This document shows, one piece after another, positions 1 to 64,000 of a stretch of 64,000 nt of DNA; positions within the stretch are counted from its first letter, which is position 1, and every line of letters begins with the position of its first letter. The stretch spans positions 12,123-76,122 of the forward strand of contig JAITPD010000033.1 in assembly GCA_031289615.1 (NCBI GenBank), given 5' to 3'. A program made the position numbers and the translations under genes. The stretch is from Lactobacillaceae bacterium (GTDB lineage: Bacteria; Bacillota; Bacilli; Lactobacillales; Lactobacillaceae). The notes beneath the pieces were generated by a model. The model did not search any database. It was not told the origin of the DNA and saw nothing but the letters and a program-made list of their open reading frames with translations.

Positions 1-170
1 ATATTTCTATGTTTGGTGGAGCGGAAGTAAATGGAATGCCTTATCGGACAATCGGGTCAAGCTTCATGCAACTTAAGCAAGGGTATAATTCATTGCAAGT
101 TCAAGCTGACTCAGGCGTAGACGGGTTGTTTGTATCAGTCAAGTTTACTCCGCTTGTATTGGGGGTATAA
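1..170 (+). CDS. C-terminal end of a phage tail structural protein (5'-truncated by the window edge)
   Basis: The frame is open from the window edge to TAA 168-170, 2 nt before the next late-gene ATG. It belongs to the tail-module gene string. No motif recognised. Confidence 0.35.
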   Translation, partial: ISMFGGAEVNGMPYRTIGSSFMQLKQGYNSLQVQADSGVDGLFVSVKFTPLVLGV

Positions 171-172
171 AT

Positions 173-1282
173 ATGATTATTGAAGTATATGGTCGCAAAG
201 ATGTGAATAGCTGGGAATCTTCAGGGATTGTTGATTATCAAATTTCATTGACGATTGATACTAATTATCGAACGTATGACACGTTCACAATGACGTTGCC
301 ACTAGAAGAAAGCAAGGATTGGTTTAACCTGATTCAGATTGAATCAATCCTTTTGATTAAGGATAGGTTCTTTTACGTGGATAGTATCCAAGTTGATAAG
401 AAGTCTGACGGTAAAGTTGAGATTAGTGGGGCAAGTTTACTTGGTAAAGCAACTAAGCGAATCATTGAAAAGACCTATGTGCTAACTGGTGGTTATCCAG
501 AAAAAGCAGTCTGGGACTTTATCAATATGAGCATGATTAGTCCAACTACTGCTGCACGTAAAATCAGTACGTTAACATTAGCTGCGTATGAACGGCTGAC
601 TGATGTAAGAATTGATAATATGCAGACGTCTTATGAGAATGTATCAGACAAGATGACTGAGATAATGACCGCTTATGACTTTGGTGTCACTGAGGTTGCA
701 ACAGACTTAGAAGGTATCAAACAACAGGTTAAGGTTTATAAAGGTAAGGACGTTTCCGATTCAGTAGAGTTTACGGCTGACTATGAAAACATTATTGACG
801 AAGGGCTAATTAATAACAATGTGGACGAATCAAACGTTGCGTATGTTTATGGAGAAGACCAGGGAGCTAATCGCAAATTCTACCTGTTAGATAACGGTGG
901 TGTTGGTGTGGCACGCTCTGAGATTTATGTAGACGCACGAGACTTGTCACAAACATATACTGATGATGGTTCAGACGTTGAACATACGTATACTGATGCT
1001 GTTTATCAAAACATGTTGAAGACACGTGGAATCAATGCTCTGGGTGACCGTACTGCGATTCTCACTCTAGTGGGTGATATTAATGTGAACAACCCCTTGT
1101 TTGAGTATGAGAAAGATTACCACGTTGGTGATCGGGTCAGAATTACTTCTAAAACTTTTGGCGTCACTAAGACTGCAATATTGACTAGTATGAAAGAAAC
1201 GTGGGACGAACAAGGCTATCACTTAGAACCAGCATGGGATCAAGATAGTGCAACGGTTTTCACGGCAATTAAACGAAAGTGA
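173..1282 (+). CDS. Phage tail/baseplate structural protein (siphovirus Gp37-like, from memory)
   Basis: 369-aa ORF packed between tail genes upstream of the lysis cassette. The N-terminus MIIEVYGRKD... resembles prophage tail proteins of lactic acid bacteria. The family call is from recollection only. Confidence 0.45.
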   Translation: MIIEVYGRKDVNSWESSGIVDYQISLTIDTNYRTYDTFTMTLPLEESKDWFNLIQIESILLIKDRFFYVDSIQVDKKSDGKVEISGASLLGKATKRIIEKTYVLTGGYPEKAVWDFINMSMISPTTAARKISTLTLAAYERLTDVRIDNMQTSYENVSDKMTEIMTAYDFGVTEVATDLEGIKQQVKVYKGKDVSDSVEFTADYENIIDEGLINNNVDESNVAYVYGEDQGANRKFYLLDNGGVGVARSEIYVDARDLSQTYTDDGSDVEHTYTDAVYQNMLKTRGINALGDRTAILTLVGDINVNNPLFEYEKDYHVGDRVRITSKTFGVTKTAILTSMKETWDEQGYHLEPAWDQDSATVFTAIKRK

Positions 1283-1290
1283 GATAAATA

Positions 1291-2694
1291 ATGAGTGAAC
1301 GATATTTTCCATTTAACTCCGTCAACGGAGACCGCAAGTATGATGCGTCATATTTTGCGGGGTACTTTTCAAAACTATTTACAACCGGTATCTTTGCTAA
1401 CTTTGATAATGGTTTGTTAGTACAAGCTTCACCTTCGCATTCTATGAACGTGATTATTGCAACGGGTGCTGCAACGGTTGAAGGTTATCAATACTGGAAC
1501 GATGAAGTAATTAATTTGGCAGTACCAGTCGCTGGAACACAAGCACGAATAGATTCAGTAGTATTACGTTTGAACCTCGAATCACGTACGCTTGGAGTTG
1601 TGTATAAGCAGAATGATACCTCGGTTGTCAGGTCTGCTGACGGTTCAATTTATGAGTTACAACTTGCTAAGGTTAACGTTGGTAAGAACGTTTCTGCTAT
1701 CACTGCTGCTGATGTAACTGATATGCGTGCAGACGGCACAGTCGCTGGTTATTCATCATTGTTTGGTAAGGTTCCGCTTGAAGGAATCACCGCACAATAT
1801 AAGCAACTATTCGCAGACTACTATGACGATTCACAAAACTTATTCAACAACTTCTTTGAGAGCATTAAAGATACGTTGAGTACTGATGCAGCAGGTAATT
1901 TAAAACTACAAATTGATAAGCTTGGTGATACTGACATTGCATTAAGTGGTGATGTTAGTGGTATGAAGTCATTAAATGAAGGTGGAAGCATTGTTACCTC
2001 ATTAGTTAATGTGACACGTACTAACACGACTTCTAGCTTACAACTTGGTCCGTTCGATAATCACGTTGCCTACATTGATGGTATTACGACAGACACTAAA
2101 GGACGTGTTACAGCGGTTAACACAAAGACGTTCGTTACTGCTGCTAACAGTGCCGTTTCAAGTTGGGAAGCTAATCATGCGTACCAGAAGAATGCTATTG
2201 TATATATTGGTGAACTAGGCACTGACACGACTGGTCATATTAAAGGTGGACTTTTCAGAGCGAATGCTGCCCATACTTCTGGATCAACTTTCCCTGCTAA
2301 CGGAGCGAACTGGACGCTATTAAACGCAGACGCCTATACACGATATTATCCTAGTATAGCAGTCGGATTTGCTAGAACAATTCCAATGTATCGCCAAGGC
2401 CGTACTGTGACTGCTGCTGGGTATTTTGATGCTGCACCATTTCCAGTTAATACAAATACTGCTACTTGGAACGCCTTGAGTGAAACTATCCCTGCTAACC
2501 TTAGGCCTGTTATTACAGTTATCTTACCTGGAGTTGGTAATTGGTCAGCAGCATATATTGGATTCAAGGTCGGACCTGATGGAAGTTTGAAGTATAAGAA
2601 AGAAGGTGCACCATACGGAGATGTAACTGGTAGCTGGATTGTTAAGCCAGAGCTAGGTTATGAGTTCGCAGCAGGCGTACCAACAACAGTCTAA
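1291..2694 (+). CDS. Phage tail fibre / host-recognition-type structural protein
   Basis: 467-aa ORF 8 nt after the previous gene and the last large structural gene before the lysis genes. It is Gly/Thr/Asn/Ala-rich, as receptor-binding proteins often are. No catalytic motif seen. Confidence 0.4.
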   Translation: MSERYFPFNSVNGDRKYDASYFAGYFSKLFTTGIFANFDNGLLVQASPSHSMNVIIATGAATVEGYQYWNDEVINLAVPVAGTQARIDSVVLRLNLESRTLGVVYKQNDTSVVRSADGSIYELQLAKVNVGKNVSAITAADVTDMRADGTVAGYSSLFGKVPLEGITAQYKQLFADYYDDSQNLFNNFFESIKDTLSTDAAGNLKLQIDKLGDTDIALSGDVSGMKSLNEGGSIVTSLVNVTRTNTTSSLQLGPFDNHVAYIDGITTDTKGRVTAVNTKTFVTAANSAVSSWEANHAYQKNAIVYIGELGTDTTGHIKGGLFRANAAHTSGSTFPANGANWTLLNADAYTRYYPSIAVGFARTIPMYRQGRTVTAAGYFDAAPFPVNTNTATWNALSETIPANLRPVITVILPGVGNWSAAYIGFKVGPDGSLKYKKEGAPYGDVTGSWIVKPELGYEFAAGVPTTV

Positions 2695-2766
2695 AAATAA
2701 GATGGCGTCATTCAAGCAATGAATGGCGTTATTTTTATTACATAAAATAAGGAAGGAGGTAGCGAC

Positions 2767-3177
2767 ATGCTTAGACACTTTGCTAAAAATAAGTTTTGGA
2801 TTCTGACTGGTGTTGAATTGATTGCGATTGCGTATATGTTCTCGGTTGGATTATCTAGATTTGATAAACATGTGCCATCATCAATCATGTTAATCTCTGA
2901 ACCGTTCTTTCGGTTTATCACATATAGCATTGGAACGGCATTGATTATTCAAGGTATCTGGGATATTTATTGGTATCGAATTCGTGAAGTTAGCAGAATA
3001 TTAGCTGGTGGAATTGCAGGCGTATGGGCTGGAGCTTATTGGATGAGTGATACAACTTTTGGGCACTTATCGATTATCCCATTAGGTATGACGTTTCTAT
3101 TAATACGGATTCTAGTTGAGCTACTGTACAACGATACCTACTTCGCAAAGGGAGAAGGTAAAAATTATGAACTCTGA
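2767..3177 (+). CDS. Phage-encoded integral membrane protein (about 4 hydrophobic helices)
   Basis: GGAGG RBS 6 nt upstream. The 136-aa product has four hydrophobic segments and sits directly upstream of the holin region. Confidence 0.4.
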   Translation: MLRHFAKNKFWILTGVELIAIAYMFSVGLSRFDKHVPSSIMLISEPFFRFITYSIGTALIIQGIWDIYWYRIREVSRILAGGIAGVWAGAYWMSDTTFGHLSIIPLGMTFLLIRILVELLYNDTYFAKGEGKNYEL

Positions 3178-3484
3178 AAATTTAACAGACATAATTGGTG
3201 TTGCTTCTCTCGTTATATCGGGGTTGTTCGCGTTCTTTAAATTTACTGGTACTAATAATTTAAGCCGTGAAGGTAAGGTATGGGAGCAGGTAGAAAGCTT
3301 GTCTGAGCAAAACCAAGCCTTGCAAAAGAACTTTCAAGACTTAGTGGCAGAGAATTCAATCCTACAAGAAAAACTACGGGCTACTACTAATGAAGTAACA
3401 ACGTTGAAGGCACAATTAATCCAGATGCAAAACGCAATGGATAACAGGCAAAATAATGGAGGACAATATGGATCAATTAATTAA
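3167..3484 (+). CDS. Small phage protein with an N-terminal TM helix and a coiled-coil
   Basis: Start chosen at ATG 3167 behind GGAGAAGG (3151-3158). It overlaps the stop of the preceding ORF. Hydrophobic segment IIGVASLVISGLFAFF, then a heptad-like Q/L/E-rich stretch. Confidence 0.4.
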   Translation: MNSENLTDIIGVASLVISGLFAFFKFTGTNNLSREGKVWEQVESLSEQNQALQKNFQDLVAENSILQEKLRATTNEVTTLKAQLIQMQNAMDNRQNNGGQYGSIN

Positions 3485-3776
3485 AATTCTAGTAGCGTTG
3501 TTTGATAGTGGACTACTAGGAGCAGTCACGGTGTTTGGTGTAAAGTACCTTATCTCAATTACAAAGAATAAAAATATTTTGATGTTTGAGAAGTGGGCAC
3601 TACAGGCCGTAACGCTTGCTGACAAGACAACGCTAGAAAATCCGGAAAAGAAGGATTTAGCAACAAACTTCTTAACTGAACGATTAAACGCTAACAAGCT
3701 GAATTACAAATTTAGTGAAGACCAAGTTAGTGCTGCAATCGAACTCGCACTCAAGGAACTGAAAGGAAACAACTAA
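3468..3776 (+). CDS. Holin, phage LL-H type (holin superfamily 6)
   Basis: ATG 3468 behind GGAGGA. About 100 aa with one N-terminal TM helix and a charged helical tail (..ALQAVTLADK..AAIELALKEL) like LL-H-type holins. It lies immediately upstream of the endolysin. Confidence 0.55.
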   Translation: MDQLIKILVALFDSGLLGAVTVFGVKYLISITKNKNILMFEKWALQAVTLADKTTLENPEKKDLATNFLTERLNANKLNYKFSEDQVSAAIELALKELKGNN

Positions 3777-3777
3777 C

Positions 3778-4650
3778 ATGAATATCGAAAATCAAATTGT
3801 AAATCGCCCTGCTATCGGAGTACCACCATTTAAGTATGTAGTTTCACATTCGACTGGTAATTTGAATGCTACGGCACAGAACGAGGCTGACTATGTTAAT
3901 CGTGCCTGGGAGCAAACCGAAGCTTACTACACGCACGTTGTTGGTAACGGACGTGTAATTCAAGTTAACCCTGTCGGACAAGGCTCATGGAACATTGGAA
4001 CGTATGACACAAACGTTAATACGTACGCAGCGGTTGAGTTGATTGAAAGTGCAACGATTGAAGACTACAAGCTTTATGTTCAACTATTGCATGACTTGGC
4101 CGTAGAAGCTGGATTACCATTGACGCTGAACAACGGTCGTAATAACGGTATCATCACACACGCATACGCTTCACGTAATGGATTTGGTTCTGATCATACA
4201 GACCCAGAAGCCGTCTTAGCACGGTTAGGAATCAGTCAAGAACAGTTTGCCAAAGACTTGCAAGCTGGTTCAGGAAGCAACGGTGGAGCATCACAACCAG
4301 CAGAACCAGCAAAGCCTGCAGCAGGAAACGATGTAGACTATATGCGTCAATATGGTGTAGTGGTTATGAATCACAAGCACTGGCATATCGATGAAGTTGG
4401 AACGTATGCTGGAATCACACAGGTTATCTCTCATGAACTAGCTGGGCAAGCACCTTATTCATTCGAGTACAATGGTGTTCCTTATCCTACTCAAGATGAA
4501 CTTAACCAAGGCTGGTTTACGTTCGGACTAGATAGCATGAATATTAAAGGATATGACGTTGCATCTAATGGAATTCAGATTGATGTTATGGGTCGAAACG
4601 ATCCAGATTTCTATGTTTGGGTAGACGCTACTGCAGCACGAAACGCTTAA
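3778..4650 (+). CDS. Endolysin: N-acetylmuramoyl-L-alanine amidase (Amidase_2/PGRP type) with an unassigned C-terminal domain
   Basis: The N-terminal ~170 aa carry amidase_2-like segments (VVSHSTGN, AYYTHVVGNGRVIQV, ITHAYAS..GSDHTDP). A Gly/Ser/Pro/Ala linker (GSGSNGGASQPAEPAKPAAG) precedes a ~110-aa C-terminal domain. Position after the holin fits. Confidence 0.75.
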   Translation: MNIENQIVNRPAIGVPPFKYVVSHSTGNLNATAQNEADYVNRAWEQTEAYYTHVVGNGRVIQVNPVGQGSWNIGTYDTNVNTYAAVELIESATIEDYKLYVQLLHDLAVEAGLPLTLNNGRNNGIITHAYASRNGFGSDHTDPEAVLARLGISQEQFAKDLQAGSGSNGGASQPAEPAKPAAGNDVDYMRQYGVVVMNHKHWHIDEVGTYAGITQVISHELAGQAPYSFEYNGVPYPTQDELNQGWFTFGLDSMNIKGYDVASNGIQIDVMGRNDPDFYVWVDATAARNA

Positions 4651-4838
4651 AACGTATAGTTGTAAATGTATATATTAAATATATATTATGTATAAGCAGG
4701 GACTACTTTTTAATTTTGTAAATGTGGACAAGATGTGGACAAAACTAACTAAAAATTATATTGTTGCCGGTATGACGGCATTTATAAGCGAAGGGTTTAG
4801 ACCCCTCTGTCTCCGTAGTGAGCAATTATAAGTAAAAT

Positions 4839-4875
4839 CGTCGTATCAGGAAATGCTTGATACGACGTTTTTTTG
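4839..4875 (+). terminator. Rho-independent terminator closing the prophage late operon
   Basis: Perfect 10-bp stem CGTCGTATCA/TGATACGACG (4839-4848/4858-4867), 9-nt loop, then T7 (4868-4874). Confidence 0.75.
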
Positions 4876-5252
4876 TTATACGTTAAAATAGGACTGATAA
4901 ACAAAAAAATAAGTAAATTAACCTAGCAAGATCAAGTAGCGAAATTAAAAATAATATTTGAATATAGATTACACTAAACAATTAAAACTAAGGTGCTTTT
5001 TAGAATTTAGAAAATCACGGCATATTTGAAAAAAATTAGTTTGATGAATTAATGCATCAAAAGATTAAATTAAAAAATAAGCTTGGTACATTGGATGCCG
5101 TTAGAATAGGTGCTAAGACCAAATACCAAGATTTCACTTGATGAATTTTTAAATTAAATTTAGTACGATGTTCAAAGGACTAATTTTAAGGATTGTATTG
5201 CTATTTAATACAACATATACTGTTATTAGTTCAAAAGAATGGGGAGAATAAA

Positions 5253-6116
5253 ATGATTATAAAAGGGAAGCAATTGCGTCATCAAAGAGAGGCGATGGGA
5301 TTGAGTCAACGGGCTTTGGCAGAGGGGATTTGCCACCAGTCGTTGATATCTAGAATGGAAAGTCAAAGTCATGTGACAAGCATGGTGATTTTGCAAGAAA
5401 TTTGTCACCGTTTGCAAATCGACATGGAATCAATGGTGTCATTTGATGAACCAAACTATTTAAATTTAAGTGCAGCTCGTGAAGCAGTTGATAATGGGGA
5501 TTATTCGACGGCACGGGCATTACTTAAAAAACAATGCAATATAAAATTTTTGCCGGATGAAGCTAAACCTTTGTATCACGTATTGCATAGTCACCTTGAG
5601 TTAAGCGTTAAAAATTATTTTGGAGCTTTGAATGATTTACAAAATGCCAGTGTTTCGGTAACTTCTTTGCAAAGAAATTTAATTATTGAAATTGAAGCAA
5701 TCATGACTGAGGTTTGGCTAAAGTTGAAAGATTATGAAAAGGCTAAATACTGTAATCAAGTTGCATTGAAAAAAGTGCGAGTTTTCGACAAAATGAAACA
5801 TGTTAATCTTGATCAGAGTTTGATGGCCTCTGTTTACCGGCAAAGTGCTCAATTGGAAGTTCAACGCGGATCGTTAAAAATGGCAGAACATTCTTTAGAA
5901 AAAGCCCGGCGTTATGCATCAAAGAGCACGCTTACCCGTGAATTAGTTAAACTCAATTTAGTCCATGGAAATATCAAAGCAAAACAAAGTGAAACTAGGG
6001 AATCGTGTCAGGCTTATATTAAGGCGTACGCAGCCGCGGAACAACTTGGGGATGTGGTGATGATGGATGACATTAAACCTTTGCTAATGGAGCAGAATGT
6101 TGATTATTTCGATTGA
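5253..6116 (+). CDS. XRE-family HTH regulator with a helical-repeat (TPR-like) C-terminal domain; Rgg/RRNPP-type architecture
   Basis: ATG 5253 behind GGGGAGA. The N-terminus LRHQREAMGLSQRALAEGICHQSLISRMESQ is a classic XRE HTH. About 220 aa of helical repeat follow, and the total of 287 aa is typical of Rgg-like regulators. Confidence 0.6.
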   Translation: MIIKGKQLRHQREAMGLSQRALAEGICHQSLISRMESQSHVTSMVILQEICHRLQIDMESMVSFDEPNYLNLSAAREAVDNGDYSTARALLKKQCNIKFLPDEAKPLYHVLHSHLELSVKNYFGALNDLQNASVSVTSLQRNLIIEIEAIMTEVWLKLKDYEKAKYCNQVALKKVRVFDKMKHVNLDQSLMASVYRQSAQLEVQRGSLKMAEHSLEKARRYASKSTLTRELVKLNLVHGNIKAKQSETRESCQAYIKAYAAAEQLGDVVMMDDIKPLLMEQNVDYFD

Positions 6117-6200
6117 TTCCCTTTTTGATAGTACATTTAATCGGTCACTGATAAAATTCAATTCATACAAAAGAAACGGATTTTATGAGGGGTTGAAACG

Positions 6201-6812
6201 ATGAATAAAAATAGTAGTCGCCATTTGGTTTTAACAGCATTATTTATAGGAATTATTATTTTACAAACATTAGTACCGTGGCTTGGCTTATTGCCACTGG
6301 GATTCTTTGCTGTTGGGGCCGCCGTGCAAATTATTGGAGTTACTGTAGCAATTGGCGCCATTCTTTTGGGAGCACGCACAGGGGCCTTTCTGGGCTTTAT
6401 ATGGGGTAGCATTGCACTGTGGCAAGCTTGGACCAGTGTGCCTAATATTGGTGCGTTGATTTTCCGTAATCCAATTACTGCGATTGTGCCACGCATGTTG
6501 GTCGGATTGATAGTGGGTTACCTTTTTGTGAAATTGTATAAAAAGACGCAAAGGACACCTGATTTTGTTGCGCTAGCGGTTCTAGGTGGTTTGTCGGCCT
6601 TGATTAATACTTTTTTCGTTCTACTTTTCACATGGATCGGATTTACCTATATGCATACATCGTTTACTGGAATTCCGCAAAATGGGTTGCTTGCGTGGTT
6701 GATTGTTGCAGTTGCAGGATCAAATGGAATCTTAGAAATTATCATTGCGGCGATCCTAGTTGCGTTAGTCGGAAGAGCTGTTTTGAAAGTAACAAAGAAT
6801 TATTCAATCTAA
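6201..6812 (+). CDS. ECF-transporter substrate-specific (S) component, substrate unknown
   Basis: 203-aa polytopic membrane protein. The N-terminus ..[24 protein letters not shown].. resembles ECF S components. GAGGGG RBS. Confidence 0.5.
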
Positions 6813-6946
6813 GTTCGGGTAGCATAAAAAAATTAAGATGGCTGAGGCAAATGTAAAGTTTTGCTCCAGTCATCTTTATAATTTAAAATAAATTGAATAA
6901 CTAGTTTATAATATAAATAACTATGTAGCTGATGGGGAGATTAAAA

Positions 6947-7627
6947 ATGGTGCGCAGGCGCAAGAGGAAAAAGCAAAATAAAGCACTGAAGGCTCTGCAC
7001 CCATCAACTTTTTTTGTAAAGCGGGGGCGGTTAAGGTTTTGGCGGACACTAGTTGTCGTTGTATTGATCTTGTTTTTTTCGTGGAATGTGACTGATTTAA
7101 AGCAAATTAAAATTGCAGACCCTGACGTGGAAAATGTCACAAAATTACCGATGAATAAGCTGACTCGTGATCAATTCATTCGACGGCTGGCCCCTGAAGC
7201 CCAGATGTTGCAAGTTAAATACGGCGTTAGAGCTTCAATTAGTTTGTCCCAAGCTGCTCTTGAATCAAATTGGGGTGATTCAAGATTGGCCTATGAATAT
7301 AATAATTTTTTTGGAGTGAAAGCAACTGCAGGAGCTCAGAGTGTAACATTGCCAACCAGTGAGTATATTGATAAAAAATGGATTAAGGTGGATGCACAAT
7401 TTCGGGTGTATGATTCATGGCAAGAATCGATGGAAGCTCACGCGCAATTGTTGGTGAATGGAACTAGCGACAATCCTAGACGCTATCAGGCGGTAATCAC
7501 GGCTAATGATGCACAAGCTTCTGCCCGCGCGTTGGTAACTGGTGGATATGCCACTGATCCACAGTATGCTGAAAAAATTATCCGCATTATCGATGTTTAT
7601 AACCTAACTCAGTATGATTATGATTAA
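6947..7627 (+). CDS. Membrane-anchored glycoside hydrolase family 73 peptidoglycan hydrolase (N-acetylglucosaminidase)
   Basis: ATG 6947 behind GGGGAGA. A basic N-terminus and one TM helix precede GH73 segments (SQAALESNWG, YNNFFGVKA, YATDPQYAEKI). Confidence 0.7.
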   Translation: MVRRRKRKKQNKALKALHPSTFFVKRGRLRFWRTLVVVVLILFFSWNVTDLKQIKIADPDVENVTKLPMNKLTRDQFIRRLAPEAQMLQVKYGVRASISLSQAALESNWGDSRLAYEYNNFFGVKATAGAQSVTLPTSEYIDKKWIKVDAQFRVYDSWQESMEAHAQLLVNGTSDNPRRYQAVITANDAQASARALVTGGYATDPQYAEKIIRIIDVYNLTQYDYD

Positions 7628-7647
7628 TTAAGATGGAGATTGAAAGA

Positions 7648-8751
7648 ATGATGAAAATCCTACCAGGTAGCACAATCGGAATTATTGGTAACCGTGAGAC
7701 GACCCGTTATGTGATTCAAGCGGCGCACAATATGGGCTATACAGCTGCAGTTTACTCAGATAATGATGAATCTCAATTAGGGAGCGAGGCCGATTTTAAT
7801 TTTGTTGGCTCAGATAGTTGGGAAACCTTTCTAGGGCTCTCAACGATTGTGACGTATAATGATGCATGGTTGCCATTTGAGATAGTTGAAAAGTTGAATG
7901 GTGTCAATTTGCCTCAAGGGACAGCCTTGTTGGAATTGACAGATGATCATTCGCTTTCGAGAAGTTTTTTTGATGAGCATTCAATCAATACCTTGCCCTA
8001 CAAGTTAGCGAGCACGTTAGATGAAATTGCGATTGCTGCGACAGCGTTGAGTTATCCGGTGGTGGTTAAGTCGATTTTTAAACATGGAAATCATTCTAAA
8101 AGCATCGTGTTAAATGGCGCATGGGATTTAGGATTGGTGGCACCATTAATCGATGGTGGCCAGTTGCTCATTGAAACATGGTTGCCCAATGTGGAAGAAT
8201 ATACGCTTTCTGCCGTTCGAGATGGTGAAGGTGAATTGACGCTTTTCCCGGTCAGTCAGCTAGAGCCAAACGAGCACAAGTGGTCTAAGTTGTGGACTGC
8301 AAATCAGCTTGATGTCGAAATCATTGAAGCTATGCAGCAAACGGTTAATCAAATTGCTGATCAGATTCATTATGTTGGCGCGTTTACAGTGGCATTTTTG
8401 TATAGCTCAACTGGCAATCTGTATATTCGTGATGTGTTTGCTGGAATCGGAGACGAACAGTTTATTTATGCAGAGACGACCAATTCGGATCTAGTGACGC
8501 AGCATTTGCGCGCGTTGACCGGGCAGGCATTGAGTTCTGTAATTCAGACTCAAACTGGTATCTATCAGCCACTTGCCGCTGAGCAAATCGAAAAACTTTA
8601 CGAACAATGGACTATTAAACCAGATTGGAAAGTTTCGATTTATCGAGAAACACAGCCAAAAGATCAAGCCGGGCATGTCATTGCGACTGGAACAGATTTG
8701 GAACGACTTAATACACAATTAGACGTTTCTGAAATTTGGAAAAATGATTAA
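7648..8751 (+). CDS. ATP-grasp domain protein, PurK-like
   Basis: ATG 7648 behind GGAGA. The N-terminus ILPGSTIGIIGNRETTRY resembles the PurK/ATP-grasp Rossmann start. Length about 368 aa. Function not assignable. Confidence 0.45.
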   Translation: MMKILPGSTIGIIGNRETTRYVIQAAHNMGYTAAVYSDNDESQLGSEADFNFVGSDSWETFLGLSTIVTYNDAWLPFEIVEKLNGVNLPQGTALLELTDDHSLSRSFFDEHSINTLPYKLASTLDEIAIAATALSYPVVVKSIFKHGNHSKSIVLNGAWDLGLVAPLIDGGQLLIETWLPNVEEYTLSAVRDGEGELTLFPVSQLEPNEHKWSKLWTANQLDVEIIEAMQQTVNQIADQIHYVGAFTVAFLYSSTGNLYIRDVFAGIGDEQFIYAETTNSDLVTQHLRALTGQALSSVIQTQTGIYQPLAAEQIEKLYEQWTIKPDWKVSIYRETQPKDQAGHVIATGTDLERLNTQLDVSEIWKND

Positions 8752-8824
8752 ATCACAAAAAAGCGCAAGGTATACTGGCAATGAGTCAGCTACTATGCGC
8801 TTTTAAAGTGATAATATTAAGATC

Positions 8825-8941
8825 CTAGTTCATCAAAGCTTGGAGCAAAACGACAAGGACACTGGCGATTGACAAAAATAACATGATGATCACAAAGACT
8901 TGATTGATTTTTGCCAAACGTGATTTCTTTTTCTTAGCCAT
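8825..8941 (-). CDS. Small (38 aa) single-TM protein, DUF4044-like
   Basis: Hand translation of the minus strand gives MAKKKKSRLAKINQVFVIIMLFLSIASVLVVLLQALMN*. A Lys-rich N-terminus plus one hydrophobic helix is the pattern of a small conserved Lactobacillales protein. It is below the ORF-track cutoff and the RBS is weak. Confidence 0.4.
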   Translation of the reverse strand: MAKKKKSRLAKINQVFVIIMLFLSIASVLVVLLQALMN

Positions 8942-9109
8942 GGGAAGAAAAGCCTACTTTCATTTTCATTTGTATATACTATTCTACCAAACCTATGCCA
9001 ACTTGGGAAAGAAATCTTTACGTTAATTTTTTGACGGACTGAATGTGAAAACGATTTTTTGATAATGCTAGCATGCTATAATGAATCTATAACAAATGAG
9101 TGAGGGTCA

Positions 9110-9472
9110 ATGATGTTTTCGTTTATTGATTGGAAAATTGGCCTTGGGGTCATAATTGGAATATGGTTGCTACTCTTATTTGGGCGGCGAGTAGTTTTGA
9201 GGGGACGGATTCCGGCCAGAATCAAAACATTAGACCTGATGATTTTTTTCATGTGGTGGGAAATTGGCGAGATAACTTTTCAAACGTGGCAAAGATCAGC
9301 ACTGCCATCTTTGTGGTTAGTTTTTGTTCTCTGGGGGATGGCCATAGTAGTCTACCAAGGGTTTTGGAGCCAAAAATATACACCGCGCCATTTTTTTGTA
9401 ATGTGGTGGCGAATCATTGGAATAGTAACAATTGTCGTTTTGCTCGGCTTCATTGCGTTGGCAGTGTTGTGA
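9110..9472 (+). CDS. Hypothetical integral membrane protein (4 hydrophobic segments)
   Basis: GAGGG RBS and an extended -10 (TGCTATAAT, ~9075-9083) upstream. Trp-rich hydrophobic 120-aa product. Confidence 0.4.
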   Translation: MMFSFIDWKIGLGVIIGIWLLLLFGRRVVLRGRIPARIKTLDLMIFFMWWEIGEITFQTWQRSALPSLWLVFVLWGMAIVVYQGFWSQKYTPRHFFVMWWRIIGIVTIVVLLGFIALAVL

Positions 9473-9506
9473 AATATAAAAAAAATAATTCTAAGATGAG
9501 GTTGAG

Positions 9507-9713
9507 ATGGAAAAGATTAGTGGGACAGTTAAAAATTGGAATTCAGAAAATGGTTATGGCTACATCGAAGTGCCTGGTGAAGAAGATGTCTTTGTTCATT
9601 TTTCAGGAATTGAAGGCAGTGTCCGTGATTTGACACCCGGAGAAGCTGTGAAGTTGGTTGTAATTCAAGGAGTTCGCGGACCACAGGCTGCTTTGGTTGA
9701 AGTGGAGGAATAG
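9507..9713 (+). CDS. Cold-shock domain protein (CspA family)
   Basis: 68 aa. GTVKNWNSENGYGYI (RNP1-like) and VFVHFSGI (RNP2-like) motifs. Confidence 0.85.
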   Translation: MEKISGTVKNWNSENGYGYIEVPGEEDVFVHFSGIEGSVRDLTPGEAVKLVVIQGVRGPQAALVEVEE

Positions 9714-9715
9714 CC

Positions 9716-10288
9716 ATGTTCGAAAATGACGAGGCACGTTTTGCCGAACAAATCATTGCTGAAGAAACAGTTTATGACGGACATATTATTCGGGTCGTTG
9801 ATGAAACGGTTCTCTTGCCAAATGGCCGGCAAAGTCACCGCGATATTGTGCATCATGCTGGAGCAGTTGCTATGCTTGTTTTGAATGACCAAGATGAAAT
9901 GCTATTAGAGCAACAATGGCGGGCACCCGTTCGTAAAGTGACCTTAGAAATTCCTGCTGGTAAGATTGATGAGCGGGACACAAATCCACTTGATACAGTT
10001 AAACGCGAATTAAACGAAGAAACGCGATTGAATGCGAAAAAGATTGAAAAAATTACTGGATTTTATTCTTCGATTGGATTTGCAGATGAATTTATGCATT
10101 TGTATTTGGCGACGGAATTGACTCCGGTTAATACTGAGCTACCTCAAGACGATGATGAAAATATCTCGATGTATTGGATTGATTTTGCTGAGGCAACCCG
10201 TTTGTTTGAAGCAGGCAAAATTGATGACAGTAAAACAGTAATGGCGTATTTGTATTGGAAAACATTGCGCTTACAAACAGGAAAATAA
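9716..10288 (+). CDS. NUDIX hydrolase, ADP-ribose pyrophosphatase type
   Basis: Nudix box region GKIDERDTNPLDTVKRELNEETRL. Size and N-terminal beta domain resemble NudF/YqkG. Confidence 0.75.
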   Translation: MFENDEARFAEQIIAEETVYDGHIIRVVDETVLLPNGRQSHRDIVHHAGAVAMLVLNDQDEMLLEQQWRAPVRKVTLEIPAGKIDERDTNPLDTVKRELNEETRLNAKKIEKITGFYSSIGFADEFMHLYLATELTPVNTELPQDDDENISMYWIDFAEATRLFEAGKIDDSKTVMAYLYWKTLRLQTGK

Positions 10289-10291
10289 AAG

Positions 10292-10621
10292 ATGTTAAAA
10301 AAAATAAAAGGAATGTTTGGGCCAGAAGACAACACGGCTGAAGAACTTGAAAAAGAATTAGCAGAACCTGCAAAGCCAACTCCGGCCCCTGTTGAGACCA
10401 CCTTCGAACAATTAAAACGTGGAGCTGGCGGTGATGCTAACCGACCTTTGACACGGGAAGAAAATCGATTGACCCGCAAAGGCAAGTACGAGCTGGATCA
10501 AGAGACACGTAAACTAACTCCACAAGGAAAGACTGCACGGTTAAAATATCGTCTGAACTGGGTAATGGTTTGGTTAGTAATTGGGATTGTGCTAACTTGG
10601 TTGATATTAATTTTTGCATAA
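10292..10621 (+). CDS. Hypothetical tail-anchored membrane protein
   Basis: 109 aa: a charged, low-complexity N-terminal region and a single C-terminal TM helix (WVMVWLVIGIVLTWLILIFA). Confidence 0.35.
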   Translation: MLKKIKGMFGPEDNTAEELEKELAEPAKPTPAPVETTFEQLKRGAGGDANRPLTREENRLTRKGKYELDQETRKLTPQGKTARLKYRLNWVMVWLVIGIVLTWLILIFA

Positions 10622-10647
10622 ACAGAAAACGGAATTGAGGAAATAAG

Positions 10648-11334
10648 ATGCGCTACGGAATTATTAATGCAGAGCAAACGGAAATGAACGCTCTGATTGC
10701 AGCGATGGAAAACGAAAAAGTATCAAAGATTGCAGGTAAGGTGTTTCATCATGGATTGATTGGCAAGATGGATGTTGTAGTTGTTAATGGTGGAATTGGG
10801 AAAGTTGCGGCGGCCTTGACGACCACATTGTTGGCGACTAATTTTGCAATTGACCGCATTATTAATTCTGGCTCAGCTGGAGCACTCTCGGATGATTTAC
10901 AAGTTGGCGACGTCGTAATTGCAACTGAACTAGCTTACTCAGATGTGGATGCGCAAGTATTTGGCTATGCTTATGGACAAGTGCCACAACAGCCAGCAAC
11001 CTTCCCAACTGATGCTGAATTATCTACTGGATTGGCTGAGACTTATCAAGCTGGTTCAGCTAAGGTGGTCCGGGGATTAATCGTTTCTGGAGATACATTT
11101 ATTGACTCGGACGATAAAAAAGCAGCAATTAAAGCGCATTTCCCGGCAGTTCAATCCGGTGAAATGGAAGGAGCAGCTGTTGCTCAAATCGCTCATCATT
11201 TTGATATTCCATTTACGGTAGTTCGAGCAATTTCGGATTCTGCGAATGGGGATGCTGGAATGTCGTATGATGAATTTGTGATTCAAGCTGGAAAGCAATC
11301 TGCACAAGTTTTGATTGATTTTTTCAAGAGTTAA
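10648..11334 (+). CDS. mtnN: 5'-methylthioadenosine/S-adenosylhomocysteine nucleosidase
   Basis: 228 aa. GIINAEQTEM.., GGIGKVAAA, SGEMEGAAVAQ and VVRAISD segments are typical of Pfs/MtnN. Confidence 0.85.
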   Translation: MRYGIINAEQTEMNALIAAMENEKVSKIAGKVFHHGLIGKMDVVVVNGGIGKVAAALTTTLLATNFAIDRIINSGSAGALSDDLQVGDVVIATELAYSDVDAQVFGYAYGQVPQQPATFPTDAELSTGLAETYQAGSAKVVRGLIVSGDTFIDSDDKKAAIKAHFPAVQSGEMEGAAVAQIAHHFDIPFTVVRAISDSANGDAGMSYDEFVIQAGKQSAQVLIDFFKS

Positions 11335-11356
11335 ACATAAATAAAATGTGATGTTT

Positions 11357-11390
11357 AAGGGATTTCAAGAGATTGGAGTTCCCTTTTTCT
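11357..11390 (+). terminator. Probable terminator after mtnN
   Basis: AAGGGA/TCCCTT stem (11357-11362/11380-11385) followed by a T-run. Confidence 0.45.
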
Positions 11391-11460
11391 TTCTAATTCT
11401 GCTTCAGCGGTGTTAGATTAATTACAAGATAATTAATTAACTACTGAGGAGATTCCAATT

Positions 11461-12444
11461 ATGGCACACGAAGTTAGAGGAATGCACCATTTAACAACAA
11501 TTACTTCTGATTCACCAAAAACTTTTGAATTTATGTCTGGCGTTTTAGGATTGCACTTGTCAAAGAAGACTGTTAACCAAGACGATGTTCGGACTTACCA
11601 CTTATATTTTACTGATGACATGGGGAATGCCGGAACTGATATTACTTTCTTTGATTTTCCAGGAATTCAAAAAGCCGTTCATGGAACTGATGAGATTACG
11701 CGCACAACATTTCGAATTCCAAGTGATGTATCATTTGAGTATTGGGTCGATCGTTTTGATGAATTTAAGATTCGCCACGATGAAAAAATTCATGAAGAGT
11801 TTGGCGTAAAGTATCTCAATTTCCTAGATTTTGACGACCAACAATATGCCTTGATGTCTGATGAAAAAAATCATGGTAAATTTGCCAAAGGGACTCCATG
11901 GCGCTACTCAACAGTTGCTGAAGCGCACGCGATTGTTGGCCTTGGCCCTGAACTTTTGACCATTGATAACGAAAATGCAATGCACTTAATCTTGACGAAT
12001 GTTTTGGGAGCCAAGGAAGTTGCTCGCGAAGGTGACAACACTTTGTACGAATTTGATAACGGCGGATTTGGTTCGCAAGTGCAAACTAAATTAGTGCGTC
12101 TGCAAAATCGTGGAATTCAAGGTTTTGGAGCTGCTCATCATTTGGCTTTCTCAGTCGATAACGAAGAAGAGCTCAACTGGTGGATTAATCGTCTCAATCA
12201 ACTTGGTTTCCCTAATTCAGGGTTCGTTGATCGTTTCTATTTCCGTTCAGAATATTTCCGGCCAACTCCTGGAATTTTGTTTGAGCTTGCAACCCTCGGC
12301 CCTGGTTTCTTCCAAGATGAAACGTATGCAGAAGCTGGGCATCATTTGGAGTTGCCACCATTTTTGGAAGATCAACGTGCGTCAATCGAAGCTAATTTGG
12401 TCGCATTTAATTCTGGAACTGACGATGGCGCTAATGAATTTTAA
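11461..12444 (+). CDS. Ring-cleaving dioxygenase of the glyoxalase/VOC superfamily (MhqO/MhqE-like)
   Basis: 327 aa with two VOC-type modules (MHHLTTITSD.., GAAHHLAFSV). It is paired with a downstream carboxylesterase, as in Bacillus mhq loci. Confidence 0.65.
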   Translation: MAHEVRGMHHLTTITSDSPKTFEFMSGVLGLHLSKKTVNQDDVRTYHLYFTDDMGNAGTDITFFDFPGIQKAVHGTDEITRTTFRIPSDVSFEYWVDRFDEFKIRHDEKIHEEFGVKYLNFLDFDDQQYALMSDEKNHGKFAKGTPWRYSTVAEAHAIVGLGPELLTIDNENAMHLILTNVLGAKEVAREGDNTLYEFDNGGFGSQVQTKLVRLQNRGIQGFGAAHHLAFSVDNEEELNWWINRLNQLGFPNSGFVDRFYFRSEYFRPTPGILFELATLGPGFFQDETYAEAGHHLELPPFLEDQRASIEANLVAFNSGTDDGANEF

Positions 12445-12504
12445 TCAACAAATTAAAGCTGGAGAGATTTCTTCGGCCTTTTTGTGTCAAAAGGGGGTAT
12501 CAAA

Positions 12505-13149
12505 ATGGATATGAATAAGATCAATCAAATTCGACACGCTTACGTTTCTGGGCGGAGTGATCTGGCACCGATATTGCTCTTGCACGGGACTGGCGGGGAC
12601 GAGATGGCGATGCTAGAAGTTGGCGCGTACCTTGGTGCGGATAATCCGAAGTTGTCAATTCGTGGGCGCGTGTTAGAGGGTCGAGCTCCACGGTATTTCA
12701 AACGCGATGAAGATTGGAATTTTGATTTGGATTCGTTACGTGATGAAACGACTTGGCTGTTAGATTCAATTAAAACTTTGGCCAAATTTTATCAACTTGA
12801 TTTAGAAAATATGATCGTTGTTGGCTTTTCAAATGGAGCCAATATCGCAGCGCACGCAATGTTGACTCGAGAAGACGCACCGTTTAAGACGGGGGTATTC
12901 TTTCACGCAATGGAGCTTGAAAAAATTGACCAGCCTAAAATTACTGCGGATACGCACGCTATGCTGACTTTTGGAGCAAATGATCCGATTGTGAGTGAAG
13001 AAAGTTTTACAAGTTTGGCTGACAGTTTGCGGCTTGGTGGTGTTAAGATTTCTGTCTTTGAAACGGCGAGCGGTCATGCGTTGGATAACACTGAAATTCA
13101 GGCGGCTAAGCTTTGGTTAGAGGGCAATGATTTACTTGATGTTGATTAA
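12505..13149 (+). CDS. Alpha/beta hydrolase, phospholipase/carboxylesterase family (MhqD-like)
   Basis: ATG 12505 behind AAGGGGG. LLLHGTGGDE and the nucleophile-elbow-like GFSNGA motif. Confidence 0.65.
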   Translation: MDMNKINQIRHAYVSGRSDLAPILLLHGTGGDEMAMLEVGAYLGADNPKLSIRGRVLEGRAPRYFKRDEDWNFDLDSLRDETTWLLDSIKTLAKFYQLDLENMIVVGFSNGANIAAHAMLTREDAPFKTGVFFHAMELEKIDQPKITADTHAMLTFGANDPIVSEESFTSLADSLRLGGVKISVFETASGHALDNTEIQAAKLWLEGNDLLDVD

Positions 13150-13223
13150 TTTTAGCCTATTTTTCACACAAAATGTGCTATGATAATACGAGATAAAGTG
13201 AAGATGTGCGAGGGATTTCGATT

Positions 13224-14099
13224 ATGAGCAAAATTGCAATTTTAGTAGATAGTTCAAATAATTTGACGCCAGCTGAGTTGACAGAATTAAGTGTTTTCTC
13301 AGTTAATGCACCGATTTTAGCAGGAGAGCATGTCTACCACGAAAATATTGATTGGCCTACTCAAGAAGCGTTTTTTGATTTTCAACGCTCGTCAGAAGAT
13401 GTTTTAACAACTTCACAAGTTGAGCCGGGAGTCTGGTTGACGAAGTTTGATGAGATTGCCGAACAAGGATATACCGATGTCATTGTTGTTTCGCTTTCAA
13501 GTGCTATTTCAGGAACGTTTTCAACTCTAGAAGGACTAGCTGAAACTGTGACAAATATCAATGTGCATCCATGGGACTCGTTGATAGCTGCGGCTGGGGC
13601 TGGGAATCAAGCTCGTTTGGCTGCAACAATGGCTAATGCTGGCCACTCGCTGGATAAAATTTTTGCACAGCTAACGATTTTACGCGAAAGCACCAAAGTC
13701 TTGTTCGTAGTTGATGATGTGCGCCACCTGCAACGGACAGGTCGTATTTCAAACGGTGCGGCCTTTCTAGGGTCATTGTTAAATATCAAACCGATGCTCA
13801 CATTTGATGCGGAGGGTAAAATTGTTGCGATTGGCAAAGAACGGCAGATGAAGCGGGCGTGGGCTAGTATCCAACGTTCGTTCGCAACGGTGATGGAAAC
13901 AAATCAGACACCGATTCGGATTTCACTGATTGATTCTAATAATCCTAAATTAGCTGATCAGTGGGCTGCAGAAATCACGGCGCAATATCAAGATCAGGTT
14001 ATCGTTGAGCGCGGTCCTATTGGCCAGTTTATCAGTGTGCATACTGGTGAAAAAGCGTTGGGATTCATTTGGGCGATTGATTGGAAAACTTTGATTTAA
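13224..14099 (+). CDS. DegV-family fatty-acid-binding protein
   Basis: ATG 13224 behind GAGGGA. KIAILVDSS start, TSQ(V)..., and the RISNGAAFLGSLLNIKP signature typical of DegV. Confidence 0.85.
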   Translation: MSKIAILVDSSNNLTPAELTELSVFSVNAPILAGEHVYHENIDWPTQEAFFDFQRSSEDVLTTSQVEPGVWLTKFDEIAEQGYTDVIVVSLSSAISGTFSTLEGLAETVTNINVHPWDSLIAAAGAGNQARLAATMANAGHSLDKIFAQLTILRESTKVLFVVDDVRHLQRTGRISNGAAFLGSLLNIKPMLTFDAEGKIVAIGKERQMKRAWASIQRSFATVMETNQTPIRISLIDSNNPKLADQWAAEITAQYQDQVIVERGPIGQFISVHTGEKALGFIWAIDWKTLI

Positions 14100-14106
14100 A
14101 AATATG

Positions 14107-14137
14107 AGCGAAGTGTCTTGTTGCATTTCGCTTTTTA
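14107..14137 (+). terminator. Rho-independent terminator after the DegV gene
   Basis: AGCGAAGTG/CATTTCGCT stem (one G-U pair) followed by T5. Confidence 0.65.
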
Positions 14138-14179
14138 TCTGGTCCTTTTTAAGTGAGAAACTAAAGGGGGGCTGAAAAT

Positions 14180-14593
14180 ATGAATCAACAACTTGAACAA
14201 CTGAGATTACAATTGATAAACCGACCACAAGAAGAATGCTGGGCCCTTTATTTAAATTCGCAAATGGAAGCAGTTGGAGAAGCGTGTATTGCGAAAGGTA
14301 GTTTGGTGAGTGTGGTCATTCATCCGCGCGACGTTTTTCGCAATGCGGTGGCGTTAAATGCGTATTCTGTCTTGCTGTTGCATAACCATCCAAGTGGCAA
14401 TATTTTGCCTTCGCAAGCAGACATGCAAGTGGCTCGACAGCTGGTAGTTTGCGGGCAATTTATGCAAATTCATCTGCAAGATTTTATGATTGTGACGCGC
14501 AAAGGATACTATAGTTTTGTCGAACAAGATAAATTACCAAGGTGCGACTTAAAAACAATCTCGGAAATATGGACGTTTGAGGCAAATTTGTGA
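14180..14593 (+). CDS. radC: RadC-like JAB/MPN domain protein (short form)
   Basis: JAMM-like motif LLHNHPSGNILPSQAD. Canonical position directly upstream of mreB. At 137 aa it has only the C-terminal JAB domain. Confidence 0.7.
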   Translation: MNQQLEQLRLQLINRPQEECWALYLNSQMEAVGEACIAKGSLVSVVIHPRDVFRNAVALNAYSVLLLHNHPSGNILPSQADMQVARQLVVCGQFMQIHLQDFMIVTRKGYYSFVEQDKLPRCDLKTISEIWTFEANL

Positions 14594-14662
14594 TAAAATT
14601 TAACTTATTGTTGATTACAAATTAATAAGAAAAACAAACTAATAAAAATATACGAAAAGTGG

Positions 14663-15676
14663 GTGAAAGCTGTGTTTTCATTTGGAACGCGAAATGTCGG
14701 AATTGATTTAGGAACAGCCAATACACTCGTCTACATCGAAGGTAAGGGAATCGTTTTACGTGAGCCCACAGTTGTAGCACGAAATACAAAGACAAATGAG
14801 GTTGTTGCAGTTGGTGCAGCTGCCAAGGATATGTTAGGACGGACGCCAGGATCAATTAAGGCCATTCGCCCAATGCGTGATGGTGTCATTGCTGATTATG
14901 ACACTACTGTTGAAATGTTAAAGCATTATCTCGGAACGGCCTTAGCTGGTCGTGGTTCAAAGCCATACGTTACAATTGGGGTTCCTTCTGGAGTCACTGC
15001 TGTTGAAAAGCGTGCAGTGATTGATGCTGCTCGCGTGGCAGGTGCGCGTGATGCATACGTCATCGAAGAACCATTTGCAGCCGCAGTTGGAGCTGGATTG
15101 CCAGTTATGGAACCAATGGGCTCAATGGTAGTTGACATGGGTGGTGGAACGACTGACGTGGCCACGATTTCATTAGGTGGAATCGTGTCTTCACGTTCAA
15201 TTCGGATGGCTGGAGATAAGCTTGATGAAGCAATCGCATCGTATATTCGCCAAAAGTATTCTGTTTTGATTGGTGAGCAAACAGCTGAACGGTTAAAGAT
15301 CGAAATCGGTTCTGCTGATATTGAAGCAGCCAAAGACATGCCATCTTCAAATGCACGTGGTCGTGACTTGGTGACTGGATTACCAAAGACGATTGAAATC
15401 ACAGCAGTTGATGTCGCAACAGCAATTAAGGATGTCATTGCAGAAATTATCTTAGCAATCAAGGAAACATTAGAAGAGACATCACCTGAAATTGCGGCTG
15501 ATGTTATTGACCACGGAATCGTTTTGACAGGTGGCGGAGCGTTGTTACAACATATTGATGAAACGATTGCAGAAGCGACCAAAGTACCAGTTTTCATTGC
15601 TCCAGAACCACTTGAAGCAGTTGCTATTGGAACGGGTGAAGCTTTGAAGTCAATTGATGTGCTCAAGAATAATTAA
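14663..15676 (+). CDS. mreB: Rod-shape-determining actin homologue MreB
   Basis: [22 protein letters not shown] and LTGGGALL actin-fold motifs. The start is non-ATG (GTG 14663 or GTG 14672). Confidence 0.9.
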
Positions 15677-15805
15677 AAGTGGCTGGGCTAAAATTAGCTA
15701 ATTCAGTTTTGCCGAGCCTTGATGACAAGGTAATAACGACAATCAAAGGTTCTTTTGAGACATTTATTTAATTCCAGTTCACATAGACCAAAGGATTTTC
15801 AAATC

Positions 15806-16654
15806 ATGAAAAAAATATTTTCATCACGTCGCCTGGTGGTCGCAGTGATTATTGCTATCATCACCATTGGAGTGATTACAATCAGTTCACAATCAAATCA
15901 ATCACAAAAAGAACCGTCAATTCCAAGTCGGATTATTAGTGATATCACAGGTTGGATGTCTGACGTTGTGGCAATCCCTATTGGTGGTGTCCATAATGGT
16001 TTTAATAGTCTTGAAAACTTGATGAGTACGTACACTGAAAATCAAAAGATGAATTCACAAGTGGATGAATTAGCTCAGGCCAAGGTGCAGTTGCAAGTCT
16101 TGCGTTCAGAAAATAAGGCGCTTAAGGAGCAACTTAACATTGATAACACTTTGACTGATTACACAGTTGTGAGTGCTTCCGTGATTTCGCGTTCGCCGGT
16201 TAATTGGCAGTCACAGTTGATTATTAATCGTGGGACTAACGCCGGAATTCGCAAAAATATGCCCGTGATGGGATCTGGCGGTCTGGTCGGGCGGATTTCG
16301 CAAGTTGATACAACTAGTTCAAAGGTTGAGCTGTTGTCTGATAATAGCCAATTGAGTGACCGTTTTGCAATTCGAATCGCGACCAGTAATAACCAAGTTG
16401 TTGATGGTATTATCACGGGATTTGATCAATCAAAAAACAGAATTGTGATGGAAGATATTACTTCTGATGTTGAGATTAAAAAAGGCGATCTAGTTACTAC
16501 ATCTGGTCTTGGTGGAGTGACTCCTGCTGGATTGTTTGTTGGAAAAGTTGGTTCTGTTAAGACAGATGATTATGGCTTGTCAAAGAAAGTTTACATCAAA
16601 CCATCAACAGACTTTAATAATATTCCAGTTGTGTCGATTGCAATGCCAAAGTAA
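15806..16654 (+). CDS. mreC: Rod-shape-determining protein MreC
   Basis: ATG 15806. N-terminal TM helix, coiled-coil (LAQAKVQLQVLRSENKALKEQL) and C-terminal beta domains (GLVGRISQV.., TSGLGG..P.GL.VG). It follows mreB. Confidence 0.85.
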   Translation: MKKIFSSRRLVVAVIIAIITIGVITISSQSNQSQKEPSIPSRIISDITGWMSDVVAIPIGGVHNGFNSLENLMSTYTENQKMNSQVDELAQAKVQLQVLRSENKALKEQLNIDNTLTDYTVVSASVISRSPVNWQSQLIINRGTNAGIRKNMPVMGSGGLVGRISQVDTTSSKVELLSDNSQLSDRFAIRIATSNNQVVDGIITGFDQSKNRIVMEDITSDVEIKKGDLVTTSGLGGVTPAGLFVGKVGSVKTDDYGLSKKVYIKPSTDFNNIPVVSIAMPK

Positions 16655-16979
16655 TGTGCTAGTTGTGAAACATCTTCGTCATTTTTCACTGTCGTGGTAG
16701 CTTTTCAATAATGATAGTAGGTGGCGACACGGCCCCATTCGAATACCAAGAGGTTTCATTAAAGATATTGTCCTTTGCTTGAGCAGCGCAGCGATTCTGT
16801 CGTCGGATGTAATTTTCTGCCGAATCGGGGGTATACCATTTCACTAACACCAGGAGCCAACGGTTAGTGAAATTGGCGAATTATTTCGCCTTGCACCTCG
16901 ATTCGTGTAGGGAAATCCGAGCGTAAAGAATCTTTAGCGAAGCTGGTCAAGCAAAGGACAATATTACACAACTAGCACA
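16655..16979. repeat. MITE-like nested-palindrome element, copy 1 (outer arms, left half of module H1, complete module H2)
   Basis: Outer inverted arms TGTGCTAGTTGTG (16655-) and CACAACTAGCACA (-16979). H2 hairpin 16765-16965 has a 23-bp terminal stem with one mismatch. Homologous to 21239-21658 and 52942-53357. It starts 1 nt after the mreC stop. Confidence 0.85.
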
Positions 16980-17026
16980 ACGTTAATTGAAATTGATTGG
17001 TCACGCAAAACAAAATGTAATTTAAA

Positions 17027-17076
17027 GCTGTGACGATTTGCTCGATTTTAGCGAATAACGTCGCAGTTTTTATTTT
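17027..17076 (+). terminator. Probable terminator downstream of mreC and the repeat
   Basis: GCTGTGACG/CGTCGCAG(T) stem with a G-U pair (17027-17035/17059-17067) and a 23-nt loop, then TTTTTATTTT. Confidence 0.4.
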
Positions 17077-17119
17077 AACAAGCCGTCGTATTCTTGAGAT
17101 GGATAGAAAGGTTCAAAAA

Positions 17120-17959
17120 ATGGTCACACAAGCGTTGATTATGTTGATAGTTGGTGTGTTAGCCGGAGTGATGGGGTCGATTCTGGGCCTTGGCGGTGGA
17201 ATTATCGTGACGCCAGTTTTAACTTTGATGGGCGTTGATATTAAATATGCAATCGCTGCTTCTATTATTGCCGTGATTGCGACCTCATCTGGTTCAGCAA
17301 TTGCGTTTTTAAAGGACGATGTTTTAAATCTGCGGGTGGCAATGTTCTTGGAAATCTTTACGACGATTGGTGCGCTAATTGGTGCGCTGTTGACGGGCCT
17401 ATTTAACGGGACGGTACTGTACTTTTTGTTTGGTTCATTATTAGTCTTTCAAGCTTGGAATATGTGGAAGAAAATTAAGGCTAAAAAAGATGATCAAGTG
17501 TTGCAAGAAAACGATCGGTTAGCGACCAAATTGCAATTAAACGGAACTTACTTTGATAAAAACACTAGCCAGCAGATAGATTACTCGTTGACAAATGTAC
17601 CTGGTGGGGCCGTGGTGATGTTTGGTGCTGGGATTGCATCGGGACTCCTTGGAATCGGTTCAGGAGCCTTTAAGGTTATGGCGATGGATGGTGTGATGAA
17701 AATGCCACTCAAGCCTTCCACTTCGACTTCCAATTTGATGATGGGAGTTACCGCAGCAGCTTCGGCAGTGATTTATTTCTTTAGCGGAATGATTCAACCA
17801 GTCATTGCTGTGCCGATTGCGTTGGGAATTTTAGTTGGCTCTTCATTTGGTGCCCGCATCATGCAATTCTTGCCGGCCAAAACATTGCGCAAAATTTTTA
17901 TTCCAGTTGTGTTAATCATGGCAATCCAATTAATTCTGAAAGGCTTGGGCATTGACTAA
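17120..17959 (+). CDS. TauE/SafE-family anion (sulfite-type) exporter membrane protein
   Basis: ATG 17120 behind GAAAGG. Polytopic and Gly-rich (GLGGGIIVTPVL.., GIGSGAFKV), typical of DUF81/TauE. It is paired with a DUF1634-like gene. Confidence 0.7.
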   Translation: MVTQALIMLIVGVLAGVMGSILGLGGGIIVTPVLTLMGVDIKYAIAASIIAVIATSSGSAIAFLKDDVLNLRVAMFLEIFTTIGALIGALLTGLFNGTVLYFLFGSLLVFQAWNMWKKIKAKKDDQVLQENDRLATKLQLNGTYFDKNTSQQIDYSLTNVPGGAVVMFGAGIASGLLGIGSGAFKVMAMDGVMKMPLKPSTSTSNLMMGVTAAASAVIYFFSGMIQPVIAVPIALGILVGSSFGARIMQFLPAKTLRKIFIPVVLIMAIQLILKGLGID

Positions 17960-18318
17960 TGAAGAATGAAATTAATCGTTTAGAAATGATGATCGGTAAA
18001 ATTATGCGGGTTGGAGTGTCGATTGCCATTGTATTGATGGTGATTGGGATGGGACTGACTTTGCTAAAGACAAATGGCAACCTCGCTCAATATCGTGAAT
18101 TCACTCATTTGCCAGCGATTTGGCAAGGAATGCTGGCTTTGCAACCGGCGGCATGGCTTATGGCTGGATTGTTAGTGTTGATATTCACACCGGTTTTGCG
18201 AGTTGTTACGTCTATATTTGTTTTCGCTGGTGTTCGCGACTGGACTTATGTAATAATTACCTTATGTGTTTTATTGATTTTAATTATTGCAATTATTTTT
18301 GGTTTCATTAAGGGATGA
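17959..18318 (+). CDS. DUF1634-like small membrane protein (usual partner of TauE/SafE)
   Basis: TAATG overlap with the upstream gene. 119 aa with 3-4 TM helices. Confidence 0.55.
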   Translation: MKNEINRLEMMIGKIMRVGVSIAIVLMVIGMGLTLLKTNGNLAQYREFTHLPAIWQGMLALQPAAWLMAGLLVLIFTPVLRVVTSIFVFAGVRDWTYVIITLCVLLILIIAIIFGFIKG

Positions 18319-18321
18319 ACT

Positions 18322-19146
18322 ATGAAAAAAAACATGACGTTGATAACAAAAAATGGGTTGCTCATTGTCTTGGTGAGTTTGGTGGCACTGATTCCCATTT
18401 ACGTGCAAGTTTTCCGGGATTTCCAGGTTCGAACTGGGATTGTACATAATTCCGAATTGGTTCCAACAATTCTAGTTCCCGGATCTTCAGCTTCACAAAA
18501 TCGGTTTAATGACTTTGTGCGGGAGTTAGATCAAAAACAGCAAAAGCATAGTCTAGTTAAAGTAATTGTCGATACAAATGATAACCTTAACATTACTGGA
18601 AAAATTAAAACTGGTGACCACCATCCGTATATTGTGATTGCCTTCCAAAACAATAAAGATGGTTATTCAAATATCAAAAAGCAGTCTAAATATCTAGCAA
18701 TTGCCCTTGATAAACTTGAAAAGAAGTATAATTTTTCGTCGATCAATGCAATTGGGCATTCTAATGGTGGTCTGATTATTACTCGTTATCTTGAAGAATA
18801 TTATAATAAAAAGACTTTTGGAATCAATAAGCTGATGACAATTGGAACGCCGTATAATTTTGATGAAAAATATCTTAAGCCGCAAACTAAGATGTTAAAA
18901 GATATGACTAAAGCCGGAAAGAAATTACCATCTGGCCTGACCGTCTTTAGTGTTGGTGGTGCAAACGTCGATGGTAGTGATGGCATCGTGCCTTTTGCAA
19001 GTGTTGCTTCTGGTCGGGGAATTTATCAAGGAAATGTCGCCCATTATACGTTAATTATGGTGACTGGGGCTGATTCGGATCATTCAGCATTGCCAGAAAA
19101 TATGGAAATTATTGATATTATTAAGCAATTCATTCTAACTCGTTGA
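18322..19146 (+). CDS. Membrane-anchored alpha/beta hydrolase (DUF915 / cell-surface hydrolase type)
   Basis: N-terminal TM helix. PTILVPGSSAS and the nucleophile elbow GHSNGG. Confidence 0.6.
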   Translation: MKKNMTLITKNGLLIVLVSLVALIPIYVQVFRDFQVRTGIVHNSELVPTILVPGSSASQNRFNDFVRELDQKQQKHSLVKVIVDTNDNLNITGKIKTGDHHPYIVIAFQNNKDGYSNIKKQSKYLAIALDKLEKKYNFSSINAIGHSNGGLIITRYLEEYYNKKTFGINKLMTIGTPYNFDEKYLKPQTKMLKDMTKAGKKLPSGLTVFSVGGANVDGSDGIVPFASVASGRGIYQGNVAHYTLIMVTGADSDHSALPENMEIIDIIKQFILTR

Positions 19147-19189
19147 CGAGACTAAAAAAAGTCGGTATACTAACTACTTGTAATTGAAT

Positions 19190-19375
19190 AAAAGATTAGA
19201 GGTCGCAACTAACATCAGTAACTAATTGAGCCGGTGGGTCATGAGATTAGTGAAAGGGGCAGTTGCCGAAATGAAGAGCAGACATGTCTCTTTGTTGGTC
19301 TATACGTTAATAGCGTGTAGATTGTCGCGACTATTAATGTTGCGGAGCGCTATCGACAAATCCTATCGACTAATT
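19190..19375 (+). promoter_or_regulatory. Lysine riboswitch (L-box) aptamer
   Basis: Conserved L-box blocks appear in order: AGAGGTCGC, AGTAA, GAAAGGGGCAGTTGCCGAA, TTGTCGCGAC, GCGGAGCGCTATC. It lies upstream of a lysine-permease-type gene. Confidence 0.75.
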
Positions 19376-19380
19376 TATAG

Positions 19381-19419
19381 TCCGCGGTCTGTTTGATGGA
19401 GCAGATTGCGGATTTTTTT
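19381..19419 (+). terminator. Riboswitch expression-platform terminator
   Basis: TCCGCGGTCTG/CAGATTGCGGA stem (two G-U pairs) followed by T7, 48 nt before the lysP ATG. Confidence 0.75.
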
Positions 19420-19467
19420 ATTTTACAAAGCATAATATTTTATCAAAAAAGATGAAGGAGACTACGC

Positions 19468-20928
19468 ATGGCAGAACAACAGAATGGCTTAAAACGAACA
19501 ATGCAAACTAGGCATCTATCTATGATTGCATTAGGTGGAACAATTGGAACGGGTCTTTTTGTGACCTCGGGAGCAACGATTTCACAAGCTGGACCAATGG
19601 GAGCGCTGGTGGCTTATGGTGTCATTGGCTTGATGGTGTTCTTCTTGATGACTTCGTTGGGCGAAATGGCCACGAATAATCCGGTCTCTGGTTCATTTTC
19701 AACGTATGCAGACATGTATGTTGAACCGGCTTTTGGCTTTGCAATGGGCTGGAACTATTGGTTTAACTGGGCGATTACGGTCGCAGTGGAAGCTTCAACT
19801 GTCGGCGTCGTCATGGGATTTTGGTTCCCCCACGTGCCAACTTGGATCTGGTCGGCGATTGTCATGGTGCTCATCACGGCAATTAATCTAATGTCTGCGC
19901 GCACTTATGGCGAGACCGAATTTTGGATGGCGCTAATTAAAGTTGTTGCAGTTATTGCGTTTTTGGCGATTGGAGTTTTGACAATAATCGGGGCATTTAG
20001 CTATCACCCTGATGTCGTTAAGAATTTGACGGCGAACGGACATCATGGCTTTATTGGCGGAATCAATGGAATTTTGGCTGTCTTCATGGTCGCAGGTTTC
20101 TCATTTCAAGGGACAGAATTGATTGGGATTACGGCCGGTGAATCAGCAACTCCTGAGACTTCGGTTCCAAAAGCAATTAAGCAAGTCTTTTGGCGCATTT
20201 TGCTCTTCTATATTTTTGCGATTTTAGTGATCGGAGCGATCGTTTATTATAAGGATCCAAATTTGTTGAAGGCTTCTGAAACCAACATTGCTGTCTCACC
20301 ATTCACGCTGGTCTTTAAGCAAGCTGGATTTGCGGCTGCAGCTTCAATTATGAACGCCGTGATTTTGACGGCGGTGATTTCTTCTGCTAACTCTGGAGTG
20401 TATGCTTCATCACGGATGCTCTGGTCAATGGGGCAAACGGGAATGGCACCAAAGATTTTTGGTAAAGTAAACAATAAAACTGGAATCCCAGTTCCTGCTT
20501 TGCTCTTGACTGTTACAGTTGGCCTTTTGACATTCTTGACAGCGATTCTAGGACCACATGTTTATTATTATTTGGTTGCGGCTTCTGGTTTGTCAGGATT
20601 CATTGCGTGGATTGGAATTGCCGTTTCACATTATCGTTTCCGCCGTGCTTTTATCAAGCAAGGGCATCATGTCTCGGAGCTTCGGTATCATGCAAAATGG
20701 TTCCCAGTTGGTCCAATTTTAGCTTTGATTCTCAGCATTGTCGTGGTTGTCGGGCAAGATACAGCATCATTTAGCGGGTCGATTAGCCACTGGAATTGGC
20801 AAGGAATCATCACGACTTACATGGCATTGCCGCTCTTCATCATTCTTTATGTCGTGTACAAAATCCGGCATAAGTCAAAGCTGCGCAAATTGAGTGAGAT
20901 TGATTTGAGTTCACAGCGAGAAGATTAA
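19468..20928 (+). CDS. lysP: Amino-acid permease (APC family), lysine-specific LysP-like
   Basis: 486 aa with 12 TM helices. N-terminus LKRTMQTRHLSMIALGGTIGTGLFV and ..GEMAT..PVSGSF.. are typical of LysP/AAT permeases. L-box control upstream supports the call. Confidence 0.8.
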   Translation: MAEQQNGLKRTMQTRHLSMIALGGTIGTGLFVTSGATISQAGPMGALVAYGVIGLMVFFLMTSLGEMATNNPVSGSFSTYADMYVEPAFGFAMGWNYWFNWAITVAVEASTVGVVMGFWFPHVPTWIWSAIVMVLITAINLMSARTYGETEFWMALIKVVAVIAFLAIGVLTIIGAFSYHPDVVKNLTANGHHGFIGGINGILAVFMVAGFSFQGTELIGITAGESATPETSVPKAIKQVFWRILLFYIFAILVIGAIVYYKDPNLLKASETNIAVSPFTLVFKQAGFAAAASIMNAVILTAVISSANSGVYASSRMLWSMGQTGMAPKIFGKVNNKTGIPVPALLLTVTVGLLTFLTAILGPHVYYYLVAASGLSGFIAWIGIAVSHYRFRRAFIKQGHHVSELRYHAKWFPVGPILALILSIVVVVGQDTASFSGSISHWNWQGIITTYMALPLFIILYVVYKIRHKSKLRKLSEIDLSSQRED

Positions 20929-21093
20929 TTCGAGAGTATGTATCTTGTTGATATTTTTCAGAATCGCTTCTCTGAGCAATGCAATCAAACACTAAAACAG
21001 CGAAGAACTTTTGGCTTCAAAATTTCTGAATGGTAAAAATATCGTAGAAAGATTTAATGAGCTTAAATTTTTTGATTGATTTTAAGTACGATC

Positions 21094-21126
21094 AGAGACT
21101 GATGAATTTATTCATCGGTCTTTTTA
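21094..21126 (+). terminator. Probable rho-independent terminator
   Basis: AGACTGATGAA/TTCATCGGTCT stem (one G-U pair) followed by T5. It sits about 165 nt after the lysP stop. Confidence 0.5.
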
Positions 21127-21238
21127 TGTACCACACTAAACCAATGCATTAATTAGCAACACCAAACTTACTAACTAGTGATAGATACCTATCTGAACCA
21201 TGGCAAAATATGGTATTATTTTAGTAAATCTAACGTGT

Positions 21239-21658
21239 TGTGCTAGTTGTGTAACATCATGGTCATTTTTAACTTGCGTGGTTGTTTTCAATAAAGATAG
21301 TAAATGGCGACACGGTCCCATTCGACTATTAATTTCGTTTTCACGAAATTTAGTCGAATTGGTGCCGCTACCTCGCTAGATCACCTACTATCATTATTTC
21401 AAACACCCCCGCTTAAAATAAATGACCAAGATGTTGCATATGGAATATTGCCCTTTGATTGAGCAGCGTAGCGATTCTGTCGTCGGATGTAATTTCCTGC
21501 CGAATCGTGGTGCACCATTTCTCTAACACCAGGATCCAACGGTTAGTGAAATTGGCGAATTATTTCGCCTTGCATCTCGATTCGTGTAGGGAAATCCGAG
21601 CGTAAAGAATCTTTAGCGAAGCTGATCAAACAAAGTCCAATATTACATAACTATCACA
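21239..21658. repeat. MITE-like nested-palindrome element, copy 2 (most complete: outer arms, H1 and H2)
   Basis: Outer arms TGTGCTAGTTGTGTAA / TTACATAACTATCACA pair at 14 of 16 positions. H1 is 21255-21433 (arms CATCATGGTCATTT/AAATGACCAAGATG). H2 is 21444-21644 (arms AATATTGCCCTTTGATTGAGCAGC/GCTGATCAAACAAAGTCCAATATT). No coding capacity. Confidence 0.85.
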
Positions 21659-21693
21659 ACGCAATAAATCTAACAAAAATTAAGGGGCACATC

Positions 21694-22647
21694 ATGAGCT
21701 GGCAAGAAATAGTAGTTGAAACCCAAACCGAAGCGGTCGAAGCAGTTAGCAATATCTTAATGGAGGCAGGAGCAGAGGGGATTCAAATCGATGACGCTGC
21801 CGATGTTGATGCGTTTCAACCAAATGATCCAACGGTCTGGATTGACTGGGATACAGTAGCTCATCGTGAACAAGGAGCGAGTGTTGCTGGCTTCTTTTCG
21901 ACTGACGTAAAATTGATTGAGCTAATGGATGACATTCGCCTGAAAGTGGCGCGTTTAGCAACGTTTGGCCTGAATCCAGAGCCGGGAACGGTCTCTGCTA
22001 AAGCTGTTAAAGATGAAGATTGGGCGACTGAATGGCAAAAATATTATCATCCAGTTCGTGTGACACGGCATTTAACGGTTGTGCCTAAATGGGAAGAATA
22101 CACGCCGGAAAATCAAGATGAGAAGCACATTATTCTTGATCCAGGAATGGCTTTTGGAACAGGAACTCATCCAACTACTCGACTGATGTTGCAAGCTCTT
22201 GAAATCACTGTGCGCGGTGGAGAGCGGACTTTGGATATTGGAACTGGTTCTGGTGTTTTAAGTATTGGAGCAAAGCAATTGGGCGTTGGTTCGATCCTAG
22301 CGACCGATATTGATGAAGTTGCGGTTCGTTCTGCGCAATTAAACTTTGATTTAAACCCGATTGCAAAAGATGTCCAAGTAATTGCCAGTGATCTATTAAA
22401 TGATGTCCCTGCGCAAAAATTCGACTTGGTTATTGCTAACATGCTTTCAGAAGTTTTAGTACCGTTAATTCCAGACGTTGAAAAATATTTGGTACACGGC
22501 GGAAACTTTTTGCTTTCAGGAATTTATGAAGACAAGGCGATTGTGATTTTGGAGTTGCTCCAATCAAATGGCTATGTCGTGGATGAAACCATGAAACTGG
22601 GCGAATGGTACGGAATCATTAGTCATCTACCAAATGAGGATGCGTAA
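21694..22647 (+). CDS. prmA: Ribosomal protein L11 methyltransferase
   Basis: 317 aa. IILDPGMAFGTGTHPTT and LDIGTGSGVLSI SAM motifs. Confidence 0.9.
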   Translation: MSWQEIVVETQTEAVEAVSNILMEAGAEGIQIDDAADVDAFQPNDPTVWIDWDTVAHREQGASVAGFFSTDVKLIELMDDIRLKVARLATFGLNPEPGTVSAKAVKDEDWATEWQKYYHPVRVTRHLTVVPKWEEYTPENQDEKHIILDPGMAFGTGTHPTTRLMLQALEITVRGGERTLDIGTGSGVLSIGAKQLGVGSILATDIDEVAVRSAQLNFDLNPIAKDVQVIASDLLNDVPAQKFDLVIANMLSEVLVPLIPDVEKYLVHGGNFLLSGIYEDKAIVILELLQSNGYVVDETMKLGEWYGIISHLPNEDA

Positions 22648-22649
22648 GA

Positions 22650-23396
22650 ATGCAAAGATATTTTTTAATTGAAATGCCAAATGAATCCCGATTTGAATTG
22701 GACGAGGAAACTAAACATCATTTAATGAATGTGTTGCGTGGCCAAGTTGGAACGAAAGCTGAATTTGTCACACCTGAACAAACGTTGTTGATTGCCGAAG
22801 TGGCCGAAATAAATGCTGAACAAGTTTGGATGAAGGTCATCGAAGAGCAGACTGTTGCAGTTGAATTACCAGTTGCAGCGACTTTAGTTTTAGGACTCGC
22901 AAAGGGTGATAAGCCAGAATTGGTCGTTCAAAAAGCAACAGAGCTCGGTGCGACAGCCTTTATCTTTGTGGAAACGGAATTTTCAGTAGCGCACTGGGGT
23001 AGCAAGGCAGAACGTAAGCTAGAGCGTCTCAGAAAAATTGCACGTGGGGCAGCCGAACAAAGTCATCGTTTAAAGATTCCATCGATTGAGTATGCTGAAC
23101 GGTTGAATGAATTGCAGCTGCCAGATGAAAGCGTCAAGGTTGTGGCGTGGGAAGAAAGCGCTAAGGCTGACGAACGGGCGAATCTTGTGACTGCGCTAAC
23201 TGATGCTCAAAATGTAAGAGAAATTGTATTTTTGATTGGTCCAGAGGGCGGTTTGAGCAAAAATGAGTTACAATATTTAACAGAAGAACTTGGATTTATG
23301 GCAGCAGGGTTTGGACCGCGAATTTTGCGAGCGGAGACAGCCCCTTTGTATGCTATGAGCGTCTTGAGTTACGTTACAGAATTAGATCAAAGATAA
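22650..23396 (+). CDS. rsmE: 16S rRNA (uracil1498-N3)-methyltransferase
   Basis: MQRYF start, HL.NVLR, IGPEGGLS and ILRAETA motifs. Canonical position after prmA. Confidence 0.85.
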   Translation: MQRYFLIEMPNESRFELDEETKHHLMNVLRGQVGTKAEFVTPEQTLLIAEVAEINAEQVWMKVIEEQTVAVELPVAATLVLGLAKGDKPELVVQKATELGATAFIFVETEFSVAHWGSKAERKLERLRKIARGAAEQSHRLKIPSIEYAERLNELQLPDESVKVVAWEESAKADERANLVTALTDAQNVREIVFLIGPEGGLSKNELQYLTEELGFMAAGFGPRILRAETAPLYAMSVLSYVTELDQR

Positions 23397-23412
23397 GTGA
23401 AGGCGATTATAT

Positions 23413-23799
23413 ATGCGAGAATTTAAAAAAATAGCAAGTTGGCAGTTTTGGATTATGATGCCCATTTTTGGATGGTTGATTCCTTGGATTTTTAACGAAA
23501 TGCCTTCTGGGATCAAGTCTTATAAGCTAGTGGTGTCGCTGTTCATCTTGAATATGTTATTTAGTGTTTATGTTGGTGCGTACTTGCGCAAACACGGATC
23601 TTTTTGGTATCTATTACCAATTTGGCCCATTATCTTTGCGATTGGTGTCGCATTTGGCTTGAACTCAATTCTATACGGGTTCTTTTTGGCATTAGCATAT
23701 CTAATTATCGAATTATTTGCTTATACGCCAGGTCAGGAAGAAGAAATCGATATTGAAAAACAAATCCCAGTTGACGGTGGAATTAAAGAAGTGAAATAA
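23413..23799 (+). CDS. Hypothetical integral membrane protein
   Basis: 128 aa with four hydrophobic segments. No motif recognised. Confidence 0.35.
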   Translation: MREFKKIASWQFWIMMPIFGWLIPWIFNEMPSGIKSYKLVVSLFILNMLFSVYVGAYLRKHGSFWYLLPIWPIIFAIGVAFGLNSILYGFFLALAYLIIELFAYTPGQEEEIDIEKQIPVDGGIKEVK

Positions 23800-23848
23800 A
23801 GATAAATTAATCTCCCACTTTCTACCCTCAATTATAAAATATACTAAA

Positions 23849-23882
23849 AGGCTGCTAGACATAGTTCTGGCAGTCTTTTTTA
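23849..23882 (+). terminator. Probable rho-independent terminator
   Basis: AGGCTGC/GCAGTCT stem (one G-U pair) followed by T6. Confidence 0.5.
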
Positions 23883-24002
23883 GCGGAAAAAATGCTGACA
23901 CTGGCGCTGTAATATCCCTTAATATAAACGTAACTAAATAGAAATAAAGAGCGCAAAGCCTAATTTAATCATGTTTATAACGCTATGGTCGAAAATGGTG
24001 TG

Positions 24003-24046
24003 GTGGCAGGTGGTGGTGGATAGTGGCAATGAGTGGAGGAAAGTGG
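24003..24046 (+). promoter_or_regulatory. Candidate MraZ operator: five GTGG boxes phased at exactly 10 bp
   Basis: GTGG starts at 24003, 24013, 24023, 24033 and 24043, just upstream of a TATACA(T) -10-like hexamer (~24052) and of mraZ (24116). MraZ is known to bind short direct repeats with 10-bp periodicity in its own promoter. Confidence 0.5.
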
Positions 24047-24115
24047 TAAATTATACATATGAATCATTGCAATTAGACTATGCTGCAACTAATGACGGAA
24101 GGAGGAATGCTCATC

Positions 24116-24556
24116 ATGTTTATGGGAACTTACGAACACTCGCTTGATACCAAAAATCGCTTGATCATTCCTGCTAAGTTTCGGAATCAGCTCGGTACAA
24201 GTTTTGTAGTGACAAAGGGAAATGAAAATTCTCTCCACGCATACAGTCAAACTGGTTGGGAAGCATTTGAAGAAAAGCTAAATCAGTTGCCCTCTAACAA
24301 TCCAAAGGTTCGTCAATACAAGCGGGCGGTCTTGGCTGGAGCAACTGAAGCAGAATTTGATAAGCAAGGGCGAATCGTGATTCCAAATAATTTGAAGGAA
24401 CACGCAGAACTTGAAAAAGATGTTGTCATCATCGGTTATGGTGAAAACGAATTCGAGATTTGGGATGCACACAAGTTTAGCGAGTACAACACTGAAGTCA
24501 CTGAGAACTTCGATGACATTTCGGCTGAATTATCAGACTTAGGATTCGAAATTTAA
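24116..24556 (+). CDS. mraZ: Division/cell-wall cluster transcriptional regulator MraZ
   Basis: ATG 24116 behind GGAAGGAGG. MFMGTYEHSLDTKNRLIIPAKFR and DKQGRIVIP (duplicated SpoVT/AbrB-like halves). Confidence 0.9.
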   Translation: MFMGTYEHSLDTKNRLIIPAKFRNQLGTSFVVTKGNENSLHAYSQTGWEAFEEKLNQLPSNNPKVRQYKRAVLAGATEAEFDKQGRIVIPNNLKEHAELEKDVVIIGYGENEFEIWDAHKFSEYNTEVTENFDDISAELSDLGFEI

Positions 24557-24583
24557 AAAAATAAGCTAGGAGGAGCACAGCAC

Positions 24584-25528
24584 ATGGCCGAATTTAAACA
24601 CGTCACAGTACTATTGAACGAAGCCATTGATAATTTGGCTGTGCAACCAACTGGAACATATGTCGATGCAACTTTGGGTGGCGGAGGGCATTCGCAATTA
24701 TTAGCAAGTAAGTTAACGACAGGAAAGTTGTGGTCGTTTGATCAAGACATCACGGCGATTGAATATAATCAAACGCATCTGGCTTCTGAATTAGCTGCCG
24801 GCAAGATTGAGTTTATTCAAAATAATTTCCGGAATTTGCAAAGTGCATTAGCAGAAGTAGGTGTGACTGGCATAGATGGAATTGTCTATGATTTAGGTGT
24901 TTCGTCTCCACAGTTTGATGACGGACAACGGGGCTTCTCATATAACTACGATGCACCTCTTGATATGCGGATGAATCAATCGCAAGAACTCAACGCTCGC
25001 ACGGTGGTGAACGATTGGTCATTTAATGACTTAATGCGGATATTGTCACGGTATGGCGAAGAAAAATTTGCAAAGTCGATTGCTCGTGCGATTGAACGCG
25101 AACGGGCAGTCAAGCCGATTGAGACAACTTTCGAACTAGTTGATGTAATCAAGTCAGCCATTCCAATGGGCGCACGTCGGACTGGTGGACATCCCGCTAA
25201 GAAGTCATTCCAGGCGATTAGGATTGCAGTCAACGATGAACTTGGTGCAGTCGAAGAATCATTGCAACAAGCACTTGATTTGTTAAATGTGAACGGTCGC
25301 ATTTCTGTCATTACGTTTCATAGCTTGGAAGATCGCCTAGTTAAGACAATGTTTAAAGAAAAAACTAGTCTTCCAGAATTGCCAAATGGCTTGCCTGTGA
25401 TTCCAGATGAAATGCAGCCAGATTTTAAATCAATTACGCGTAAACCAATTTTAGCTTCAGAAGAAGAGTTGGCGGAAAATCACCGTGCTCATTCGGCCAA
25501 GCTACGAGTTATACAAAGAATGCGCTAA
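24584..25528 (+). CDS. rsmH: 16S rRNA (cytosine1402-N4)-methyltransferase
   Basis: [41 protein letters not shown] and ITFHSLEDR motifs. Confidence 0.92.
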
Positions 25529-25575
25529 ACAGTAGATAATTTCTCAAAAAAGAAGGATAATAAGAGGACAGAGTT

Positions 25576-25950
25576 ATGGCACAATCAGCTCAACAATTTC
25601 AATATGCCAATGTTGCTCCTAAAATTAAGCAGCAACCCCGTCGTCGTGTCCAACCACGCCCACAAAAGGTTCGTTTTGCACCTGTTGCTTGGCGACAAGA
25701 TGTTCGTCATTTGGTGAGCGCGATTGTGATCATAGCAATGTTTGCCATGGGTAGCGTGTGGATTACCAACCAAACGACCGCGTTTAACGAACAAGCGCAA
25801 ATTAAATCAGCACAATTAGATAAGTTGCGGAATGCCAATAACGATGCTAAAGAACAAATTAGTGCATTGACGACGCAAGACCGGTTGAATGACATCGCCC
25901 AAAAGGCAGGGATGACTTTGCAGAATCAAAATATTAAAAATGTTAAATAA
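25576..25950 (+). CDS. ftsL: Cell-division protein FtsL
   Basis: 124 aa: basic N-terminus, one TM helix and a short coiled-coil. Canonical slot between rsmH and pbp2B. Confidence 0.7.
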   Translation: MAQSAQQFQYANVAPKIKQQPRRRVQPRPQKVRFAPVAWRQDVRHLVSAIVIIAMFAMGSVWITNQTTAFNEQAQIKSAQLDKLRNANNDAKEQISALTTQDRLNDIAQKAGMTLQNQNIKNVK

Positions 25951-25965
25951 TACAGAGGAAAACGG

Positions 25966-28101
25966 ATGTTAAATAAAGGAAACTCAAAACGCTCGAAGTA
26001 CGCAATCTTAATTATGCTTCTCGTGTTGACTGGTGTAGTTTTCTATATTGGCTACCGTTTTTTTGCTGTCGCCATTACTAAAAACGTCGATAATGTTAAT
26101 CTAGAGCAACGAGCCCAGACGCTGTATCGGTCGCAGAGCAAGGTTTTGGCTAAGCGTGGTCAGATTTATGATGCTGTGGGTAATGTTTTGGCTGAAAACG
26201 CCTCAGTCTATACGATTCAGGTTGTTTTGCAAGAGGATCAGTCTACATATGTTAAACCAAGTCAAATTAATTCCGTGGCAAAAAAGTTAGCTAAGGCGCT
26301 GGGTGGAGAGGCTAGTGATTATGCTAAAACGATTCGTAGTGGAATTAAACACAAGTATTTTCAGGTGCAATTTGGAACGATTGGCTCTAATATTCCACAA
26401 GAAAAATATGCAGAGATTAAAAAAGAAAATATTCCTGGCGTTAAATTTGAGTCACATCCAGCACGACTATATCCAAATGGACAGTTTGCGTCAGATTTAA
26501 TTGGCGCAGTGAGCTCAAAGGGGACGGATATTTTAAGTGGAATTTCTGGAATCGAAGCGGCGTGGAATACTAAATTAACTGGAACTGATGGGATCAATAC
26601 GACCAGTGTGGACAGTACTGATGTCGATGTGGCCAAAGCGAGCTTGGCAACTAAAAATGGTTATGATATATATACGACCTTGAACACAAAGCTGCAATCG
26701 GCCTTGGAAAGCAAGATGAACGAATTGCAAGGCGATATGAAGCCCAAGCAAGCATTCGCAGCAATCGTGGATACAACTAACGGCGATATTGTTGCTGAGA
26801 CTCAACGGCCAACGTATAACGCAACGACCGAGCAAGGCTTTGGTGATTTTTGGCAAAATTTGCTGGTGCAAGAGCCATACGAGCCAGGTTCAGTTTTGAA
26901 GGGAATCACGTTAGCAGCGGCGATTGACACAGGCAACTGGGATGGCAATGCAACTTATCAATCTGGTTCGATTCAAATTGATGATAAAGAAGTTAAAGAT
27001 TGGAATGACGGTGCTGGTTGGGGCCGGATTCCATTTTCACAGGGAATCGCGGTTTCTTCTAACGTGGCAATGGTCTTGACAGAACAAAAGATGGGCCCTG
27101 ACACGTGGGGCAAGTACATCCGTAACTTCCAATTCCTTAAGCCAACTAAAATTGGGTTGAATGATGAAGCTTCAGGTTCAATGAATTTCCGTTATCCGAT
27201 TGAACAAGCAAGCACGGCCTTTGGACAAGGAATTAAAGTTACACCAGCACAGATGTTGCAAGCGTATACTGCAATTGCTGGAAACGGGGACGAACTAAAG
27301 CCACAAATCATTTCAAAGATTGTAGATCCAAACACTAAGAAAGTTGTCTATGCTTCAAAGCGGCAAAAAATTGCTAAGCCCATTAAGACTGAAACAGCCG
27401 AAGCAACTCGTAAAGAGCTAGAAAACGTGATTTACAATGAACACGCGATTGGGAAGATGTACGCGATTCCAGATGTGCGAACGACAGGTAAGTCTGGAAC
27501 AGCGCAGATTTCAACGGCCAATGGATATACGGCTCCGGGTGATAATAAGAACGAAATCCATTCATGGATGGGAATGGCTCCGTCTGATAATCCACGTTAC
27601 ATGATGTATATCGTGGTTAAGGAACCGCAAGAAAATACAGGCAATATCGCTAAAGACATGTCGAATGTTTTCGTTTCTATGATGCAACAAGCGCTGCAAA
27701 TGAGTCCTGCCGATGATAAGGTCGTGGTGAGTGCCAAGCAAAAGGTGCAGATCCCAACAGTTGAAAATGAAAGTGTCGATGCAGCTAAAAAAGAAATCGA
27801 AGCTAATCGTCTTGCGCCAATTGTGCTAGGTTCAGGCAAGACTGTTAAAGCACAGTATCCTGAAGGTGGAGAAGCGGCGTTGATCAATCAGCGTGTCCTC
27901 TTGAACACTGGTAAGAATTTGAAGGTACCAGACATGCATGGCTGGGCTAAGTCTGACGTGCTGGCATGGGGAAGCATGGCTAAGATTAAAATTAATCTAA
28001 GCGGATCAGGTTTCTTGACGGAACAATCAGTTGTACCTGAGACTGCGTTGTCGGATGGAATTCATGAAATCACGGTCAAATTTACCATACCAAAGAGTTA
28101 A
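25966..28101 (+). CDS. pbp2B: Penicillin-binding protein 2B (class B, division-specific) with C-terminal PASTA domains
   Basis: 711 aa with an N-terminal anchor. Transpeptidase motifs include SVLK (SxxK), SSN (SxN) and KSGTA (KTG-like). Two PASTA-like repeats follow at the C-terminus. Confidence 0.88.
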   Translation: MLNKGNSKRSKYAILIMLLVLTGVVFYIGYRFFAVAITKNVDNVNLEQRAQTLYRSQSKVLAKRGQIYDAVGNVLAENASVYTIQVVLQEDQSTYVKPSQINSVAKKLAKALGGEASDYAKTIRSGIKHKYFQVQFGTIGSNIPQEKYAEIKKENIPGVKFESHPARLYPNGQFASDLIGAVSSKGTDILSGISGIEAAWNTKLTGTDGINTTSVDSTDVDVAKASLATKNGYDIYTTLNTKLQSALESKMNELQGDMKPKQAFAAIVDTTNGDIVAETQRPTYNATTEQGFGDFWQNLLVQEPYEPGSVLKGITLAAAIDTGNWDGNATYQSGSIQIDDKEVKDWNDGAGWGRIPFSQGIAVSSNVAMVLTEQKMGPDTWGKYIRNFQFLKPTKIGLNDEASGSMNFRYPIEQASTAFGQGIKVTPAQMLQAYTAIAGNGDELKPQIISKIVDPNTKKVVYASKRQKIAKPIKTETAEATRKELENVIYNEHAIGKMYAIPDVRTTGKSGTAQISTANGYTAPGDNKNEIHSWMGMAPSDNPRYMMYIVVKEPQENTGNIAKDMSNVFVSMMQQALQMSPADDKVVVSAKQKVQIPTVENESVDAAKKEIEANRLAPIVLGSGKTVKAQYPEGGEAALINQRVLLNTGKNLKVPDMHGWAKSDVLAWGSMAKIKINLSGSGFLTEQSVVPETALSDGIHEITVKFTIPKS

Positions 28102-28150
28102 TGAATTATAATGGACAAAGAGTTAAAAAACAGAGGACAAGGAGAGAAAA

Positions 28151-29143
28151 ATGATAGTTAATTGGTTACCAGGAATGATTTTTGCCTTTCTTGCGACATT
28201 TATTGGTACGCGTGTTTTGCGTGAATGGTTCATGAAAATTAAGGTGCAACAATTAGTGATGCGTAATGGTGGTAAGGGACCTGATCATCAGGCCAAAATG
28301 GGGACGCCAACGATGGGTGGTGCCGGTTTTATTGTCATTATTTTCATCTTGTTTATCTTTAAGCAACTTTTCTCTGGTGGAATGAATCCTACGAGCTGGG
28401 CAATGATGGCTGCAATGCTGTTATACGCGCTAGTTGGCGGGTTTGATGATAGCATTAAAATTTTTGAACATCGGGATGAAGGTTTTCGCTTTTTGCCAAA
28501 GTTAGGCTTTCAAATTTTTGCTGGAGTAGTTGCCTTGGCGCTATTACTCGTTGGAAAGTTTAATTTCGTGCTTAATTTTGGTTTCTTGACTGTCAATAAT
28601 TTAGCAATCTTTGCCGTGTTAACAATTTTGTGGCTCGTCGGTTGGTCAAATGCAGTCAACTTAACAGATGGCTTGGACGGCCTTGCAACTGGATTGGCAA
28701 TCATTGCTTATTCAGTGTACCTGTTGGTCGCCATCAAGCAAGGAAATAGCGATATTGCCTTCTTAAACGCTGTGATTATCGGAGCATTGCTAGCGTTCTT
28801 TACGTGGAACCAATATCCAGCTCATATTTTCATGGGTGACACAGGTTCACTAGCCCTCGGAGCTGGACTAGCGATGAATGCACTGGTGTTGCACGTTGAG
28901 TGGTCAATTTTGTTGGTCGGGTTGGTCTTTATGCTCGAAACGCTTTCAGTGATTATTCAAGTTGGTAGTTTCCGCTTACGGAATGGAAAGCGGGTATTCT
29001 TGATGACCCCAATTCACCATGCGTTTGAAAAAGGTGGCATTACAATGAATCCAGATAAGCCTTGGTCAGAATGGCGAGTTGACTTGTTCTTTTGGGCAGT
29101 TGGATTAGTAGCAGCAATTATTTATTTAGTAATTTTCTTATAG
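28151..29143 (+). CDS. mraY: Phospho-N-acetylmuramoyl-pentapeptide transferase
   Basis: GTPTMGG, NAVNLTDGLDGLA, MGDTGSLALG and PIHHHFE-like (PIHHAFE) motifs. Confidence 0.92.
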   Translation: MIVNWLPGMIFAFLATFIGTRVLREWFMKIKVQQLVMRNGGKGPDHQAKMGTPTMGGAGFIVIIFILFIFKQLFSGGMNPTSWAMMAAMLLYALVGGFDDSIKIFEHRDEGFRFLPKLGFQIFAGVVALALLLVGKFNFVLNFGFLTVNNLAIFAVLTILWLVGWSNAVNLTDGLDGLATGLAIIAYSVYLLVAIKQGNSDIAFLNAVIIGALLAFFTWNQYPAHIFMGDTGSLALGAGLAMNALVLHVEWSILLVGLVFMLETLSVIIQVGSFRLRNGKRVFLMTPIHHAFEKGGITMNPDKPWSEWRVDLFFWAVGLVAAIIYLVIFL

Positions 29144-29186
29144 ACAAAGCAATTTTTTAGTTGAATTGGAAAGAAGGAAGACTTAA

Positions 29187-30536
29187 ATGGCAAGGAATGT
29201 TTTGGTAATTGGATACGCGCGTTCAGGGGCAGCCGTGGCTCGTTTGTTAATTAACGAAGGGGCAACAGTCACTGTTTCTGATCCGCAACTAGATCTCGAG
29301 GATTCACGGGTAATTGCTCTGCAAGACAAAGGAGTCACTTTTACGACTGAGCAGGGCAATGACCTCTTAGAAAATGTTGATGTGATTGTTAAAAATCCTG
29401 GTATTCCATATTCAGCACCAATTCTGGCAGAAGCTTTGCGCCGTGGAATTCCGACTGAAGTTGAAGTGGTTGAAGCACAAAAATATATTACTGGCAATTG
29501 GATTGCTATCACTGGTTCAAATGGTAAAACGACCACAACTGAGATGGTTGCAGCAGTGATGCGAAGTGTGGCCAATGAGCAACACAAGGTCGTCGTGGCT
29601 GGGAATATTGGTACGCCAGTTTCTGAAGTCGCACCAAGTTTGACGGCTGAAGACACTTTAATTACCGAGCTTTCGAGTTTCCAACTTTGGGATATGCCAA
29701 CTGCACATCCTCATTTTGCTGTGGTGACAAACATTTTTGCGTCTCATTTGAATTGGCATGCAGATCGGCAAGAGTATATTGATGCCAAGATGAATATCAC
29801 CAAGAACCAAACGGCAGATGATTATTTGTTGATGAATTGGGATACAGAAGAATGGCGTGAGTTGGCACAGCGGTCACAAGCTCAGATTATTCCGATTTCA
29901 CGTGAGGCTAATTCAAAAGATGGAGCCTACGAACAAGATGGCGTTTTATATTTCCGCGATGAAGCAGTGATGCAGGCTGACCAACTCGGTGTGCCAGGTG
30001 AGCATAATATTGAGAATGCGCTGGTTGCAATTGCGATTGGACGTTTAAATGGAGTTCCGGTAAAACTCATTTCTGATGTGCTCGAACATTTTTCTGGTGT
30101 TGAACATCGCTTGCAGTTTGTTCGCGAATACGCTGGACGACAAATTTACAATGATTCAAAGGCGACAGACATTGAGGCAACGCAAAAAGCTTTGTCAGGA
30201 TTTAAAACGCCGGTTGTTTTGTTAGCTGGTGGATTAGAACGTGGTGATGAATTGCAACGTTTGGCACCTGATTTTAAGCAACATGTACGCGCACTGGTAA
30301 CGTTTGGACAGACTGGTTCGCGTTTAGCTAAGATTGCTGATGAAATTGGACTGCCAAATGTCGCCGTTGAAAGTGCCCAAACTGCTTTTGCGACTGCTTT
30401 TGATTTGAGTGAGGCAGGCGATGTGATTCTTTTGTCACCGGCTGCAGCTTCGTGGGACCAATTTCCTAATTTCGAAACCCGTGGCGCATTATTTGTAAAG
30501 TCAGTTGAAGACTTTATCAAAGCAAAGGAGCAATAA
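29187..30536 (+). CDS. murD: UDP-N-acetylmuramoylalanine--D-glutamate ligase
   Basis: VIGYARSG, ITGSNGKTTT, NIENALVA, DSKATD and LLSPAAASWDQF motifs. Confidence 0.92.
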   Translation: MARNVLVIGYARSGAAVARLLINEGATVTVSDPQLDLEDSRVIALQDKGVTFTTEQGNDLLENVDVIVKNPGIPYSAPILAEALRRGIPTEVEVVEAQKYITGNWIAITGSNGKTTTTEMVAAVMRSVANEQHKVVVAGNIGTPVSEVAPSLTAEDTLITELSSFQLWDMPTAHPHFAVVTNIFASHLNWHADRQEYIDAKMNITKNQTADDYLLMNWDTEEWRELAQRSQAQIIPISREANSKDGAYEQDGVLYFRDEAVMQADQLGVPGEHNIENALVAIAIGRLNGVPVKLISDVLEHFSGVEHRLQFVREYAGRQIYNDSKATDIEATQKALSGFKTPVVLLAGGLERGDELQRLAPDFKQHVRALVTFGQTGSRLAKIADEIGLPNVAVESAQTAFATAFDLSEAGDVILLSPAAASWDQFPNFETRGALFVKSVEDFIKAKEQ

Positions 30537-30537
30537 G

Positions 30538-31632
30538 ATGAAAGTCGTATTTTCTGGTGGTGGCACAGGCGGTCATATTTACCCAGCGTTAGCAACTATT
30601 TCAGAATGGAAAAAGCAAGACCCAGATCTTGATGTGCTCTATATTGGTGGCGAACGTGGCTTGGAAAAAGATATTGTGCCGGCTGCTGGAATTAAATTCG
30701 AACACGTGGCTGTTCAAGGATTTGTGCGTTCAGCGTCGATCGAAAATTTCAAGACAGTCTATTTGTTTCTAACGGCGGTCAAAAAAGCTAAGACATTTTT
30801 GAAAAAGTTTCAACCAGATGTCGTTGTCGGAACCGGTGGATATGTTTCCGGACCAGTTCTGTACGCAGCGCAAACAATGGGAATTCCAACCGTGATTCAT
30901 GAACAAAACTCGGTCGTGGGTGTGACCAATAAATTTTTGGCGCGCAAGGTGACCAAAGTTGGAGTGGCATTTCCAGCGGCGATGAAGGATTTTAAGGAAG
31001 CAACAGTCGTGGGAAATCCGCGGGCTCAGCAAGTTGTGGCTGGTGAGCAAGATAATCATTTTGATTTTGCAACGTTGGGATTAAAAAATGATGTACCCAC
31101 TGTGATGATTTTTGGTGGTTCACAAGGAGCGCCAAAGCTTAATCAAGCAGTTATTTCGGCGCTTCATCAATTCAATAACCAACCGTATCAGATCTTGTTT
31201 GCGACAGGTCAAAAGCGATACGAAGATGTTCAAACAAAGTTGCGCGAAAATGGAATTATTCCTGCAGGCAACGTGGCAATTGTGCCATATATTGCCAATA
31301 TGCAAGAATTGATGCCACGCGTCGATTTGGTAATTGGACGTGCTGGAGCAACTAGTATGGCGGAACAAACCGCGCTAGGTAAGCCAATGGTTTTGATTCC
31401 AAGCCCGTACGTGACGAATGATCATCAGACCAAAAATGCAAAAAGTATGGTCGATGCAGGTGCTGCGGAGATGATTACGGAAGATTCGTTATCGGGAACG
31501 ACTTTGTTTGGAACGGTTGATAATTTGATGAAAAATGATGACGCTCGCAATAATATGGCAAAAAATTCTGCCAAGTTAGGTGTACGTGATGCGGCGGATG
31601 AGTTTATAGAATTGATTAAAGAGAGCATGTAG
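30538..31632 (+). CDS. murG: UDP-N-acetylglucosamine--N-acetylmuramyl-(pentapeptide) pyrophosphoryl-undecaprenol GlcNAc transferase
   Basis: ATG 30538 behind AAGGAG. SGGGTGGHIYPALA, GGYVSGP, FGGSQGA, RAGATS.AE and HQ..NA motifs. Confidence 0.92.
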   Translation: MKVVFSGGGTGGHIYPALATISEWKKQDPDLDVLYIGGERGLEKDIVPAAGIKFEHVAVQGFVRSASIENFKTVYLFLTAVKKAKTFLKKFQPDVVVGTGGYVSGPVLYAAQTMGIPTVIHEQNSVVGVTNKFLARKVTKVGVAFPAAMKDFKEATVVGNPRAQQVVAGEQDNHFDFATLGLKNDVPTVMIFGGSQGAPKLNQAVISALHQFNNQPYQILFATGQKRYEDVQTKLRENGIIPAGNVAIVPYIANMQELMPRVDLVIGRAGATSMAEQTALGKPMVLIPSPYVTNDHQTKNAKSMVDAGAAEMITEDSLSGTTLFGTVDNLMKNDDARNNMAKNSAKLGVRDAADEFIELIKESM

Positions 31633-31784
31633 AAACGTTTTTGCTGCAAGCAAAATATTTTTGCCGAGCTAATTGAGTTTCGTTCGTTACGTGCAACGTG
31701 ACGAAAAGAAACTGGATTAGAGTCGGTGAAAATAAGTTTCGAAAGGCGTTTATAAGAGAGCATGTAGAAACGTTTTTGCTGCAA
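31619..31784. repeat. Perfect 31-bp direct repeat (31619-31649 and 31754-31784) flanking a 104-bp hairpin-containing segment
   Basis: AAGAGAGCATGTAGAAACGTTTTTGCTGCAA occurs twice. The first copy contains the murG stop codon. The intervening segment holds a 14-bp interrupted hairpin, GTTTCGTTCGTTACG/CGTGACGAAAAGAAAC (~31677-31712). Confidence 0.9.
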
Positions 31785-31809
31785 AATACAAAAGAAGGGA
31801 GGAAGCGTT

Positions 31810-32769
31810 ATGACTAAGCCAATTGATTCAAAAGAAGAACCAGAGTTAGAACCTGCAACAGAGGAAGATGAAATAGTTTCATCCAAAGAAATCGCCCGGC
31901 ATTTAGAAGAACTGCTTGGTGCGCAATCAGATGATGAGAACGAAGATGAAATTCCAGAGCAAGAAAACTCTGATTTTGACAAGCAAGAGAATGGTGAACG
32001 TCAGCTTCCTTCATTCAAAAATATTTTTCAGGCGAAACGACTTGGTCAAATTGGCTGGAGTCAAAAGCATGAACATATACTGACTTATCGCGAATTGCAT
32101 GCAGTTCGGATGTTATTAATTTTAGGATTAGCAGCCATCTTTTTAACCCTATTACTTTCACCAATTTCCGCAGTCAAGAACATTGAGGTTACTGGGAATT
32201 CAGACTTGTCTAAAAAAGAAGTTCTGGCAGCAGCAAAGATTCATTCGCGCATGTCAATTAGTGAATTGTTTACTGAACAGCATTTCTTTATTGATAGCGC
32301 TAAAAAAAATCCACAGATCAGCCAACTACAGATTAAATATCTGGCGGCCAACGTCGTACAAATTCACATCAAAGAGATTGTCAAGGTTGGTTTTGTGAAA
32401 GTGAATGATAAATATTATTACGTTTTAGCAGATGGACGGTATATCGCTGCGCCACTTGGTGAGTTTGATCAGCGAAATTTGCCTTTGTATGACAATTTTA
32501 AGAGCCATGCGAAGTTGAAATTGGTCACACAGCAAGTTGGTGAATTATCGCCGGCGTTGCGTAACGGTATTTCAGAAGTTCTTTGGTCACCAACGAAAGA
32601 AAATGCTGCACGAGTCATGCTAATTATGGATGATGGAAATGAAGTGCTTGTTAACGCGAACAGTTTAGCTAAAAATATGCAATATTATCCAGGAATGGCA
32701 GTTCAAGTGACCGAAAAAGGGGTCGTTGATTTGCAAGTTGGGGCATATTTTCAACCATATGGACAATAA
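31810..32769 (+). CDS. divIB: Cell-division protein DivIB/FtsQ
   Basis: Acidic N-terminal extension, one TM helix (LLILGLAAIFLTLLLSPI), and POTRA-like and FtsQ-like domains. Slot between murG and ftsA. Confidence 0.75.
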   Translation: MTKPIDSKEEPELEPATEEDEIVSSKEIARHLEELLGAQSDDENEDEIPEQENSDFDKQENGERQLPSFKNIFQAKRLGQIGWSQKHEHILTYRELHAVRMLLILGLAAIFLTLLLSPISAVKNIEVTGNSDLSKKEVLAAAKIHSRMSISELFTEQHFFIDSAKKNPQISQLQIKYLAANVVQIHIKEIVKVGFVKVNDKYYYVLADGRYIAAPLGEFDQRNLPLYDNFKSHAKLKLVTQQVGELSPALRNGISEVLWSPTKENAARVMLIMDDGNEVLVNANSLAKNMQYYPGMAVQVTEKGVVDLQVGAYFQPYGQ

Positions 32770-32872
32770 TGAGTAAATACCATAGATACCAAGCGGTAAT
32801 TTATGGTATTATTTTAATTATAAGAATTTAAATTAATCTGACACAATTGTCTGGAGAATAGGAGGGTTGCTA

Positions 32873-34255
32873 ATGGCCAATCACGGAATGATTGTTGGCC
32901 TAGATGTCGGAACGAATACCGTCAAGGTTTTGGTTGCCGATGTCAGGGACAAACAAGTAAATGTGATCGCTGTTGGGAGGGCCGTTTCGCATGGTGTTAA
33001 ACGAGGAGTAGTTGTCGATATTGACGCTGCTGCCAACGACATTCGTGCAGCCCTAGCCCAAGTAACCGAACAAACCAACCAAACCGTGACCGAAGTGATT
33101 GCTAGCATTCCCGCTACCGCAATTCAAATGAAAGCGGTCAAAGGAACGGTTGCAGTACATGATTCACAACATATTTCATATGCTGATGTTGCTGCAGCTG
33201 TTGAACAAGCGGTTAATATCCCACTTGGACAGGATCAAGCGATTATTGATTTAACTCCGCAAGAATTTGAAGTTGATGATTTAACCGGAGTTGTTGATCC
33301 CAATGACATGGTCGGAACTCATCTGACTTTGAAGGGAATTGCTTATTCAGGGCCACGGCAACTTGTGACAAACTTGCAAGCAGCAATTGAAAAAGCTGGG
33401 CTCCGGCTCCGTGATATGGTTTTGGCTCCGCTAGCGTATAGTCAAACCATTCCATCAGATGCTGAACAAGAGTTTGGAACTGTGCTACTTGATATGGGTG
33501 CTGGTCAAACAACGGCAACAATCGTACACAATCACCAAATTAAATTCATCTCAACATTTACTGCAGGTGGAGCTAATATTACAAAAGACATCAGTACTGT
33601 TTTAAATATTAGTACCAAGGAAGCCGAAAACTTAAAGCTTGATGCAGGAGTTGCTTCACCAGAGTTTGCGAATCCAACGAATCAATTAACAATTAATCCT
33701 GTTGGTCAAGAAGCTATGCGGATTAGCGAAGTTGAGTTGGCTGAAATTATCGGTGCGCGTGTGCAACAAATTGTCGCAAAGTTGGGCGAGCGACTAGACG
33801 CAGTTTCAGCATTCCAACTTCCTGGTGGCATGATTGTTGCTGGTGGTAGTGCGGCGCTGAAAAATACCGCTGAAGTGTTGAAGAAGGAGTATGGTGTGAA
33901 CGTGAAATTATTCATGCCAAACGAAATCGGACTGCGCCATCCAGCGTATGTTGGAGCTTGGACGGTTGTAAACTATGCAGCGCGTCAAACCCAAGTCGCA
34001 TTGATTGTGAAGCAAGCTTTGTATGGATTGCCACTATCATTTGCAAACACGCAAGGAATTCCGGCGGCAGGTCAAAATAAACGACCAGCTTGGGATAACC
34101 TTAAGACCTCACTTACAAATGGAATTGGGCAGTCTCAACCGGATGAACAGCTATCACCTGGATATTCGGGTGAGCCTGAACAACCACGCTCGTCTACTCC
34201 TAGACGGTCGATTGGCCAACGCGTGAGTGCTTGGTTCAAGGAATTATTTAACTAA
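32873..34255 (+). CDS. ftsA: Cell-division protein FtsA
   Basis: ATG 32873 behind GGAGGG. VGLDVGTNTVKVLV, LLDMGAGQTT and GG.IVAGGSA actin-fold motifs. Confidence 0.9.
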   Translation: MANHGMIVGLDVGTNTVKVLVADVRDKQVNVIAVGRAVSHGVKRGVVVDIDAAANDIRAALAQVTEQTNQTVTEVIASIPATAIQMKAVKGTVAVHDSQHISYADVAAAVEQAVNIPLGQDQAIIDLTPQEFEVDDLTGVVDPNDMVGTHLTLKGIAYSGPRQLVTNLQAAIEKAGLRLRDMVLAPLAYSQTIPSDAEQEFGTVLLDMGAGQTTATIVHNHQIKFISTFTAGGANITKDISTVLNISTKEAENLKLDAGVASPEFANPTNQLTINPVGQEAMRISEVELAEIIGARVQQIVAKLGERLDAVSAFQLPGGMIVAGGSAALKNTAEVLKKEYGVNVKLFMPNEIGLRHPAYVGAWTVVNYAARQTQVALIVKQALYGLPLSFANTQGIPAAGQNKRPAWDNLKTSLTNGIGQSQPDEQLSPGYSGEPEQPRSSTPRRSIGQRVSAWFKELFN

Positions 34256-34289
34256 CTAAAAACAGCTAATTACGAAAGAGGAGTATCCC

Positions 34290-35558
34290 ATGGATATGCA
34301 AATTGAAAACCGACCAATTGGTGCAGCGATTAAAGTCATTGGTGTTGGTGGCGGTGGTGGAAATGCCATCGCACAAATGGTCGCCAGCGGTGTCACAGGA
34401 GTCCAATTTATTGTGGCCAATACTGACGCCCAAGCACTTGCTATTTCGCCAGCCGAAGTAAAGATCCAAATCGGAGCAAAGGCAACTAAGGGGCTTGGAG
34501 CAGGTGCTCGTCCAGAAGTTGGTGCCGAGGCTGCGTCAGAATCAGAATCAGAAATTGCTGAAGCTTTAGCTGGTGCTGATATGGTCTTTGTCACTGCCGG
34601 AATGGGTGGTGGAACTGGAACCGGAGCCGCACCAATTGTCGCACGTATCGCTAAAGAAGCTGGTGCATTGACAGTTGGTGTCGTAACGCGTCCCTTTAGT
34701 TTTGAAGGGCCAAAGCGTGGAACGGCTGCAGCAGAAGGACTTGCTAATTTAAAGAAGAACGTTGATTCTTTGATTGTTGTTTCAAATAACAACCTTTTGC
34801 AAGTGCTCGACCGTAACACAACAATGATTGACGCCTTTAAGATGGCTGACTCAGTGCTTGTAAACGGAGTGACTGGAATTTCACAATTGATTACAAATCC
34901 TGGTCTAATCAACGTCGACTTTGCTGATGTTAAGACAGTGATGGAAAATAAGGGAACTGCTGTGATGGGAATCGCAACAGCTGCTGGTGAAAGTGCTGCC
35001 GCTGATGCAACTAAGGCCGCTATCAAGTCACCATTGCTTGAATCTAAGATTGATGGAGCCACAGACGTGTTGCTATCAGTCAAGGGTGGATACAGCATGC
35101 CTTTGTTTGCCGCTCAAGAAGCCGCTGACGCAATTAAGGAAGCTGCCGGAGACAATGTGAACGTTATCTTTGGAACGACCTTAGACGAAGCATTAGGCGA
35201 TGATATTATGGTTACGATCGTTGCAACTGGGATCGATCAACCAACAACGCCAAAGGTTGAATTAAACGTTAATAGCGCCACTCAACCAGCAGCCAATGCT
35301 TTTAATCAATCACGACCAGCAGCACCTCAACCAACGCAAACTAAGCCAGCTCAAAATTCAAATGATCCATTTGCTGGTTGGAATGCATTTGAATCAACAT
35401 CTAACAATGAAACAGCTGCGGTGAACGAAGCGCCAGCACAACAATCACCTGTTTCAGCTGACACACAATCATTTGATTCATTCGCTAACGATGGAACAGA
35501 TGAAGATGAAGTTGAACGCCCACCTTTCTTTGCTTGGAAGAATCGTGACAACAACTAA
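34290..35558 (+). CDS. ftsZ: Cell-division GTPase FtsZ
   Basis: [13 protein letters not shown], the tubulin signature [17 protein letters not shown], and a C-terminal disordered linker plus the conserved peptide (..PPFF..). Confidence 0.95.
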
Positions 35559-35571
35559 CGGAGAATAGGAA

Positions 35572-36042
35572 ATGGGATTCATGGATACTTTTAAAAAGTT
35601 TTTTAATTCAGATGAAGAAGATTATGAGTACAGTGCTTCTTCACAAGGATATTATGAAAATGATGATGCCCAAAATGCTGGACCATCAATTGCTACACCA
35701 CAGCCTGAATCACGGCCAAAAGCAAACAAGCGGGCCAACGTTCTTGCGATGGATGCAGCACGTCAAGGTGAAGCCTCAAAGATTGTCGTCTTCGAGCCAC
35801 GCATTTATTCTGACGTGAAAGAGATTGTCAATGAAATTTTGGGTGGCAATGCTGCTTTGGTGAATTTTAGTTCAATTGACAATGCTCAATCAATGCGGAT
35901 TGTTGACTACTTGGCTGGTGCAGCTCAAGCAGTTGATGGAAGCGTGCAACGAATTGGAGAGTCAATTTTCCTTGCAGCACCACATAACTTTGAAATTTCA
36001 GGAACGATTTCACAAAATTTGGGAAATACGTTTGGCAACTAA
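35572..36042 (+). CDS. sepF: Cell-division protein SepF
   Basis: 156 aa. IVVFEPRIYSDVKEIVNEILGGNAALVNF core. Position after ftsZ. Confidence 0.85.
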   Translation: MGFMDTFKKFFNSDEEDYEYSASSQGYYENDDAQNAGPSIATPQPESRPKANKRANVLAMDAARQGEASKIVVFEPRIYSDVKEIVNEILGGNAALVNFSSIDNAQSMRIVDYLAGAAQAVDGSVQRIGESIFLAAPHNFEISGTISQNLGNTFGN

Positions 36043-36054
36043 ATTGGAGCTAGT

Positions 36055-36318
36055 ATGAATTTAATCATTTCGTTGTTGCACTATTTGATTCAAGCTTTTG
36101 AAATCTTGATCGTGTTATCAGCATTGATGTCGTGGTTGCCAGGCGCAGCACAATCACCACTTGGCCGGTGGGTCTACAGTATTGCTGGAATCGTGGTTAA
36201 TCCAGTGCGCCGGGTAATGCCGCGGACCGGGATGATCGACTTTTCACCATTGGCCGCTTTGTTAATTCTTGAAGCGGCCGAGATGGGACTGCGTGTGCTA
36301 AGTCAAATATTTATATAA
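36055..36318 (+). CDS. YggT-family membrane protein (YlmG)
   Basis: 87 aa. ..LMSWLPG.. and ..DFSPL.. YggT motifs. Canonical dcw-distal slot. Confidence 0.8.
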   Translation: MNLIISLLHYLIQAFEILIVLSALMSWLPGAAQSPLGRWVYSIAGIVVNPVRRVMPRTGMIDFSPLAALLILEAAEMGLRVLSQIFI

Positions 36319-36345
36319 CTAATCAAAGAAAAGAGGTACAACTGA

Positions 36346-37137
36346 ATGGTTGATAATGTGAAGCAACATTTTCGACCGGCCGAGGCCTCTTTTATTGATT
36401 TAAGTGAGGGTTATATTCGCCAAGTGTTTGATGAATATCGGCCGGTCCTGACAAATTTTTTGAATCCACGACAGCGCTACATTTTAGAAACGCTGGTAAA
36501 TCAGCATGATGAAATAAAAATGTTGGCAAACGGTGGGTTTAAAGATGCTGAGAGTCAGAGAGTTTTGCTCTTTCCAGAATATTACGAGCCTGAGCTAAAG
36601 GATTTTGAAATCGCAGCAATTGAGATTAATTATCCGACCAAGTTTACTGACTTGCACCATAGCACGGTACTTGGAACGCTGATGCACGCGGGAATTGAGC
36701 GAGACAGCGTTGGCGATATTGTGACTAATGGCAATGGCAATGGCATTTGGCAGTTTGTACTGACGGAACCAATGGCCAGGTTTGTGCAAACAACTTTAGA
36801 CCATATTGGAAAAGTAAAAGTTCGGTTTGAGTCGATCGAATTGACAACATTGATTGAACATCTGGAAGAGTGGGAAGAGATCGAAACGACGGTCGCAGCG
36901 CTACGATTGGATATTATTGTTGCAAATGGGTATAATATATCTAGAACACATGCAAAAGAAATAATTGAGCGTGGTTCTGTTCGTGTTAATTGGATTGATA
37001 TTCCAAGACCGGATTACTTATTAGCCGTCAATGATTTAATATCAGTGCGCAAGTATGGACGGATCAAACTCATTGATGAAAATGGGTTAACAAAAAAAGA
37101 TAAATGGCGCATTACGTTGGCCGTTATTAAGAAGTAG
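36346..37137 (+). CDS. ylmH: S4-domain RNA-binding protein YlmH
   Basis: 263 aa. The C-terminal S4-like segment is RLDIIVANGYNISRTHAKEIIERGSVRVNW. Slot before divIVA. Confidence 0.8.
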   Translation: MVDNVKQHFRPAEASFIDLSEGYIRQVFDEYRPVLTNFLNPRQRYILETLVNQHDEIKMLANGGFKDAESQRVLLFPEYYEPELKDFEIAAIEINYPTKFTDLHHSTVLGTLMHAGIERDSVGDIVTNGNGNGIWQFVLTEPMARFVQTTLDHIGKVKVRFESIELTTLIEHLEEWEEIETTVAALRLDIIVANGYNISRTHAKEIIERGSVRVNWIDIPRPDYLLAVNDLISVRKYGRIKLIDENGLTKKDKWRITLAVIKK

Positions 37138-37152
37138 AAAGAGGATATGAAT

Positions 37153-37914
37153 ATGGCACTTACACCACAAGAAATTCACTCAAAAGAGTTTACTAATCGC
37201 GGACGTGGCTTCGACAAGACAGAAGTTAATGATTTTTTGGATCAAGTTGTAATTGATTTTGAAGCTTTGATCACTGAAAACCAAACTTTGAAGACTAAGT
37301 TGGCCGAATCAGAAGCAAACACAAAGCAAGTTGAAGAGATGAAGCAATCTGTTAACTCATCAATTTTGATTGCCCAAGAAGCTGCTGAACGTTTGAAGAA
37401 GCAAACTGAATCAGAAGTTGAAGCTACTCGTAATCAAGCTGAAGAGCAAGCCCAACAAACTGTTTTGGAAGCAACTGCCAAGGCTAATAAGATTGTGACT
37501 GGTGCCAACACTGATGCATCACAAATCAAGGCTGATTCAGATCAAGAAATTGAAAAGTTGCATGCTGAAAAGGATGCATTGACTCAAGAATTGTCATCAT
37601 TCAAGGCTAAGTTGACTGGAATGTTGCAAAATCAAATTGATTTGGTTAACAACGATAAGAACTGGGACAAGGTTGATTCTTCTGCAGCCAAGATTACTTC
37701 AGCTCCTGCTTCAGAAGCACCTGTTGCGCAAGAAGTTGCTCCAACTAGTACACCAGATTCATTGAGCGAAGACGATTTCGAAGCAGCCGTTCAAGCTAAG
37801 TTGGCCGAATTTGCAAGTGCTAGTTCAGAAGCACCTGCAGAGCAAGCACCTGAAACTTTGGTTGTCTTCCCAGAATCTGCAGCAGATGATGATAAGTTCT
37901 TGAACAAGGACTAA
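37153..37914 (+). CDS. divIVA: Septum-site-determining protein DivIVA
   Basis: ATG 37153 (better spaced from AAGAGGA than 37147). MALTPQEIHSKEF..RGFDKTEVNDFLDQV N-terminal domain, long coiled-coil and Ala/Ser/Glu-rich tail. Confidence 0.85.
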   Translation: MALTPQEIHSKEFTNRGRGFDKTEVNDFLDQVVIDFEALITENQTLKTKLAESEANTKQVEEMKQSVNSSILIAQEAAERLKKQTESEVEATRNQAEEQAQQTVLEATAKANKIVTGANTDASQIKADSDQEIEKLHAEKDALTQELSSFKAKLTGMLQNQIDLVNNDKNWDKVDSSAAKITSAPASEAPVAQEVAPTSTPDSLSEDDFEAAVQAKLAEFASASSEAPAEQAPETLVVFPESAADDDKFLNKD

Positions 37915-37974
37915 TTCACATTTAATTTTGCCATCAAACACAATCGCACAAATGGTTGTGTTATAATAAGTTTA

Positions 37975-38172
37975 GTTTTTTGACCAAACGATATTTGAGA
38001 TACTTTAAAGCGACCTGGAGATGGTGTGAGCCAGGAAAGTTAAGCCAAATATTTATCAGCAAAAGACCAACTTTAATACTTAATGAGGCCCAAAATGGGT
38101 GAACTCGGGTGGTACCACGTTTGTAGATGACGTCCCGCGCTGATAATTTATCGGCGAGGGGCTTTTTATTTT
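37975..38172 (+). promoter_or_regulatory. T-box leader (tRNA-Ile-responsive attenuator) of ileS, including the terminator at 38133-38172
   Basis: Extended -10 TGTTATAAT at 37959-37967. T-box sequence GAACTCGGGTGGTACCACG at 38101-38119. Terminator stem CCCGCGCTGATAA/TTATCGGCGAGGG followed by a T-run. A possible ATC specifier (38055-38057) is tentative. Confidence 0.75.
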
Positions 38173-38208
38173 GAGAATACGGATTATTGATAAGAGAGGA
38201 AGATGACA

Positions 38209-41004
38209 ATGAAAATCAAAGATACATTGAACATCGGGAAGACTAAATTCCCAATGCGTGGAAATTTGCCCACGACTGAACTTCAACGTGAAAACGTGTG
38301 GTTTGAAAATAAAGTTTATGAGGCACGCCAAAAGTTAAATGAAGGTAAGCCAACGTTTATGTTGCATGATGGACCTCCATACGCCAACGGGAATATTCAT
38401 ATCGGACACGCAATGAATAAAATCTCTAAAGATATTATCGTGCGTTATAAGTCGATGAATGGATTCCGCGCGCCATACGTTCCTGGTTGGGATACGCATG
38501 GTTTACCAATCGAGCAACAGTTGACAAAGAAGGGTAAGGATCGCAAGACGGTTGGTCCTGTGATCTGGCGCAAGATGGCCGAAGAATTCGCACGTAAGCA
38601 AGTCAAGACGCAAATGGCTGACTTTAAGCGTTTGGGTGTTTCAGCAGATTGGGATCATCCTTATTTAACTTTGTTGCCAGAATTTGAAGCAGCACAAATC
38701 CGCGTCTTTAAAGAGATGGCGAACAAGGGTTACATTTACAAGGGTAAGAAGCCAGTCTTTTGGTCATGGTCTTCTGAATCAGCTTTGGCAATGTCAGAGA
38801 TTGAATACCATGATGTGACTTCGCCCACTGCTTTTTATGCCGAGCAAGTTAAAGATGGCAAGGGAAAGGTTGATTCTGACACGTATTTCGTAGTTTGGAC
38901 GACGACTCCTTGGACGATTCCTGGTTCGCGTGGAATCTCTGTTAATGCAAACTTCAAGTATTCACAAGTACAACCAGCTGACTCAGATAAAAAGTATTTG
39001 ATTGCGACTGAATTGTTGGCAAAAGATGCTGAGATGTTTGGCTGGGACGAATATGAAATCTTAAATGAATTTACTGGGCAAGAGCTTGAATACATGACAG
39101 CGCAACACCCATTTTATGATGATGTTGAATTGCTCGTGATGTTAGCTGATTTCGTAACGTTGGATGCCGGAACTGGGTTGGTTCACACGGCACCAGGCTT
39201 TGGTGAAGATGACTTCTTTGTTGGTCAGAAATATGGTATTGAAGTTGCGGTGCCAGTTGATTATCAAGGAAAGATGTTGCCAGAAGCTGGGGCTGACTTT
39301 GATGGATTGTTCTATGAAGATGCAAACGCTGTGGCTTTGGATAAGTTGGCTAAGCAAGGAGCATTGTTGAAGCAAGAAGACATTACCCACTCATATCCAT
39401 TTGACTGGCGGACGAAGAAGCCGGTGATTTATCGGGCAGTTCCGCAATGGTTTGCTTCAATTGAACCTTTCCGTGAGACATTGCTAAATGAGTTGGATCA
39501 AGTGACTTTTTCTCCTGAATGGGGTAAGAAGCGTTTGTACAATATGCTAAAGGACCGTGGCGACTGGGTCATTTCTCGTCAACGGGTCTGGGGTGTGCCA
39601 TTGCCAATTTTTTATGCTGAAGATGGAACGGCGATTTTGGAAGAAGAGACAATCGAACACGTTGCGCAGTTGTTTGCTGTGCATGGTTCGACGTATTGGT
39701 TTGAAAAAGAAGCTAAGGATCTTTTGCCAGAAGGTTATACAAATGAGCATTCGCCAAATGGAATCTTCACCAAAGAAACTGACATCATGGACGTCTGGTT
39801 TGATTCAGGAACTTCACATCAAGGAGTCATGGCAGCTCGTCCTGACTTGGAATTCCCAGCAGATTTGTATCTGGAAGGTTCAGACCAATATCGTGGATGG
39901 TTTAATTCATCATTGATTACTTCTGTCGCTGCGACAGGTCATGCGCCGTACAAGAGTATCCTTTCACAAGGGTTCACGTTGGACGGTAACGGCGAGAAGA
40001 TGTCAAAATCAATTGGAAACACGATTGAGCCTAATGAAGTCGTTAAGGAGATGGGGGCTGAAATTATTCGTTTGTGGGTAACTTCGGTTGATTCTTCACA
40101 AGATGTGCGGGTCTCAATGGATTTGTTGAAGCAAACTTCTGAAACTTACCGCAAGATTCGCAACACGATGCGCTTCTTGTTGGCCAATACGGCAGACTTT
40201 AATCCAGCTGAGGATGCAGTTGCTTATGCTGATTTGACGCCGGTTGATCAATATTTCTACGCGCTCTTTAATGAGTTGGTTAAGACTTTGAAGGCGAGCT
40301 ATGATCGTTATGATTTCCAAGCGGTGAACAAGGCAGTGATTAACTTTATCAACGTGGATTTGTCAGCGTTCTACCTTGATTTCAACAAGGATGTCTTGTA
40401 TGTCGAGGCGCCAAAGGGTCACTTGCGACGTTCAGCACAAACGGTTTTGTACAAGATTTTGGTGGACTTGAATAAGCTCTTGTTGCCAATTTTGCCTCAT
40501 ACGGCCGAAGAAGTCTTTGAGTATTTGCCAGCTAAAGATGGTGACTTTGCTTACTTGACTGAAATGGCGCAGGTTGAAGACTTGGGTGACACGACCACGT
40601 TGCTTGCAAATTGGACTAAGTTTATGGACGTCCGTGATGCGGTCAATAAGGCTTTGGAAGTGGCGCGTAATGAAGAGTTGATTGGTAAGCCGGCCGAAGC
40701 AGCGGTGACGTTGTATTTGACTGACGAACAAGCTACTTTGATTGATGCGCTTGATCAAGATGTGCGTGTAACATTGTTGGTTTCACAGTTGGCATTGAAG
40801 AATGTGGCTGAGGCTGACGGACAAGTTCCAGAATATGATGGATATAAGATTCTGGTGCAACATGCAGCTGGTGAAATGTCGCCACGGGATCGCATGTATC
40901 ACACGGATTTGGGTGCTGATGCTGATTTCCCAGAATTGTCAGCACATGAAGCAGAAATCATTCGTGAAAACTTCCCTGAGGCCTTGACTGAGGGATTAGA
41001 ATAA
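38209..41004 (+). CDS. ileS: Isoleucine--tRNA ligase
   Basis: ATG 38209. HIGH motif ([16 protein letters not shown]), KMSKS ([10 protein letters not shown]) and a CP1 editing domain. About 930 aa. Confidence 0.95.
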
Positions 41005-41015
41005 AAAAATTTAAG

Positions 41016-41054
41016 GCAGATTCTCTTGATTGGTTGAGGGGATCTGCTTTTTTA
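41016..41054 (+). terminator. ileS rho-independent terminator
   Basis: GCAGATTCTCTT/GAGGGGATCTGC stem (with G-U pairs) followed by T6 (41048-41053). Confidence 0.7.
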
Positions 41055-41070
41055 TCGCTTGCAAAATGGA

Positions 41071-41121
41071 TTTATCGCTCGTTTTATCGCTCAAAAAACG
41101 AGCGATAAAGTGAGCGATAAA
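41071..41121. repeat. 22-bp-arm inverted repeat built from TTTATCGCT 9-mers (a fifth 9-mer lies at 41051-41059)
   Basis: TTTATCGCT occurs at 41051, 41071 and 41083 (+). AGCGATAAA occurs at 41101 and 41113. The arms TTTATCGCTCGTTTTATCGCTC / GAGCGATAAAGTGAGCGATAAA pair at 20 of 22 positions around the loop AAAAAAC. Confidence 0.9.
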
Positions 41122-41252
41122 TTTCTTTGCTAGATGTGGATGCTCATATAAGGATACTTCCAGAGCGAGGACCTCACAATCTTGTGAAAAAAATGATAAA
41201 ATGAATAAAAGCATCGCAAAATATTGCGTTCTTTTTGAGGAGGAATAAAATC

Positions 41253-41342
41253 ATGAGCAACGAGCAACGAGCAACGAGCAACGAGCAACGAGCAACGAGC
41301 AACGAGCAACGAGCAACGAGCAACGAGCAACGAATAATCTAA
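41253..41342 (+). CDS. Candidate 29-aa leader mini-ORF, M(SNEQRAT)3SNEQRII*, made almost entirely of the 7-nt repeat
   Basis: A strong SD GAGGAGG (41237-41243) sits 9 nt before ATG 41253. The frame is open through the repeat to TAA 41340-41342. Whether it is translated is inference. Confidence 0.4.
   Translation: MSNEQRATSNEQRATSNEQRATSNEQRII
41256..41332. repeat. Perfect heptanucleotide microsatellite, (AGCAACG) x 11
   Basis: 77 nt of uninterrupted 7-nt periodicity, counted by hand. It ends 81 nt upstream of the Type ISP start codon. Confidence 0.97.
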
Positions 41343-41413
41343 CTACCAATACATATTTGGTAGCTAGTGATATTTTAGCTACCAGTGTTACCGCAGAAAG
41401 TGCGGTGGCATAA

Positions 41414-44400
41414 ATGACTACTTTTAATGAATTAATTCATCAAATTAATGATACTGCTGGGGATGTTCAACGCGAACGTGGAACATTGTTTGAAAAACTC
41501 GTAGTCGCTTATTTAAAAAATGAGCCCACCTACAAGAATCTGTACACAGATGTTTGGATGCTAAGCGAGGTTCCTGCAGAATATGGAATTCCAAACAAAG
41601 ATACGGGTGTTGACATCGTTGCTCGCCAAAAGAATGGGGAGCTAACAGCTGTTCAAGCGAAGTTTTATGACCACAAAGTTGGTAAGGATCAAATTAATTC
41701 TTATGTGGCAGAACTTGGGAAGCATTACTATCAAAGTGGGATGATAGTTTCAACGGTTGACGATTGGAATAGCAATGCCCTTGAGACGATTAAAGATAAT
41801 GAAAAAAATATTGAAATAATTGGGTTGTCTGACTTACGAAATTCTCAAATTGATTGGTCGCAATTTACTTTTGAGCGGCCAGAACATGTCGTGGTAAAAA
41901 CTCACAAAACATTGCATGGCTATCAAGAAATAGCGTTGCAGAATGCACTTAAGCATTTTGAAGAACATGATCGCGGACAGTTAATCATGGCGCCGGGAAC
42001 TGGTAAAACTTTTACTAGTTTGAAAATCACAGAAGCATTGGCAAATAAAGCAGGTCGACAGTTTAAAGTATTGTATTTGGTTCCAAGTATTCAGTTGCTA
42101 AGTCAAACTTTGCGTGGTTGGAATAATGATACTGAGTTAACCATCACAAGCATGGCTGTTACATCAGATCGTGATGCATCACGTAATAACGATAATACAG
42201 AAGATATTAAGGGATCTGATATTGGGTACCCAGCGACGACTTCGACTCCCAAGTTGCTAGAGAATTGGGCTGATATTCAAAAGCAGAGCAAGCAGGATGA
42301 GCTGTTTGTTGTTTTTAGTACGTATCAAAGTATTGATGTAATTGGAAAAGCGCAGAAGCAAGGGTTCCCAGAGTTTGATTTCATTATTGCGGATGAAGCG
42401 CACCGAACAACTGGTGCTCATGAATCAAATCGCGAAGATAGTGCGTTTTCAAAAGTGCATGACAATGCGAACGTTCAAGGTGCTAAGCGGATGTACCAAA
42501 CAGCAACGCCAAAGATTTACGGTGAATCTGCTAAGAAAACCGCTAAAGAGAAGAGTATTCTGGTTTCTTCGATGGATGACGAAAGCAAGTATGGTGAAGT
42601 TTTTTATCGGATGGGGTTCGGGCAAGCGGTTTCTCATAACATTTTGACGGACTACAAAGTCATGGTGTTGGCCGTGGATGAGGCTGCGATTCAAAAAGAT
42701 ATGCAACGGACACTTGCTGATCCAGAAAACGGACTGAACATAGATGATGTTGGCCGAATTGTTGGGATTTGGAACGGGATGATGCGCCGAAATGGGTACA
42801 AAAATCCTGTTAAAAATAGTGCCTATGACGGAGCTCCTCTGGAACGCGCAATTGCCTTTACCCGGACAATTGCTGATTCAAAAAAAGTTTCGGATCAGTT
42901 CGTCAATGTTGTTAATGAATATTTGGGTGGAGACGAGGCGGAAGAACATGTTTCATTGGCGATGCGTCACGCTGATGGAACCATGAATGCTTTGCAAAAA
43001 GGTGAAATATTAGATTGGCTAGCTGACCCAAACAAGCCAGATGATGAAGCGCGAATTGTTTCAAATGTGCGTTTCCTAACTGAAGGAATTGATGTACCAA
43101 CTTTGGATGCGGTTATTTTCTTAGCGCCTAAAAAGTCTCAAGTCGATATTGTGCAAGCAGTTGGCCGAATCATGCGTAAGGCGCCAGACAAAGAATATGG
43201 CTATATTATTTTGCCGATTGTAATTCCGACTGACGAAACACCGGAATCAATTTTGGATAATAATAAAAATTATGAAGCGGTGTGGCAGGTCATCAATGCT
43301 TTGCGTTCAGTCGATGAACGTTTTGAAGCGATGATTGATAAGATTAATATCGCTAAGCCAAAGCAGTTAAAGGTGATTGGAATTGGTGGTGCGCCGAGTG
43401 AAATTAATGATCATGAAGGTACAGTTGGAGCTGGTGAAGAACCTAATAACGTGCAAACAGAGCTAAACCTTGAATGGGATAAGTTTGAGGGAGCTATTTA
43501 CGGAAAGATTGTTGAAAAGGTTGGCGACCGGAAGTATCTCGAAAATTGGTCGAAGGATGTTGCTAAGATTGCACAGCGTCAGATTGATTGGATTAAGACG
43601 AAGCTAACGGATAAGACAGACCCAATATCAGTTGAGTTCAAGAAGTTCGTGGCGTCATTGAAGCACAACATCAACGAAAGTATTGATGAGAATCAGGCAG
43701 CTGAAATGTTGTCACAGCATTTGATCACGAAACCAGTTTTTGAGGCACTGTTTGATGAGTATAGTTTTGTGAATAATAACCCAGTTTCTCAAGCAATGGA
43801 AACGATTATCGTAGAGCTTGAAAAGGCTGGCTTTGCGAAGGAACAAGAAAATCTGGAACCGTTGTATGAATCGGTGCGGATGCGAGCAGAAGGGGTTGAA
43901 AAGTCAGCGGATAAGCAAAAGATCATTGTGACCCTGTATGATAAGTTCTTTAGTACGGCCTTTAAGGAGACGACTGAACGGCTTGGAATTGTCTTTACGC
44001 CGGTTGAAGTGGTTGATTTCATTGTGCATTCAGTTGATGATGTCTTGAAGGAACACTTTGGTAAGTCTTTGGCGAGCGAAGGTGTGCACATTTTGGATCC
44101 GTTTACTGGAACGGGAACTTTTATCACGCGGACGTTGACTTATTTGAAGGAACAAATGGATGCCGGTGAGATTACCTTGGCGGATATTACGCGCAAGTAT
44201 TCGCAAGAGCTCCATGCCAATGAGATTGTGCTGTTGTCGTACTATATTGCGGCAATTAACATTGAGTCGACTTTTGATGAAATTTATGATGCTGATAATA
44301 CGACGTACTTCCCGTTTGAAGGAATTGTGTTGACGGATACGTTTGAGAGTACAGAAAATGAGGATACTTTGGATGATGCTTATTTTGGTACCAATGATGA

Positions 44401-46123
44401 ACGCTTGAAGCGCCAGCAGGAAGTGCCAATTACGGCGATTATTGGTAATCCACCGTATTCAAAGATAAAATCTTCAGCTAATGACTTCACGAGTATTCAA
44501 AATTACCCAATTTTAGATTTTAAAATTCAAAAAACATATGCAAAATATACAAATGCTAATTTAAAAAATTCGCTACAAGATTCGTATATAAGAGCAATAA
44601 GATGGAGTACCGATCGTATTGGTGATACTGGAGTGATTGCATTTATAACTAATAACGGGTATTTAGATTCCCCATCTTTGAATGGGGTTCGTAGAGTGTT
44701 GACAAAAGAATTTAATCACATTTATATTGTTGACCTCAAAGGTGCAGCTCGTGGTCTTAGTTCTGAATCTATAAAAAAACAAGGCAAAAATGTTTTTGAT
44801 ATTATGACTGGAGTAGCAGTAGTTGTGTTAGTCAAAGATGGTTCAGATAAACATATTGTTAATTACCATGATATAGGTGATGGCCTATCAAAAAAAGATA
44901 AATTTAACAGTTTATCTAGTAGTGATATTAGCAGTTTATCATTTAATAGAGTTATTTTAGACGAGAATGGTGATTGGATAAATCAAAGAGATAAAAACTA
45001 TGATATGTATTACTCATTAGGTGGTGAAGATAATAGCATTTTCCAAAATAAATTAGTAGGATTTAATACCAATAGAGATTTTTGGGCATTTAATTTTTCT
45101 GAATCAAATTTATCAGAAAACATTAAAAGAATGGTTAATAATTATAATTCAGAAATTAGTAGATTAGACAGCATAAATGAAACTCATGATAAGATAAACA
45201 ATTTAAATAATGATGAATCATTTATTTCATGGTCTCGTGGGTTGAAAAGAAAGTATGTTAAAGGTGAGCAATTATTCTTTAATGAAGGTAGCATTATGCT
45301 TACTCAAGCAAGACCCTTTACTAAAAAATATGTTTATTATGATAGAAATTTAGTTGAAATGCCGGGAAAATTTGATTCCGTTTTAGAAGATAACGGATTG
45401 TTGTTGTATACACCAGGTCCTGGAGGATCAAAAACATTTTCAGCATTAATTGCTAGAGGTCCTATAAATTTACAAGGATTTGGATTTGCTTCTAAAACAC
45501 AAACTTATCCTATTAAAATTAAAGGCTCAGGGTTAGTCGGTACAAGTGCTTATAATGTTACAGATTCAGCAAAGCAATATTTTGGATTACCAGATGAAAA
45601 TTTAATCTATTATTCGTATGCCGTTATGCATTCGTTGGAGTATGTTAACAAATATGAAGATGAATTATATAAAATAGTACCAAGGATTCCATTATTAAAA
45701 GATAAAGAAAAGTACGTTGAAATTGGTCGCCAACTTGCTGGCTTACATCTGAACTACGAAAATCAACCAAGGTGGGCTGGAGTTCAAGTGGAAATTACAG
45801 GTAGTGAGCCAAATTATCGTGTGAAGAAGATGAAACACCCTAAAAAAGGTGTACTGGATACGATTGTTTACAATGACAGCATCACTATAAAAAATATTCC
45901 GGAGTCAGCCTATGATTATGTCGTTAATGGACGTCCGGCGATTGAGTGGATTATTGATCAGTATCAAATCAAGACGGATAAAAAATCAGGTATAACTGAC
46001 GATCCAAATGAATTCAGCGATGATCCAAAGTATATTTTAAATCTGTTGCTGTCCGTGATCACGGTAAGTATGGAAACTAATGAGTTGGTTAGTCAGTTGC
46101 CAGAGTTTGAGGTGATAGAATGA
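41414..46123 (+). CDS. Type ISP restriction-modification enzyme (single polypeptide: Mrr-like nuclease, SF2 translocase, N6-adenine methyltransferase, target-recognition domain); LlaGI/LlaBIII-like
   Basis: PD-(D/E)xK core DTGVDIVA...AVQAK (~41603-41662). Walker A APGTGKT (~41989-42012). DEAH (42392-42403). TAT. VQAVGRIMR. SAM motif LDPFTGTGTF (~44093-44122). NPPY (44447-44458). Conserved C-terminal tail (..VVNGRPAIEWIIDQYQ..). 1569 aa. Confidence 0.85.
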   Translation: MTTFNELIHQINDTAGDVQRERGTLFEKLVVAYLKNEPTYKNLYTDVWMLSEVPAEYGIPNKDTGVDIVARQKNGELTAVQAKFYDHKVGKDQINSYVAELGKHYYQSGMIVSTVDDWNSNALETIKDNEKNIEIIGLSDLRNSQIDWSQFTFERPEHVVVKTHKTLHGYQEIALQNALKHFEEHDRGQLIMAPGTGKTFTSLKITEALANKAGRQFKVLYLVPSIQLLSQTLRGWNNDTELTITSMAVTSDRDASRNNDNTEDIKGSDIGYPATTSTPKLLENWADIQKQSKQDELFVVFSTYQSIDVIGKAQKQGFPEFDFIIADEAHRTTGAHESNREDSAFSKVHDNANVQGAKRMYQTATPKIYGESAKKTAKEKSILVSSMDDESKYGEVFYRMGFGQAVSHNILTDYKVMVLAVDEAAIQKDMQRTLADPENGLNIDDVGRIVGIWNGMMRRNGYKNPVKNSAYDGAPLERAIAFTRTIADSKKVSDQFVNVVNEYLGGDEAEEHVSLAMRHADGTMNALQKGEILDWLADPNKPDDEARIVSNVRFLTEGIDVPTLDAVIFLAPKKSQVDIVQAVGRIMRKAPDKEYGYIILPIVIPTDETPESILDNNKNYEAVWQVINALRSVDERFEAMIDKINIAKPKQLKVIGIGGAPSEINDHEGTVGAGEEPNNVQTELNLEWDKFEGAIYGKIVEKVGDRKYLENWSKDVAKIAQRQIDWIKTKLTDKTDPISVEFKKFVASLKHNINESIDENQAAEMLSQHLITKPVFEALFDEYSFVNNNPVSQAMETIIVELEKAGFAKEQENLEPLYESVRMRAEGVEKSADKQKIIVTLYDKFFSTAFKETTERLGIVFTPVEVVDFIVHSVDDVLKEHFGKSLASEGVHILDPFTGTGTFITRTLTYLKEQMDAGEITLADITRKYSQELHANEIVLLSYYIAAINIESTFDEIYDADNTTYFPFEGIVLTDTFESTENEDTLDDAYFGTNDERLKRQQEVPITAIIGNPPYSKIKSSANDFTSIQNYPILDFKIQKTYAKYTNANLKNSLQDSYIRAIRWSTDRIGDTGVIAFITNNGYLDSPSLNGVRRVLTKEFNHIYIVDLKGAARGLSSESIKKQGKNVFDIMTGVAVVVLVKDGSDKHIVNYHDIGDGLSKKDKFNSLSSSDISSLSFNRVILDENGDWINQRDKNYDMYYSLGGEDNSIFQNKLVGFNTNRDFWAFNFSESNLSENIKRMVNNYNSEISRLDSINETHDKINNLNNDESFISWSRGLKRKYVKGEQLFFNEGSIMLTQARPFTKKYVYYDRNLVEMPGKFDSVLEDNGLLLYTPGPGGSKTFSALIARGPINLQGFGFASKTQTYPIKIKGSGLVGTSAYNVTDSAKQYFGLPDENLIYYSYAVMHSLEYVNKYEDELYKIVPRIPLLKDKEKYVEIGRQLAGLHLNYENQPRWAGVQVEITGSEPNYRVKKMKHPKKGVLDTIVYNDSITIKNIPESAYDYVVNGRPAIEWIIDQYQIKTDKKSGITDDPNEFSDDPKYILNLLLSVITVSMETNELVSQLPEFEVIE

Positions 46124-48996
46124 AGGAACATCAAGATAAATTAAGAGCCTTATCTGCCAATGATAACCTAGCCGGTGAACATTATGATAAATATAAAAGG
46201 TATTTAGATGATGCCCTTAGTGAAGATAATCAAAGAAAAATCAAAAACATTGCCATAACTGGAAAATACGGGAGTGGCAAGTCCTCAATTATTGACACAT
46301 ATTTTAAAGATAATGATGCTTACCTGCGTGTTAGTTTTGCGACGTTTGATAGTGATGAAAAGTCTAAGGGAATTAATAACAAAGAATCTAATAATAGTGA
46401 GTCTGATAAAGTTATAAAGAATGATGGCGGGCCAAATATTTTTGCAAATATTATTAATCAGATAATTTATCAGTTGGATGTTAATAAAATACCTTTAACA
46501 AAGTTTAAGGTGAAGAAGCCACTTTCTAAAGATACTAAAGTTGGGTTGATAATTGAGTTGGCTTTAATATCAACGTTATTCGTTCATTTTGGTTTGGGAA
46601 TGTCAAAGTACGTCATAAGTATTCGACTTATCATAATTTTTGCATTAGGTTTAGCGATAGTATGGAAAGCCTTATCAAAATTTGAAATCAATCGTTTAAA
46701 ACTATCTTTTAAACTAGTTGACACTGAAATTGATATGGGAAGGGATGATTTATTTGAACGGTACACTGATGAAATAATTTATCTCTTTGAAAACTCTGGT
46801 AAATCAATTTTAATTATTGAAGATCTTGATAGGTTTAATGACTTAAAGATTTTCGAAAAATTACGTGAGTTAAATACAAAACTCAACTATACCAGTAAAA
46901 CAAATTGGCGCTTCATATATTTGATTAAAGATGATTTATTTGTAAATAAAAATGATCGAGTTAAGTTTTTTGATGAAATCATCCCAGTAATTCCGTTTAT
47001 AACCTCCAATAATTCGTTTGATAAATTACGTGATCTATTTGAAGGAGATGGCATTGATATAAAACTGCTGAGGATTTTGGGTGTCTATATAGATGATTTT
47101 AGAATTTTGCTCAATATAAGCAATGAGTACAAAGTATATTTTGGTGCAGCAGAGAATCAAAATAAAAATGAATTACTCGCATTAATTGCATATAAAAACT
47201 TGTTTCCAACTGAATTCGATGATTTACAGAACGGTAAAGGAAAGCTTGCAAAAATTGTTAATGAAAGTAATCAGAATATAAGAGATCAGATTCAAAAATT
47301 GAATGAGCAACGTGAAGAACTAAAACTAAAAAAAGAGACGGTAGCTGCCACGAATGAAGTTGAATTTTTAACTCTTTGGTCGATGAATAATGGTTTAGAT
47401 TTTTATCAGTCTGGGCGAGGTGGTTACAATAATGTACCCAATTTGAGTATCTCCAATATTGCACATGCAAAGCAAGTAATAGAGCAAGATCTTCAAATAG
47501 GAAGTCTTAACCAACAAAATGCACCAAAATATTCAGAATACAAGCAAGCTAATGCTGATTATGCTGATGGACTTGCAGTTGTGACATCATTTGATGGGCA
47601 TATTGTGGAAATTTCAAACAAGATCGAACAATTATCTGAGCTAAAGTTAAAGGACGTTGATCGTAACGCGATTGAGGGGGAATTTAGCGATATATTGTTT
47701 GCTTTAATTAAGTATGGGTTTATTACCGGGGATTATTTAAACGTTATTAACCATTATTATGGTGATCAAAATAATCTAGTATTTATGAAAAGAATTTTTG
47801 CAGGCCTTGAGAAGGATAAGTTTGACTTGAAAATCACTGATTTGGCTGGGCTGAATGAAAATTTGGATGACACAGATTTTGATAAGAATGAAATATTAAA
47901 TTTTGACTTGTTTAATTGGTTGTATTCAACTAACAATGACAAAAGGCTTACTCAGATGATTAAAACTGCTAATCATGGTGAGAATACTTTTATTGAAGAA
48001 GCAATTAATCTAAATCCCGAATTATTTGATGCAGTATTAAAGGTGCTTCCAAATATTCACTTTGATTTAACTAAATTACTTGAAATTAATGTGAATAAGA
48101 TTATTTTGGAAAATCTGTATGATGATACCAAATCAAATGGAAACATACTCGTTGGCTGGATTTCTAACTGGAATCAAGGACAGTACATTGAACTACTGAA
48201 CAACGAAACTGTCTATGGACACTTAAAAAAAGCTGTAATTGAAAATCTATTAAATAAATTGGAATTGAATCAAGTGTCTCACAAAGACTTATGGACTAAT
48301 ATTTTGCATAATCATAAGGCAATTGTTGATGAAAATAATGTAATTATATATTTTGACGAATTTGGGATTGATATAAACCTAATCAATTTTATTAATGAGG
48401 ATAATATTGAATTTAAAGGTAATTTATCACAAGAATTTTTTGATGATGTAATTGCTGTTAATGAAATCAACGATGATAAATTTAGTGAGATATGGGCATC
48501 CTATCAATTTGATAAAAAGTATTCAGTTGAAGATATTATGGATCAAGAAATAAACAAGTTGAGTCTATTGTTATCGTATGGAGTGTTAACAATGACACAA
48601 CAGATGATTGAATATATTGTGAGTCAAAAAATTGAATTACCCAAAATATATAATAACCATAATTTCAAAAATTTTGTTCTGGAAAATAAAATTAAGTTAA
48701 ATGATATTTTAGTTAAAGATTTATTGAAGCAAGATGATGAATATAATGAACAAATCTTCATGCGATCAATTCCAGCATTAACGAAATCAACAATGATTGA
48801 TTATGTTGAAAAAAATATTTTATTTGATGGCAAGATATTAAAAATTATGAATCATCACAGAGGGGCTCAAAACTTAAAAGTTGATGAAACAGAAATGTCA
48901 ATAAAACTATTTAAATGGATGCAAGAAAATGGATACATTGAAAGTTATGATGTTTTGCAGGGCAAAATGAAACCGAATTTTAAGAAGAAAAATTAA
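46120..48996 (+). CDS. KAP/YobI-type P-loop NTPase with two TM helices inserted in the NTPase domain (Tmn-like), plus a long unassigned C-terminal region
   Basis: ATGA start/stop overlap with the ISP gene, and SD GAGGTGA at 46109-46115. Walker A GKYGSGKSS (~46261-46288). Hydrophobic helices at ~46540-46680. Walker B ILIIEDLDRF (~46807-46836). KFFDEIIPVIPF segment. Confidence 0.7.
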   Translation: MKEHQDKLRALSANDNLAGEHYDKYKRYLDDALSEDNQRKIKNIAITGKYGSGKSSIIDTYFKDNDAYLRVSFATFDSDEKSKGINNKESNNSESDKVIKNDGGPNIFANIINQIIYQLDVNKIPLTKFKVKKPLSKDTKVGLIIELALISTLFVHFGLGMSKYVISIRLIIIFALGLAIVWKALSKFEINRLKLSFKLVDTEIDMGRDDLFERYTDEIIYLFENSGKSILIIEDLDRFNDLKIFEKLRELNTKLNYTSKTNWRFIYLIKDDLFVNKNDRVKFFDEIIPVIPFITSNNSFDKLRDLFEGDGIDIKLLRILGVYIDDFRILLNISNEYKVYFGAAENQNKNELLALIAYKNLFPTEFDDLQNGKGKLAKIVNESNQNIRDQIQKLNEQREELKLKKETVAATNEVEFLTLWSMNNGLDFYQSGRGGYNNVPNLSISNIAHAKQVIEQDLQIGSLNQQNAPKYSEYKQANADYADGLAVVTSFDGHIVEISNKIEQLSELKLKDVDRNAIEGEFSDILFALIKYGFITGDYLNVINHYYGDQNNLVFMKRIFAGLEKDKFDLKITDLAGLNENLDDTDFDKNEILNFDLFNWLYSTNNDKRLTQMIKTANHGENTFIEEAINLNPELFDAVLKVLPNIHFDLTKLLEINVNKIILENLYDDTKSNGNILVGWISNWNQGQYIELLNNETVYGHLKKAVIENLLNKLELNQVSHKDLWTNILHNHKAIVDENNVIIYFDEFGIDINLINFINEDNIEFKGNLSQEFFDDVIAVNEINDDKFSEIWASYQFDKKYSVEDIMDQEINKLSLLLSYGVLTMTQQMIEYIVSQKIELPKIYNNHNFKNFVLENKIKLNDILVKDLLKQDDEYNEQIFMRSIPALTKSTMIDYVEKNILFDGKILKIMNHHRGAQNLKVDETEMSIKLFKWMQENGYIESYDVLQGKMKPNFKKKN

Positions 48997-49011
48997 TATG
49001 TGCAGTCCTAG

Positions 49012-49060
49012 TTAAACTTTTGAATTGGGTTGGTATATTTTACATGAAAAGTTTAATTTT
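49012..49060 (+). terminator. Weak candidate terminator after the NTPase gene
   Basis: Perfect 10-bp but AT-rich arms TTAAACTTTT/AAAAGTTTAA (49012-49021/49047-49056), a 25-nt loop, then T4. Confidence 0.3.
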
Positions 49061-49224
49061 AGTTCGGAATTATCGTATATACGGTTAAAACTGGTGGAAT
49101 AATTTTGTAAAAAATTTTGTTAAAACAAAAGCTATTAGGTGATGATGGACGTTAAACGTTTATATAACAGCCTAAATATTCAGCATATTAAACTCAAATA
49201 ATGAAATGAAAGAAGGCATTGAAA

Positions 49225-49659
49225 ATGATTAGACAGAAGGTAACGTATAGCGATTTAAACGCCAAGCAACAGGAGCTTTTTAACTTTACGAAGCTTGCGA
49301 GTGCATTGATTGATTACAATCTGGTTGCCATAAAATTAGATGATGATTATCTTGGTGCTGATTTTTTGATTTATGACGCTGATAACGATGGTAAAACAAT
49401 TAAGGTTCAACTTAAGGGGAGAATTAATGTTGAGTCTAAGTACATTGGTAAAAATTTGTATATGGCATTTCCTTTAGAAACGCATGGGGATGAGTGGGTA
49501 ATTATTGACCATGATAAGTTGGCCGAATTGTGGATGACAGGGAATGAGTCTAAAAGTTGGAACCACGGTCAAGGCGGATATTCAGCGAAGTCAGTACCTA
49601 AACAGATTATGGCACAAGTAATTGATATGAGTCTGTATGGTATTTTGAAAATTCACTAA
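49225..49659 (+). CDS. Small hypothetical protein with a PD-(D/E)xK-like signature
   Basis: ATG 49225 behind AGAAGG. GADFLIYDADNDGKTIKVQLKGR gives a D...(x)n...QxK spacing like the nuclease core of the ISP N-terminus (D..VQAK). No other motif seen. Confidence 0.35.
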   Translation: MIRQKVTYSDLNAKQQELFNFTKLASALIDYNLVAIKLDDDYLGADFLIYDADNDGKTIKVQLKGRINVESKYIGKNLYMAFPLETHGDEWVIIDHDKLAELWMTGNESKSWNHGQGGYSAKSVPKQIMAQVIDMSLYGILKIH

Positions 49660-49746
49660 TTCGTTAATGCAAGTGTTCAAGCTTTATTCACCCCACCTCA
49701 CCCATTCAGGCGTACAATATATGTATACAAAGTGAGGTAAAAAATT

Positions 49747-50040
49747 ATGGGCTTTTTCAAACAATTTCTATCAGGTTTAGGCGATACGACCGTGAGCGGT
49801 GATGACAATTTTGCATCGTTCTCTGATGGTACGACGGCGAACAAGGTAGGCGACACCACGTTTTATTCTGATGGGACAAGCAAGACGACGATTGGTGACA
49901 CGGAATTTTTGAGCAACGGTGTCACTGGTAACAAGATTGGCGATACGACATTTTACTCGGACGGAACTACCAAAACCGAGATTGGCGGGTCAACGTTCAT
50001 GTCCGGGGACGGTGCGGACGATGACGCCAAGATGTGGTAA
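49747..50040 (+). CDS. 97-aa Gly/Asp/Thr-rich protein made of four ~15-aa tandem repeats (GDTTFYSDGTxKTxI)
   Basis: GTGAGGT RBS. The repeats are visible in the translation. No signal peptide or TM helix. A strong terminator follows. Confidence 0.4.
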   Translation: MGFFKQFLSGLGDTTVSGDDNFASFSDGTTANKVGDTTFYSDGTSKTTIGDTEFLSNGVTGNKIGDTTFYSDGTTKTEIGGSTFMSGDGADDDAKMW

Positions 50041-50050
50041 ATAAGATGAG

Positions 50051-50083
50051 AAATCCACTGGCTGCGGCGGGTGGATTTTTTTA
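50051..50083 (+). terminator. Rho-independent terminator
   Basis: AAATCCAC/GTGGATTT stem with a GC-rich loop, then T7. Confidence 0.7.
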
Positions 50084-50197
50084 TAAAGATGATCTGGTTG
50101 AGGTGCCGCTATAGCCAGGAATTAAAAAAATTCAAATTGGATAAAATATGTATATCACGGTACAATAATGGTAATAAATTTGTTTTGGAGGGACAAC

Positions 50198-50392
50198 ATG
50201 ACAACACAAGATAAATTAGAAAAAATTAATGCCGTACAAGACGAACTGCGTGAAATGTATTATGCAGGTGATTTTGGTGAATTGTTGCGTTCTGGTATAT
50301 CTCAGGACATGATTGATTTTTTACTACAACTAAAAGATTATTATCGGGCAATTGATCAAAAGAAAATCATTGATGGACCGTTTGTAATATAA
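50198..50392 (+). CDS. Hypothetical 64-aa helical protein
   Basis: ATG 50198 behind GGAGGG with 8-nt spacing. A TTGGAT-N18-TACAAT promoter-like pair lies at ~50137-50166. No motif recognised. Confidence 0.35.
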   Translation: MTTQDKLEKINAVQDELREMYYAGDFGELLRSGISQDMIDFLLQLKDYYRAIDQKKIIDGPFVI

Positions 50393-50441
50393 TTTCGAAA
50401 TCAAGTATCCCCAAAACATCTAAATTCCCTCACCACAAACC

Positions 50442-50490
50442 AAAGCTTAGGCCCCGCGCTCGTCGCAGGATTTCCTAAGCTTTTTCTTTT
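50442..50490 (+). terminator. Probable terminator at the island's right edge
   Basis: AAAGCTTAGG/CCTAAGCTTT 10-bp arms with a 22-nt GC-rich loop, then TTTTTCTTTT. Confidence 0.55.
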
Positions 50491-50664
50491 AGTAAGCTTA
50501 ATAAAATGGGCATAATTGTCTGTTAAAATGGAATAACGAACTAGAAATAGCTCGATTTAAAACTGAAATACTCACTTTAAATACGCATAAACAGTCCGGG
50601 TGTCACAGGCGGAAAAGCTTGTGATAGCAACGTTTTGGAGCGTAATTAATTTTCTTAAGAAACG

Positions 50665-50693
50665 TTGACAAATTAGTTGGGTTTATGTATTAT
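50665..50693 (+). promoter_or_regulatory. Sigma-A-type promoter of the fab cluster
   Basis: TTGACA (50665-50670), a 17-nt spacer, then TATTAT (50688-50693), 50 nt upstream of fabZ1. Confidence 0.55.
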
Positions 50694-50706
50694 TAGTTTA
50701 TCGGAT

Positions 50707-50723
50707 ATTTCGATGTTCGAAAT
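50707..50723. promoter_or_regulatory. Candidate FabT operator (17-bp palindrome ATTTCGA-TGT-TCGAAAT)
   Basis: Perfect 7-3-7 inverted repeat between the -10 and the RBS. Same 17-bp architecture as the streptococcal FabT box. Its half-site ATTTCGATG recurs upstream of fabK (53410-53418). Confidence 0.35.
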
Positions 50724-50743
50724 GTTTTGAAAGGAGGTTGATC

Positions 50744-51184
50744 ATGGCAGTTCTGACAACAACGGAAATTATGGACATCATCCCAAACCGTTATCCAATC
50801 TTGTATATGGATAAGGTGACGGAGATGATCCCTGATGAATCATTGGTCGCCGTTAAAAACGTGACAATCAATGAACAATTTTTCCAAGGTCATTTTCCCG
50901 GTAATCCTGTAATGCCAGGGGTTTTAATTATTGAATCATTAGCGCAAGCCGCTTCTATTTTGATTTTGAAATCTCCTCAATTTGCCGGTAAAACAGCTTA
51001 TATGACAGGAATTGATGATGCGAAGTTTAAGCAGATGGTGCGACCTGGTGATGTGCTTGAATTGCACGTTAAACTTGGAGCCCTTCGCGGTAACATGGGA
51101 ACTGTGGATGTTGAAGCGCAAGTAGATGGTAAAACAGCTACTAAAGCAACTTTGATGTTCGTGGTGGCGCCGGATGAAAAATAG
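50744..51184 (+). CDS. fabZ: 3-hydroxyacyl-ACP dehydratase paralogue (FabZ1 / FabN-like)
   Basis: ATG 50744 behind GGAGG. IPNRYPILYMD, FFQGHFPGNPVMPGVLIIESLAQ hot-dog motif. Confidence 0.8.
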   Translation: MAVLTTTEIMDIIPNRYPILYMDKVTEMIPDESLVAVKNVTINEQFFQGHFPGNPVMPGVLIIESLAQAASILILKSPQFAGKTAYMTGIDDAKFKQMVRPGDVLELHVKLGALRGNMGTVDVEAQVDGKTATKATLMFVVAPDEK

Positions 51185-51656
51185 GACAGCTGTAAGCGAG
51201 ACTATGGCAGAAGGCGAATACTCATTTGAACGGGTCAATGACGCGTTAGTGGATGTCTTTAACAATGTAATGTGGATTGAGGAAGCTTCGTTACGCGAAT
51301 CTGAATACAACGATATTACGTTAAAGGACATGCACATTATTGCAGCAATCGGTGGTAAAAATGATGTTTCTGCGTCTAGGCTCGCGGAAACAGTCCATGT
51401 CACACCGAGTACGATGACTAGTGCGATTGATAAATTAGTCCGTAAAGGTTACGTTTTGAGACACCGTGATGAAACGGATCGTCGTTTGGTCATGATAGCT
51501 CTAACGCATAAGGGACGAGTTGTTAATCGCGCACATGATGCTTTCCATCGTGGATTAACTCACGCATTGTTTGACCAAATTAAGCAAACTGATACGCTTA
51601 AAATTCAGACGGCTGTAATTCGTTTACAAGCATATTTGCATCAATTGGTTGAATAG
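51174..51656 (+). CDS. fabT: MarR-family regulator of fatty-acid synthesis (FabT-like)
   Basis: Winged-HTH MarR segments (ITLKDMHIIAAIG.., LVRKGYVLRHRDETDRRLV). Canonical slot upstream of fabH-acpP. The start is uncertain (51174 or 51204). Confidence 0.75.
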   Translation: MKNRTAVSETMAEGEYSFERVNDALVDVFNNVMWIEEASLRESEYNDITLKDMHIIAAIGGKNDVSASRLAETVHVTPSTMTSAIDKLVRKGYVLRHRDETDRRLVMIALTHKGRVVNRAHDAFHRGLTHALFDQIKQTDTLKIQTAVIRLQAYLHQLVE

Positions 51657-51677
51657 TAGAGAGTCGTGGAGAAACAA

Positions 51678-52646
51678 ATGGGAAATATCAAGATGACAGG
51701 TTTTGCAAAAGCAATTCCGACACACGTAGTAACCAATGATGATTTGGCTGACGTGATGGAAACTTCTGATGAGTGGATTCATTCACGAACAGGGATTCAT
51801 CGCCGGCATGTGGTGACAGATGAAAACACTAGTGATCTCGCAATTCAAGTGGCTAATCAACTGTTGGTTAACGCTAACATTGAAGCGACGGATTTGGATT
51901 TCATTATTGTAGCAACAATGTCACCAGATACGATGACGCCGAGTGTGGCAGCGAGAGTTCAAGGAGCAATTGGCGCAACAAACGCCTTTGCACTAGATCT
52001 CGGAGCGGCTTGCTCAGGATTTGTCTACGGATTATCAACGGCCAACGCTCTTCTGGCAACTAATTCAAAACGCGGAATGCTAATTGGCGCCGAAGTTTTG
52101 AGCAAATTGCTAGATTGGCAAGATCGATCAGTTTCAGTTTTGTTTGGCGATGGAGCTGCTGGTGTAATTTTGGAGAGAACCACTGAATCTGCAGGATTGG
52201 TCTCAGAATCATTGAAAACTTTTGGCGCACAATGGGAAGCGTTGACTGCTGGCAAGATGGCGAACAAGAATTTATTGGGCGAAATCGAAGCTGATGATCC
52301 ATTCTTTCACATGGACGGGCGAGCTGTTTACGGCTTTGCTACCCGTGAAGTGCCTAAAGCTTTAAATGAAGCGCTGGAAAAGGCCGAGTTAGAAGCTGAT
52401 GATGTTGATCTATTCATTATGCACCAGGCAAATCGCCGAATTATTGATTCGATTGCAAAACGCTTTGGACAACCGATTGAAAAGTTCCCCATGAATATGG
52501 AAGAATACGGTAATACAAGTGCGGCAAGCATTGGAATCATGCTGGTTGAACTGTTTGAGCAAAACAAGCTACACGCTGGACAAACGATTGCCTTAGCTGG
52601 CTTTGGTGGTGGTTTGACGGTTGGAGCAGTAATTATTAAGTTATAA
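51678..52646 (+). CDS. fabH: 3-oxoacyl-ACP synthase III
   Basis: ATG 51678 behind GGAGA. TSDEWI..RTGI, active-site AACSGF, HQAN and GNTSAAS motifs. Confidence 0.9.
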   Translation: MGNIKMTGFAKAIPTHVVTNDDLADVMETSDEWIHSRTGIHRRHVVTDENTSDLAIQVANQLLVNANIEATDLDFIIVATMSPDTMTPSVAARVQGAIGATNAFALDLGAACSGFVYGLSTANALLATNSKRGMLIGAEVLSKLLDWQDRSVSVLFGDGAAGVILERTTESAGLVSESLKTFGAQWEALTAGKMANKNLLGEIEADDPFFHMDGRAVYGFATREVPKALNEALEKAELEADDVDLFIMHQANRRIIDSIAKRFGQPIEKFPMNMEEYGNTSAASIGIMLVELFEQNKLHAGQTIALAGFGGGLTVGAVIIKL

Positions 52647-52697
52647 AAGAACATATTTCACACAAAATATTTTTTAGAGACGAAAGAGGAAATTAAC

Positions 52698-52937
52698 ATG
52701 ACTAACGAAGCAATTTTTGAAAAAGTACAAGAAATCTTGATGGACCAATTTGACTTGGAAGCAAGCGAAGTGGAAATTAACACTAACATGGCAGAAGATA
52801 TTGATGCAGACTCACTCGACTTGTTTGAAGTTTTGAACCGTGTTGAAGATGATTTCGACATCAAGTTGGAAGCTACTGAAAGTGTTGCAACGGTTTCAGA
52901 CCTTGTTGCTAAGATTGCTGAACAAGTTAACAAGTAA
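52698..52937 (+). CDS. acpP: Acyl carrier protein
   Basis: 79 aa with the phosphopantetheine site DIDADSLDLFE. Confidence 0.9.
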   Translation: MTNEAIFEKVQEILMDQFDLEASEVEINTNMAEDIDADSLDLFEVLNRVEDDFDIKLEATESVATVSDLVAKIAEQVNK

Positions 52938-52941
52938 CATA

Positions 52942-53357
52942 TTGTACTAGTTGTGTAATGTTGGACTTTGGTTGATCAGCGAAGCGATTCTGCCGTTGGA
53001 TGACCAGCCCCCGCCGAATCTAGGCGAAACTTTTCACGCGGGCTTTAGCGCCGTGAAATTGGCAAATTATTTTGCCATTCGGCATGAATCGTGCAGGGCC
53101 ATCCGAACGTAAAGAATCTTTAGCGGAGCTGATCAACCTAAAGTACAATATTTTATGCACCACCTTGGTCATTTTATATAAGGCGTGGTGGTTTGAAATG
53201 ATGATAGTAGGTGATTAAGCGAGGTAGCGGCACCAATTCGACTAAATTTCGGTTAAACGAAATTAAAAGTCGAATGGGACCGTGTCGCCACTTACTATCT
53301 TTATTGAAAAGCCACCACGCCAGTGAGAAATGACCAAGTGGTTTCATAGCTAACACA
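52942..53357. repeat. MITE-like nested-palindrome element, copy 3 (H2 then inverted H1) between acpP and fabK
   Basis: H2 is 52957-53152. H1 is 53161-53340 and matches the reverse complement of 21255-21433. The outer arms are degenerate (TTGTACTAGTTGTGTAA / CATAGCTAACACA). It starts 4 nt after the acpP stop. Confidence 0.85.
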
Positions 53358-53407
53358 TTGTTGCTTTACTGAGTAAGTCCCCAAATAAGGTGGCTTCATT
53401 GCGCGAA

Positions 53408-53431
53408 TCATTTCGATGGAGCGTGAAATGA
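53408..53431. promoter_or_regulatory. Inverted repeat TCATTTC-N10-GAAATGA upstream of fabK; possible second FabT site
   Basis: It shares ATTTCGATG...GAAATG with the 50707-50723 palindrome and lies 58 nt upstream of the fabK ATG. Confidence 0.3.
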
Positions 53432-53488
53432 AAGCATCTTGTTGTGGTGGACGAGCATTGAATTGATAGAAAGAGACGAATTAAATCT

Positions 53489-54442
53489 ATGGGTGTTAAT
53501 TTAACTAACCCACTTTTTGAAAAGCTTGGAATGAAGTATCCAATTATTCAAGGTGGAATGGCTTGGGCAGGAACTGGCGCATTGGCTGGTGCCGTGTCTG
53601 AAGCTGGTGGACTAGGAATCATTGGAACAGGCTATTGGCATGCTGACGATGTTCGACGCGAAATTCGCCGAGCACGTGAAGTTACTGATAAGCCATTTGG
53701 TGTAAACGTGATGTTGATGTCATGGCACATTCGCGAAGTCTTTGATGTAATTATCGAAGAAGGCGTAAAGGTTGTCGCAACCGGTGCCGGTGATCCATCA
53801 CCATTTATCGAAGAGTTGCACGAACATGGCGTGATCGTCATCCCTGTAGTTCCATCAGTCGCAATGGCTAAGATGATGGAAAAGAAGGGTGTCGACGCCG
53901 TGGTTGCTGAAGGAATGGAATCTGGCGGACACATTGGTAGCTTGACTACGATGGCTTTGATTCCACAAGTGGTTGATGCCGTAAGTATCCCAGTAATTGC
54001 AGCGGGTGGAATGGCCGATGGTCGTGGAGTTGCTGCAGCTTACATGTTGGGTGCAAGTGGTGTGCAAATGGGAACCCGTTTCCTAGCTACTGAAGAATCA
54101 GAAATTCACGAGAACTTTAAGAATGCCGTTTTGAAGGCTAAAGACGTGGATACAATTGTCACTGGTGAACTGATTGGTAATCGTGCGCGTGTTTTGAAGA
54201 CAAAGATGTCAAAGAACTTTGTTAAAAAAGAGCGTGAATTGATTTCACAACCAGCATTGACACCGGAGCAACGTGAAGAGCTAGAAAATGGAACTTTGCG
54301 CAATGCCGTTGTTGATGGTGACAAAGAAAACGGAGCATTCATGGCTGGGCAAATTGCTGGATTGATTCATGATATTAAGCCAGTTGCTCAAGTTTTAGAT
54401 GAGATCTGGACGCAAGCGGAAGATTTGTTGAACGGAAAGTAA
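53489..54442 (+). CDS. fabK: Enoyl-ACP reductase II (FMN-dependent, nitronate monooxygenase fold)
   Basis: YPIIQGGMAW.., GGLGIIG, AEGMESGGHIG, IPVIAAGG..DGRG and GVQMGTRF motifs. Confidence 0.88.
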   Translation: MGVNLTNPLFEKLGMKYPIIQGGMAWAGTGALAGAVSEAGGLGIIGTGYWHADDVRREIRRAREVTDKPFGVNVMLMSWHIREVFDVIIEEGVKVVATGAGDPSPFIEELHEHGVIVIPVVPSVAMAKMMEKKGVDAVVAEGMESGGHIGSLTTMALIPQVVDAVSIPVIAAGGMADGRGVAAAYMLGASGVQMGTRFLATEESEIHENFKNAVLKAKDVDTIVTGELIGNRARVLKTKMSKNFVKKERELISQPALTPEQREELENGTLRNAVVDGDKENGAFMAGQIAGLIHDIKPVAQVLDEIWTQAEDLLNGK

Positions 54443-54453
54443 AGGAAACGATT

Positions 54454-55389
54454 GTGAAAATTGGAATTCTAATGAGCGGTCAAGGAGCACAAACCGTTGA
54501 TATGGGACGTGATTTGTATGAAAACGTTCCGGCCTATCGCGAGACATTTGAACGAGCCAGCAAAGTTTTGGGCTACGATTTGATGGCTGAAGTTTGTGCC
54601 CACGAAGAAAAGATTAAGCAAACTGAATTTGCCCAACCTGCTATCATGACGATGGGAATGGGGATTTATAATTCATTGCGTGAATATTTGCCAACACCAG
54701 CCGGTTTCTTAGGACTGAGTCTTGGTGAATATACGGCTTTAACCGCCGCTCAAGTTTTTGATTTTGAACAAGCTGTTGCAATTTTGGCTGATCGTGGTCG
54801 CTATATGCAAACTGTTGGAAATGCGCATCCGGGTAAGATGGTTGCAGCAATGTCAGATGATCAAGAATTGATTGTTGAGATTTTGACTGAATTGCAAGCA
54901 GCTGGACACCAAGTTTATCCAGCCAACTTTAACACCTTTAATCAATTGGTCATTGGTGGAATTGCGGCTGACGTGGATTTGGCAGTTGAGAAGCTGACAG
55001 AAGCAGGCGTTTCGCGGATGATTGAATTGCCAGTTTCAGGAGCATTCCACACGCCGTTGTTAAATGATGCCGCCGAACAATTGAAAGTTCGTTTGAGCCA
55101 AGAAACGGTGCAAGCTGCAAAGCAACCCGTTTACTCAAATACAACTGGAAAAGTGTTCGATGATGTCTTAGCAACTTTGGGTGAGCAAATTGTCAAGCCA
55201 ACGTACTTTGCACAAGCTTTGCAAGCCATGCTCGATTCAGGCGTTGATACTTTGATCGAATTTGGTCCAAGTGATACACTCAGCAAGTTTGCTAAAAAGA
55301 TAGCTGGCAAGGAAATCGCGCGGTATAGCGTTTCTGATTACGATTCATTGCAAAAAATGATTAGTATTCTTTCAGAACAGGAGGGTTAA
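54454..55389 (+). CDS. fabD: Malonyl-CoA:ACP transacylase
   Basis: GTG start. GQGAQ, the active-site GLSLGEY, and VSGAFHTPL. Confidence 0.9.
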   Translation: MKIGILMSGQGAQTVDMGRDLYENVPAYRETFERASKVLGYDLMAEVCAHEEKIKQTEFAQPAIMTMGMGIYNSLREYLPTPAGFLGLSLGEYTALTAAQVFDFEQAVAILADRGRYMQTVGNAHPGKMVAAMSDDQELIVEILTELQAAGHQVYPANFNTFNQLVIGGIAADVDLAVEKLTEAGVSRMIELPVSGAFHTPLLNDAAEQLKVRLSQETVQAAKQPVYSNTTGKVFDDVLATLGEQIVKPTYFAQALQAMLDSGVDTLIEFGPSDTLSKFAKKIAGKEIARYSVSDYDSLQKMISILSEQEG

Positions 55390-55392
55390 TTC

Positions 55393-56112
55393 ATGGAAAT
55401 TAAAGGAAAGACAGTTTTAGTGACAGGTTCGGTTCGTGGAATTGGACTAGCAATCGCAAAAGCTTTTGATGCCGCTGGGGCGCGTGTGATTTTGCACGGT
55501 CGCAGTGGAGCAACACCAGAACTTTTACAAGAATTTAAGCCAGGCACATTAAGCATTGCTGGTGATATTGCAGATGCAGTAGGAATTCAAGCATCAATCG
55601 CTGAGCTATTTGAAGAAGTTGATCAGATTGACATTTTGATTAACAACGCTGGAATTACTAACGACAAGCCAGCAACGATGAGCCCTGCTGATTTTGCGAG
55701 TGTCGTCAATGTTAATTTGAACGGGACCTTTAATGTGACTCAGCCGATTTTTAAGCAAATGCGCAAGAAGAAGCAAGGGGTCATCATCAACTTGAGTTCA
55801 GTGATTGGGCTCATGGGCAATATCGGTCAAGCCAACTATGCAGCTTCAAAGGCGGGAATTCTTGGCCTCACGAAGTCATTGGCTCGTGAAGGCGCAACCA
55901 AGGGTATCCGTGTCAACGCAATTGCGCCAGGGATGATTCAATCAGACATGACAGATGTTTTGCCTGAAGCACAAAAGGAAATGATTCTAAATAACATTCC
56001 TTTGAAGCGTTATGGTGTAGCGGAAGAAATTGCTTCAACCGCACTGTTCTTGACACAAAACGATTACATCACCGGTCAAACAATTACGGTTGACGGTGGA
56101 TTGTACATCTAA
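55393..56112 (+). CDS. fabG: 3-oxoacyl-ACP reductase
   Basis: SDR motifs: VTGSVRGIG, NNAGI, and S...YAASKAG (catalytic YxxxK). Confidence 0.9.
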   Translation: MEIKGKTVLVTGSVRGIGLAIAKAFDAAGARVILHGRSGATPELLQEFKPGTLSIAGDIADAVGIQASIAELFEEVDQIDILINNAGITNDKPATMSPADFASVVNVNLNGTFNVTQPIFKQMRKKKQGVIINLSSVIGLMGNIGQANYAASKAGILGLTKSLAREGATKGIRVNAIAPGMIQSDMTDVLPEAQKEMILNNIPLKRYGVAEEIASTALFLTQNDYITGQTITVDGGLYI

Positions 56113-56202
56113 TCATTACAAGTGCTGAGTTACAGATTCTTTATTCAGATTTAGCACTTATTCATAATTTGGAACTCAGCATGCAACGAAATGGAGAATA
56201 AT

Positions 56203-57435
56203 ATGGCACGCGTAGTCATTACTGGTATGGGAGCAATCACTCCTGTTGGAAATAACGTTCAAGACTTTTTAGATGGTATTTATAGCAATCAGGTTGGAAT
56301 TGCTCCAATCACGCATTTTGATGCAACAGAAACAGGTGTGACGGTTGCTGGTGAAGTGAAGGGTTACGATCCAGCCGAACGTGTTGGAAAGCGTGAAGCC
56401 CGCAAGATGGATATTTTTGCGCAATATGGTGTTCATGCTGCTGGAGAAGCGCTTGAAAATGCTGGCTTGAAAGATGGTTTTGAAAATCCTGAACGCGTTG
56501 GTGTAGTTTTGGGAAACGGAATTGGTGGATTGACGACGATTCAAGATAACGTCATCAAGATGAACGAAAAGGGTCCTCAACGAGTTAGCCCAATGTTCGT
56601 ACCAAACGGAATTCCTAACATGGCGTCTGGAAACGTTTCATTGCGCTATGGTGCTAAGGGTGTGAACTACACGATTTCAACGGCTTGTGCTTCTGCTACC
56701 AACGCGATTGGTGAGTCATACTTGCGCATTAAAGCTGGAATGAACGACATCATGATTACTGGTGGAACTGAAGGAACAATCAACGAAATCGGAATCGCCG
56801 GCTTTGCTGCTTTGACTGCATTGTCAACTGAAGTAGATCCATTGAAGGCTTCAACACCATTTGACACGAACCGTCACGGCTTTGTCATGGGTGAAGGTGC
56901 CGGAGTATTGATTCTTGAATCACTCGAACATGCAAAAGCGCGTGGAGCAAACATCATTGCCGAAGTAGTTGGTTATGGTGCAAATTCAGACGCTTATCAT
57001 TTGACGAGCCCAACTCCTGATGGTTCTGGTCCTGCTGGCTCAATGAAGTTGGCAATTGCTGATGCTGGAATTCAAGCTTCAGATATTGATTATGTCAATG
57101 CTCACGGAACTGCTACTGGAGCCAATGACGCCGCAGAATCAAAGGCGCTTGAGTTAACATTTGGGCCTCAAGGAGTTTTGGCTTCTTCAACTAAGGGTAT
57201 GACTGGACACTTGTTGGGAGCAGCTGGAGCGATCGAAGCAATTGCAGCCATCGGAGCATTCCAAAAGCATGTTCTTCCTGAAAACGTGGGACTAGTTGAA
57301 CAAGATCCTGAAACTGTGGGAGCTTTGTTGGTCAATGCGACAAACAAGCAAGTTGATCCAACCTACGTTCTGAGCGCAAACTATGGCTTTGGTGGTCATA
57401 ATGCTGCGGTGATTTTCAAAAAGTGGGGAGAATAA
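56203..57435 (+). CDS. fabF: 3-oxoacyl-ACP synthase II
   Basis: ATG 56203 behind GGAGA. RVVITGMG, active-site ACASA, HGTAT and GHLLGAAG motifs. Confidence 0.92.
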   Translation: MARVVITGMGAITPVGNNVQDFLDGIYSNQVGIAPITHFDATETGVTVAGEVKGYDPAERVGKREARKMDIFAQYGVHAAGEALENAGLKDGFENPERVGVVLGNGIGGLTTIQDNVIKMNEKGPQRVSPMFVPNGIPNMASGNVSLRYGAKGVNYTISTACASATNAIGESYLRIKAGMNDIMITGGTEGTINEIGIAGFAALTALSTEVDPLKASTPFDTNRHGFVMGEGAGVLILESLEHAKARGANIIAEVVGYGANSDAYHLTSPTPDGSGPAGSMKLAIADAGIQASDIDYVNAHGTATGANDAAESKALELTFGPQGVLASSTKGMTGHLLGAAGAIEAIAAIGAFQKHVLPENVGLVEQDPETVGALLVNATNKQVDPTYVLSANYGFGGHNAAVIFKKWGE

Positions 57436-57438
57436 AGC

Positions 57439-57897
57439 ATGGCATTGAATTTTGATGAAATCCGGCAATTGATGGGTGAACTTGAGACCTCATCATTGCG
57501 GGATGTTGAAATCACAAATGGTGAATTTCATTTGCATTTGAGTAAAAATGAAAATGTTGCACCAGTTCAAGTAGCACAAGGCGCAGTTCAAACTGTTCAA
57601 ACAGCCAATGAAACTCCAGAAGTTACGCCTAATCCGCTTGATAAGCCAGCCAAGCCAGGAGCTGAAATTAAGGCGCCTTTGGTTGGAACTGTTTATTTGA
57701 AGCCTAAGCCAGAATCACCAGCATTTAAGCAAGTTGGTGAAAAGGTCGCGGTTGGTGAACAGGTTGCCATCATCGAAGCAATGAAGTTGATGACGCCGGT
57801 TAAGTCAACGGTTGCGGGAGTAATTACTGAAATATTGGTTGAAGACGAAGAAGTGGTTGATTTTGATAAGCCACTCTTTATCGTGGAAGAAGGGTAA
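57439..57897 (+). CDS. accB: Biotin carboxyl carrier protein of acetyl-CoA carboxylase
   Basis: Pro/Ala linker and the biotinyl-lysine motif IIEAMKLM. Confidence 0.88.
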   Translation: MALNFDEIRQLMGELETSSLRDVEITNGEFHLHLSKNENVAPVQVAQGAVQTVQTANETPEVTPNPLDKPAKPGAEIKAPLVGTVYLKPKPESPAFKQVGEKVAVGEQVAIIEAMKLMTPVKSTVAGVITEILVEDEEVVDFDKPLFIVEEG

Positions 57898-57907
57898 CGG
57901 TGAATTT

Positions 57908-58339
57908 ATGTCAGTCTTAAGTACAACTGAAATTATGGAAATCTTGCCACATCGCTATCCAATGCTATTGTTGGATACTGTGGAAGAATTAGAACCAGGT
58001 GTGAAGTGTGTTGCTAAGAAAAATGTTTCGATTAACGAAGAAATTTTCTTGGGACATTTCCCAGGCAATCCAACTTTCCCTGGAGCATTAACTGTTGAAG
58101 CGTTGGCGCAAACTGGTGCCGTTGCTTTGCTTTCAATGCCTGAATTCAAGGGTAAGACAGCTTACTTTGGTGGAATTAAAAAGGCTCGTTATCGTCAAAT
58201 GGTTCGTCCTGGAGATCAATTGCGTCTTGAAGTGACTTTGGATCGCATGCGTGGACCAATTGGGCAAGGAAAGGGCGTCGCATACGTCGGCGATAAAAAA
58301 GTTACAACTGCCGATTTGACGTTTATTATTGGTGATTAA
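57908..58339 (+). CDS. fabZ: 3-hydroxyacyl-ACP dehydratase FabZ
   Basis: ATG 57908. LPHRYPMLLLD and FLGHFPGNPTFPGALTVEALAQ. Canonical slot between accB and accC. Confidence 0.9.
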   Translation: MSVLSTTEIMEILPHRYPMLLLDTVEELEPGVKCVAKKNVSINEEIFLGHFPGNPTFPGALTVEALAQTGAVALLSMPEFKGKTAYFGGIKKARYRQMVRPGDQLRLEVTLDRMRGPIGQGKGVAYVGDKKVTTADLTFIIGD

Positions 58340-58340
58340 T

Positions 58341-59744
58341 GTGTTTAATAAAGTTTTAGTCGCTAATCGTGGTGAAATTGCGGTACGGATTATCCGAACG
58401 CTCAAGGAAATGGGTATCAAGTCGGTAGCGGTTTACTCAACTGCTGATAAAGATAGCCTCCACGTTAAATTAGCTGATGAAAAAATTGCAATCGGTGGGC
58501 CTAAATCAAAAGATAGTTACTTGAATATGAAAAATATCTTGAGTGCTGCTCTTTTGACTGGAGCTGAAGCCATCCATCCTGGGTATGGCTTTTTGGCTGA
58601 GAACGAATTGTTTGTAGAGATGGCCGAAGCAGTTGGCCTCAAGTGGATTGGGCCTAACCCGCACGTCATTGAGTTGATGGGTAATAAGGCCAATGCGCGT
58701 GAATCAATGCGTCAGGCTGGAGTTCCCGTGATTCCGGGGTCAGATGGCTTTATCAAGAGCCACGAGGATGCTTTGGAAGTTGCCGAACGAGTTGGCTATC
58801 CATTGTTGATCAAAGCTGCTGCCGGTGGTGGTGGTAAGGGAATGCGTTTTGTCTATAACGAAAAAGAGCTGTTCGACAAGTTTGCAGATGCGCAAAACGA
58901 AGCGAAGGCCTCTTTTGGTGATGACCACATGTACATTGAAAAAGTGATGACTAATGTTCGCCATATTGAGATGCAAGTCATTCGTGATCAACAAGGCAAT
59001 GTCCTTTATTTCCCAGAACGTAATTGTTCACTGCAACGGAATAATCAAAAGGTCTTGGAAGAATCGCCAGCGACTGGTGTGACTGCTCATATGCGAAGCG
59101 AGCTTGGTGAAATTGCGACCAAGGCGGTTAATGCAATCGAGTATGAAAATACTGGAACGCTTGAGTTCTTGCAGGATTCAGATGGTAATTTCTACTTTAT
59201 GGAGATGAACACGCGAATTCAAGTTGAGCATCCTGTGACTGAAATGGTGACGGGCCTGGACTTGATTCAAATGCAAATCGAAACAGCTGCTGGTGAGCCA
59301 TTGAAGTTGAAGCAAGCTGACGTAAAGTTGGACGGCTACTCAATGGAAGTTCGTTTGACGGCCGAAGCACCCGAAAAGAACTTTAGCCCATCTGCTGGAA
59401 AGATTGATTTCATGTTTTTGCCAACGGGTGGACCTGGAATTCGGATTGACACGGCTTTATATGCTGGTGATAAAATTCAACCATTCTATGATTCTATGAT
59501 TGCTAAGCTCTTGGTACACGCCGATTCACGCGAAAAGGTTGTGACTAAGATGCAACGGGTTTTGGATGAATTAGTGGTTTACGGTGTCCAAACGAGTGCT
59601 GATTTCCAAGCTGCGTTGTTACGAGATCCGCAAGTTTTGCGTGGGGATTTCGATACGCGTTACCTGGAAGAAAGTTTCTTGCCACGTTGGCAGAAAATCC
59701 AACCTTTGGCAGAATTAGGGGGCGGAGATGGATTTATTCAATAA
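58341..59744 (+). CDS. accC: Biotin carboxylase subunit of acetyl-CoA carboxylase
   Basis: A GTG start at 58341 gives MFNKVLVANRGEIAVRIIRT. ATP-grasp (GGGGKGMR), EMNTRIQVEHPVTE. Confidence 0.92.
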   Translation: MFNKVLVANRGEIAVRIIRTLKEMGIKSVAVYSTADKDSLHVKLADEKIAIGGPKSKDSYLNMKNILSAALLTGAEAIHPGYGFLAENELFVEMAEAVGLKWIGPNPHVIELMGNKANARESMRQAGVPVIPGSDGFIKSHEDALEVAERVGYPLLIKAAAGGGGKGMRFVYNEKELFDKFADAQNEAKASFGDDHMYIEKVMTNVRHIEMQVIRDQQGNVLYFPERNCSLQRNNQKVLEESPATGVTAHMRSELGEIATKAVNAIEYENTGTLEFLQDSDGNFYFMEMNTRIQVEHPVTEMVTGLDLIQMQIETAAGEPLKLKQADVKLDGYSMEVRLTAEAPEKNFSPSAGKIDFMFLPTGGPGIRIDTALYAGDKIQPFYDSMIAKLLVHADSREKVVTKMQRVLDELVVYGVQTSADFQAALLRDPQVLRGDFDTRYLEESFLPRWQKIQPLAELGGGDGFIQ

Positions 59745-60576
59745 AAAGGCGCAGGAAGCCCCTACACCTAAGTTGAAGCGTGATTCTAATTTGAATGATA
59801 AGATTCCTGATGGTCTGTTTTTGGCTTGTCCTTATTGTGGGGCGCAAAGTTATTCAAAGCAGTTGGGACGCGAACGTGTTTGTCCCAATTGTTCATATGG
59901 CTTCCGTTTGCAAGCACACGAGCGAGTGGAGCTACTAACTGATGCATTTGAAGAAATTGATGCTGATTTGGAATTGCCTGTAAATGATTTTCCTGGTTAT
60001 CAAGATAAGTTAGAACGTGCTCGCCAACAAACTGACTTGAAAGATTCTGTGTTGACGGGAATTGCTAAAATTGATGAAGAGGAAGTTGCCCTAGGTGTGA
60101 TGGATTCGTATTTCATCATGGGTTCACTCGGAACGATTACTGGTGAAAAAATTACGCGGTTGTTTGATACAGCCACTGAGCGCAAGTTGCCAGTAGTCTT
60201 GTTCACAGCTTCTGGTGGAGCACGGATGCAAGAAGGGATTTCTTCGTTGATGCAAATGGCCAAAACTTCAGCAGCAGTTGCTCAACATCGAGAAGCTGGA
60301 TTGTTGTTCTTGGTAGTCTTAACCGATCCAACGACTGGTGGAGTGACGGCATCCTTTGCGAACGATGGTGACATTACATTGGCTGAACCGCATGCTCTAA
60401 TCGGCTTTGCGGGACGGCGTGTGATTGAGCAAACGATTCATGAAAAGTTGCCAGCTGATTTCCAACGTGCAGAAACCGTGTTGCAAAATGGCTTTATTGA
60501 TGCAGTGGTTGATCGACGCGAATTGAAGACGACGATTGCAACCCTAGTTAGCTTTCACACAAAGGGGGCAATCTAA
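59728..60576 (+). CDS. accD: Acetyl-CoA carboxylase carboxyltransferase beta subunit
   Basis: Zn-ribbon CPYCG...CPNC. GGARMQEG motif. Confidence 0.9.
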   Translation: MDLFNKKAQEAPTPKLKRDSNLNDKIPDGLFLACPYCGAQSYSKQLGRERVCPNCSYGFRLQAHERVELLTDAFEEIDADLELPVNDFPGYQDKLERARQQTDLKDSVLTGIAKIDEEEVALGVMDSYFIMGSLGTITGEKITRLFDTATERKLPVVLFTASGGARMQEGISSLMQMAKTSAAVAQHREAGLLFLVVLTDPTTGGVTASFANDGDITLAEPHALIGFAGRRVIEQTIHEKLPADFQRAETVLQNGFIDAVVDRRELKTTIATLVSFHTKGAI

Positions 60577-61358
60577 TGGCTTTGTTTAGTCGCGAAAAGA
60601 CAGCTGCGCAAGTTGTTAAGAAGTCACGTGAAGACACGTACAATGCTTTGGAATTAATTAACGGTATTTTTGATGATTTTATTGAATTGCATGGCGATCG
60701 TTTAGCTGGTGATGATCCAGCGATGATTGGTGGAATTGCGCGGTTGAAAGGCCAAGCAGTCACGGTGATTGCAATTGATAAAGGAATCGACATTACTGAT
60801 AAGATTGCTAAGCGAAATGGCTCACCTGAACCTTGGGGCTATCGGAAGGCACAACGTTTGATTGAGCAAGCAGAACGCTTTAATCGCCCAGTTGTGACAT
60901 TTGTCAATACGCCGGGAGCATTTCCTGGTAAGACGGCCGAAGATCAAGGACAGGGCGATGCGATTGCGCAGAGTATTTTAAAGAGCATGTCAGTGAAAGT
61001 TCCTATGATTGCCATTATTTATGGTGAAGGGGGCTCAGGCGGTGCATTGGCATTGGCAACTACGGATCGCATCTGGATGTTTGAGAATGCCACATATTCA
61101 ATTCTTTCACCAGAAGGATTTGCCACGATTTTGTGGAAAGATGCCAAGCGAGCTGATGAAGCTGCTGAAATGATGGGGTTGACGGCGCAAAATTTGCTCG
61201 ATAAGAAAGTGATCGATGCAATCGTGCCAGAATCTCGCAATAAAGCCCGTTTGTTTAAAGGTTTGCAGGATAATCTAGCGAAGCAATTCAAGCTTCTACA
61301 AGCATTACCGCAAGCAGAATTAGTTGCACAACGGCGCGCACGTTTCCGGTCATTCTAA
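60576..61358 (+). CDS. accA: Acetyl-CoA carboxylase carboxyltransferase alpha subunit
   Basis: TAATG overlap with accD. NTPGAFPG and GEGGSGGALA motifs. Confidence 0.9.
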   Translation: MALFSREKTAAQVVKKSREDTYNALELINGIFDDFIELHGDRLAGDDPAMIGGIARLKGQAVTVIAIDKGIDITDKIAKRNGSPEPWGYRKAQRLIEQAERFNRPVVTFVNTPGAFPGKTAEDQGQGDAIAQSILKSMSVKVPMIAIIYGEGGSGGALALATTDRIWMFENATYSILSPEGFATILWKDAKRADEAAEMMGLTAQNLLDKKVIDAIVPESRNKARLFKGLQDNLAKQFKLLQALPQAELVAQRRARFRSF

Positions 61359-61374
61359 TAATTAATATTTAGTT

Positions 61375-61405
61375 GAGGTTCGGAATTTTCCGGATCTCAT
61401 TTTTG
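61375..61405 (+). terminator. Probable terminator of the fab/acc operon
   Basis: GAGGTTCGGAA/TTCCGGATCTC arms (with G-U pairs) followed by ATTTTT. Confidence 0.5.
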
Positions 61406-61449
61406 ATTACATAATTCGTTTTTCTAGGTATATAATACCTTGGATTTAG

Positions 61450-61564
61450 TTGGAACGGAGGTTGTTGCGAATGTCAAAATAATTTACCAATTTCACGGCA
61501 CTAAAGTACGCGTGAAAAGTTTTGCCTAGATTCGGCAAGGGTTGATCATCCGATGACAGAAACC
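61450..61564. repeat. Fragment (inverted) of the H2 module of the MITE-like family
   Basis: 61478-61564 aligns by eye at roughly 85 percent to the reverse complement of 52986-53075 (..AATAATTTACCAATTTCACGGCACTAAAG..CGTGAAAAGTTTTGCCTAGATTCGGC..). Confidence 0.6.
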
Positions 61565-61723
61565 ATGTAAATGAAAAAAAAGATGCTACAACAAAACCGC
61601 CATTAATCTAATTAAAAAGTTAAGAAAATAGCCTATTAAGCAAGAAAGATTAAAATTTATTTGATTATATGAGATACTAATTTCAAAATGACAATTAGAT
61701 AAGCATGAAAAAGAGGCATGAAA

Positions 61724-63607
61724 ATGAAAAACTCAAAGCGCAGTTTGGAAAATATCCGGACGTTATCAGATCCGTTTGTAGTCTCAAATCAAATATATAT
61801 TACGGTGAGCCACGCCCGTGAAAGCGAAAACGACTATGTGAGTGATTTAGCAAAAGTTGTGGATGACGCTGTTGAAATTGTAGTCGAAAATATTACTGAT
61901 GTTCAAATCGTTGGTGAAAAAATATTTTATCTCAAAGACAATCAACTTTTCTTCCATCACGAAGACAAAGATGACGAACAACTAACTCAGCAAATCAATC
62001 AAATTTTACAGTTCTTGCCAACTCCAGATGGCGAGCTTCTTTACTATGTGAGCAAGCAAACAAAGGTCGCTCCATTCAACACAGTTACTGATAAACCAAC
62101 AATTCGGCGCTATACAAAACTCCATTATAAAAATGATGGCGAAGGTTTTATTGATGAGGACCAAACATTCCAATTGCATTCCATTGATTTGAAGGCAACA
62201 GAACGATTAGTGAAAACTTTTTCATTACCAATTAAATTAGCGGATGTGTTTACAAAGAAGCGCATTCTTTTGATTGAGCAGACTAATGATGAAGACGCAT
62301 TATATCTGGATCAACGCTTGATTGAATTCGATCCAACCCGGGATTTATCAAAGATTTTAGCAGATCAAGAGATTGCTGAAATTGCCGAAGCGACATATAG
62401 TCCAGACGGGCACCAGGTTTTGTTTATTGCGACGGATCAAACGTACCGGAATCGTCGAGTTGCGCAATTATTCCGTTACGATGCACATGAAAAGCGTACA
62501 GTATTGCAGTTTAGTGCTGAAGAAATGCTCGAAGGTCCGCATGGTGATCTGGTGATTAAGGATCAAAAACGGCATGTGAAATGGCTCGACAATGATACGT
62601 ATGCCTTTGAAACTGGTTATCATGGCCACAATCGTTTGTATTTGGCATCTGTTTCGGGCGAAAAAGAATTGGTGCGCGATGAAGCAGAAGCATTGTCAGA
62701 TTTCTTATTCTTGGAAGATACGGCGCTGGCAGTACGTTCAACGGTTGATCATCCATCACAACTAATTAATTTGGCGAATAGCAAGGTTGTATTGGATTTG
62801 AACGAAACGTATTTGGCGCATCAAAAGTATGTCTTTAGAAGTCCAGACGGCGAATTTATTGACGGTTGGTTTTTGCCAAATGCGGCTGGAGTAAAAGCGC
62901 CGGTAGTTTTGTACGTGCACGGCGGACCGCATGGGGCTTATGGCGAAGGGTTCTTTTGGGAATTCCAACAATTTGCACAAAAGGGCTACAATGTTGTATA
63001 TGTAAATCCGCATGGTTCAACGACTTACGGGCAGGATTTCATTGAATCCGTGGTAGAACATTATGGTGAACAAGATTTTCAAGATGTTTTGACAGGCCTA
63101 GATGTAGCAATCACGCAACATGCTGATTTAATTGATGAACAACAACAGTTTATCGCTGGTGGATCATATGGTGGATTCATGGCAACATGGGCGATTGGAC
63201 ATACGAATCGTTTCACAGCTGCGATTGCTCAACGGCCAGTGACAGATTGGCTCGCTTTAGCTGGATCATCTGATATTAATTATAATTTTGTCGAAACTGA
63301 CATGGGTGCAACGCCTTATACTCCTGAGGGCCGGGAAACTTTGATTGAAAAGTCACCTTTGACTTATGCACCAAATGTGGAAACTCCATTGTTGTTGATG
63401 CATGGTGAATACGATATGCGGACACCAAGTGGTCAGTCAGAAGCGATGTATACAGCAATTAAATTGACGACCGAAGCAAATGTTGAAATGGTACGCTTTC
63501 CTCAAGCGTGGCACGGTGTTTCACGAAATGGTTTCCCTAATTTGCGTCTTGCGCGATTAGATGTAATGTTTGAATGGCTCGCTCGATATGGTACACTAGA
63601 AGCATAA
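61724..63607 (+). CDS. S9-family serine peptidase (prolyl oligopeptidase / acylaminoacyl-peptidase type)
   Basis: ATG 61724 (better spaced from AGAGG than 61718). N-terminal beta-propeller-like region. The C-terminal alpha/beta hydrolase has the nucleophile GGSYGG and HG..D..TP. Confidence 0.8.
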   Translation: MKNSKRSLENIRTLSDPFVVSNQIYITVSHARESENDYVSDLAKVVDDAVEIVVENITDVQIVGEKIFYLKDNQLFFHHEDKDDEQLTQQINQILQFLPTPDGELLYYVSKQTKVAPFNTVTDKPTIRRYTKLHYKNDGEGFIDEDQTFQLHSIDLKATERLVKTFSLPIKLADVFTKKRILLIEQTNDEDALYLDQRLIEFDPTRDLSKILADQEIAEIAEATYSPDGHQVLFIATDQTYRNRRVAQLFRYDAHEKRTVLQFSAEEMLEGPHGDLVIKDQKRHVKWLDNDTYAFETGYHGHNRLYLASVSGEKELVRDEAEALSDFLFLEDTALAVRSTVDHPSQLINLANSKVVLDLNETYLAHQKYVFRSPDGEFIDGWFLPNAAGVKAPVVLYVHGGPHGAYGEGFFWEFQQFAQKGYNVVYVNPHGSTTYGQDFIESVVEHYGEQDFQDVLTGLDVAITQHADLIDEQQQFIAGGSYGGFMATWAIGHTNRFTAAIAQRPVTDWLALAGSSDINYNFVETDMGATPYTPEGRETLIEKSPLTYAPNVETPLLLMHGEYDMRTPSGQSEAMYTAIKLTTEANVEMVRFPQAWHGVSRNGFPNLRLARLDVMFEWLARYGTLEA

Positions 63608-63668
63608 CAAAATCGTTTGGGAGGCAATAACTCCCTTGGAAATAAAAGAAAATGGAATAATATAAATT

Positions 63669-64000
63669 ATGAGCACAGACTTAACAGTTATGCCGCTTGG
63701 TGGAATGCGTGAAAATGGAAAAAACATGTATGCCATCACTGTCGGGGAAGATATTTTTGTTCTGGATGCAGGTTTAAAGTACCCAGAAAGTGATTTGCTT
63801 GGGGTTGATGTTGTCATCCCAGACTTTCAATATTTAGTTGATAACGCTGACAAGATTGCCGGAATCTTTTTGACACACGGGCACGCCGACGCAATTGGCG
63901 CATTGCCTTATTTGCTGAGTGAAATTTCAGCACCATTGTTTGGGTCAGAATTAACCATTGAATTGGCTAAGCTTGCAATTGAAGCAGAGCCAAGGACAAA
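63669..64000 (+). CDS. rnj: Ribonuclease J (metallo-beta-lactamase/beta-CASP), 3'-truncated by the window edge; J2-like motif
   Basis: Hand translation: MSTDLTVMPLGGMRENGKNMYAITVGEDIFVLDAGLKYPE..GVDVVIPDFQYL..IAGIFLTHGHADAIGALPYLL. The frame stays open to the window end, so it is absent from the ORF track. Confidence 0.85.
   Translation, partial: MSTDLTVMPLGGMRENGKNMYAITVGEDIFVLDAGLKYPESDLLGVDVVIPDFQYLVDNADKIAGIFLTHGHADAIGALPYLLSEISAPLFGSELTIELAKLAIEAEPRT

What the first reader, a model, noticed from the sequence alone, without database searches (positions are those of the whole stretch)
41237..41416. 11 x 7-nt microsatellite in an SD-led mini-ORF upstream of the Type ISP gene: candidate phase-variable translational-coupling switch
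Seen in the sequence: GAGGAGG (41237-41243), ATG 41253, then AGCAACG repeated 11 times without error (41256-41332). The 7-nt unit is not a multiple of 3. The tract has no stop in any sense frame, because all three frames read the same heptapeptide SNEQRAT cyclically. Gain or loss of a unit therefore changes only the exit frame. With the 11 units present, the mini-ORF ends at TAA 41340-41342, 71 nt before the big gene. With 10 units it would stop almost at once (TAA 41335-41337). With 12 units (also 9 or 15) it stays open for 26 more codons and ends at TAA 41411-41413, which directly abuts ATG 41414 of the 1569-aa gene (TAAATG, same frame). The big gene's own SD is weak (GGTGG 41404-41408). It is partly buried in a 6-bp hairpin ACCGCA/TGCGGT (41390-41395/41401-41406). 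A perfect 8-bp hairpin GGTAGCTA/TAGCTACC lies at 41359-41383. Inference: slipped-strand mispairing could toggle termination-reinitiation coupling and so switch expression of the restriction enzyme. Through the ATGA overlap at 46120-46123 it could also switch the NTPase. On this model the sequenced state would be low or OFF. SSR phase variation of R-M genes is established in Haemophilus, Neisseria and Helicobacter, but there the repeats sit inside the coding sequence. I am not aware of a described leader-ORF version, or of one controlling a Type ISP enzyme in a lactic acid bacterium. Caveat: an open 26-codon frame in AT-rich DNA is not rare by chance.
Basis: partly seen in the sequence, partly recalled or inferred. 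Interest (0 to 1): 0.85.

Follow-up and report, generated by a model that had tools for sequence, protein, structure and literature searches.

The report
Repeat-driven on/off leader for a restriction enzyme
A perfect 11-copy 7-base repeat sits in a tiny upstream reading frame before a Type ISP restriction enzyme gene, and homologous cassettes with variable repeat numbers before three other kinds of restriction-modification genes in Enterococcus cecorum suggest it is a portable, heritable on/off switch for phage defence.

Summary
An SD-led ATG (41253) opens a mini-ORF that holds (AGCAACG)x11. Two exit frames stop within 3-8 nt of the tract. The third, used when n is a multiple of 3, stays open for 26 codons to TAA 41411, which abuts ATG 41414 of an intact LlaGI/LlaBIII-like Type ISP gene.

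Three details need correction. The Type ISP SD is not weak, but it lies entirely inside an 11-bp hairpin (-15.8 kcal/mol), and its opening cost is the highest of 54 gene starts in the window. A leader-peptide repeat switch is already described for the Streptococcus gallolyticus pil1/pil3 pilus operons.

The decisive new evidence is comparative. Enterococcus cecorum carries homologous cassettes directly upstream of Type III-like, Dam-like and Type I-like methylase genes. They share the AGCAACG unit (or use CAAT), the two-frame stop trap, the SD-burying hairpin (25/29 nt identical, one compensatory pair) and a stop overlapping the start. Tract lengths there differ (10, 12, 13, 16; CAAT 18, 23, 35), and both read-through and early-stop frames occur.

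Most likely this is a phase-variable translational-coupling switch, OFF as sequenced. Tract variation at this locus, the transcription start and expression remain untested. It is a new variant of a known kind.

The parts
41173..41202 (+). Promoter-like site, CTCACA-18-TAAAAT with a TG extension (TGATAAAAT). A transcript from it would include the leader SD and ATG.
   Evidence: the only promoter-like site in 40900-41500 on either strand. It is a consensus match only, and no transcription start has been mapped.
41237..41243 (+). Leader Shine-Dalgarno GAGGAGG, 9 nt upstream of the leader ATG.
   Evidence: the heptamer is unique in the window; anti-SD duplex -11.5 kcal/mol and opening cost only 2.8 kcal/mol.
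41253..41342 (+). Leader mini-ORF as sequenced (11 units): M(SNEQRAT)3SNEQRII, stop TAA 41340-41342. This is the predicted OFF frame.
41256..41332 (+). (AGCAACG)x11 perfect heptanucleotide repeat, the predicted slippage-prone element.
   Evidence: TRF score 158, 100% matches; both Logan contigs end inside it. The same unit is length-polymorphic in the homologous E. cecorum cassettes.
41333..41342 (+). Two-frame stop trap AATAATCTAA, with TAA at 41335 and TAA at 41340. It is similar to the E. cecorum ATAATATAA.
   Evidence: the two closed frames stop 3 and 8 nt after the tract here, and 2-10 nt after it in E. cecorum.
41333..41413 (+). Exit frame used when n is a multiple of 3: 26 codons (NNLTTNTYLVASDILATSVTAESAVA) followed by TAA.
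   Evidence: The C-terminus resembles the E. cecorum leader ending ...CVATESVVA*.
41358..41384 (+). Hairpin A, 10 bp, -12.9 kcal/mol.
   Evidence: E. cecorum cassettes have a hairpin of different sequence at the same relative place.
41385..41411 (+). Hairpin B, 11 bp, -15.8 kcal/mol. It buries the whole Type ISP SD and reaches the T of the leader stop codon.
   Evidence: opening cost 15.1 kcal/mol, rank 1 of 54; conserved in E. cecorum, 25/29 nt identical, one G-C to A-U compensatory pair.
41404..41408 (+). Shine-Dalgarno of the Type ISP gene (GGTGG), inside the 3' arm of hairpin B.
41411..41416 (+). TAAATG junction: the stop of the read-through leader frame abuts the Type ISP start. E. cecorum has TAATG, a 1-nt overlap.
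41414..46123 (+). Type ISP restriction-modification enzyme, 1569 aa and intact. Motifs present: GTGKT, DEAH, DPFTGTG, NPPY.
   Evidence: Mrr_cat_2, ResIII, ISP_coupler, N6_Mtase, Type_ISP_C. (LlaBIII 4xqk and LlaGI 5ffj, E = 0). (motifs).
46120..48996 (+). YobI-like / Tmn-like P-loop NTPase, 958 aa. Its start overlaps the Type ISP stop (ATGA), so it is probably co-switched.
   Evidence: (PF20693, 6.9e-89). (PADLOC Tmn, 5.9e-46).

Best explanation
This is a repeat-driven, heritable ON/OFF switch that acts on translation of a two-gene defence operon, a Type ISP R-M enzyme and a Tmn/YobI-like NTPase.

Ribosomes load at the strong, open SD and ATG 41253 and translate a leader ORF that consists almost entirely of (AGCAACG)n. 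Because 7 is not a multiple of 3, each unit gained or lost by replication slippage moves the ribosome into another exit frame.

In two frames (n = 10 or 11, and so on) the ribosome meets TAA 3-8 nt after the tract, 16 nt or more before hairpin A. Hairpins A and B then stay folded, the Type ISP SD stays buried in hairpin B, and the operon is silent or very low. This is the sequenced state.

In the third frame (n = 6, 9, 12, 15) the ribosome reads through both hairpins, melts them and stops at TAA 41411 directly beside ATG 41414. The Type ISP gene is then translated by coupling (unmasking plus reinitiation), and the NTPase follows through the ATGA overlap.

Shown here: the anatomy, the folding statistics, the homology with the E. 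cecorum cassettes, and tract and frame polymorphism in those cassettes. Inferred: slippage at this locus, use of the leader start, and the effect on expression.
For: (1) Anatomy.

(2) The leader start looks real. GAGGAGG is unique in the window. GGAGG followed by 5-10 nt and ATG marks ORFs of at least 64 aa at 10 of 13 such sites on the + strand. The leader RBS is open, with an opening cost of 2.8 kcal/mol.

(3) The Type ISP RBS is the most occluded of 54 ORF starts (15.1 kcal/mol), although its SD is decent (-13.1). The leader fold has z = -4.6, with 0 of 200 shuffles as stable. No T-run follows the hairpins and no terminator-like site was found there.

(4) The Type ISP gene is intact with all catalytic motifs, so an expression route is expected.

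(5) Homologous cassettes exist in E. cecorum. L159 has 2 and L160 has 3, each ending exactly at the ATG of a different gene: N6_N4_Mtase plus ResIII, MethyltransfD12 plus NOV_C, and N6_Mtase plus Methylase_S. Shared features are the AGCAACG unit (or CAAT, also not a multiple of 3), stops in two frames 2-10 nt after the tract, one frame open for 30-32 codons, and hairpin B with the SD and a stop/start overlap. The last 29 nt are 25/29 identical to the window, with alignment score 38 against shuffles of 14.1 +/- 2.2 (0 of 500). One pair is compensatory, G-C to A-U.

(6) Polymorphism in E. cecorum. AGCAACG tracts have 16 and 12 units in the two fetched genomes, and 13 and 10 units are inferred from leader peptide lengths in the database. 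CAAT tracts have 18, 23 and 35 units. Both read-through frames and early-stop frames occur.

(7) The closest Type ISP relatives, which are plasmid-borne, are themselves translationally coupled to an upstream ORF (orfX), with a TAATG or ATGA junction.

(8) Precedent in Lactobacillales: in S. gallolyticus pil1/pil3, a GCAGA-repeat leader peptide controls a downstream hairpin through the ribosome (PMC3894217).
Against: No tract-length variation could be examined for this organism. Only one MAG and one SRA run hold the locus, and the k=31 contigs break in the tract.

None of 31 Type ISP relatives has a repeat tract within 400 nt upstream of its start, so the cassette is not a feature of the Type ISP family.

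The transcription start is unknown. A weak promoter-like TTGCGT-16-TAAAAT (41224-41251, 8 of 12, read by eye) ends 1 nt before the leader ATG. It sits where E. cecorum cassettes carry a perfect TTGACA-17-TATAAT. Transcripts from such a promoter would lack the leader ATG.

In E. cecorum two alternative leader starts in different frames are possible, so the ON class there is unresolved.

Covariation support is thin: one compensatory pair, with 71 of 500 shuffles scoring as high.

Switching a restriction enzyme ON in a cell with an unmethylated chromosome risks self-cleavage.
Confidence: 0.68

Rival explanations
1. The repeat is a real switch but acts mainly on RNA rather than by coupling. When the leader stops early, the long untranslated stretch and the folded hairpins would cause premature termination (Rho-type polarity or an atypical attenuator) or rapid decay. 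Read-through translation would protect the transcript, as in the S. gallolyticus pil1 attenuation-like mechanism.
For: The same leader-plus-hairpin layout works at the level of transcription in S. gallolyticus (PMC3894217). In the OFF frames 71-76 nt of leader and a 4.7-kb gene would be ribosome-free.
Against: Neither hairpin is followed by a T-run, and the scan finds no terminator-like site there. Hairpin B is placed exactly over the SD, and the leader stop abuts or overlaps the start codon in all seven cassettes. That placement is what coupling needs and is not needed for attenuation.
Confidence: 0.12
2. The cassette is a relic. It arrived with, or recombined onto, the Type ISP gene, but here the tract is a neutral microsatellite. 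The operon would be either constitutively weakly expressed through breathing of hairpin B or simply silent.
For: No repeat is found upstream of 31 other Type ISP genes. The 5' half of the E. cecorum cassette is not conserved here. The sequenced state is the predicted OFF frame. A single open 26-codon frame has P about 0.11.
Against: Eleven units without a single substitution argue for ongoing turnover. The strong SD and ATG placed directly on the tract, the stop trap, hairpin B and the TAA-ATG junction are all intact. The 4.7-kb and 2.9-kb ORFs are intact.
Confidence: 0.15
3. Assembly artefact: the tract, or its length, was produced by metagenome assembly, so the frame argument is moot.
For: The source is a MAG. 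Short-read assemblers can collapse or expand tandem repeats. Logan contigs stop inside the tract.
Against: Two independent Logan contigs enter the tract from both flanks with the same unit, so a tract of at least 5 units is real. At 77 nt it can be spanned by ordinary reads. Homologous tracts occur in E. cecorum isolate genome assemblies, one of them a 2.39-Mb record.
Confidence: 0.04

Closest known systems
Streptococcus gallolyticus pil1/pil3 leader-peptide phase variation (Danne et al. 2014, PMC3894217)
   Same: It is also in Lactobacillales. An RBS and ATG open a short leader ORF that wholly contains a repeat whose unit is not a multiple of 3. In the OFF frame the leader stops tens of nt before a strong stem-loop. 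Other frames carry the ribosome into or through the stem-loop and turn the operon ON.
   Different: There the unit is GCAGA and the stem-loop is an intrinsic transcription terminator with a T-run, so control is by transcription attenuation. The ON state was seen after either adding or deleting one repeat (21 or 23 units), and the cargo is pilus genes. Here the unit is 7 nt, there is no T-run, the second hairpin buries the SD of the gene, the leader stop abuts the start codon (translational coupling), one of three frames is ON, and the cargo is a restriction enzyme.
Repeat-driven phase-variable R-M systems and phasevarions (Type III mod, Type I hsdM/hsdS, Type IIG Cj0031; PMC5909438, PMC7383803, PMC4889913)
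   Same: Slippage in a repeat tract switches an R-M gene ON and OFF. A heptanucleotide unit, CAGCGAC, is known in an E. coli (STEC) mod gene.
   Different: In those systems the tract lies inside the R-M coding sequence and truncates the protein. Here it lies in a separate upstream ORF and the enzyme sequence is untouched. In the searches made here no paper linked a Type ISP enzyme to repeat-driven switching. The two repeat surveys do not name E. cecorum, and the Type I survey does not mention upstream tracts or Weissella.
Enterococcus cecorum R-M island leader cassettes (found here: L159, L160, L110). No description was found in the searchable literature.
   Same: They share the AGCAACG unit, a similar post-tract stop trap, hairpin B with the SD (25/29 nt identical), a leader stop at the start codon, and the ...ESxVA* leader ending.
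   Different: Their leader is longer, with 23 codons before the tract, and their 5' half is unrelated in sequence. They contain two near-consensus promoter-like sites inside the cassette. Some copies use CAAT instead of AGCAACG. Their cargo is Type III-like, Dam-like or Type I-like genes on a MobL-bearing element, not a Type ISP gene.
Classical translational coupling by RBS unmasking (my own knowledge; coupling between a C gene and the REase gene is mentioned for R-M systems in PMC12707154). Also the repB-orfX-Type ISP operons of LAB plasmids seen here.
   Same: The downstream start is occluded or depends on the upstream ORF. The stop and start abut or overlap (TAAATG here; TAATG or ATGA in plasmid Type ISP operons).
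   Different: Ordinary coupling is fixed. Here the coupling is made conditional on a hypermutable tract.
E. coli K1 NeuO (heptanucleotide repeats) and 5'-region repeat tracts such as the H. influenzae hmw 7-bp repeats (the hmw details are from my own knowledge)
   Same: Both use a 7-nt unit, and NeuO is described as phase-variable (papers listed; that it is ON only when the repeat number is a multiple of 3 is from my own knowledge). For hmw, a 7-bp tract lies upstream of the gene and modulates its level.
   Different: In NeuO the tract is inside the gene. The hmw repeats act without a leader ORF and grade expression rather than switch frames.

Membership tests
Repeat-tract contingency (phase-variable) locus | A long, perfect tandem repeat whose unit length is not a multiple of 3 | tested here: met
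   11 x 7 nt with 100% matches, TRF score 158.
Repeat-tract contingency (phase-variable) locus | A change in unit number alters expression, either through the reading frame or through promoter spacing | tested here: met
   Shown in silico only. The tract lies inside an SD-led ORF, and the exit frame decides between an early stop and read-through to the gene start.
Repeat-tract contingency (phase-variable) locus | Tract length varies within or between strains | not testable with these tools
   Only one MAG and one SRA run hold the locus, and the Logan contigs break in the tract. The feature is met in the homologous E. cecorum cassettes, with 10, 12, 13 and 16 units.
Repeat-tract contingency (phase-variable) locus | Reversible switching of phenotype or methylation | not testable with these tools
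   This needs cultures, methylomes or reporters.
Leader-peptide repeat switch of the S. gallolyticus pil1 type | An RBS and ATG open a leader ORF that contains the whole tract | tested here: met
   GAGGAGG, 9 nt, ATG, then the tract.
Leader-peptide repeat switch of the S. gallolyticus pil1 type | A strong stem-loop lies between the leader stop and the gene. The OFF stop is well upstream of it, and ON frames run into or through it | tested here: met
   Hairpins A and B together give -29.8 kcal/mol. The OFF stops lie 16-21 nt before hairpin A, and the ON frame crosses both hairpins.
Leader-peptide repeat switch of the S. gallolyticus pil1 type | The stem-loop is an intrinsic transcription terminator with a T-run | tested here: not met
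   There is no T-run and no + strand terminator-like site at 41340-41420. The hairpin instead covers the SD. The locus therefore works like the pil1 switch but is not the same mechanism.
Translational coupling by RBS unmasking | The upstream stop lies within a few nt of the downstream start | tested here: met
   TAA 41411-41413 abuts ATG 41414, but only in the frame used when n is a multiple of 3. The junction is TAATG in E. cecorum.
Translational coupling by RBS unmasking | The downstream RBS is sequestered in structure that the upstream ORF traverses | tested here: met
   Opening cost 15.1 kcal/mol, rank 1 of 54. Hairpin B lies inside the read-through frame.
Translational coupling by RBS unmasking | Downstream translation depends on upstream translation | not testable with these tools
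   This needs reporter fusions or ribosome profiling.
Type ISP restriction-modification enzyme (LlaGI/LlaBIII) | A single polypeptide with Mrr-like nuclease, SF2 ATPase, coupler, N6-adenine methylase and target-recognition domains | tested here: met
   All Pfam domains are present in that order. The match to LlaBIII 4xqk and LlaGI 5ffj has E = 0 over the full length. The protein is 70% identical to LlaGI (P0112). Motifs GTGKT, DEAH, DPFTGTG and NPPY are present.
E. cecorum-type R-M leader cassette (family proposed here) | The 3' module: tract, two-frame stop trap, one open frame, SD-burying hairpin B, and a stop at the start codon | tested here: met
E. cecorum-type R-M leader cassette (family proposed here) | The 5' module: conserved promoter region and the MQEV...GIDK leader N-terminus | tested here: not met
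   No significant similarity was found, with alignment score 14 against a shuffle mean of 17.7. The window has its own short leader start.

The most novel reading that the evidence does not exclude
The locus would belong to an undescribed family of portable switch cassettes. Each cassette is a hypermutable repeat inside a leader ORF, a two-frame stop trap, and a hairpin that hides the ribosome-binding site of whatever gene follows. The family would move between genera (Enterococcus, Weissella) and between R-M classes (Type I-like, Dam-like, Type III-like, Type ISP), making any downstream defence gene phase-variable without altering its coding sequence. If so, surveys that look for repeats only inside R-M genes have missed a class of phase-variable methylases and restriction enzymes in Gram-positive bacteria. 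This would also be the first phase-variable Type ISP enzyme.
Probability: 0.55. Interest if true: 0.8.

Novelty: new variant of a known kind. Interest (0 to 1): 0.7.

Why it matters
Phase-variable R-M systems shape phage resistance, gene flow and, through methylation, whole regulons ("phasevarions"). They have been catalogued by looking for repeats inside the R-M genes.

A switch that sits entirely upstream and works by unmasking the ribosome-binding site would be invisible to those surveys. It could be pasted onto any gene, because in every cassette found here the shared module ends exactly at the start codon.

The finding gives a concrete and cheap test system: constructs with 10, 11 and 12 units. 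In E. cecorum, an emerging poultry pathogen, it points to up to three independently switchable methylase systems in one island.

It would also extend repeat-driven phase variation to Type ISP enzymes and to Lactobacillaceae used or found in food fermentations, where phage resistance matters in practice.

Tried and rejected
(1) Other copies of the locus, to read tract length. Exact-protein look-ups of the Type ISP enzyme, the NTPase, FabZ and IleS found only SRR14710898 contigs that break in the tract. The look-ups of IleS and DivIVA from their first ATG found nothing.

(2) BLAST of the leader region against plasmids, with the window sequence and with the E. cecorum cassette, gave no match.

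(3) Rfam gave only chance-level hits in 40900-41520.

The only relevant one is L110, the E. cecorum-like contig. None is this locus. My ORF-context tally of those arrays was uninformative, because the unit is open in all frames.

(5) The genome scan for Type ISP relatives found no upstream repeats, so the cassette is not a trait of the Type ISP family.

(6) I looked for homology between the 26-codon exit frame and the 3' end of plasmid orfX. Only a GGTGGCA heptamer is shared, and in a different frame, so I rejected this as evidence.

(7) The HMMER search of the E. cecorum leader peptide against 1.84 billion representatives was swamped by low-complexity repeat matches. Only the E. cecorum representative matched over the full length.

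(8) A viral-contig scan with the hairpin-B motif found two related contigs in which only the 3' arm is shared, at a gene end (...TESAVA*) abutting the next start. About 0.4 chance hits are expected by my own rough estimate, so I do not rely on it.

(9) No YobI-like partner lies beside the Type ISP gene in the relatives fetched; only the 25 genome loci extend past the end of the gene.


Full report

Yes. The sequence, Tandem Repeats Finder and a script confirm each stated feature.
- GAGGAGG lies at 41237-41243 and ATG at 41253.
- AGCAACG x11 runs 41256-41332 without a mismatch (TRF score 158). It is the only array in the 64-kb window with more than about three copies.
- The unit contains no stop codon, and all three frames read the heptapeptide SNEQRAT.
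- With 11 units the leader ends at TAA 41340. With 10 units it ends at TAA 41335.
- With 6, 9, 12, 15 or 18 units it runs 26 more codons to TAA 41411-41413, which abuts ATG 41414 of a 1569-aa ORF.
- The stop of that ORF overlaps (ATGA) the start of a 958-aa ORF.

**2. What are the genes and the setting?**

The large gene is an intact Type ISP restriction-modification enzyme.
- Pfam finds Mrr_cat_2, ResIII, ISP_coupler, N6_Mtase and Type_ISP_C in order.
- It matches the solved LlaBIII and LlaGI chains over the full length.
- It keeps the GTGKT, DEAH, DPFTGTG and NPPY motifs.

The second gene is a YobI-like P-loop NTPase (PF20693, 6.9e-89) that also matches the PADLOC Tmn defence model (5.9e-46).

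The host is an uncultured relative of Weissella. Sources label the proteins "MAG: Lactobacillaceae bacterium", and IleS is 87% identical to that of W. diestrammenae.

In W. diestrammenae ileS is followed after 300 nt by fabZ. The stretch of about 9.6 kb between ileS and fabZ in the window is therefore an inserted island.

**3. The leader in detail**

The leader start is credible.
- GAGGAGG is unique in the window.
- GGAGG followed by 5-10 nt and ATG marks ORFs of at least 64 aa at 10 of the 13 such sites on the + strand.
- The leader RBS is structurally open.

Downstream of the tract the RNA folds into two adjacent hairpins.
- Hairpin A is 41358-41384, 10 bp, -12.9 kcal/mol.
- Hairpin B is 41385-41411, 11 bp, -15.8 kcal/mol.
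- The 108-nt segment has an MFE of -31.5 kcal/mol against -17.3 +/- 3.1 for shuffles, z = -4.6, with 0 of 200 shuffles as stable.

Hairpin B contains the entire Type ISP SD and reaches the leader stop codon.

Its duplex with the anti-SD is -13.1 kcal/mol. What stands out is the cost of opening the RBS, 15.1 kcal/mol, the highest of 54 ORF starts in the window.

No T-run follows either hairpin and no terminator-like site is called there. The only promoter-like site in 40900-41500 lies upstream of the leader, at 41173-41202. Rfam finds nothing.

**4. Relatives of the Type ISP gene**

The closest relatives are 70-78% identical. Most of the named ones are from lactic acid bacteria, and many of those are plasmid-borne.
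- In the plasmid copies the gene sits in a repB-orfX-Type ISP operon. The orfX stop overlaps the Type ISP start (TAATG or ATGA), which is ordinary translational coupling.
- Chromosomal relatives have their own strong SDs.
- None of 31 loci has a repeat tract within 400 nt upstream.

The repeat leader is therefore not a feature of the Type ISP family.

The only other assembly of this organism, Logan contigs from SRR14710898, breaks inside the tract from both sides. Copy-number variation at this locus could not be assessed.

**5. The decisive comparison**

I searched the protein database with the hypothetical 12-unit leader peptide. It returned small ORFs of Enterococcus cecorum that carry the same SNEQRAT repeat in different lengths and with different endings: 91, 84, 77, 53 and 41 aa.

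Fetching two genomes showed what they are. Each is a leader ORF with an SD (GGAGG) and an ATG, followed by a repeat tract, an exit region, two hairpins, and a stop that overlaps (TAATG) the start of an R-M gene.

Strain L160 has three such cassettes in one island next to a MobL gene.
- One precedes an N6_N4_Mtase with a ResIII helicase (Type III-like).
- One precedes a MethyltransfD12 methylase with a NOV_C protein (Dam-like, Type II-like).
- One precedes an N6_Mtase with a Methylase_S (Type I-like).

Some cassettes use AGCAACG and others CAAT. The unit type attached to a given gene differs between strains.

Tract lengths also differ.
- AGCAACG tracts have 16 and 12 units in the two fetched genomes, and 13 and 10 units are inferred from peptide lengths.
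- CAAT tracts have 18, 23 and 35 units.
- Both states occur. In three cassettes the leader reads through to the gene start, and in two it stops just after the tract.

**6. Homology with the window**

- The last 29 nt before the start codon are 25/29 identical: GTGTTACCGCAGAAAGTGCGGTGGCATAA against GTGTTGCCACAGAAAGCGTGGTGGCATAA. The alignment score is 38 against 14.1 +/- 2.2 for shuffles, with 0 of 500 as high.
- The four differences include a G-C to A-U compensatory pair and an A-U to G-U change, both inside hairpin B.
- The post-tract stop trap is similar: AATAATCTAA against ATAATATAA.
- The leader C-termini are related: ...TAESAVA* against ...ATESVVA*.
- Similarity ends exactly at the ATG. 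The coding sequences that follow are unrelated genes.
- The 5' halves of the cassettes are not similar.

Three diverged versions exist: the Weissella cassette, the E. cecorum 7-mer type and the E. cecorum CAAT type. Each keeps one exit frame open for 26-32 codons (P = 0.08-0.11 each by shuffling). Each places stops 2-10 nt after the tract in the other two frames.

**7. Mechanism proposed**

Ribosomes start at ATG 41253 and translate the tract. Slippage changes n, and so changes the exit frame.
- In two frames the ribosome meets the stop trap and leaves the hairpins folded. The Type ISP RBS stays buried and the operon is OFF or very low. This is the 11-unit sequenced state.
- In the third frame the ribosome melts hairpins A and B and terminates beside the Type ISP start codon. 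The Type ISP gene is then translated, and the NTPase follows through the ATGA overlap.

Shown here: the anatomy, the fold statistics, the homology, and natural tract and frame polymorphism in the homologous cassettes. Inferred: slippage at this locus, use of the leader start, and the effect on expression.

**8. Caveats**

- The transcription start is unknown. E. cecorum cassettes contain two near-consensus promoter-like sites inside the cassette, TTGAAA-18-TATAAT over the first leader ATG and TTGACA-17-TATAAT (TACAAT in the CAAT-type copy) ending at the tract. There is also a second possible leader start in another frame, so the ON class in E. cecorum is unresolved.
- The window has only a weak equivalent, TTGCGT-16-TAAAAT, ending 1 nt before the leader ATG (read by eye). 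If that were the sole promoter, the leader could not be translated.
- Covariation rests on two lineages, and 71 of 500 shuffles match it.
- Turning a restriction enzyme ON in an unmethylated cell carries a self-cleavage risk. Type III enzymes, which are phase-variable in many bacteria, also recognise asymmetric sites and modify only one strand, and they require two sites to be recognised at once (PMC12707154); that Type ISP enzymes need paired, oppositely oriented sites is from my own knowledge.

**9. Comparison with what is known**

- Repeat-driven phase variation of Type I, Type III and Type IIG systems is well established, but there the tracts lie inside the genes (PMC5909438, PMC7383803, PMC4889913).
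- A leader-peptide version does exist. In S. gallolyticus pil1/pil3, GCAGA repeats in a leader ORF decide whether the ribosome reaches a downstream terminator hairpin (PMC3894217).
- The present cassette differs from pil1 in three ways. Its hairpin is not a terminator but an SD mask. The leader stop is fused to the start codon. The cargo is R-M genes.
- I found no paper linking Type ISP enzymes to repeat-driven switching. None describes the E. cecorum cassettes. A 2025 review of phase variation mentions neither leader peptides nor coupling.
- A report that S. suis carries GAGCA tracts upstream of, but not fused to, mod genes (PMC6265453) may reflect the same logic.

**10. Verdict**

- Best explanation: a phase-variable translational-coupling switch, confidence 0.68.
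- Novelty: a new variant of a known kind.
- Interest: 0.70.

Noticed in passing
L159 5973-6276 and 10194-10473; L160 3380-3756, 7690-7998, 9900-10250; L110 1-151 and 4950-5094: Enterococcus cecorum carries two or three homologous repeat-leader cassettes in one island beside a MobL gene. Each sits directly upstream of a different R-M gene set (Type III-like, Dam-like, Type I-like). They use either AGCAACG or CAAT tracts, of different lengths and exit frames in the two genomes. No description was found in the searchable literature.
   Followed up: partly
L159 5973-6002 and 6035-6063; L159 10194-10223 and 10256-10284; window 41224-41251: The E. cecorum cassettes contain two near-consensus promoter-like sites: TTGAAA-18-TATAAT over the first leader ATG, and TTGACA-17-TATAAT (TACAAT in the CAAT-type copy) ending at the tract. 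A second conserved ATG lies in another frame. Which transcript and which start are used is unexplained. The window has only a weak positional equivalent, TTGCGT-16-TAAAAT.
   Followed up: partly
window 41051-41122: Three direct TTTATCGCT copies and two inverted AGCGATAAA copies form a hairpin with 23-nt arms (-30.6 kcal/mol). It lies between the end of ileS and the island promoter. It could be an insulating terminator, an operator or an element end; its function is unknown.
   Followed up: no
window about 41050-50650: The Type ISP gene, the NTPase and three small ORFs (144, 97 and 74 aa, with no significant Pfam match; the 97-aa ORF has only a below-cutoff hit to DUF2963) form an island of about 9.6 kb between ileS and fabZ. 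The island is absent from Weissella diestrammenae. The contig of a sister MAG ends about 100 nt after ileS.
   Followed up: partly
window 46120-48996: A YobI-like P-loop NTPase that also matches the PADLOC Tmn defence model is fused to the Type ISP gene by an ATGA overlap. No such partner lies beside the Type ISP gene in the relatives fetched (only the 25 genome loci reach past the gene's end), so the pairing appears specific to this island.
   Followed up: partly
L002-L007, L129, L131, L132, L134, L145, L151, L152: In plasmid-type Type ISP (LlaGI-like) loci the gene is translationally coupled to the replication operon repB-orfX. The orfX product ends ...KKWWHFGRRM*, and its stop overlaps the Type ISP start (TAATG or ATGA).
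   Followed up: yes
L008-L127 (metagenome contigs): Tracts of (AGCAACG)n with n of at least 4 occur in more than 120 metagenome contigs from soil, freshwater and marine samples, often with degenerate flanking units. In several the flanking sequence shown runs straight into an SD-like motif and ATG. Heptanucleotide arrays near gene starts look widespread.
   Followed up: partly
L161-L163 (about 5001-5246): Another AGCAACG tract lies in a small ORF beside a group II intron reverse transcriptase and a CI-like repressor. Database alleles (P0261, P0264, P0248) have different exits, so this tract is also length-variable, in a context that is not R-M.
   Followed up: no
L164 1503-1522; L165 9896-9915 (minus strand): Two related viral contigs have a gene ending ...LKTESAVA* (GACAGAAAGCGYGGTGGCATAA) that abuts the next start codon. 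The match covers only the 3' arm of hairpin B. It could be chance, or a hint about where the 3' end of the cassette came from.
   Followed up: no

What the first reader, a model, noticed from the sequence alone, without database searches (positions are those of the whole stretch)
41414..48996. Type ISP restriction-modification enzyme translationally coupled to a KAP/YobI-type membrane NTPase: candidate two-gene defence module
Gene 1 (1569 aa) shows the following domains in order. An Mrr-like PD-(D/E)xK core (D..VQAK). An SF2 motor (APGTGKT, DEAH at 42392-42403, TAT, QAVGRIMR). A gamma-class N6-A methyltransferase (DPFTGTGTF, then NPPY at 44447-44458). A variable region and a conserved C-terminal tail. 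This is the architecture and size of the Type ISP enzymes LlaGI/LlaBIII, an established family that acts as a stand-alone single polypeptide. Gene 2 starts at ATG 46120, overlapping the gene 1 TGA (ATGA), behind an SD embedded in gene 1. Its product has Walker A GKYGSGKSS and Walker B ILIIEDLDRF separated by two hydrophobic helices. TM segments inserted within the P-loop domain are the hallmark of KAP NTPases (Aravind et al. 2004). A KAP-type single gene, Tmn, was reported as anti-phage (Gao et al. 2020). Roughly the last two-thirds of gene 2 is Asn/Ile/Lys/Asp-rich with no motif I recognise. Each half alone is known or plausible as a defence gene. The tight start/stop overlap, the shared putative switch upstream and the shared low-GC segment suggest they are expressed as one unit. 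One possibility is a membrane-bound second-line (abortive or sensing) partner to a DNA-translocating restriction enzyme. I am not aware that this pairing has been described.
Basis: partly seen in the sequence, partly recalled or inferred. Interest (0 to 1): 0.8.

Follow-up and report, generated by a model that had tools for sequence, protein, structure and literature searches.

The report
Restriction enzyme stacked with Tmn-like defence gene
A LlaGI-type single-protein restriction enzyme and a membrane-anchored Tmn/YobI-type anti-phage ATPase sit in one tightly packed operon, but comparison with about 70 related loci shows two independent, already known defence systems stacked together, not a dedicated two-gene system.

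Summary
Gene 1 (41414-46123) is an intact Type ISP restriction-modification enzyme, 70% identical to LlaGI. Gene 2 (46120-48996) is a YobI/Tmn-family P-loop NTPase with two membrane helices between Walker A and B and a helical-repeat C-terminus. The genes overlap by ATGA. No terminator-like structure was found at the junction.

None of 56 other ISP loci carries a YobI gene. Apart from the index case, 1 of 12 contexts of the lactic-acid-bacteria YobI clade has an ISP upstream. In that case a strong terminator hairpin, a 188-nt spacer and a separate start codon divide the genes. The three closest ISPs checked (76-78% identical, similar specificity region) lack YobI.

In another ISP subclade, the site just after the ISP stop codon holds varied complete defence systems: SIR2-HerA, CBASS, Gabija. 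Each starts 1-6 nt after the stop, behind a ribosome-binding site encoded in the last ISP codons.

Best reading: a small defence islet between ileS and fabZ stacks two autonomous systems in one transcript.

A side finding: an upstream leader ORF holds 11 copies of a 7-nt repeat followed by two hairpins. It probably makes ISP expression phase-variable. The sequenced state is predicted OFF.

The parts
41173..41202 (+). Promoter-like site (CTCACA-18-TAAAAT, TG-extended -10) upstream of the leader ORF. Weak evidence only.
   Evidence: Consensus scan. Such sites are no more frequent in the region than in shuffles.
41237..41342 (+). Leader ORF. It has a ribosome-binding site GAGGAGG at 41237-41243 and ATG at 41253. 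It contains 11 perfect copies of AGCAACG at 41256-41332. With 11 copies the ORF stops at TAA 41340-41342 (29 aa).
   Evidence: Sequence. TRF reports 11.3 copies at 100% match, the only strong tandem repeat in the 64 kb. The frame simulation gives the outcome by copy number. When the number is divisible by 3, the leader reads on to TAA 41411-41413, which abuts the ISP ATG. Other numbers stop at 41335 or 41340.
41358..41411 (+). Two adjacent RNA hairpins (41358-41384 and 41385-41411). The second buries the only ribosome-binding-like sequence of the ISP gene (GGTGG, 41404-41408) and ends at the TAA that abuts the ISP ATG.
   Evidence: The fold of 41334-41440 gives -31.5 kcal/mol, z = -4.7, and 0 of 200 shuffles fold as well. 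No U-tract follows, so it is not a canonical intrinsic terminator.
41414..46123 (+). Gene 1: Type ISP restriction-modification enzyme (Mrr nuclease, SF2 ATPase, coupler, gamma-class N6-adenine methyltransferase, target-recognition domain, conserved tail).
   Evidence: 70% identity to LlaGI, Q93R01; full-length match to 4xqk and 5ffj.
46109..46123 (+). Junction: GAGGTG ribosome-binding site encoded by the conserved ISP tail (..EFEVIE*), a 5-nt spacer, then ATGA start/stop overlap.
   Evidence: The junction RNA is unstructured (z = 0.28). An equivalent built-in site (GAGGTGGAGGAG from ..FEVEE*) precedes other second genes in other ISP loci.
46120..48996 (+). Gene 2: YobI/Tmn-family transmembrane P-loop NTPase. 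Walker A is at 46261-46284, the two membrane helices at about 46528-46674, and Walker B at 46807-46833. The C-terminal ~550 aa are helical repeats.
   Evidence: AlphaFold2 model, mean pLDDT 79.5; about 90 over aa 580-950; hhalign against the ~1250-aa YobI clade: probability 100, E 4e-108, query aa 3-939.
49225..49659 (+). orf144, a small ORF of unknown family in the same orientation with no terminator before it. It may lie on the same transcript.
   Evidence: No hit in Pfam, PADLOC or NCBIfam. Absent from all 140 other loci.
49747..50040 (+). orf97, a small repeat-containing ORF (GDTTFYSDGT..) with a sub-threshold DUF2963 hit.
50048..50081 (+). Hairpin followed by a run of seven U: the first convincing + strand terminator after the ISP start, and the likely end of the transcription unit.
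   Evidence: Fold -20.9 kcal/mol, z = -4.2. In contrast, 48997-49140, right after gene 2, is unstructured (z = 0.40).

Best explanation
The region 41005-50737 is a small defence islet inserted between the core genes ileS and fabZ. It carries two autonomous, already known kinds of anti-phage system stacked in one transcription unit.

The first is a LlaGI-like Type ISP enzyme. By homology, it methylates its own asymmetric site and cuts unmodified DNA after ATP-driven translocation and collision of two enzymes.

The second is a Tmn-like YobI NTPase. By homology with Tmn, it is a membrane-anchored oligomer whose variable helical arm senses a phage protein and then burns ATP and collapses the cell's physiology.

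The second gene is translated from a ribosome-binding site that lies in the last codons of the ISP gene. Together they give layered defence: restriction first, and an abortive-type response for phages that escape it. No direct interaction between the proteins is needed.

The tight junction reflects how second systems are placed directly behind ISP genes, not co-evolution of ISP with YobI.

Expression of the ISP is probably under a stochastic switch. Slippage in the 7-nt repeat changes the leader reading frame. Only when the copy number is divisible by 3 do ribosomes run through the two hairpins and stop right at the ISP start codon. With 11 copies, the sequenced state is predicted OFF or low.

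Shown here: gene structures, family memberships, distribution of the pairing, RNA folds and frame arithmetic. Inferred: enzymatic activities, co-transcription, switching and layered action.
For: Identity of the parts: ISP; YobI/Tmn.

Autonomy of Tmn and absence of a conserved operon: 10.64898/2026.03.01.708804.

Islet borders: FtsZ, YlmH, DivIVA and IleS upstream; FabZ, MarR and FabH downstream.

The pairing is not conserved:
- 0 of 56 ISP loci (40 after dereplication) carry YobI.
- 0 of 32 YobI genome loci have an ISP within 10 kb.
- The three closest ISPs checked (76-78% identical, 55-81% identical in the specificity region) lack YobI.
- Close YobI relatives sit in a prophage, next to conjugative-element genes, after GmrSD, after a Type I system plus EcsC, or beside no defence gene.

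The only other ISP-YobI pair (P0002, loci L033-L038):
- It has a 188-nt spacer holding a 14-bp hairpin plus U5 (z = -5.2) and its own GTG start.
- Its ISP specificity region is unrelated (26-48% identity).
- Direct repeats of about 50 nt flank that ISP gene.

General stacking behind ISP: SIR2+HerA, CBASS (2TM-NUDIX effector plus cyclase), GajA+GajB and unknown genes begin 1-6 nt after the ISP stop, mostly in the subclade with tail ..FEVEE. A conserved FtsK-like/RepB flank lies to the right.

Switch. It is unique among 83 ISP loci. The closest precedent is the S. gallolyticus Pil1 leader-peptide repeat switch (PMC3894217). A single-polypeptide restriction-modification enzyme that phase-varies is known (Cj0031, PMC4889913).
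Against: - In a neighbour-joining tree the window YobI and P0002 are sisters. The ISP-YobI order may therefore have persisted from a common ancestor down to 46% identity, which hints at some benefit of linkage.
- 2 of 13 YobI-clade contexts with an ISP directly upstream is more than a naive expectation, although one of the two is the index case.
- The sample of ISP loci is skewed towards one gut-metagenome subclade. It holds few lactic-acid-bacteria loci with long flanks.
- A near-consensus promoter-like site inside gene 1 (44699-44728, 11 of 12 matches) could give gene 2 its own transcript. That would weaken the 'one unit' part.
- No expression, methylation or phage data exist.
- Repeat-length variation could not be observed, because the only other assembly breaks inside the repeat.
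Confidence: 0.7

Rival explanations
1. Dedicated two-layer module. In this view YobI is a functional partner or guardian of the ISP enzyme. For example, it could fire when the ISP is blocked by an anti-restriction protein, as PrrC does for EcoprrI, or it could be activated by stalled or colliding ISP motors.
For: - ATGA overlap and shared transcript features.
- A second, sister ISP-YobI pair exists.
- One relative follows a Type I system.
- The guardian concept is established for PrrC and PARIS (PMC12707154).
- Tmn co-occurs and synergises with other ATPase-containing systems (10.1101/2022.08.21.504612).
Against: - No co-occurrence: 0 of 56 ISP loci, and 1 of 12 YobI contexts besides the index case.
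- A terminator separates the genes in the only other pair.
- The closest ISPs lack YobI.
- Tmn works alone and senses a phage protein through its variable arm.
- Tmn-driven ATP collapse would starve an ATP-dependent ISP, not help it (inference).
- The same slot behind ISP holds complete autonomous systems such as Gabija and CBASS.
Confidence: 0.12
2. Chance neighbours with no shared expression. In this view the overlap is an incidental product of a deletion. Gene 2 runs from its own internal promoter, and the upstream repeat is a neutral hypervariable tract.
For: - A promoter-like site with 11 of 12 matches lies inside gene 1 at 44699-44728.
- Promoter-like sites are no more frequent than in shuffles, so nothing can be concluded from them in either direction.
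- The pairing is rare.
Against: - No terminator lies between the genes, the junction is unstructured, and a ribosome-binding site sits at ideal spacing.
- The repeat lies in a proper small ORF with a strong ribosome-binding site.
- Its long-frame stop codon abuts the ISP ATG, behind unusually stable hairpins (z = -4.7). That is hard to credit to chance.
- It is the only such repeat in the 64 kb and among 83 ISP loci.
Confidence: 0.13
3. ISP genes as a platform with a swappable second system. In this view the conserved ISP tail with its built-in ribosome-binding site is a selected docking point. It expresses whatever defence system recombines in behind it, so 'ISP plus X' is a real modular architecture and YobI is one of many X.
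For: - About 22 of 40 dereplicated ISP loci have the next gene's ATG 1-15 nt after the ISP stop.
- At least seven different families occupy that position.
- The site GAGGTGGAGGAG lies in the last ISP codons.
- The window shows the same geometry.
Against: - The pattern is concentrated in one ISP subclade on one type of small mobile element (FtsK-like plus RepB). It may therefore be a single cargo hotspot, not a property of ISPs.
- The lactic-acid-bacteria-type ISP loci sampled mostly lack a tight second gene.
- The tail sequence is conserved as protein anyway.
Confidence: 0.3

Closest known systems
[quoted passage not shown]
   Same: Same single-polypeptide order of Mrr nuclease, SF2 ATPase, coupler, methyltransferase and recognition domain. 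70% identity to LlaGI. Full-length match to the solved structures. All catalytic motifs are intact.
   Different: Chromosomal islet, not a plasmid. Different specificity region: 24-49% identity to LlaGI over aa 1001-1400. Preceded by a repeat-containing leader ORF seen in none of 82 other ISP loci. Directly followed by an overlapping YobI gene.
Tmn, the YobI-family transmembrane NTPase defence system (Gao et al. 2020; Wu et al. preprint 10.64898/2026.03.01.708804)
   Same: YobI P-loop domain with two membrane helices between Walker A and B. Helical-repeat C-terminal arm. Homologous over nearly the full length to the ~1250-aa clade that includes an enterobacterial member. About 29% identity to E. 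coli plasmid copies over aa 41-433.
   Different: About 300 residues shorter (958 aa against about 1270). It belongs to a clade of about 960 aa in Leuconostoc, Weissella, Lactococcus and relatives, with 46% identity to the nearest member. No member of this clade has been tested. The PADLOC Tmn model's best-scoring stretch covers only aa 211-404 (one further stretch not listed).
Restriction guardians embedded in restriction operons (PrrC in the EcoprrI Type IC locus; PARIS)
   Same: A second, abortive-type gene is physically embedded with a translocating restriction system.
   Different: PrrC is consistently linked to its restriction partner and is activated by its inhibition (PMC12707154). Here the linkage is not conserved and the YobI family senses phage proteins on its own.
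Defence hotspots in mobile elements (for example P2/P4 hotspots, PMC9122126)
   Same: A fixed position holds interchangeable complete defence systems. Behind ISP genes these are SIR2-HerA, CBASS, Gabija and unknown genes.
   Different: Here the left border of the slot is the stop codon of a restriction gene, whose last codons supply the ribosome-binding site. The window's islet has no integrase or replication gene.
Leader-peptide repeat switch of the Streptococcus gallolyticus pil1 operon (PMC3894217), and the phase-variable Type IIG enzyme Cj0031 (PMC4889913)
   Same: A short upstream ORF contains a repeat whose unit is not a multiple of 3. The leader length depends on copy number. A stem-loop downstream is opened only by ribosomes translating the long form. 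Cj0031 is a precedent for a single-polypeptide restriction-modification enzyme that phase-varies.
   Different: 7-nt unit instead of 5-nt. The hairpins have no U-tract and bury the ribosome-binding site. The predicted control is therefore translational (termination-reinitiation at TAAATG), not transcription attenuation. Cj0031 varies through a poly-G tract inside the gene.

Membership tests
Type ISP restriction-modification enzyme | Single polypeptide with Mrr-family nuclease, SF2 helicase-like ATPase, coupler, N6-adenine methyltransferase and C-terminal recognition domain, in that order | tested here: met
   Pfam domains in order, including the family-specific ISP_coupler (2.5e-48) and Type_ISP_C (6.5e-84). 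Full-length matches to LlaBIII 4xqk and LlaGI 5ffj.
Type ISP restriction-modification enzyme | Intact catalytic motifs (nuclease D..QxK, Walker A, DEAH, motif VI, methyltransferase motifs I and IV NPPY) | tested here: met
   All are present in the translation and fall in invariant columns of a 12-sequence ISP alignment.
Type ISP restriction-modification enzyme | ATP-driven translocation from an asymmetric site and cleavage on head-on collision; self-methylation of one strand | not testable with these tools
   Needs biochemistry and methylome sequencing.
YobI / Tmn transmembrane NTPase | YobI-type P-loop NTPase domain with Walker A and Walker B | tested here: met
   PF20693 at 6.9e-89, covering profile positions 1-362 of 363. 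GKYGSGKS at aa 48-55 and ILIIEDLDR at aa 230-238.
YobI / Tmn transmembrane NTPase | Two transmembrane helices inserted inside the P-loop domain, between Walker A and Walker B | tested here: met
   Two hydropathy peaks at aa ~141-160 and ~164-184. Modelled helices at 137-155 and 163-185.
YobI / Tmn transmembrane NTPase | Long alpha-helical (solenoid-like) cytosolic C-terminal arm homologous to that of Tmn-clade proteins | tested here: met
   The AlphaFold2 model shows short helices in series over aa 520-935, with pLDDT about 90 over aa 580-950. hhalign aligns query 3-939 to 18-1215 of the ~1250-aa clade (probability 100, E 4e-108). The model has no strong match in the PDB.
YobI / Tmn transmembrane NTPase | Called as Tmn by the PADLOC model | tested here: inconclusive
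   PDLC02220 scores 5.9e-46. Its best stretch covers only aa 211-404 against model positions 258-460 of 1273. PADLOC's coverage thresholds were not available.
YobI / Tmn transmembrane NTPase | Anti-phage activity, decamer formation, trigger-dependent ATP turnover and Mg2+ export | not testable with these tools
   Known only for E. coli Tmn variants (10.64898/2026.03.01.708804).
KAP NTPase (Pfam PF07693) | Match to the KAP_NTPase profile | tested here: not met
   No PF07693 hit at E<=0.01 for gene 2. Two relatives (P0018, P0025) carry precomputed PF07693 hits. The resemblance to KAP (membrane helices inside the P-loop) holds, but the family that fits is YobI.
Restriction guardian (PrrC-type) pair | Conserved genetic linkage between the guardian and its restriction system across relatives | tested here: not met
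   0 of 56 ISP loci carry YobI. 0 of 32 YobI genome loci have an ISP. 1 of 12 close-clade contexts besides the index case has an ISP, with a terminator between the genes.
Restriction guardian (PrrC-type) pair | Guardian activated when the restriction enzyme is inhibited | not testable with these tools
   Needs phage or anti-restriction challenge experiments.
Leader-peptide repeat switch (Pil1 type) | Repeat with a unit not divisible by 3, inside a small upstream ORF that has its own ribosome-binding site, so that copy number sets where the leader stops | tested here: met
   GAGGAGG, ATG at 41253 and (AGCAACG)x11. Stops fall at 41335, 41340 or 41411 according to copy number modulo 3.
Leader-peptide repeat switch (Pil1 type) | Downstream stem-loop traversed only by the long leader form | tested here: met
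   Hairpins at 41358-41384 and 41385-41411; -31.5 kcal/mol, z = -4.7. The long frame ends at 41413.
Leader-peptide repeat switch (Pil1 type) | The stem-loop is an intrinsic transcription terminator (U-tract) | tested here: not met
   No U-run follows either hairpin and no + strand terminator was called there. The second hairpin instead covers the ribosome-binding-like GGTGG, which points to translational control.
Leader-peptide repeat switch (Pil1 type) | Tract length varies within or between populations | tested here: inconclusive
   The only other assembly of this locus (Logan SRR14710898, L141) is otherwise identical but begins inside the repeat. The copy number cannot be read.

The most novel reading that the evidence does not exclude
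ISP-led operons are real two-layer immune units. The conserved ISP tail acts as a built-in translation launch pad for a swappable second system: YobI/Tmn here, and SIR2-HerA, CBASS or Gabija elsewhere. In this lineage one 7-nt repeat switch turns the restriction layer, and through translational coupling perhaps also the membrane abortive layer, ON and OFF stochastically. In the strongest form, YobI is tuned to fire when the ISP is evaded or inhibited.
Probability: 0.12. Interest if true: 0.65.

Novelty: new member of a known kind. Interest (0 to 1): 0.35.

Why it matters
The specific claim does not hold up. A new ISP-plus-KAP defence system would have added a new system type. Instead the locus adds one more example of defence systems stacking.

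Three points are still useful:
- It places an untested, shorter clade of Tmn-like proteins in lactic acid bacteria, where phage resistance has industrial value.
- It shows that the position directly after Type ISP genes often holds a second complete defence system, translated from a ribosome-binding site inside the last ISP codons. This is a cheap guide for finding new defence genes: several occupants have no known family.
- It offers a clean, testable candidate for phase variation of a Type ISP enzyme by a leader-peptide repeat switch. Such a switch would create subpopulations that differ in restriction and methylation.

Tried and rejected
- Looked for close gene 2 relatives on plasmids, including lactococcal plasmids that carry LlaGI-type enzymes. 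None was found: all 628 hits are below 60% identity and cover at most about 60% of the protein.
- Searched the PDB by sequence for gene 2: only noise.
- Fold search of the gene 2 model against the PDB: only weak AAA+/ORC/RdrA-type P-loop matches (best E 4e-3), so no functional lead for the C-terminal arm.
- Looked for direct repeats marking the islet borders: none convincing.
- Rfam scan of 40500-51000: only a spurious microRNA match.
- Tested whether orf144 is a duplicate of the ISP nuclease domain or belongs to any family. It does not, and it is absent from all other loci.
- Tested whether the 260-aa protein next to several Leuconostoc YobI genes is a conserved partner. It is absent from the window and appears to belong to a conjugative element.
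- Tried to read repeat-number variation from a second assembly. The contig breaks inside the repeat.
- Considered that the window and P0002 pairs were one inherited cassette. The ISPs are no closer than any two ISPs, their specificity regions differ, and the junctions differ. However, the YobI proteins are sisters in a neighbour-joining tree, so this stays open.
- The genome and metagenome collection scans were each used once, so a wider census was not possible.
Full report
OBSERVATION

They overlap by ATGA at 46120-46123. GAGGTG lies 5 nt upstream of the ATG.

Gene 1 carries, in order, Mrr_cat_2, ResIII/Helicase_C, the family-specific ISP_coupler, N6_Mtase and Type_ISP_C domains. It is 70% identical to LlaGI. 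It aligns along its full length with the solved structures of LlaBIII (4xqk) and LlaGI (5ffj). All of them fall in invariant columns of an alignment of 12 ISPs.

Gene 2 matches the YobI-like P-loop NTPase profile PF20693 over the whole profile (6.9e-89). It also matches the PADLOC Tmn model (5.9e-46). Walker A (aa 48-55) and Walker B (aa 230-238) flank two hydrophobic segments. These are helices 137-155 and 163-185 in an AlphaFold2 model (mean pLDDT 79.5). The C-terminal ~550 residues are a series of short helices, modelled with pLDDT about 90 over aa 580-950. A profile-profile comparison shows that the whole protein (aa 3-939) is homologous to the ~1250-aa YobI clade, which includes an enterobacterial member (probability 100, E 4e-108). 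So the 'unrecognised' two-thirds is the shortened equivalent of the Tmn arm. Gene 2 gave no Pfam KAP_NTPase hit; the fitting family name is YobI.

CONTEXT

The window comes from a Lactobacillaceae metagenome-assembled genome (names). Upstream are ftsZ, ylmH, divIVA and ileS. Downstream are fabZ, a MarR-family gene and fabH. The region 41005-50737 is therefore a small insert in core chromosome. Besides the two large genes it holds three small ORFs of no known family and no mobility gene.

GC drops from the ISP specificity region through gene 2. No + strand terminator-like site was called between 44115 and 50246, and the RNA just after gene 2 is unstructured (z = 0.40). A hairpin followed by seven U lies at 50048-50081 (z = -4.2). 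The junction RNA is unstructured (z = 0.28). One transcript from about 41200 to 50080 is therefore plausible. A near-consensus promoter-like site inside gene 1 (44699-44728) could give gene 2 an extra transcript.

IS THE PAIRING MORE THAN ADJACENCY?

Starting from YobI:
- 32 genome loci with YobI genes have no ISP within 10 kb. Four of them are of the same ~960-aa clade: Leuconostoc, Fructilactobacillus, Weissella and Convivina.
- P0013 lies next to conjugative-element genes.
- P0011 follows hsdR-hsdM-hsdS and an EcsC gene.
- P0019 lies in a prophage between an anti-repressor gene and HNH/terminase genes.
- P0017 follows a GmrSD gene.
- P0014 has no defence neighbour.
- P0004 and P0006 have no ISP upstream.
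- Only P0002, the closest relative (46% identity), follows an ISP gene.

Even in the P0002 locus the arrangement differs from the window:
- The genes are 188 nt apart, and the spacer holds a 14-bp hairpin plus U5 (z = -5.2).
- YobI has its own GTG start.
- The ISP specificity region is unrelated to the window's (26-48% identity over aa 1001-1400).
- The ISP gene is flanked by ~50-nt direct repeats that contain the terminator hairpin. This looks like the scar of an insertion.

Starting from ISP:
- 84 loci were fetched from metagenome and viral collections.
- With three further loci fetched for the closest ISPs, 56 ISP loci have at least 600 nt downstream, or 40 after dereplication. None carries YobI.
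- The closest ISPs checked (76-78% identical, 55-81% identical in the specificity region) sit in small integrase-plus-Rep elements or next to a ParE/Phd pair, without YobI.
- No close gene 2 relative is on any plasmid of PLSDB.

Leaving out the index case, which was selected because it has the pair, 1 of 12 contexts is not distinguishable from defence-island adjacency.

One caveat remains. In a neighbour-joining tree the window protein and P0002 are sisters, on a very short internal branch. The gene order may therefore be old in that small lineage.

WHAT THE TIGHT JUNCTION REALLY REFLECTS

Looking at what follows ISP genes in general gave the most informative result. In about 22 of the 40 dereplicated loci, the next gene's ATG lies 1-15 nt after the ISP stop. 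The occupants are unrelated to each other:
- a SIR2-like gene followed by HerA
- a 2TM/SMODS-associated-NUDIX effector followed by a CD-NTase (a CBASS system)
- GajA followed by GajB (Gabija)
- two different 387-aa proteins and two membrane proteins of no known family

To the right lies a conserved flank with an FtsK-like ATPase and a RepB-type replication protein. This is therefore the cargo hotspot of a small mobile element.

In that ISP subclade the protein ends ..FEVEE*, encoded as GAGGTGGAGGAG. This is a strong ribosome-binding site placed right before the stop. The window shows the same geometry with ..FEVIE* = GAGGTGATAGAATGA.

Because the occupants include complete systems that are known to work alone, the simplest reading is stacking of independent systems behind ISP genes. 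YobI/Tmn, itself a self-contained single-gene system, is one more occupant. The Tmn authors likewise report 'no conserved operon architecture' (10.64898/2026.03.01.708804).

The pattern is concentrated in one subclade. The lactic-acid-bacteria-type ISP loci in the sample mostly lack a tight second gene. I therefore treat 'ISP as a platform' as a lead, not a result.

MECHANISM

By homology (established for LlaGI and LlaBIII; PMC3553950, PMC4666363), the ISP methylates its asymmetric site. It cuts unmodified DNA after ATP-driven translocation and collision of two enzymes.

By homology with Tmn, the YobI protein would be a membrane-anchored oligomer. Its variable arm recognises a phage protein. 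It then turns over ATP, exports Mg2+ and stalls infection.

Together these would give layered defence. Nothing in the data calls for contact between the two. Tmn-driven ATP loss would, if anything, switch off an ATP-dependent ISP (inference). The known synergy of Tmn is with systems that are released by low ATP: Gabija, Septu and PrrC.

THE UPSTREAM SWITCH

At 41237-41342 there is a strong ribosome-binding site, an ATG, and 11 perfect copies of AGCAACG. This is the only strong tandem repeat in the 64 kb. It is absent upstream of 82 other ISP genes.

A frame simulation gives the outcome by copy number. With 11 copies the leader stops at 41340. With 10 or 13 copies it stops at 41335. With 9, 12 or 15 copies it reads on to TAA 41411-41413, directly abutting the ISP ATG at 41414.

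Between the two stop positions lie two hairpins (-31.5 kcal/mol, z = -4.7). The second buries the only ribosome-binding-like sequence of the ISP gene.

The predicted logic is as follows. Only the long leader brings ribosomes through the hairpins to a TAAATG junction, so ISP is ON in one of three repeat phases. The sequenced state is OFF or low.

The nearest precedent is the GCAGA leader-peptide switch of the S. gallolyticus pil1 operon (PMC3894217). Here there is no U-tract, so control is more likely translational than by attenuation. A phase-variable single-polypeptide restriction-modification enzyme is known in Campylobacter (PMC4889913).

Variation in copy number could not be checked, because the only other assembly starts inside the repeat.

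Whether gene 2 follows the switch depends on how far its translation needs ribosomes arriving from gene 1. That is open.

VERDICT

The proposed dedicated ISP-YobI module is not supported by distribution.

The locus is best described as a new member of known kinds: a LlaGI-type enzyme and a Tmn-type NTPase stacked in one operon of a small chromosomal defence islet.

The side findings deserve a short follow-up. They are the probable phase-variation switch and the recurrent placement of second systems directly behind ISP genes. They raise the interest above that of a routine defence islet.

Noticed in passing
window 41237-41413: A leader ORF with (AGCAACG)x11 is followed by two stable hairpins. 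Its long-frame stop codon abuts the ISP ATG (TAAATG). This is a candidate phase-variation switch, predicted OFF at 11 copies. The repeat is unique among 83 ISP loci and is the only strong tandem repeat in the window.
   Followed up: partly
L065-L126 (for example L070 10698-13694, L072 5299-7463, L065 6603-10480): In one ISP subclade (tail ..FEVEE*, encoded GAGGTGGAGGAG) the gene after the ISP starts 1-6 nt past the stop. It belongs to varied complete defence systems (SIR2+HerA, CBASS 2TM-NUDIX effector plus CD-NTase, GajA+GajB) or to unknown families (two different 387-aa proteins, and membrane proteins of 407 and 190 aa). A conserved FtsK-like/RepB flank lies to the right. The unknown occupants are candidate new defence genes.
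   Followed up: partly
L034 25-85 and 5108-5170: The ISP gene of the only other ISP-YobI locus is flanked by ~50-nt direct repeats (82% mean column identity; the hairpin core is nearly identical). Each repeat contains a terminator hairpin, which suggests the ISP gene was inserted as a cassette upstream of a pre-existing YobI gene.
   Followed up: partly
L043 1143-10874; L044, L045: A close YobI relative (P0011) follows hsdR-hsdM-hsdS and a 245-aa EcsC-family gene. The EcsC-YobI pair recurs in three contigs.
   Followed up: no
L131 5956-13696: A close YobI relative (P0019) is carried by a prophage, between an AntA/ANT anti-repressor gene and the HNH/terminase genes. This is a typical position for phage-borne defence cargo.
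   Followed up: no
L039 11016-11798; L132 11029-11811 and 1938-2582; L001 14510-15256: A 260-aa protein of no known family lies just downstream of YobI in two Leuconostoc-type loci and about 1.8 kb downstream in L001, next to TcpC-type conjugation genes. It is absent from the window.
   Followed up: partly
window 49225-49659 and 49747-50040: Two small ORFs lie downstream of gene 2, probably on the same transcript. orf144 has no hit in any family library and no counterpart in the 140 other loci. orf97 consists of GDTTFYSDGT-like repeats with a sub-threshold DUF2963 hit.
   Followed up: partly
window 44699-44728: A near-consensus promoter-like site (TTGACA-18-TATATT, 11 of 12 matches) lies inside the ISP specificity region, about 1.4 kb upstream of gene 2. 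It could express gene 2 independently of the upstream switch.
   Followed up: no
window 41050-41125: A 23-nt inverted repeat built from TTTATCGCT motifs (20-bp stem) lies just after ileS. It is probably the ileS terminator, but it is unusually long and repetitive.
   Followed up: no
L068, L077, L092 (just after the ISP stop): ISP loci without a second gene keep a tiny ORF (ATGATAGATTTTGGTTAA) 1-2 nt after the stop. It may be the scar of a deleted second system.
   Followed up: no
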